Shown here one piece after another: positions 1 through 338 of a stretch of 338 bases of DNA (position 1 is the first letter of the stretch; each line of letters starts with the position of its first letter). Origin of the DNA: Escherichia coli (GTDB taxonomy: Bacteria > Pseudomonadota > Gammaproteobacteria > Enterobacterales > Enterobacteriaceae). The stretch lies in the NCBI RefSeq assembly GCF_003334355.1, contig NZ_QOWP01000113.1; one strand, 5' to 3'. The translations under genes were made by a program, and so were the position numbers. The notes beneath the pieces were generated by a model, which searched no databases, was not told the origin of the DNA, and saw nothing but the letters and a program-made list of their open reading frames with translations.

Positions 1-338
1 CTCAGCATGTGGCCGGATAACCGTATCGCCCGTGACGCGCACTATCTTTACCGGTATGACCGTCACGGCAGGCTGACGGAGAAAACCGACCTCATCCCGG
101 AAGGGGTTATCCGCACGGATGATGAGCGCACCCACCGGTACCATTACGACAGTCAGCACCGGCTGGTGCACTACACGCGGACACAATATGCAGAGCCGCT
201 GGTCGAAAGCCGCTATCTTTACGACCCGCTGGGCCGCAGGGTGGCAAAACGGGTGTGGCGACGTGAACGGGACCTGACGGGCTGGATGTCGCTGTCACGG
301 AAACCGCAAGTGACCTGGTACGGCTGGGACGGCGACCG
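1..338 (+). CDS. rhs: Internal fragment (5' and 3' partial) of an Rhs-family YD-repeat protein, conserved core region of a polymorphic toxin; about 112 codons in frame 1
   Basis: Seen in sequence: frame 1 on the + strand has no stop codon across all 338 nt, while + frame 2 stops at TGA 74-76 and + frame 3 at TAA 18-20. The translation contains three YD-repeat motifs: [14 protein letters not shown] (nt 43-84), [12 protein letters not shown] (nt 139-174) and [14 protein letters not shown] (nt 214-255). Established knowledge: the run ...[41 protein letters not shown]... matches my recollection of the conserved Rhs core of E. coli RhsA/B/C-type proteins, upstream of the PxxxxDPxGL core/tip boundary. 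By hand count the GC content is about 62% (209/338), consistent with the known GC-rich Rhs core. Which paralog (rhsA/B/C/D/E or another species' copy) cannot be decided from 338 nt, so the symbol is the generic family prefix only. Confidence 0.92.

Follow-up and report, generated by a model that had tools for sequence, protein, structure and literature searches.

The question raised by this locus is whether a 338-nt stretch of Escherichia coli DNA (the window, by which we mean the whole stretch that was analysed) belongs to an intact rhs toxin gene or to an orphan fragment of one. Its own context cannot be read from it directly, because 338 nt carry no flanks and the same 338-mer also occurs in intact genes. 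An earlier sequence-only reading had assumed an intact gene. Based on the copies of the window in complete genomes, the best explanation overall is that the window lies in an orphan Rhs core fragment of the type annotated as ybfO in K-12, to which we assign a probability of about 0.75.

The window belongs to the conserved core of an E. coli clade-I rhs gene (rhsA/B/C/F subfamily). Frame 1 of the plus strand is the sole stop-free frame and provides 112 codons, with GC contents of 0.66, 0.46 and 0.74 at codon positions 1, 2 and 3, a coding pattern. The translated segment (window 1–338, plus strand) corresponds to residues 921–1032 of full-length RhsC-type proteins of ~1,400 aa and, by protein string match, to residues 28–139 of the truncated K-12 fragment in its PGAP annotation. 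It matched the NCBIfam RHS_core model NF041261 (E=7.3e-73; model positions 935–1046 of 1261) and the TIGR01643 YD_repeat model (E=2.8e-6; 27.6 bits against a cut-off of 15.8 bits). The NF041261 score of 246 bits lies below the whole-protein cut-off of 2,000 bits only because the window is 112 aa long; full-length alleles that carry the window reach 2,641–2,684 bits. The window alone could also be aligned to solved Rhs shells, namely residues 864–940 of Tse5 (PDB 8cp6; E=2.4e-7), the S. bongori Rhs core (8qjd) and P. protegens RhsA (7q97). The sequence-only reading had recognised an Rhs core with YD repeats in frame 1 and had proposed a profile search as a check; that search, run on the window, returned the significant Rhs core and YD-repeat matches given above, and this part of the reading is confirmed by both models and by the 8cp6 alignment.

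Within the window, the best-scoring YD-repeat unit spans positions 112–183 of the plus strand (aa 38–61; TIGR01643 YD_repeat_2x, E=2.8e-6; Pfam RHS_repeat over aa 44–61, E=0.19). Two weaker units on the same strand correspond to positions 46–90 (aa 16–30; Pfam RHS_repeat, i-E=0.016) and 208–246 (aa 70–82; i-E=5, alone not significant), the latter with the consensus YxYDxxGR when the sequence was read directly. All three Pfam RHS_repeat matches (aa 16–30, 44–61 and 70–82) are thus weak and sub-threshold (best E=0.016), as expected for so short a segment (112 aa) of degenerate repeats. The window contains core only and no tip, and it encodes late YD-repeat strands of the shell, the beta-cocoon in which Rhs proteins enclose their C-terminal toxin.

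A minus-strand ORF of 63 aa with a GTG start is present at window 107–298 and could be taken for an antisense gene, present together with or instead of the Rhs coding sequence, or the window could hold a structured RNA. We regard either as extremely improbable. Antisense ORFs are expected in coding DNA of 62% GC, substitutions between copies of the window follow frame 1 of the plus strand, no antisense gene is annotated at any of the loci inspected, and neither strand of the window gave an Rfam match at E<=1. Another antisense ORF, of 188 aa, overlaps the core on the minus strand of the K-12 locus (L001 9295–9861; loci inspected are numbered with the prefix L, L001 being that of K-12) and is regarded as a high-GC artefact.

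The window sequence is already known, as it is part of the K-12 reference annotation, and many complete E. coli chromosomes carry it at 100% identity. When 5,426 complete E. coli genomes were searched with the window, 3,882 gave a match, at a median of four places each; the sequence is therefore present in about 70% of complete genomes and matters little as a discovery. The matching places number 14,267 in total, two of them on plasmids. In K-12 MG1655 the sole exact copy (NC_000913.3 734214–734551) lies inside ybfO (b0703; 734220–735653), which is a curated pseudogene and not full-length rhsC. PGAP labels this copy as an RHS repeat-associated core domain-containing protein, “incomplete, missing N-terminus”. 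The ybfO ORF itself is intact and extends for 477 codons (L001 9007–10440) from an ATG at window 7–9 of the plus strand, the annotated ybfO start, which is an internal core Met codon in full-length alleles. Upstream of this ATG, no Shine-Dalgarno-like sequence was visible when the sequence was read directly.

The K-12 paralogues resemble the window to differing degrees. Base-by-base comparison with rhsC identified four differing sites (positions 78, 210, 255 and 261, spanning 78–261 of the plus strand; blastn identity 98.8%), all of which are synonymous. The rhsA and rhsB genes each differ at six sites on that strand (78, 129, 132, 191, 210 and 261; blastn 98.2%), five of them synonymous and the one at 191 replacing A with E. 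The more distant rhsD shows 81% identity, with 36 synonymous versus 16 non-synonymous codons. Differences from the paralogues are thus overwhelmingly synonymous, and the 112-residue protein is identical in RhsC (aa 921–1032), in the ybfO fragment and in the full-length alleles that carry the window. RhsC, RhsA and RhsB of K-12 belong to the same family and share the same core region, but they carry other tips, are followed by ybfB, yibA and yhhH, respectively, and have DPLGL in their boundary motif where the ybfO type has DSMGL. In contrast, the K-12 ybfO and ybfC pair downstream of rhsC-ybfB shares 100% nucleotide identity over the 338 bases of the window, with no sequence difference. Because even the protein sequence is identical, a window in the conserved core leaves a displaced orphan indistinguishable from an intact toxin gene; only flanks or synonymous sites specific to an allele can tell the two apart.

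The flanks in K-12 (L001) show the gene order kdpFABC (on the opposite strand), ybfA, rhsC, ybfB, a junction, the core fragment, ybfC and remnants of ISAs1 (H-repeat) elements. The rhsC gene is 4,194 nt long and ybfB encodes a very hydrophobic protein of 108 aa. Between ybfB and the orphan core fragment lies a 45-nt AT-rich junction, which reads ...AAATAAATTAAGTTAATTGCTCTTATTATTATATGTAAC / ...TAAATTAAGTTAATTGCTCTTATTATTATATGTAAC. Over L001 8563–8935, ybfB and the orphan core are in the same frame, separated only by a TAA stop and 10 AT-rich codons. The core fragment begins at rhsC codon 899, 66 nt upstream of window base 1, and its homology with rhsC extends over 1,044 nt (L001 8935–9978; 97.2% over 1,045 aligned columns). 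The ybfC gene (189 aa; L001 10437–11006) overlaps the ybfO stop codon and starts 1,099 nt past the window.

In every sequenced context, the core/tip boundary is located 644 nt downstream of window base 338. The boundary motif begins 205 codons past the last codon of the window and the tip 215 codons past it, which places the window start 327 codons upstream of the tip; measured from the 3' end of the window, the distance agrees with the sequence-only estimate of 150–250 codons. A DPxGL motif had been anticipated at this point. The motif is indeed present downstream, but the ybfO-type allele reads DSMGL: its boundary motif is PVQYIDSMGL, with Ser instead of the Pro of DPxGL, followed by the tip ASKYGHLNNGGYGARP (ASKYGH...). 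The corresponding motifs are PISNIDPLGL in RhsC and PVNSMDPLGL, followed by YEFKSKNIDD, in a gene at a further rhs locus, RhsF. PVQYIDSMGL is found at L001 9952–9981 in K-12 ybfO and also in the full-length alleles at L002 and L004; as orphan and full-length copies share it, it does not reflect pseudogene decay. Relatives of the YbfO tip have DSMGL, DSLGL, DALGL, DPMGL or DPKGL, which indicates that the boundary motif travels with the tip. The K-12 fragment also contains, outside the window, the Rhs-associated core domain (TIGR03696, E=8.8e-24; Pfam PF03527, E=1.8e-14).

GC content falls from 0.60–0.65 in both core stretches to about 0.44 in both tips and 0.33–0.39 in ybfB and ybfC, in accordance with the abrupt fall predicted to follow the core. 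The tips after the motif are unrelated among RhsA, RhsB, RhsC, RhsD, YbfO and the RhsF-locus gene, and the small gene ybfC follows the tip in every kdp-locus example. The anticipated divergent tip with a small downstream ORF was accordingly found within 1.1 kb, the ORF being ybfC or, at the other locus, dsORF-f3.

Analysis of further genomes revealed that the same 338-mer occurs in at least three contexts. In context (a), the ybfO orphan, it was verified in K-12, E2863 and 503025, and in two further strains the orphan is split by an insertion sequence, an IS3 in W5-6 and an IS21-family element in S1-CAM-02-A. All five strains have the arrangement of an orphan module of the rhs-CT/rhsI type. 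The orphan fragment has been struck repeatedly by insertion sequences (L003 8602–9764 and L012 7048–9355; also an IS1 in PigCaeca_1 and BDSF8-3).

In context (b), a single full-length rhs gene of 4,200 nt at the kdp-ybgA locus ends in the YbfO tip and is followed by ybfC, as in E2865 and ECCWS199; the tip of the orphan is thus carried by a full-length rhs gene in other strains. The 3' 1,506 nt of these genes are 99.8–100% identical to the orphans, with no mismatch between E2865 and the 503025 orphan, whereas the upstream core differs by 2–3% from every rhsC compared, in a mosaic pattern. Across the 2.7 kb of upstream core at L002 and L004 (5241–7934), we counted 0 to 34 differences per 500 nt, and the following segment (7935–9440) is conserved at 99.8–100%. 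We also compared SNP patterns to ask whether the full-length allele with the ybfO tip is ancestral or a recombinant between main gene and orphan; the 2–3% mosaic gave no clean crossover signature.

In context (c), the window lies in a full-length gene at the rpmE-yiiX/metJ locus, which carries an unrelated tip of 147 aa and is followed by dsORF-f3, a gene that marks the RhsF-type element. The exact 338-mer occupies positions 6001–6338 of both L011 and L013, within genes of 4,184–4,185 nt. ARS-C301 has an intact copy of the gene, and the copy in O177:H21 carries a frameshift. PGAP names this gene (L011 and L013 3241–7425) “rhsC” despite its different locus, tip and downstream gene. Since the exact 338-mer is common to the RhsF-type and kdp loci, gene conversion between paralogous cores is indicated. 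Full-length rhs genes are sometimes inactivated, as seen from an internal stop in rhsC of 503025 (L010 1370–5563) and from the RhsF-locus frameshift in O177:H21 (L011 3241–7424).

The frequencies of these contexts were estimated from 60 genomes evenly spaced along the ranking of matches, 27 of which have an exact copy, with only the best place per genome listed. Feature names served as a proxy for context, as NF041261 has a 2,000-bit cut-off that only full-length proteins exceed and that the fragment, at 767 bits, does not reach; the proxy was also checked at representative loci of each class. The name “RHS repeat-associated core domain-containing protein”, which denotes the truncated orphan, was found for 19 of the 27 exact copies, and “RHS element protein” or “RHS domain-containing protein”, which denote a doubly truncated fragment (an IS-split orphan at the two loci inspected, W5-6 and S1-CAM-02-A), for three. 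The full-length gene with a ybfO-type tip, “RHS element core protein”, accounted for two, and “rhsC”, denoting the full-length gene of the RhsF-type locus (two were inspected), for the remaining three. Names of truncated fragments thus apply to 22 of the 27 sampled exact matches (about 80%), counted at the best place per genome. A query composed of ybfB, the junction and the window, which represents the orphan junction, was covered to at least 80% in 2,643 of the 5,426 complete genomes. The N-terminal region of window-type copies is truncated in K-12 and for about 80% of the sampled exact matches, and complete in the E2865-type and RhsF-locus genes.

Based on these frequencies, we place at about 0.75–0.8 the probability that the sampled copy is the orphan, dissociated-tip form, an N-terminally truncated core fragment that corresponds to ybfO in K-12. 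With the exact K-12 copy lying in truncated ybfO and about 80% of sampled exact matches truncated, the earlier assumption of an intact gene is probably wrong. Alternatively, the source of the window could be an rhs gene at the kdp-ybgA locus that is intact and full-length, with a YbfO-type tip followed by ybfC, and that would make a working Rhs toxin. Genes of this kind do exist, since the exact 338-mer occurs in 4,200-nt “RHS element core protein” genes that score 2,641 bits against the 2,000-bit cut-off; this name was found for 2 of the 27 sampled and for 3 of the first 30 exact hits. The tip and ybfC were also found without the orphan junction in about 875 genomes (3,518 minus 2,643), which need not all have the exact 338-mer. 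The intact kdp-ybgA form nevertheless represents only a minority of exact hits (about 7–10%), and we consider this origin quite unlikely. We judge similarly improbable an origin from a full-length RhsF-type gene at the rpmE-yiiX/metJ locus, with the tip YEFKSKNIDD... and dsORF-f3 after it. Its exact copies at L011 and L013 and its share of the sample (3 of 27 exact hits) speak for this origin, but the context is again a minority, the gene is frameshifted in one of the two loci inspected, and an exact orphan copy may be present in RhsF-type genomes as well, given that only one place per genome was listed.

The sequence-only reading had further expected VgrG, PAAR or Hcp partners, an expectation that the surroundings of the window-type copies did not bear out. 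No vgrG, hcp or PAAR gene is annotated within 4–9 kb in the 10 loci inspected, where a distant T6SS partner is still possible, and the PAAR motif of a full-length allele (aa 3–20) is non-significant (E=0.23). The same allele contains DUF6531 at aa 46–123 and nine Pfam RHS_repeat matches at E<=0.001 within its N-terminal 700 aa. Among solved structures its best match is Tse5 (E=6.8e-126), and its closest solved relatives are T6SS effectors. P. aeruginosa Tse5 (8cp6), P. protegens RhsA (7q97) and S. bongori Rhs (8qjb-d) have the same YD-repeat cocoon, which is also common to the YD shells of TcB/TcC and teneurin. However, the solved T6SS Rhs effectors are linked to VgrG/PAAR and a T6SS, whereas the inspected E. 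coli loci are without such neighbours.

The tip of the ybfO-type copies, YbfO-CT, is the one most often found downstream of the window. It comprises 152 aa, and after it comes ybfC, presumed to be its immunity gene. Although 3,518 of the 5,426 complete E. coli genomes carry the pair, no activity is assigned to it: neither protein gave a match in Pfam, NCBIfam, PADLOC or PDB sequence searches, and in the literature on ybfO and ybfC we found only incidental mentions and no paper testing YbfO-CT toxicity or YbfC protection. Among 5.8 billion proteins, relatives of YbfO-CT form 28 clusters with 66–100% identity, all of them associated with Rhs. Their sources are Escherichia, Salmonella, Phytobacter and a few metagenomes, and none of the 28 has a Pfam domain over the tip. 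Invariant positions in the alignment are K71-P72-N73, Y84-P85, W101, C112-A113-E114 and F118/D120. An AlphaFold2 model of YbfO-CT built from a 14-sequence alignment was unusable (mean pLDDT 43.6, pTM 0.27).

The N-terminus of YbfC, read by eye, resembles a signal peptide (MKRVLFFLLMIFVSFGVIA/DC). YbfB (L001 8563–8889), also read by eye, is hydrophobic over nearly its whole length and seems to cross the membrane about three times. An envelope location is thus suggested for both presumed immunity proteins, a hint that the two tips act outside the cytoplasm. The signal-like start of YbfC suggests that YbfO-CT is probably envelope- or periplasm-directed, and the conserved cysteines of the tip are a further reason for this reading. 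More tentatively, and with less than an even chance in our view, YbfO-CT may be a periplasm or envelope toxin of unrecognised fold and activity that is naturally exchanged with RhsC-CT by core recombination, yielding alleles of the E2865 type.

Published descriptions of Rhs architecture, of displaced tips and of orphan modules go back to 2009–2014. Dissociated tips keep a core fragment, consistent with C-terminal displacement (Jackson 2009, PMC2935791), and rhs-CT/rhsI modules are known to exist as orphans (Poole 2011, PMC3150448). Orphans lack translation-initiation and export signals and become deployable after recombination with the main gene (Koskiniemi 2014, PMC3967940). In Salmonella LT2, an orphan was activated by recombination between main gene and orphan, which share 522 bp at 95% identity (Koskiniemi 2014, PMC3967940). 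The rhs locus of Salmonella Typhimurium LT2 (STM0291/STM0292) is a close parallel in arrangement, as it likewise has a full-length rhs gene, an immunity gene and a truncated core with another tip and its own immunity gene. The LT2 main/orphan homology can mediate fusion and is shorter than that described here (522 bp at 95% versus 1,044 bp at 97%). The LT2 locus differs in belonging to clade II/III and adjoining the SPI-6 T6SS, and activity and recombination have been shown for LT2 only and not for the E. coli locus.

By analogy with this work on other species, the ybfO-type copy may be a silent store of a displaced tip with toxin and immunity functions. Insertion of the RhsC tip and ybfB would have displaced the orphan fragment, which lies directly after rhsC-ybfB. 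The orphan form lacks the secretion/shell N-terminus, a ribosome-binding site is not evident in it, and the window would not be part of a working protein. It would instead form part of the 1,044-bp, 97%-identical recombination substrate shared with the adjacent full-length rhsC. If the orphan and full-length rhsC crossed over, the stored YbfO-CT tip would become joined to a complete Rhs protein, and ybfC would meanwhile protect against neighbours that already deploy YbfO-CT.

The orphan might, on the other hand, not be silent but be expressed from internal promoters and an internal start, with YbfO-CT and YbfC acting as an intracellular type II toxin-antitoxin pair. An orphan rhs of Salmonella Typhimurium has been shown to act as a type II toxin-antitoxin, and E. 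coli was likewise reported to have the P2 promoter upstream of Rhs toxins (Starsta 2020, PMC7043789). The intact 477-codon ORF that starts with the ATG at window 7–9 is compatible with such expression, another start nearer the tip is also conceivable, and the overlap of ybfC with the ybfO stop suggests co-translation. Against this, the ATG is without a preceding Shine-Dalgarno-like sequence, a promoter scan identified no promoter-like site in the window, and in Salmonella the internal promoter is found just upstream of the DPxGL region, a position far downstream of the window. The four promoter-like sites at the ybfB/orphan junction are uninformative next to the 2.2 +/- 1.3 expected. The signal-peptide-like N-terminus of YbfC, as read by eye, also fits a delivered toxin acting in the periplasm better than a cytoplasmic pair. 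We regard internal toxin-antitoxin expression of the orphan as possible, albeit rather unlikely, and do not favour it over a silent orphan.

Past ybfC, the K-12 locus contains three ISAs1-family (H-repeat) transposase remnants, ybfQ, ybfL and ybfD (L001 11232–13637). The number of H-repeat remnants varies by strain, and E2865 and E2863 retain only ybfD. The K-12 pseudogenes yibJ, after rhsA, and ylbH, after rhsD, are also annotated.

Follow-up and report, generated by a model that had tools for sequence, protein, structure and literature searches.

The window analysed here, a stretch of 338 nt from Escherichia coli, almost certainly codes for part of an E. coli Rhs (rearrangement hot spot) polymorphic toxin of the RhsA/B/C subfamily and lies in the conserved core of its gene. 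Three complete YD repeats are encoded, together with a truncated one, and each of them would form one β-hairpin of the Rhs shell. The coding frame, the match to the family, the conservation of the motifs and the genomic contexts of the sequence are all matters of observation. The finding is correct but ordinary and belongs to established biology: published work already covers the YD repeats of Rhs proteins, the hairpins and shell that they build, and the arrangement of rhs loci in E. coli into core, tip and orphan (PMC2935791, PMC3150448, PMC10684867). It matters little beyond correct annotation, where it provides a clean negative: a conserved protein repeat fully explains the internal repetitiveness of the window. 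The wider interest is that the window belongs to a multi-copy core, the homology behind rhs-mediated rearrangements and toxin-tip displacement.

Reading frame, YD motifs and family membership

Frame +1 is free of stops across positions 1-338, and the remaining five frames have one to eight stops and no YD dipeptide. The features located in the window are as follows.

1-338, + strand: internal part of the Rhs core coding sequence, frame +1 (RhsC residues 921-1032 of 1397; RHS_core model positions 935-1046 of 1261)
7-9, + strand: ATG annotated as the start of the K-12 pseudogene ybfO (b0703); window nt 1 is position 715 of locus L007 and 734,214 of NC_000913.3, and ybfO runs from 734,220 (L007 721)
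42-51, + strand: 10-nt repeat, copy 1, CTATCTTTAC, encoding Y15-L16-Y17, two codons before YD
43-90, + strand: YD hairpin 1, predicted strand Y15-Y19, turn D20-R-H-G-R24, strand L25-D30; Pfam match at aa 16-30 (i-E 0.016)
130-186, + strand: YD hairpin 2, predicted strand T44-Y49, turn D50-S-Q-H-R54, strand L55-Q62; Pfam match at aa 44-61
193-270, + strand: YD hairpin 3, predicted strand E65-Y74, turn D75-P-L-G-R79, strand R80-R90
213-222, + strand: 10-nt repeat, copy 2, CTATCTTTAC, encoding Y72-L73-Y74, where Y74 is the Y of YD
307-338, + strand: unit 4, degenerate (T-W-Y-G-W-D-G-D, then R-L past the window), identified from model strands and conservation and cut by the window end

The YD dipeptides lie at codons 19-20 (nt 55-60), 49-50 (nt 145-150) and 74-75 (nt 220-225), in the contexts Y17-R-Y-D-R-H-G-R-L25, Y47-H-Y-D-S-Q-H-R-L55 and Y72-L-Y-D-P-L-G-R-R80. 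The three in-frame units in a Y-x-Y-D-x-x-(G/H)-R-(L/R) context described in an earlier note were thus recovered in frame +1 at every coordinate. The peptide motif is far beyond chance. When the 112-aa translation was shuffled 200,000 times with its composition preserved, 0.035% of the shuffles contained the pattern Y.YD..[GH]R[LR] and none contained it more than once, as against three occurrences in the window. This pattern was written after seeing the data, yet equals the published consensus. Three bare YD dipeptides are alone a weak signal, this count being reached in 5.9% of shuffles. Full-length RhsC contains 19 YD dipeptides against 5.2 expected from its composition.

The translation of the window matches the NCBIfam equivalog model RHS_core (NF041261) with an E value of 7e-73 and 246 bits over positions 935-1046, that is, 112 of 1261. 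The cut-off of this equivalog, 2000 bits, is set for a whole protein against the 1261-position core model. Both whole proteins containing the window lie above it (RhsC, 2683 bits; the protein of strain E2865, 2641 bits), and the K-12 orphan that carries the exact sequence lies below it, with 767 bits over positions 908-1261 only. Membership of the YD-repeat family is established by TIGR01643 (YD_repeat), for which the window reaches 27.6 bits against a curated cut-off of 15.8 (E 2.8e-6), the best stretch being aa 38-61 in unit 2. The profile search named in the earlier note as a check on its proposal therefore yields a YD-repeat hit, with the repeats in frame. The Pfam model PF05593 (RHS_repeat) gives three matches exactly on the motifs (aa 16-30, 44-61 and 70-82), but these are individually sub-threshold (i-E 0.016, 0.19 and 5). 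Since the window has no individually significant Pfam match, the family call rests on NCBIfam, on conservation and on structure prediction and comparison.

In RhsC, eleven significant RHS_repeat hits lie upstream of the window, at residues ~361-892, and the window is the weak tail of this array. The plug domain PF03527 (Pfam RHS) and TIGR03696 follow the window at ~1143-1247. TIGR03696 is located at residues 1170-1247 in RhsC and in the E2865 protein, and at 277-354 in the orphan. The features of Rhs polymorphic toxins (core-end domain, tip and small downstream gene) are thus present in the loci that contain the window, outside the window itself. Homology between rhsC and the orphan ends at the end of the core, and the small downstream genes ybfB and ybfC come next. 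The annotation of the 12 kb surrounding the rhsC locus includes neither a vgrG nor a PAAR gene.

The identities and codon differences between the window and the rhs genes of K-12 are as follows.

rhsC (residues 921-1032): 98.8% nucleotide identity; 4 synonymous and 0 non-synonymous codon differences
rhsA: 98.2%; 5 synonymous and 1 non-synonymous (A64E)
rhsB: 98.2%; 5 synonymous and 1 non-synonymous (A64E)
rhsD: 80.7%; 36 synonymous and 16 non-synonymous

The dominance of synonymous differences, both against rhsA, rhsB and rhsC and against rhsD, suggests that the window is under purifying selection.

These observations bear on two other possible sources of the repetitiveness: a non-coding element, whether structured RNA, REP-like repeat or regulatory array, and a gene on the opposite strand, where a 63-aa open reading frame exists (107-298, minus strand). 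Weak inverted repeats are present: perfect 8-nt arms at 30-37 and 61-68, and 22-nt arms, 77% complementary, at 1-22 and 105-126. However, a search of Rfam with both strands of the window returned no match at E<=1, and no tandem array is present apart from a 9-nt, 2.1-copy match of minimum score. Moreover, it is frame +1 that is open and matches a curated family, the differences between paralogues are mostly synonymous in that frame, and its G+C content of 74% at third codon positions accounts for long antisense reading frames. A non-coding or antisense origin therefore has a negligible probability, and the view of the earlier note that no non-coding repeat element need be invoked holds. The antisense reading frame was set aside as a by-product of the high third-position G+C of the sense strand, and both inverted repeats were judged to be chance occurrences in a GC-rich coding sequence. 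The arms of the perfect 8-nt repeat (CCGTGACG and CGTCACGG), separated by 23 nt, flank the first YD, probably by chance. Overall, the window has a G+C content of 62%, with the above-mentioned 74% at third codon positions. The E. coli average is about 51%, well below this value, and the high G+C is the known G+C-rich signature of the Rhs core.

Repeat units, their conservation and the predicted shell

The family was explored with the 354-aa core remnant, which found 86,661 relatives at E<=0.001 among 1.84 billion representative proteins. A trimmed alignment of 33 relatives of 40-98% identity together with the query (34 sequences) provides the following counts for the residues of each unit.

Unit 1 (of 34): Y17 33, Y19 27 (H in 6), D20 33, G23 34
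Unit 2 (of 34): Y47 29, Y49 32, D50 33, H53 28, R54 30, L55 34
Unit 3 (of 34): Y72 33, Y74 34, D75 34, G78 32, R79 34, R80 34
Unit 4, YGWDGDRL (of 34): W109 33, D110 28, D112 32

The columns of the three motifs are thus conserved in 27 to 34 of the 34 sequences, Y19 being the weakest, and all three aspartate columns in 33 or 34. Two units depart from the usual repeat at a single position: a histidine replaces the usual glycine in the turn of hairpin 2, and R80 replaces the usual leucine in hairpin 3. In the repeat of Pseudomonas aeruginosa Tse5, leucine is most often swapped for arginine (PMC10684867).

A fourth, degenerate unit exists at the 3' end of the window and had been missed in the earlier reading. 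The RhsC sequence beyond the window end goes on with DRLTT. The single match reported by Tandem Repeats Finder (9 nt, 2.1 copies, 315-333, minimum score) corresponds to the W-Y-G and W-D-G codons of this unit and does not represent an array.

The spacing of units 1 to 4 in the window is 30, 25 and 35 residues. These distances are uneven and exceed the canonical ~21 residues, which speaks against an explanation by YD repeats; the spacing in the canonical region of RhsC is 20-24 residues. The long distance of 30 residues between units 1 and 2 is due to a clade-specific insertion, relatives below about 50% identity having a gap of 7-10 residues at this point. Window positions 91-129 (codons 31-43), between the two units, make up this insertion, which is confined to the enterobacterial clade.

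An AlphaFold model of the 354-aa remnant was built from a shallow alignment of 24 sequences, as a fragment outside its shell context. Its mean pLDDT is 82.8, and its 10-residue blocks range from 74 to 94 in the four hairpins and from 68 to 74 in the first 13 codons of the window, ahead of hairpin 1. In the numbering of the model (window codon + 27), the predicted hairpins are as follows.

Hairpin 1: strand 42-46, turn D47-R51, strand 52-57
Hairpin 2: strand 71-76, turn D77-R81, strand 82-89 (pLDDT blocks 92-94)
Hairpin 3: strand 92-101, turn D102-R106, strand 107-117
Hairpin 4: strand 130-137, short turn, strand 141-145

The claim that the periodicity reflects the β-strand repeats of the Rhs shell is supported by this model, in which hairpins are predicted exactly at the four motifs, YD ending the first strand and D-x-x-G/H-R forming the turn. 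A Foldseek search of the PDB gave 42 matches at E <= 0.001, all of them Rhs, Tc-toxin or teneurin shells, the best being Tse5 (E 1.5e-20). The Rhs/YD-repeat shell fold is thus assigned by prediction (AlphaFold and Foldseek), in agreement with the description of Tse5. The hairpin geometry is likewise a predicted one, drawn from the model and from homology to solved shells, and comes from a shallow-alignment prediction rather than a solved E. coli Rhs structure. A five-helix insertion is also predicted at model residues 170-239 (6427-6636 of L001, the K-12 rhsC locus; RhsC ~1063-1132), with pLDDT blocks of 80-94. It would follow the last hairpins of the shell and precede the C-terminal plug, outside the window.

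The shell of Tse5 is composed of 40 hairpins with the consensus YDXXGRLV, in which DXXGR is the turn and the tyrosine faces the cavity (PMC10684867). By analogy with this literature, from which the roles of individual residues are taken, the aromatic-x-Tyr segment of each unit would end the first strand, Asp-x-x-(Gly/His)-Arg would form a tight turn and Leu or Arg would begin the return strand. About forty such hairpins would build a single antiparallel sheet spiralling into a hollow shell, which would enclose the variable C-terminal toxin until delivery. The units of the window are the last, degenerate and unevenly spaced ones of the array, located ~140 residues upstream of the C-terminal plug with its aspartyl autoprotease and PxxxxDPxGL boundary.

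The 10-nt direct repeat calls for a different interpretation. As the earlier note had reported, CTATCTTTAC is found at 42-51 and again at 213-222, both copies reading Y-L-Y in frame +1; its further claim that the repeat marks two of the units does not stand, the copies being out of register with the units, no more frequent than chance would allow and absent from rhsD. Such a repeat might be the trace of a recent unit duplication, or a site promoting in-frame slippage or deletion (171 nt, 57 codons) and hence variation in shell length. In keeping with this, the two copies match exactly and share a reading frame, their distance of 171 nt is divisible by three, and rhsA, rhsB, rhsC and the orphan all have both of them. 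However, one or more exact direct repeats of 10 nt appear in 5.4% of the shuffles when single nucleotides are permuted and in 10.3% when codons are. The copies are 57 codons apart and their YDs 55, which places them two codons out of register; the repeat that is in register with the units is 135-150 versus 210-225 (81% over 16 nt), and units aligned in register are identical at only 18-22 of 39 nt. Moreover, copy 1 covers Y15 and L16, which vary freely among the 34 homologues, and rhsD has lost both copies (CTATGTCTAC at the first site and CTACCTCTAC at the second) while keeping the protein motifs. A query with the junction that a 171-nt deletion would leave (GCGCACTATCTTTACGACCCGCTG) gave a normal two-piece match spanning 338 nt in each of the 12 matches listed; rare variants might rank lower. 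A role for the repeat in duplication or slippage is thus highly improbable, and its reading as a trace of unit duplication was rejected on register, shuffle statistics and loss in rhsD. The repeat arose because two Y-L-Y tripeptides happen to use identical codons, and this exact DNA repeat should not be taken for a separate element.

Genomic contexts: intact gene and orphan

The window is 100% identical to positions 734,214-734,551 of E. coli K-12 MG1655 (NC_000913.3). This match falls in ybfO (b0703), a 5'-truncated orphan rhs fragment located between ybfB and ybfC, downstream of the intact rhsC. The window has hits in 3882 of 5426 complete E. coli genomes, in a median of 4 and a maximum of 8 places per genome; nearly all of these places lie on the chromosome and bear an RHS protein annotation. 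There are two contexts for the exact sequence: the orphan fragment ybfO in K-12-like strains, and an intact rhs gene of 1399 aa in strain E2865, in which the identical 338 nt are followed, directly after the gene, by ybfC. It is probably commoner as an orphan, as judged from annotation names, with three strains checked: 17 of the 20 best genome rows bear the PGAP name given to the partial fragment in K-12 and in strain 503025, and the other three, differently named, include E2865 with its intact gene.

In the intact gene of E2865, the stretch would be a working part of the shell, and the ATG at window nt 7-9 encodes an internal methionine wherever the rhs gene is intact. In K-12, the exact copy lies in a truncated orphan of about 350 core residues that is unable to form a shell alone. 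The 338 nt alone fit both the intact gene and the orphan, and in an orphan the repeats would lack the structural role set out above, which weighs against reading the window as part of a working shell.

In the published model of Rhs tip displacement, an incoming tip brings a piece of core with it and the old tip is pushed downstream along with a core remnant (PMC2935791, PMC3150448). Orphan rhs-CT/rhsI modules of this kind (displaced tips) are present in K-12 and in strain 503025, which has the same arrangement as K-12. The orphan fragment of K-12 (5920-7440 of the rhsC locus, L001) is annotated without an N-terminus, shares 97.5% identity with rhsC along 1036 nt and has ybfC directly after it in the gene order. 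In the E2865 gene, the last ~1 kb of core and the tip are 99.9% identical to the K-12 orphan, and the upstream part is 97.6% identical to K-12 rhsC. Relative to E2865, K-12 has an extra 1871 nt ahead of the same tip, made up of ybfB, the rhsC tip and the 3' part of the core. The two loci are a textbook example of the displacement of a C-terminal tip. In K-12, the newcomers would be the rhsC tip with ybfB, and the ybfO tip with ybfC would be the displaced old tip; in the orphan context, the DNA of the window would be homology left by, and usable for, such a displacement.

Several further observations concern these loci. The 3' end of the E2865 core is 99.9% identical to the K-12 orphan and 97.6% identical to K-12 rhsC, as seen when 3241-7440 of the E2865 locus (L002) is set against 1370-7440 of L001. 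In strain 503025 (L006 870-5063), the rhsC that precedes the orphan, although of intact length, bears a pseudogene annotation with an internal stop. The K-12 rhsA, rhsB and rhsD loci have annotated pseudogenes just downstream of immunity-like genes: yibJ (L003 5222-5923), yrhC (L004 4888-5133) and ylbH/ybbD (L005 4950-6131), respectively. These are presumably further displaced rhs tips.

It is conceivable, if rather unlikely, that the exact copy in the window is the K-12-type remnant and that this remnant is not inert. Its ~1 kb of core might be kept nearly identical to rhsC as a recombination substrate for swapping the silent ybfO tip and ybfC onto rhsC, or a truncated intracellular toxin might be made from it, with translation beginning at the ATG at nt 7-9. 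In the latter case, a protein composed of truncated YD repeats and a toxin would act inside the cell, like the internally expressed Rhs toxins of Salmonella, which behave as toxin-antitoxin modules. This ATG is the annotated start of ybfO, and promoter-like hexamers lie upstream (5777-5816 of L001). However, RefSeq calls ybfO a pseudogene or partial gene, the promoter scan found 4 sites, a number not significantly above the 1.8 +/- 1.3 of shuffled sequences, and the internal starts of Salmonella lie near the toxin tip and not about 330 codons upstream. Translation of the K-12 orphan from this codon is therefore improbable. Both ideas of a non-inert remnant have a precedent in Salmonella and, if true, would extend known biology to E. 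coli without providing a new kind of system.

Relation to known Rhs and YD-repeat proteins

The K-12 RhsA, RhsB and RhsC cores and ybfO carry the same sequence with at most one amino-acid change (A64E), and only the context of the window is ambiguous, E2865 having the identical stretch in its intact gene. RhsD shares the same core region, and its motifs in units 2, 3 and 4 are identical. It differs in unit 1, which has Y-R-H-D in place of Y-R-Y-D (Y19H), and in keeping neither copy of the 10-mer.

Among solved structures, Tse5 of P. aeruginosa (PDB 8CP6) is a close counterpart. Window aa 3-88 align to residues 864-940 of 8cp6_B, inside the barrel (E 2.4e-7), and the YDxxGRL hairpin logic is common to both proteins (PMC10684867). 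Full-length RhsC matches Tse5 with an E value of 1e-125, and nine other solved Rhs shells were also matched. However, the 354-aa model aligns structurally to Tse5 with about 33% identity, the two proteins have different toxin tips, and the E. coli clade has an insertion of 7-10 residues between units 1 and 2.

More distantly, the BC components of Tc toxins (YenB/YenC2 and TcdB2-TccC3) and the eukaryotic teneurins share the same YD-repeat spiral shell fold (Foldseek E 1e-7 to 1e-9). Their identity is only 13-17%, and as insecticidal ABC toxins and cell-adhesion receptors, respectively, they represent other forms of delivery and a different biology.

Follow-up and report, generated by a model that had tools for sequence, protein, structure and literature searches.

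Descriptions of the mosaic of GC-rich core and AT-rich tip in E. coli Rhs elements go back to the 1990s, and the YD-repeat cocoon of Rhs and Tc proteins encloses a C-terminal toxin. Closest among the described systems to the DNA analysed here (a stretch of 338 nt, hereafter the window) is the rhsC locus of E. coli K-12 (RhsC WP_000015200.1, with ybfO and ybfC), which has the same frame, the YD repeats, and the same GC-rich-core/AT-rich-tip mosaic; the E2865-type gene differs from this locus by joining the same tip and ybfC directly, with no ybfB or orphan. In the orphan rhs-CT/rhsI modules of Salmonella Typhimurium LT2 (STM0292) and Dickeya dadantii (PMC3967940; PMC3150448), a 5'-truncated core likewise lies downstream of a main rhs gene, and there as here the orphan has no initiation or export signals of its own and is followed by a small putative immunity gene. 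The core sequence shared with the main gene spans 1,045 nt at 97.2% identity in the present case versus 522 bp at 95% in LT2. However, the Salmonella and Dickeya orphans belong to another Rhs clade and carry other toxins; toxin and immunity activity and recombination are experimental in Salmonella and putative at the present locus.

More distantly, the clade-II rhs of Serratia marcescens Db11 (SMA1610; PMC2935791) has a core/tip GC of 67.7%/46.4% as against 61.3%/41.3% here, and at both loci downstream partial-core fragments are visible as GC peaks, though clade and host differ. With respect to solved YD shells, namely Tse5 (8cp6), the S. bongori and EAEC cores (8qjd, 8qjb, and 8qjc), and Photorhabdus Rhs1 (7q97), the window aligns to the C-terminal third of the cocoon, but these matches are distant (E values of 1e-7 to 1e-3) and composition cannot be read from the structures. 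Here, residues 864-940 of Tse5 (8cp6_B) align with the window peptide (E = 2.4e-7), and the Salmonella and EAEC cores (8qjd, 8qjb) are matched as well, in each case by a sequence-level placement. Set against these systems, the GC-rich core composition of the window is real but already known for E. coli Rhs, and it is the source, age, and fate of that composition which we consider below.

Identity, parts, and genomic contexts of the window

A megablast search of 5,426 complete E. coli genomes matched the window in 3,882 of them, at a median of 4 places per genome and with 2,333 records matching at 99% or above; the annotation under all matches is that of RHS core proteins. Nearly all places are chromosomal (plasmids hold 2 of 14,267), and the enterobacterial (E. 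coli) chromosome guessed at in a preliminary description of this DNA was correct. So was its Rhs core identity, given the 100% identity to annotated E. coli RHS core genes and the match of the window peptide to the NCBIfam model NF041261 'RHS element core protein' (RHS_core; E = 7e-73, positions 935-1046 of 1,261). The NF041261 score falls below the whole-protein cutoff solely because the window is a fragment. Among the six frames, only +1 is free of stops in the window, and it comprises 112 codons. These matches place the window at the kdp-ybfA-rhsC locus, as a conserved core segment of a predicted clade-I (RhsA-B-C-F subfamily) Rhs polymorphic-toxin gene. It covers codons 921-1033 of full-length RhsC-type proteins (~1,400 aa), or 28-140 in the K-12 orphan fragment (ybfO), with the following parts.

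1..338, plus strand: clade-I Rhs core coding segment (frame +1; NF041261; identity to RHS core genes)
7..9, plus strand: first in-frame ATG of the orphan frame (ATG at L001 20007 in the K-12 sequence)
40..78, plus strand: YD repeat 1, read from the translation (motif Arg at residue 24)
127..168, plus strand: YD repeat 2, TIGR01643 at residues 38-61 (motif Arg at residues 46 and 54)
208..243, plus strand: YD repeat 3, read from the translation (motif Arg at residues 71 and 79)
78..261, plus strand: four diagnostic synonymous sites, at 78, 210, 255, and 261 (orphan/E2865-type allele versus K-12 full-length rhsC)
316..338, plus strand: start of the next YD repeat (WYGWDGD, with RL following beyond the window), from the translation of the window and the orphan fragment

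The translation shows three complete YxYD...R(L/V) motifs followed by the beginning of a fourth, and the TIGR01643 model (YD_repeat_2x) scores 27.6 bits on the window peptide against a cutoff of 15.8. The window encodes about three and a half YD repeats, which in an intact gene would form part of the beta-cocoon shell enclosing the variable C-terminal toxin. Beyond the window and in the same frame, the Rhs-associated core domain is found on the orphan at residues 277-354 (TIGR03696) and 250-286 (PF03527), and the core end motif PxxxxDPxGL reads PISNIDPLGL in RhsC and takes the variant form ...YIDSMGL in the orphan allele. Taken together, the core model, the tandem YD repeats, the core domain with a variable tip, and the GC-rich core beside an AT-rich tip are all as found in clade-I Rhs core proteins. 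On the orphan, Pfam RHS_repeat gives weak matches at residues 43-88, and the Pfam OCRE and teneurin matches were disregarded as weak (E values of 0.04 to 0.12). Neither ybfC nor ybfB is matched by any NCBIfam model.

Gene callers begin the 5'-truncated, ybfO-type product at the 7..9 ATG, a predicted start, and five database proteins (P0001, P0043, P0049, P0093, and P0108) have this Met, query residue 30, as their first residue. Reading of the sequence upstream of the ATG revealed no evident Shine-Dalgarno-like sequence, and a promoter and terminator scan around the orphan start returned AT-rich promoter matches at chance level only and no terminator. Within the full-length gene, the same ATG is an ordinary internal Met codon. 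A Chi site is absent from the window, the nearest sequence being GCTGGTGC at position 162, one base off.

In K-12, the exact (100%) copy of the window lies not in rhsC itself but in ybfO, a 5'-truncated core fragment (L001 19920-21440, with the window at L001 20001-20338), whereas full-length rhsC is 98.8% identical to the window and differs by four synonymous changes, all at third positions (ACA>ACG, AGT>AGC, GTA>GTG, and CGG>CGA). The fragment is located 360 nt downstream of rhsC; ybfB and ybfC flank it, and ISAs1/H-repeat remnants follow. Its homology to rhsC begins near L001 19935, extends over 1,045 nt at 97.2% identity, and collapses at the core/tip junction (about L001 20920-20980), where TIGR03696 and PF03527 end. 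The orphan fragment does not include the N-terminal 900 residues. The same orphan rhs-CT layout (rhsC, ybfB, orphan) is seen in strains 503025 and M8. In strain E2865, the identical window is instead found as codons 921-1033 of a single full-length gene of 1,399 aa at the rhsC site, which runs directly into ybfC with neither ybfB nor the orphan present. This gene has the window-type base at sites 78, 210, 255, and 261, and it agrees with the orphan at each of the 19 diagnostic sites that run from position 19944 through the core/tip junction; moreover, its last 300 residues are identical to those of the K-12 orphan. The ybfB-orphan junction was found in 2,628 of the 5,426 E. coli genomes, and so in about half of E. 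coli genomes the window copy is a truncated orphan fragment rather than part of a full gene.

These two states are what is predicted by the C-terminal displacement model of rhs tips, in which dissociated tips appear as GC peaks (Jackson et al. 2009, PMC2935791), and by the main-orphan rhs recombination shown in Salmonella, for which 522 bp at 95% identity suffices (Koskiniemi et al. 2014, PMC3967940). In the K-12-type context, the window would be part of a 5'-truncated and probably silent fragment, and the approximately 1 kb of 97% identity between orphan and rhsC, which exceeds the length and identity sufficient in Salmonella, may provide the homology for recombination that displaces tips or joins them on again. 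In E2865-type genomes, this sequence belongs to an intact gene bearing the orphan's tip. As side observations, the only vgrG neighbour observed was that of a sister core subfamily, and one 2.3-kb record marked circular in a Klebsiella assembly (NZ_CP054971.1) holds a core fragment, tip, and immunity genes, and may be an artefact.

Composition against the E. coli background

The base count of the window is G 108, C 101, A 75, and T 54, and G+C is 209 of 338 (61.8%), so that the earlier hand count of about 209 (about 62%) is exact. By codon position (1/2/3), the GC content is 65/46/74%. Arginine takes up 18 of the 112 codons (16.1%), as CGG 7, CGT 4, CGC 4, AGG 2, and CGA 1, and the previously reported figure of ten CGG, AGG, or CGA among these 18 was reproduced exactly.

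For the host background, we used 190 kb of E. coli K-12 (L001-L004) with the rhs loci masked, which is a 4% sample of one genome, and took long ORFs as gene proxies. The 338-nt windows of this non-rhs sequence (n = 6,854) have a mean GC of 51.9% (sd 5.2%, maximum 64.8%), and just 0.47% of them reach 61.8%. As for GC3, ORF chunks of 112 codons average 57.6%, with 1.1% reaching the 74.1% of the window. At the host arginine frequency of 5.5-5.6%, 18 or more Arg in 112 codons has a probability of 4e-5. The window therefore stands in the top 0.47% (GC) and top 1.1% (GC3) of the K-12 sample, which answers the comparison with the host that had been proposed for it; a host at 60-65% GC, in which such a composition would be unremarkable, is not what we find. 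The deviation is shared by the whole core and alternates with AT-rich parts, as listed here.

rhsC core: GC 61.3% versus 51.3% in flanks
rhsA core: GC 61.6% versus 51.9% in flanks
rhsC core, third positions: GC3 71.5% versus 57.2% in flank ORFs
rhsC tip: GC 41.3%
ybfB / ybfC: GC 31% / 37%

Overall, the core exceeds its flanks by 10 points in GC and by 14-15 points in GC3 (71.5-72.1% in E. coli cores versus 57-58% in flank ORFs), and the sliding GC profile displays two plateaus, at rhsC and at the orphan core, with an AT trough after each. This locus does have the GC-rich-core/AT-rich-tip pattern that the preliminary description had cited (core 61.3% and flanks 51%, against 41% in the tip and 31-37% in the immunity genes), and the same is described for E. 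coli Rhs by Jackson et al. 2009 (PMC2935791). Among the marks of horizontally acquired DNA, a GC and GC3 deviation from the host is clearly displayed.

Age of the core and direction of substitution

Other marks of horizontal acquisition, namely absence from a sister species or discordant divergence, were not found. The kdp-ybfA-rhs locus is present and syntenic in E. albertii, and the ybfA-ybgA interval is occupied by rhs in thousands of E. coli genomes. The K-12 and E. albertii cores are 91.7% identical, versus 92.6% for the 7.2 kb kdp flank, and the third-position distance is 0.157 for the core versus 0.188 for the kdp genes. Given this synteny and host-like divergence, the core was at the locus before the species split, and it has been resident and vertically inherited since then, with no recent import. 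The core GC3 is much the same in the two species (0.716 in E. coli and 0.703 in E. albertii).

Using E. albertii as outgroup (8% divergence), we polarised about 70 third-position changes by parsimony across four E. coli strains, an approach in which parsimony can misassign changes and gene conversion among paralogous cores could blur orthology, and obtained the following counts.

Rhs core third positions: GC>AT 46, AT>GC 23; per-site rates 0.056 and 0.082; equilibrium GC3 0.59 versus current 0.745
kdp control third positions: GC>AT 61, AT>GC 48; per-site rates 0.054 and 0.073; equilibrium GC3 0.575 versus current 0.63

The share of GC>AT changes in the core is 0.667 as compared with 0.683 expected from the kdp control (binomial p = 0.80). 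The core thus follows the substitution regime of its host, is far from equilibrium, and is losing GC, which is to say that it is ameliorating; this hostward movement is a further mark of horizontally acquired DNA, here observed in a small sample. The earlier statement that the composition is consistent with foreign origin and horizontal spread is supported, and its own hedge ('consistent with, but not proof of') was apt, with the refinement that at this locus such spread is not recent, given the synteny and kdp-like divergence in E. albertii.

With regard to origin, sister core subfamilies (52-84% identity) have 64-65% GC and a GC3 of 78-87% in the homologous segment, and because they share the high GC, the trait predates their split. 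These relatives, even GC-richer than the window, include one tier that is a vgrG-linked E. coli subfamily and two others outside E. coli. The title of a 1998 paper by Wang, Zhao and Hill reportedly asserts the same ('diverged prior to acquisition by E. coli'). Among the nearest relatives recovered, which are other E. coli subfamilies or contigs with uninformative flanks, none was a GC-rich donor, and when genome contigs were scanned for the 112-aa peptide, only E. albertii came up, along with three short contigs of Bacillota assemblies that are apparently E. coli contamination.

Our preferred reading, to which we give a probability of roughly 0.85, is that the window belongs to an old clade-I core with a lineage-specific, GC-rich signature of pre-Escherichia origin, vertically inherited and slowly ameliorating. 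The core would have gained this signature ahead of the diversification of Escherichia, the simplest setting being a genetic background richer in GC, with its starting composition presumably reflecting a GC-rich donor or ancestor. Thereafter, it would have been inherited vertically at the locus, slowly shedding GC under the ordinary substitution regime of the host.

Of the other explanations, the one that fares best, though still unlikely, holds that the high GC is no ancestral relic but is actively maintained, by GC-biased gene conversion among near-identical core copies or by selection. Cores are indeed multi-copy (median 4 per genome) and known recombination substrates (PMC2935791, PMC3967940), their composition has been kept in E. 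coli and E. albertii alike, and against a first control of 2.4 kb, AT>GC changes in the core seemed relatively frequent. However, this hint was gone with the 7.2-kb control, in which the two rates are near those of the core and p is 0.80 (see above), and the equilibrium GC3 of 0.59 lies far under the current 0.745, meaning that GC is being lost. Moreover, at a third-position divergence of about 0.16, neutral decay would remove only a few points, and so persistence of the composition would need no special force. Correspondingly, the polarised third positions (four strains, one outgroup, parsimony) gave no sign of a GC-maintaining force on the core. Decidedly unlikely is a joint reading, by which the old signature is partly sustained by GC-biased conversion among core copies and orphans, or by which NZ_CP054971.1 is a real episomal exchange intermediate, such as Jackson et al. 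(PMC2935791) predicted. If conversion did sustain the GC, the family's own recombination lifestyle would produce the 'foreign' signature as a side effect.

Synonymous codons, arginine, and cores in other hosts

A different account would have the protein impose the composition, in that YD shells need Gly, Arg, Asp, and Tyr, a demand which alone would yield GC-rich DNA whatever the host; this we regard as highly improbable. In its favour, the YD motifs hold conserved arginines, GC at first codon positions is 65%, and some 2 points of GC do stem from the choice of amino acids. Yet when the window peptide is re-encoded with host codon usage, it comes to 55.2% GC, as compared with the host coding average of 53.2% and the observed 61.6%. 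Of the excess of approximately 8.4 points, about 2 are therefore due to amino-acid composition and about 6.4 (about three quarters) to synonymous choice. In the same vein, the GC3 expected for this peptide under host usage is 56% against an observed 74%, and in synonymous resampling under host usage, none of 5,000 sequences reached the observed GC. Resampling also gives 3.5 rare codons among the 18 for arginine, with 10 observed (P of at least 10 = 6e-4).

The rarity of CGG, AGG, and CGA in highly expressed genes, on which the preliminary description had relied, could be confirmed, for they account for 3 of the 413 Arg codons in the 29 ribosomal-protein and elongation-factor genes that served as the highly expressed set and from which the weights for the codon adaptation index (CAI) were taken. 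On the other hand, the CAI comparison that had been suggested does not flag the core. The window has a CAI of 0.338 (9th percentile of host chunks), the core lies at 0.405-0.423, and the host median is 0.405, while the poorly adapted parts are the tips (0.24-0.26) and ybfB (0.15). A low CAI, also a mark of horizontally acquired DNA, is accordingly not seen in the core; the anomaly sits in GC3 and in the Arg codons, and CAI is blind to it. The likely explanation for this unremarkable CAI is that GC3-rich genes use C-ending codons which E. coli also prefers, with the overlap comprising GAC, TAC, CAC, ATC, and also CTG.

Regarding arginine itself, the core averages 9.5%, and the 16.1% of the window is a local peak (top 4% of 112-residue core windows). 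Only 5 of the 18 window arginines occupy canonical YD-motif positions, with 13 elsewhere. Ranked by R/(R+K), the cores run from 0.37-0.40 (Acinetobacter and Moraxella) through 0.59 (Vibrio) and 0.76 (B. gladioli) to 0.84 (E. coli), and since Arg trades against Lys with GC across hosts, the arginine richness is largely a compositional signature and in small part only a motif requirement.

A series of cores from other hosts was assembled from plasmid tblastn matches and from representative proteins with their encoding contigs. Its members from Acinetobacter, Moraxella, Vibrio, and B. gladioli are distant Rhs clades (25-29% identity) for which the flanks are those of a plasmid or megaplasmid, and L015, L016, and L020 carry full-length relatives.

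Acinetobacter plasmid: core GC 40.2%, flank 40.2%
Moraxella bovis, two genes: core GC 34.8% and 43.4%, flank 37.1%
Vibrio parahaemolyticus: core GC 45.1%, flank 42.6%
Burkholderia gladioli: core GC 62.1%, flank 64.2%
L015, 54% identity: core GC 57.4%, flank about 57%
L016, 45% identity: core GC 56.7%, flank 53%
L020, 46% identity: core GC 66.8%, flank 62%

Contigs L014, L018, and L019 are too short for host flanks, and L021 shows only an AT-rich zone of downstream tip and orphan. In this series, the gap between core and flank is usually 0-5 points, and the E. coli clade-I core, at 10 points above its flanks, is the outlier. The Acinetobacter, Moraxella, and Vibrio cores, at 35-45% GC, with 3-5% Arg and more Lys, nonetheless have intact YD shells. 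As AT-rich hosts have AT-rich Rhs cores, high GC is not intrinsic to YD repeats; it is a trait of the core lineage to which the window belongs. Along these lines, Jackson et al. (PMC2935791) describe that rhs genes of one clade vary in base composition between genomes.

Least credible of all is that the window copy was acquired horizontally and recently in its host strain, for even though its composition is discordant, ISAs1/H-repeat remnants and AT-rich accessory genes adjoin it, and tips are thought to be laterally exchanged (PMC2935791), the ybfA-ybgA locus is occupied throughout thousands of E. coli and is syntenic in E. albertii, core divergence does not exceed that of the adjoining kdp genes, and what looks exchangeable is the tip with the 3' core fragment, not the presence of a core at the locus.

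The composition of the window thus offers no ground for reporting a new genomic island or a recent transfer. For the calling of foreign DNA by composition, what it does present is an anomaly that is about three-quarters synonymous and to which CAI is blind, carried by an old resident that is decaying slowly at host-like rates.

Truncated core fragments and tips at the rhsC and rhsA loci

Among the E. coli loci, we observed that the annotation of strain 503025 lists the full-length rhsC (L023 2370-6563) as a pseudogene that contains an internal stop, and that downstream of this gene the orphan core fragment and ybfC are both intact. Moreover, the K-12 rhsA locus (L002 13500-17040) carries two more truncated core fragments downstream of rhsA, which contain internal stops and are interleaved with yibA (HEAT repeats), yibG (Sel1), and an Imm57 immunity gene that has a frameshift. 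Dissociated tips have been remarked to be generally absent from clade-I loci (Jackson et al., 2009; PMC2935791), but, given these downstream fragments, they do occur at the clade-I loci of K-12. Here, we also noticed a deviation at the end of the core in the allele shared by the K-12 orphan and strain E2865:

L001 (K-12 rhsC locus) 20900-20980, orphan residues ~330-354: core end of the orphan/E2865 allele, ...NPVQYIDSMGL

This departs from the canonical core end PxxxxDPxGL, for which RhsC has PISNIDPLGL, such that Ser-Met replaces Pro-Leu at the autoproteolytic site, with a possible effect on its function.

Rhs cores in small and distant records

Two small records labeled as Klebsiella pneumoniae plasmids contain related core sequence:

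NZ_CP054971.1, entire 2,294 bp: marked circular
NZ_CP069827.1, 2,340 bp: linear, without annotation, from an FDAARGOS assembly

The circular record comprises yhhH, a yibA-like HEAT-repeat gene, an Rhs 3' core fragment of ~450 nt (94% identity to the core family of the window), and a toxin tip, and shares 98.5% identity with the segment of the K-12 rhsA locus running from yibA to the orphan fragment. Episomal circles of core fragment and tip have been predicted (Jackson et al., 2009; PMC2935791), and their gene content is of the same kind as that found here, though an assembler artefact or contamination with E. coli DNA would account for the record just as well. The linear record holds only Rhs core, with 96% identity to the cores of rhsA and rhsC from E. 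coli, and is most likely a contaminant or an unplaced contig. Short contigs (L007, L008, and L009) from one Jeotgalibacillus assembly and two Bacillota/Oscillospiraceae MAGs carry E. coli-like core fragments (88-100% amino-acid identity), and these look like contamination rather than genuine occurrences, with the Jeotgalibacillus contig being 270 bp at a coverage of 0.77. On a Moraxella bovis plasmid of 37% GC (L011 7100-22719), two full-length Rhs genes (34.8% and 43.4% GC) adjoin Tad-pilus genes, together with one unannotated core fragment and one orphan; the set is possibly a mosaic of genes that differ in history.

Divergence of the core between E. coli and E. albertii

Comparison of the Rhs cores of E. 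coli K-12 (L001 15370-19110) and E. albertii (L006 7241-10981) gave 91.9% amino-acid and 91.7% nucleotide identity. At codon positions 1 and 2, the distance is ~0.046 in the core versus ~0.017 in the adjacent kdp genes, whereas at the third position it is lower in the core (0.157 versus 0.188). Thus, the core changes fast at the protein level between the two species, and this combination of high first- and second-position distance with low third-position distance, relative to kdp, suggests that the Rhs shell is under relaxed or diversifying selection.

Follow-up and report, generated by a model that had tools for sequence, protein, structure and literature searches.

Closest described Rhs systems

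The closest described counterpart of the DNA studied here, a 338-nt stretch of Escherichia coli sequence analysed at its full length (hereafter the window), is the RhsC element of E. coli K-12 together with ybfO and ybfC. The window was 100% identical to the orphan core of this element, with no sequence difference, whereas in other strains the same 338 nt was also found in other contexts. We take the K-12 orphan to be ybfO, and a literature search on 'ybfO' returned no relevant paper. The Rhs core biology of the window is already known, and the K-12 sequence has been sequenced and annotated before.

In Salmonella Typhimurium LT2, the rhs-main/rhs-CT-orphan region is organised alike, with a full-length rhs gene, an immunity gene, and an N-terminally truncated core that carries a tip and is followed by a downstream gene (Koskiniemi et al. 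2014, PMC3967940). Recombination between main and orphan has been demonstrated there by experiment, and, as in E. coli, it runs through the shared core and joins the orphan tip onto the main gene (PMC3967940). The core shared by rhsC and the orphan measured 1,043 bp at 97.2% identity in E. coli, compared with 522 bp at 95% in LT2, and the fusion is a natural between-strain polymorphism in E. coli, compared with a laboratory-evolved subpopulation in LT2 (PMC3967940). Silence of the orphan until fusion, toxicity of the tip and neutralisation by the downstream protein have been shown only for Salmonella (PMC3967940); the E. coli orphan is likened to the Salmonella toxin/immunity orphan by its gene arrangement.

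For rhs genes more generally, Jackson et al. (2009, PMC2935791) proposed that tips are displaced through circular intermediates, a core fragment, a tip and a downstream gene forming a module that is moved by homologous recombination. The 1,871-bp E. coli unit described below has exactly the content of the circular intermediate in that model. In the same paper, E. coli clade-I loci were generally without dissociated tips, whereas we found one at the rhsC site in 2,644 of 5,426 complete genomes; associated and dissociated cores were identical, whereas the K-12 orphan core was 2.8% away from rhsC; and rhs-mediated chromosomal rearrangement was discounted, whereas reciprocal rhsA x rhsB inversions were observed here. 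The unequal crossover of 1984 between rhsA and rhsB, which duplicated glyS (summarised in PMC2935791), involved the same loci and the same 3.7-kb core homology as these inversions. The 1984 duplication was tandem, depended on recA and was obtained by laboratory selection (PMC2935791), whereas the present cases are inversions with an IS-linked rearrangement near the junction.

The window is a segment of the Rhs conserved core

Translation showed that frame 1 of the plus strand was open throughout the 338 nt (112 codons), while frames 2 and 3 contained stops. Residues 1-112 were collinear with positions 935-1046 of the 1261 positions of the NCBIfam model NF041261 (RHS_core; E = 7.3e-73), with a score of 246 bits against a curated cut-off of 2,000 bits, which is a whole-protein value beyond the reach of a 112-aa piece. 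The window comes from the conserved core of an E. coli clade-I (RhsA-B-C-F type) rhs gene, and its reading-frame segment (positions 1-338, plus strand) corresponds to codons ~921-1033, or gene nt 2761-3098, of a full-length gene of this clade. Subfamily membership was clear from identities of 98.2-98.8% to rhsA, rhsB and rhsC compared with 81.2% to rhsD and rhsE of K-12. The G+C content was 59-65%.

Four YD motifs of the YxYDxxGR(L) type were encoded in frame 1, all on the plus strand: YRYDRHGRL at 49-75, YHYDSQHRL at 139-165, YLYDPLGRR at 214-240, and the start of a fourth repeat, WYGWDGD, at 316-338, whose RL lies past the window end (the K-12 loci read WDGDRLTTIQ). The first three coincided with weak Pfam RHS_repeat matches at aa 16-30, 44-61 and 70-82, respectively, and the second also with a TIGR01643 match at aa 38-61 (E = 2.8e-6). 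The window protein could be aligned by sequence to Rhs shells of solved structure, best to that of Tse5 (8cp6; E = 2.4e-7) and also to further T6SS-associated shells. The approximately four YD repeats encoded in the window belong to the beta-shell, inside which the variable C-terminal toxin is enclosed.

An Rfam search of both strands of the window gave no family at E <= 1, and a search for internal DNA repeats found just one 16-nt two-copy match, which derives from two YD motifs. A weak 22-nt inverted pair inside the window was taken as chance. Minus-strand ORFs of 22 and 63 aa were unsupported and are usual for the antisense strand of G+C-rich coding sequence.

Close copies of the window in K-12 and in complete E. 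coli genomes

In K-12 MG1655, the orphan core downstream of rhsC-ybfB was the sole copy with 100% identity to the window, followed by rhsC (98.8%, 4 mismatches) and by rhsA and rhsB (98.2% each, 6 mismatches each). A column-by-column comparison of these four close copies identified seven distinguishing sites between window positions 78 and 261 (plus strand). Sites 78, 210 and 261 were private to the orphan; at sites 129, 132 and 191 the orphan agreed with rhsC and both differed from rhsA/rhsB; and at site 255 the orphan agreed with rhsA/rhsB and differed from rhsC. Six of the seven were third codon positions, the exception being a second position at site 191. The four nucleotide differences between rhsC and the orphan were all at third positions and left the window protein without any difference. 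The genes rhsA, rhsB, rhsC, rhsD and rhsE of K-12 all lie on one strand.

A sequence-only reading of the window had claimed that such core sequences occur in several near-identical copies per genome, and the counts bore this out. K-12 carries four copies at >=98%, and megablast placed the window at 14,267 positions in 3,882 of 5,426 complete E. coli genomes (full matches, E = 5e-176), almost all of them chromosomal, with 1 to 8 copies per matching genome (median 4). Identity was assessed in 60 genomes drawn evenly down the megablast ranking. A 100% match was present in 27 of the 60, each with 3-5 places, and no genome free of paralogues was found among these 27 that could have spoken against the multi-copy claim as a single hit. 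Single-copy genomes do exist, with a best identity of 99.1% in the 60-genome sample.

Structure of the K-12-type orphan locus

The K-12 gene order was kdpFAB, ybfA, rhsC (4,194 nt), ybfB, orphan, ybfC, ISAs1 remnants and ybgA, with the window at L001 8001-8338 of the orphan at 100% identity. Core homology in the orphan extended over L001 7935-8978, equivalent to gene nt 2695-3737, with an abrupt start and a run to the core end, and the window start lay 66 nt within it. The fragment is truncated at its N-terminus, beginning at core nt 2695 directly after rhsC-ybfB, and forms with the matching rhsC segment a direct repeat (period 1,871 bp), in which the exact tracts common to both copies measured 131-224 nt. 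Past nt ~3737, the orphan tip had no relation to those of rhsA, rhsB and rhsC, and ybfC came next. A Pfam search of the orphan tip and YbfC found no toxin or immunity family, the only match being PF03527 at the core end.

PGAP annotates the K-12 orphan as a pseudogene 'missing N-terminus' from 7920. The ATG at window positions 7-9 (plus strand) opens a 477-aa ORF (L001 8007-9440); the corresponding Met is internal in full-length RhsC, and this codon is probably an internal core Met, not a genuine start. The earlier suggestion that the window might belong to a truncated or orphan fragment is true of K-12-type genomes, in which the N-terminal core is absent and a stop lies 37 codons upstream in the window frame; this is the ybfB stop codon, which shares the frame by chance. 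The same reading had proposed to check whether the frame continues through a full core; with the full core taken as ~1,240 codons from a PAAR-type N-terminus, the frame was broken in the K-12 orphan and uninterrupted in E2865, ECCWS199 and the genes at rpmE-yiiX. The orphan would presumably be silent until fused to a full-length gene.

A mosaic origin of the K-12 orphan (rhsC-like in its 5' part, rhsA-like in its 3' part) is not claimed, the maximum chi-square permutation test giving p = 0.055.

Placement of the window

Across strains, the exact window sequence occupied three contexts: the orphan, and full-length genes at two sites, rhsC and rpmE-yiiX. In E2865 and ECCWS199, it lay in a single full-length gene at the kdp/ybfA-ybfC (rhsC) site, and in O177:H21, ARS-C301, CDF6 and GPEC349-628, it lay in a full-length gene at rpmE-yiiX. 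GPEC349-628 carried the exact 338 nt three times. Two copies lay at the rhsC site, one in rhsC and one in the orphan 1.87 kb downstream of it, and the third lay in the rpmE-yiiX gene, which is on the same strand as rhsC and 1.27 Mb away from the rhsC-site copies. Since identical sequence occurs in three contexts, the window alone cannot tell the locus or the kind of gene. The claim that copy assignment is ambiguous from the window therefore applies fully in some strains, such as GPEC349-628, and in part in K-12. In K-12, the full 338 nt is unique because the orphan has private bases at sites 78, 210 and 261, while short k-mers are exactly duplicated in another copy (64% of 36-mers, 48% of 50-mers, 24% of 75-mers and 13% of 100-mers), and 150-mers are 1-3 bases from the nearest copy.

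The orphan is the most likely context of the window, a placement that the window itself cannot prove. The ybfB-orphan junction was found in 2,644 of the 5,426 complete genomes, and the best place in 19 of the 27 sampled exact-match genomes carried the generic product name assigned by PGAP to the truncated K-12 fragment; both observations argue against an origin in a full-length, expressed rhs gene, either fused at the rhsC site or located at rpmE-yiiX. Such an origin is tenable but rather unlikely. In its favour are the exact copies in full-length genes of E2865, ECCWS199, O177:H21, ARS-C301, CDF6 and in GPEC349-628 rhsC, as well as the 5 of 27 sampled exact-match genomes whose best place was named 'RHS element core protein' or 'rhsC', although both name fractions are rough because the search tool breaks ties between exact copies arbitrarily. 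With the orphan as the preferred placement, the same 338 nt may still belong to a putatively silent orphan in one strain and to an expressed toxin gene in another. Reads, variant calls and assemblies over the window have no trustworthy single-locus placement unless flanks are included.

Exchange between rhsC and the orphan

At the rhsC site, E2865 and ECCWS199 each carried a single gene of 4,200 nt, exactly as long as the virtual recombinant obtained by joining rhsC nt 1-2694 to the orphan. The distance from ybfA to ybfC in both strains was exactly 1,871 bp less, equal to the main/orphan repeat period. The fused gene of ECCWS199 was of rhsC type at nt 2704 and 2758 and of orphan type at all 29 later informative sites, the orphan-type bases beginning at gene nt 2838, which is window position 78. 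Comparison of rhsC and the orphan with the ECCWS199 fused gene at the informative sites suggests an apparent exchange point within gene nt 2759-2837, corresponding to window positions 1-77 (plus strand), with two sites defining its left side.

The orphan-type tip together with ybfC was found in 3,519-3,605 genomes, compared with 2,644 that carried the ybfB-orphan junction, and therefore ~900 genomes have the tip in another arrangement. Two of these were looked at, and both were fused.

These structures are consistent with a Campbell-type exchange between a full-length gene and an orphan 1,871 bp downstream, by which one toxin tip and its immunity gene would be added or removed. Read forwards, a circular module consisting of core fragment, tip and immunity gene would integrate, as in the model of PMC2935791; read backwards, main and orphan would fuse, as demonstrated in Salmonella (PMC3967940). 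The end products fit either direction of the 1,871-bp change, so that insertion and deletion are both plausible readings. The window illustrates known Rhs behaviour, in which toxin tips are swapped through core recombination and paralogues evolve in concert.

Gene conversion between rhs loci

The rhsC genes of K-12 and GPEC349-628 are orthologues, with the same flanks and a tip identical at 457/457 positions. Their cores nevertheless showed 110 differences over 3,737 sites, compared with 43 in 3,369 nt of flank. By comparison, GPEC349-628 rhsC and its rpmE-yiiX paralogue had zero differences over gene nt 1711-3647 (1,937 nt), and 35 differences in the 1,710 nt preceding this tract. The GPEC349-628-type rhsC allele was found at >=99% in 170 genomes, was identical in KSC9 and 99.5% identical in SE11, whereas K-12-type alleles stood at ~97.5% to it; because the converted allele recurs in this way in independent assemblies, it is not a polishing artefact. 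A second case was found within the K-12 pedigree, in J53, where rhsA differed from MG1655 rhsA at 8 sites (nt 1893, 3108, 3123, 3125, 3174, 3177, 3183 and 3231) and carried the rhsB base at 8/8 of them.

Non-reciprocal conversion between loci would keep paralogues more alike than orthologues. Gene conversion and local one-period exchange both leave the gene order intact, and both are common.

Reciprocal crossover between rhsA and rhsB

A chimeric query was built from the rhsA left flank, the core and the rhsB right flank, to match the junction that the 1984 duplication should have created, and it returned contiguous full-length matches. With a longer and more discriminating junction query, 19 of 5,426 genomes matched, and 15 of the 19 were J53-derived laboratory strains. 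The others were FDAARGOS_1249, ET82 and VTB97420v at 100% coverage and ETEC1748 at 86%. The reciprocal junction was covered at 100% in those 15 J53-derived strains, in FDAARGOS_1249 and in ET82, always on the opposite strand to the first junction. In ET82 and FDAARGOS_1249, the pair of junctions lay beside IS5-family elements.

In the published J53 genome, 825,667 bp are inverted between IS5 copies located at MG1655 3,652,638 and 4,476,957 (PMC5968721), and rhsA is therefore flipped relative to rhsB. The reference J53, a hybrid assembly, retained the parental orders nikR-rhsB-yhhH and yibA<-rhsA<-yibF, while the 15 J53-derived assemblies had yibF-rhs-yhhH and yibA<-rhs<-nikR, the latter at the same coordinates (117,414-121,547) as yibA<-rhsA<-yibF in reference J53. 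More than 12 kb of collinear sequence flanked both junctions on each side. At the 22 sites at which rhsA and rhsB of J53 differ, the two J53 hybrids read AAAA followed by B(18) and BBBB followed by A(18), and all 210 upstream discriminating sites and the entire 3' parts agreed with these reciprocal patterns. The complementarity of the two patterns indicates that the exchange was reciprocal. The exchange falls inside gene nt 82-3467, over which rhsA and rhsB are identical for 3,386 nt; this tract takes in the window-homologous segment (nt 2761-3098).

In ET82, the order was yibA <- hybrid <- nikR...glgP, ISKpn26, yhiN...yibF -> hybrid -> yhhH...yhiJ', ISKpn26, glpD.... This fits exactly what is expected of an ISKpn26 inversion of the block bearing rhsB followed by an rhsA x rhsB inversion. 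In FDAARGOS_1249, synteny broke 10 kb away from the junction, at a place where IS5 copies lie. The IS-linked rhsA x rhsB pattern was thus present in three lineages, namely J53 sublines, ET82 and FDAARGOS_1249. Limited literature searches found no paper describing the rhsA x rhsB inversions of J53, ET82 or FDAARGOS_1249, which may be previously undescribed.

Other structures were considered for these junctions. The J53-type yibF-rhs-yhhH junction was not a classic 143-kb tandem duplication, as fec and frd genes, not rhs, lay 143 kb to either side and the genome had 4 window copies; no tandem duplication was identified among the resolved rhsA/rhsB structures. If the rhsB-rhsA interval were excised as a circle and then reinserted, the end product would be the same; this route was dropped because the published J53 IS5 inversion allows a simpler account by two successive inversions. 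Selection of the rhs inversion for rebalancing the replication arms is not claimed, since the second inversion in ET82 leaves the overall orientation unrestored.

Repeats of 3.7 kb exceed short-read length and are classic places for mis-joins and for polishing that transfers variants, and the 15 J53-type assemblies could share a common stock or pipeline. On these grounds the three exact copies and the rhsA/rhsB junctions might be assembly or polishing artefacts, an explanation we consider quite improbable. Both reciprocal junctions were present with long collinear flanks, the reference J53 hybrid assembly kept the parental arrangement, the junctions also occurred in unrelated isolates, with an IS partner that was independent in each case, and the converted rhsC allele reached >=99% in its 170 genomes, including the older finished genome SE11.

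Rhs cores as possible conditional rearrangement sites

The explanation that accounts for these findings, and that we hold with high confidence, is that co-oriented core copies with long identical tracts serve as a substrate for homologous recombination, giving exchange, conversion and, rarely, crossover. Uninterrupted identity between copies ranged from 131-224 nt (orphan/rhsC) through 1,937 nt (GPEC349-628) to 3,386 nt (J53 rhsA/rhsB). The copy numbers, the identities and the recombinant structures are direct observations, and the products that the sequence-only reading had implied by calling the window a recombination substrate were recovered as the 1,871-bp polymorphism, the conversion tracts and the reciprocal inversion junctions. 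RecA presumably acts in rhs exchange; the recA dependence of rhs crossover is known only from genetic work of 1984 (summarised in PMC2935791). It is very improbable that the likeness of the copies reflects recent duplication and purifying selection on the protein with no ongoing recombination, for although the identical window protein of rhsC and the orphan, with four third-position differences, is what purifying selection alone would give, protein selection does not homogenise synonymous sites (1,937 nt of paralogue identity against 110 orthologue differences) and leaves aside the reciprocal junctions with complementary site patterns and a length polymorphism of exactly one period (1,871 bp).

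With recombination between core copies as the preferred explanation, an inter-locus crossover of co-oriented copies would delete or duplicate the interval between them. Rarely, once an IS-mediated inversion has flipped one copy, a reciprocal inter-locus crossover would produce an inversion. Co-orientation probably explains why stable inter-locus products are rare, and the resolved cases appear to follow an IS-mediated flip. On balance, we lean towards regarding Rhs cores as genuine but conditional rearrangement sites, at which crossover between co-oriented copies would end in a deletion that is lethal or a duplication that is unstable, and a stable inversion would need an IS flip.

Large rearrangements were rare, with the rhsA-left/rhsB-right junction in 19 of 5,426 genomes, and the term 'hot spot' overstates their natural frequency. 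IS elements were behind 96% of the structural variants in a mutation-accumulation study, and ~2% involved repeats of other kinds, rhs among them (PMC5289635). Hill's laboratory result was that rhs cores are able to cross over (summarised in PMC2935791), and Jackson et al. (2009, PMC2935791) argued against rhs genes being hot spots of rearrangement in nature. The present data reconcile the two views, in that large rearrangements are rare yet not absent, and the rhsA x rhsB inversions call for a more moderate view than either the name 'rearrangement hot spot' or its complete rejection. If Rhs cores are such conditional sites, the 2009 statement of no rhs-mediated rearrangement (PMC2935791) would need qualifying, and J53 would be in circulation as two chromosomal isomers that differ by an inversion of ~745 kb (an estimate in MG1655 coordinates). 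J53 is a widely used conjugation recipient, and the inversion is relevant to users of J53 as a reference recipient.

Among the genomes outside the J53 group, ET82 is an environmental isolate and FDAARGOS_1249 a clinical isolate. In VTB97420v, an IS1 adjoins selB.

Rearrangement and exchange between rhsA and rhsB

To compare the chromosomal arrangement of J53 assemblies, we examined the rhs regions of a J53-derived genome (NZ_CP034595.1; L013 14501-18736 and L017 17415-21548) and of the reference J53 assembly (NZ_CP028702.1; L016 12001-16236 and L018 17415-21548). The results revealed that a reciprocal rhsA × rhsB inversion, estimated at ~745 kb and additional to the already known 825-kb IS5 inversion of J53, separates 15 J53-derived complete assemblies from the reference. 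Therefore, J53, a recipient strain in wide use, seems to be present as two chromosomal isomers. Additionally, J53 rhsA (L018) was distinguished from MG1655 rhsA (L002) by eight sites spanning gene nt 1893-3231, at each of which the J53 gene carried the rhsB base, an apparent gene-conversion tract that originated inside the K-12 laboratory pedigree. At nt 954, the MG1655 genes differed from both J53 genes, rhsA and rhsB.

The rhsA-left/rhsB-right junction (yibF-rhs-yhhH) was also detected in the non-laboratory isolates ET82 (NZ_CP101005.1; L019, L021), FDAARGOS_1249 (NZ_CP069459.1; L022), VTB97420v (NZ_CP178690.1; L020) and ETEC1748, the query match covering only 86% in the last. The reciprocal junction was additionally found, on the opposite strand, in ET82 and FDAARGOS_1249, where synteny breaks close to the junctions bear IS5-family elements; in VTB97420v, selB is adjoined by IS1.

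A query joining nikA-nikR, rhs and yibA was matched over 81-90% of its length, at ~96.6% identity and in 2-4 pieces, in many porcine ETEC and other isolates (hits H273-H295 and about 250 more genomes). These partial matches suggest that the rhs gene at the nik site bears an rhsA-type tip with yibA, an arrangement that would reflect tip exchange between loci rather than inversion in these isolates.

The rhsC site: fused genes and the orphan

We compared the single fused rhs gene at the rhsC site of E2865 (L006 5241-9440) with a virtual joint of K-12 rhsC and the orphan, the truncated core fragment that follows rhsC-ybfB. The two differed at 74 sites, with the differences clustered in nt 954-2558, and 40 differing sites were found in the fused gene of ECCWS199. 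Over its 5′ two-thirds, the core itself varies as a patchwork from strain to strain, probably resulting from further conversion events.

At the core/tip boundary in K-12 (L001 8940-8980), the sequence is PLNPVQYIDSMGL in the orphan versus PLNPISNIDPLGL in rhsC, and the second DPxGL-type motif takes the form DSMGL in the orphan-type tip, including in intact fused genes. Upstream, ybfB and the orphan core share one reading frame (L001 7563-8000), interrupted by the stop codon of ybfB and by an AT-rich stretch of 15 codons that precedes the start of orphan core homology; this shared frame may be a chance result of the joining of the module. In several genomes (hits H51-H54), the orphan tip/ybfC region was broken by an IS1 copy, and the match fell into two pieces spaced about 780 bp further apart.

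Distribution and naming of rhs copies

Megablast searches of 5,426 complete E. coli genomes returned no match whatsoever to the window in 1,544 of them and two plasmid-borne matches. The clade-I rhs expansion has been reported as absent from one group of pathogenic strains (PMC2935791), a lack with which the 1,544 genomes agree.

The full-length rhs gene between rpmE and yiiX (L008, L009, L010 and L012) is called 'rhsC' by the annotation pipeline, although it occupies another chromosomal site, the RhsF position (position 11 of Jackson et al.). Locus therefore cannot safely be read from the gene name. This gene is followed by 'dsORF-f3', and its tip type was found in 2,083 genomes.
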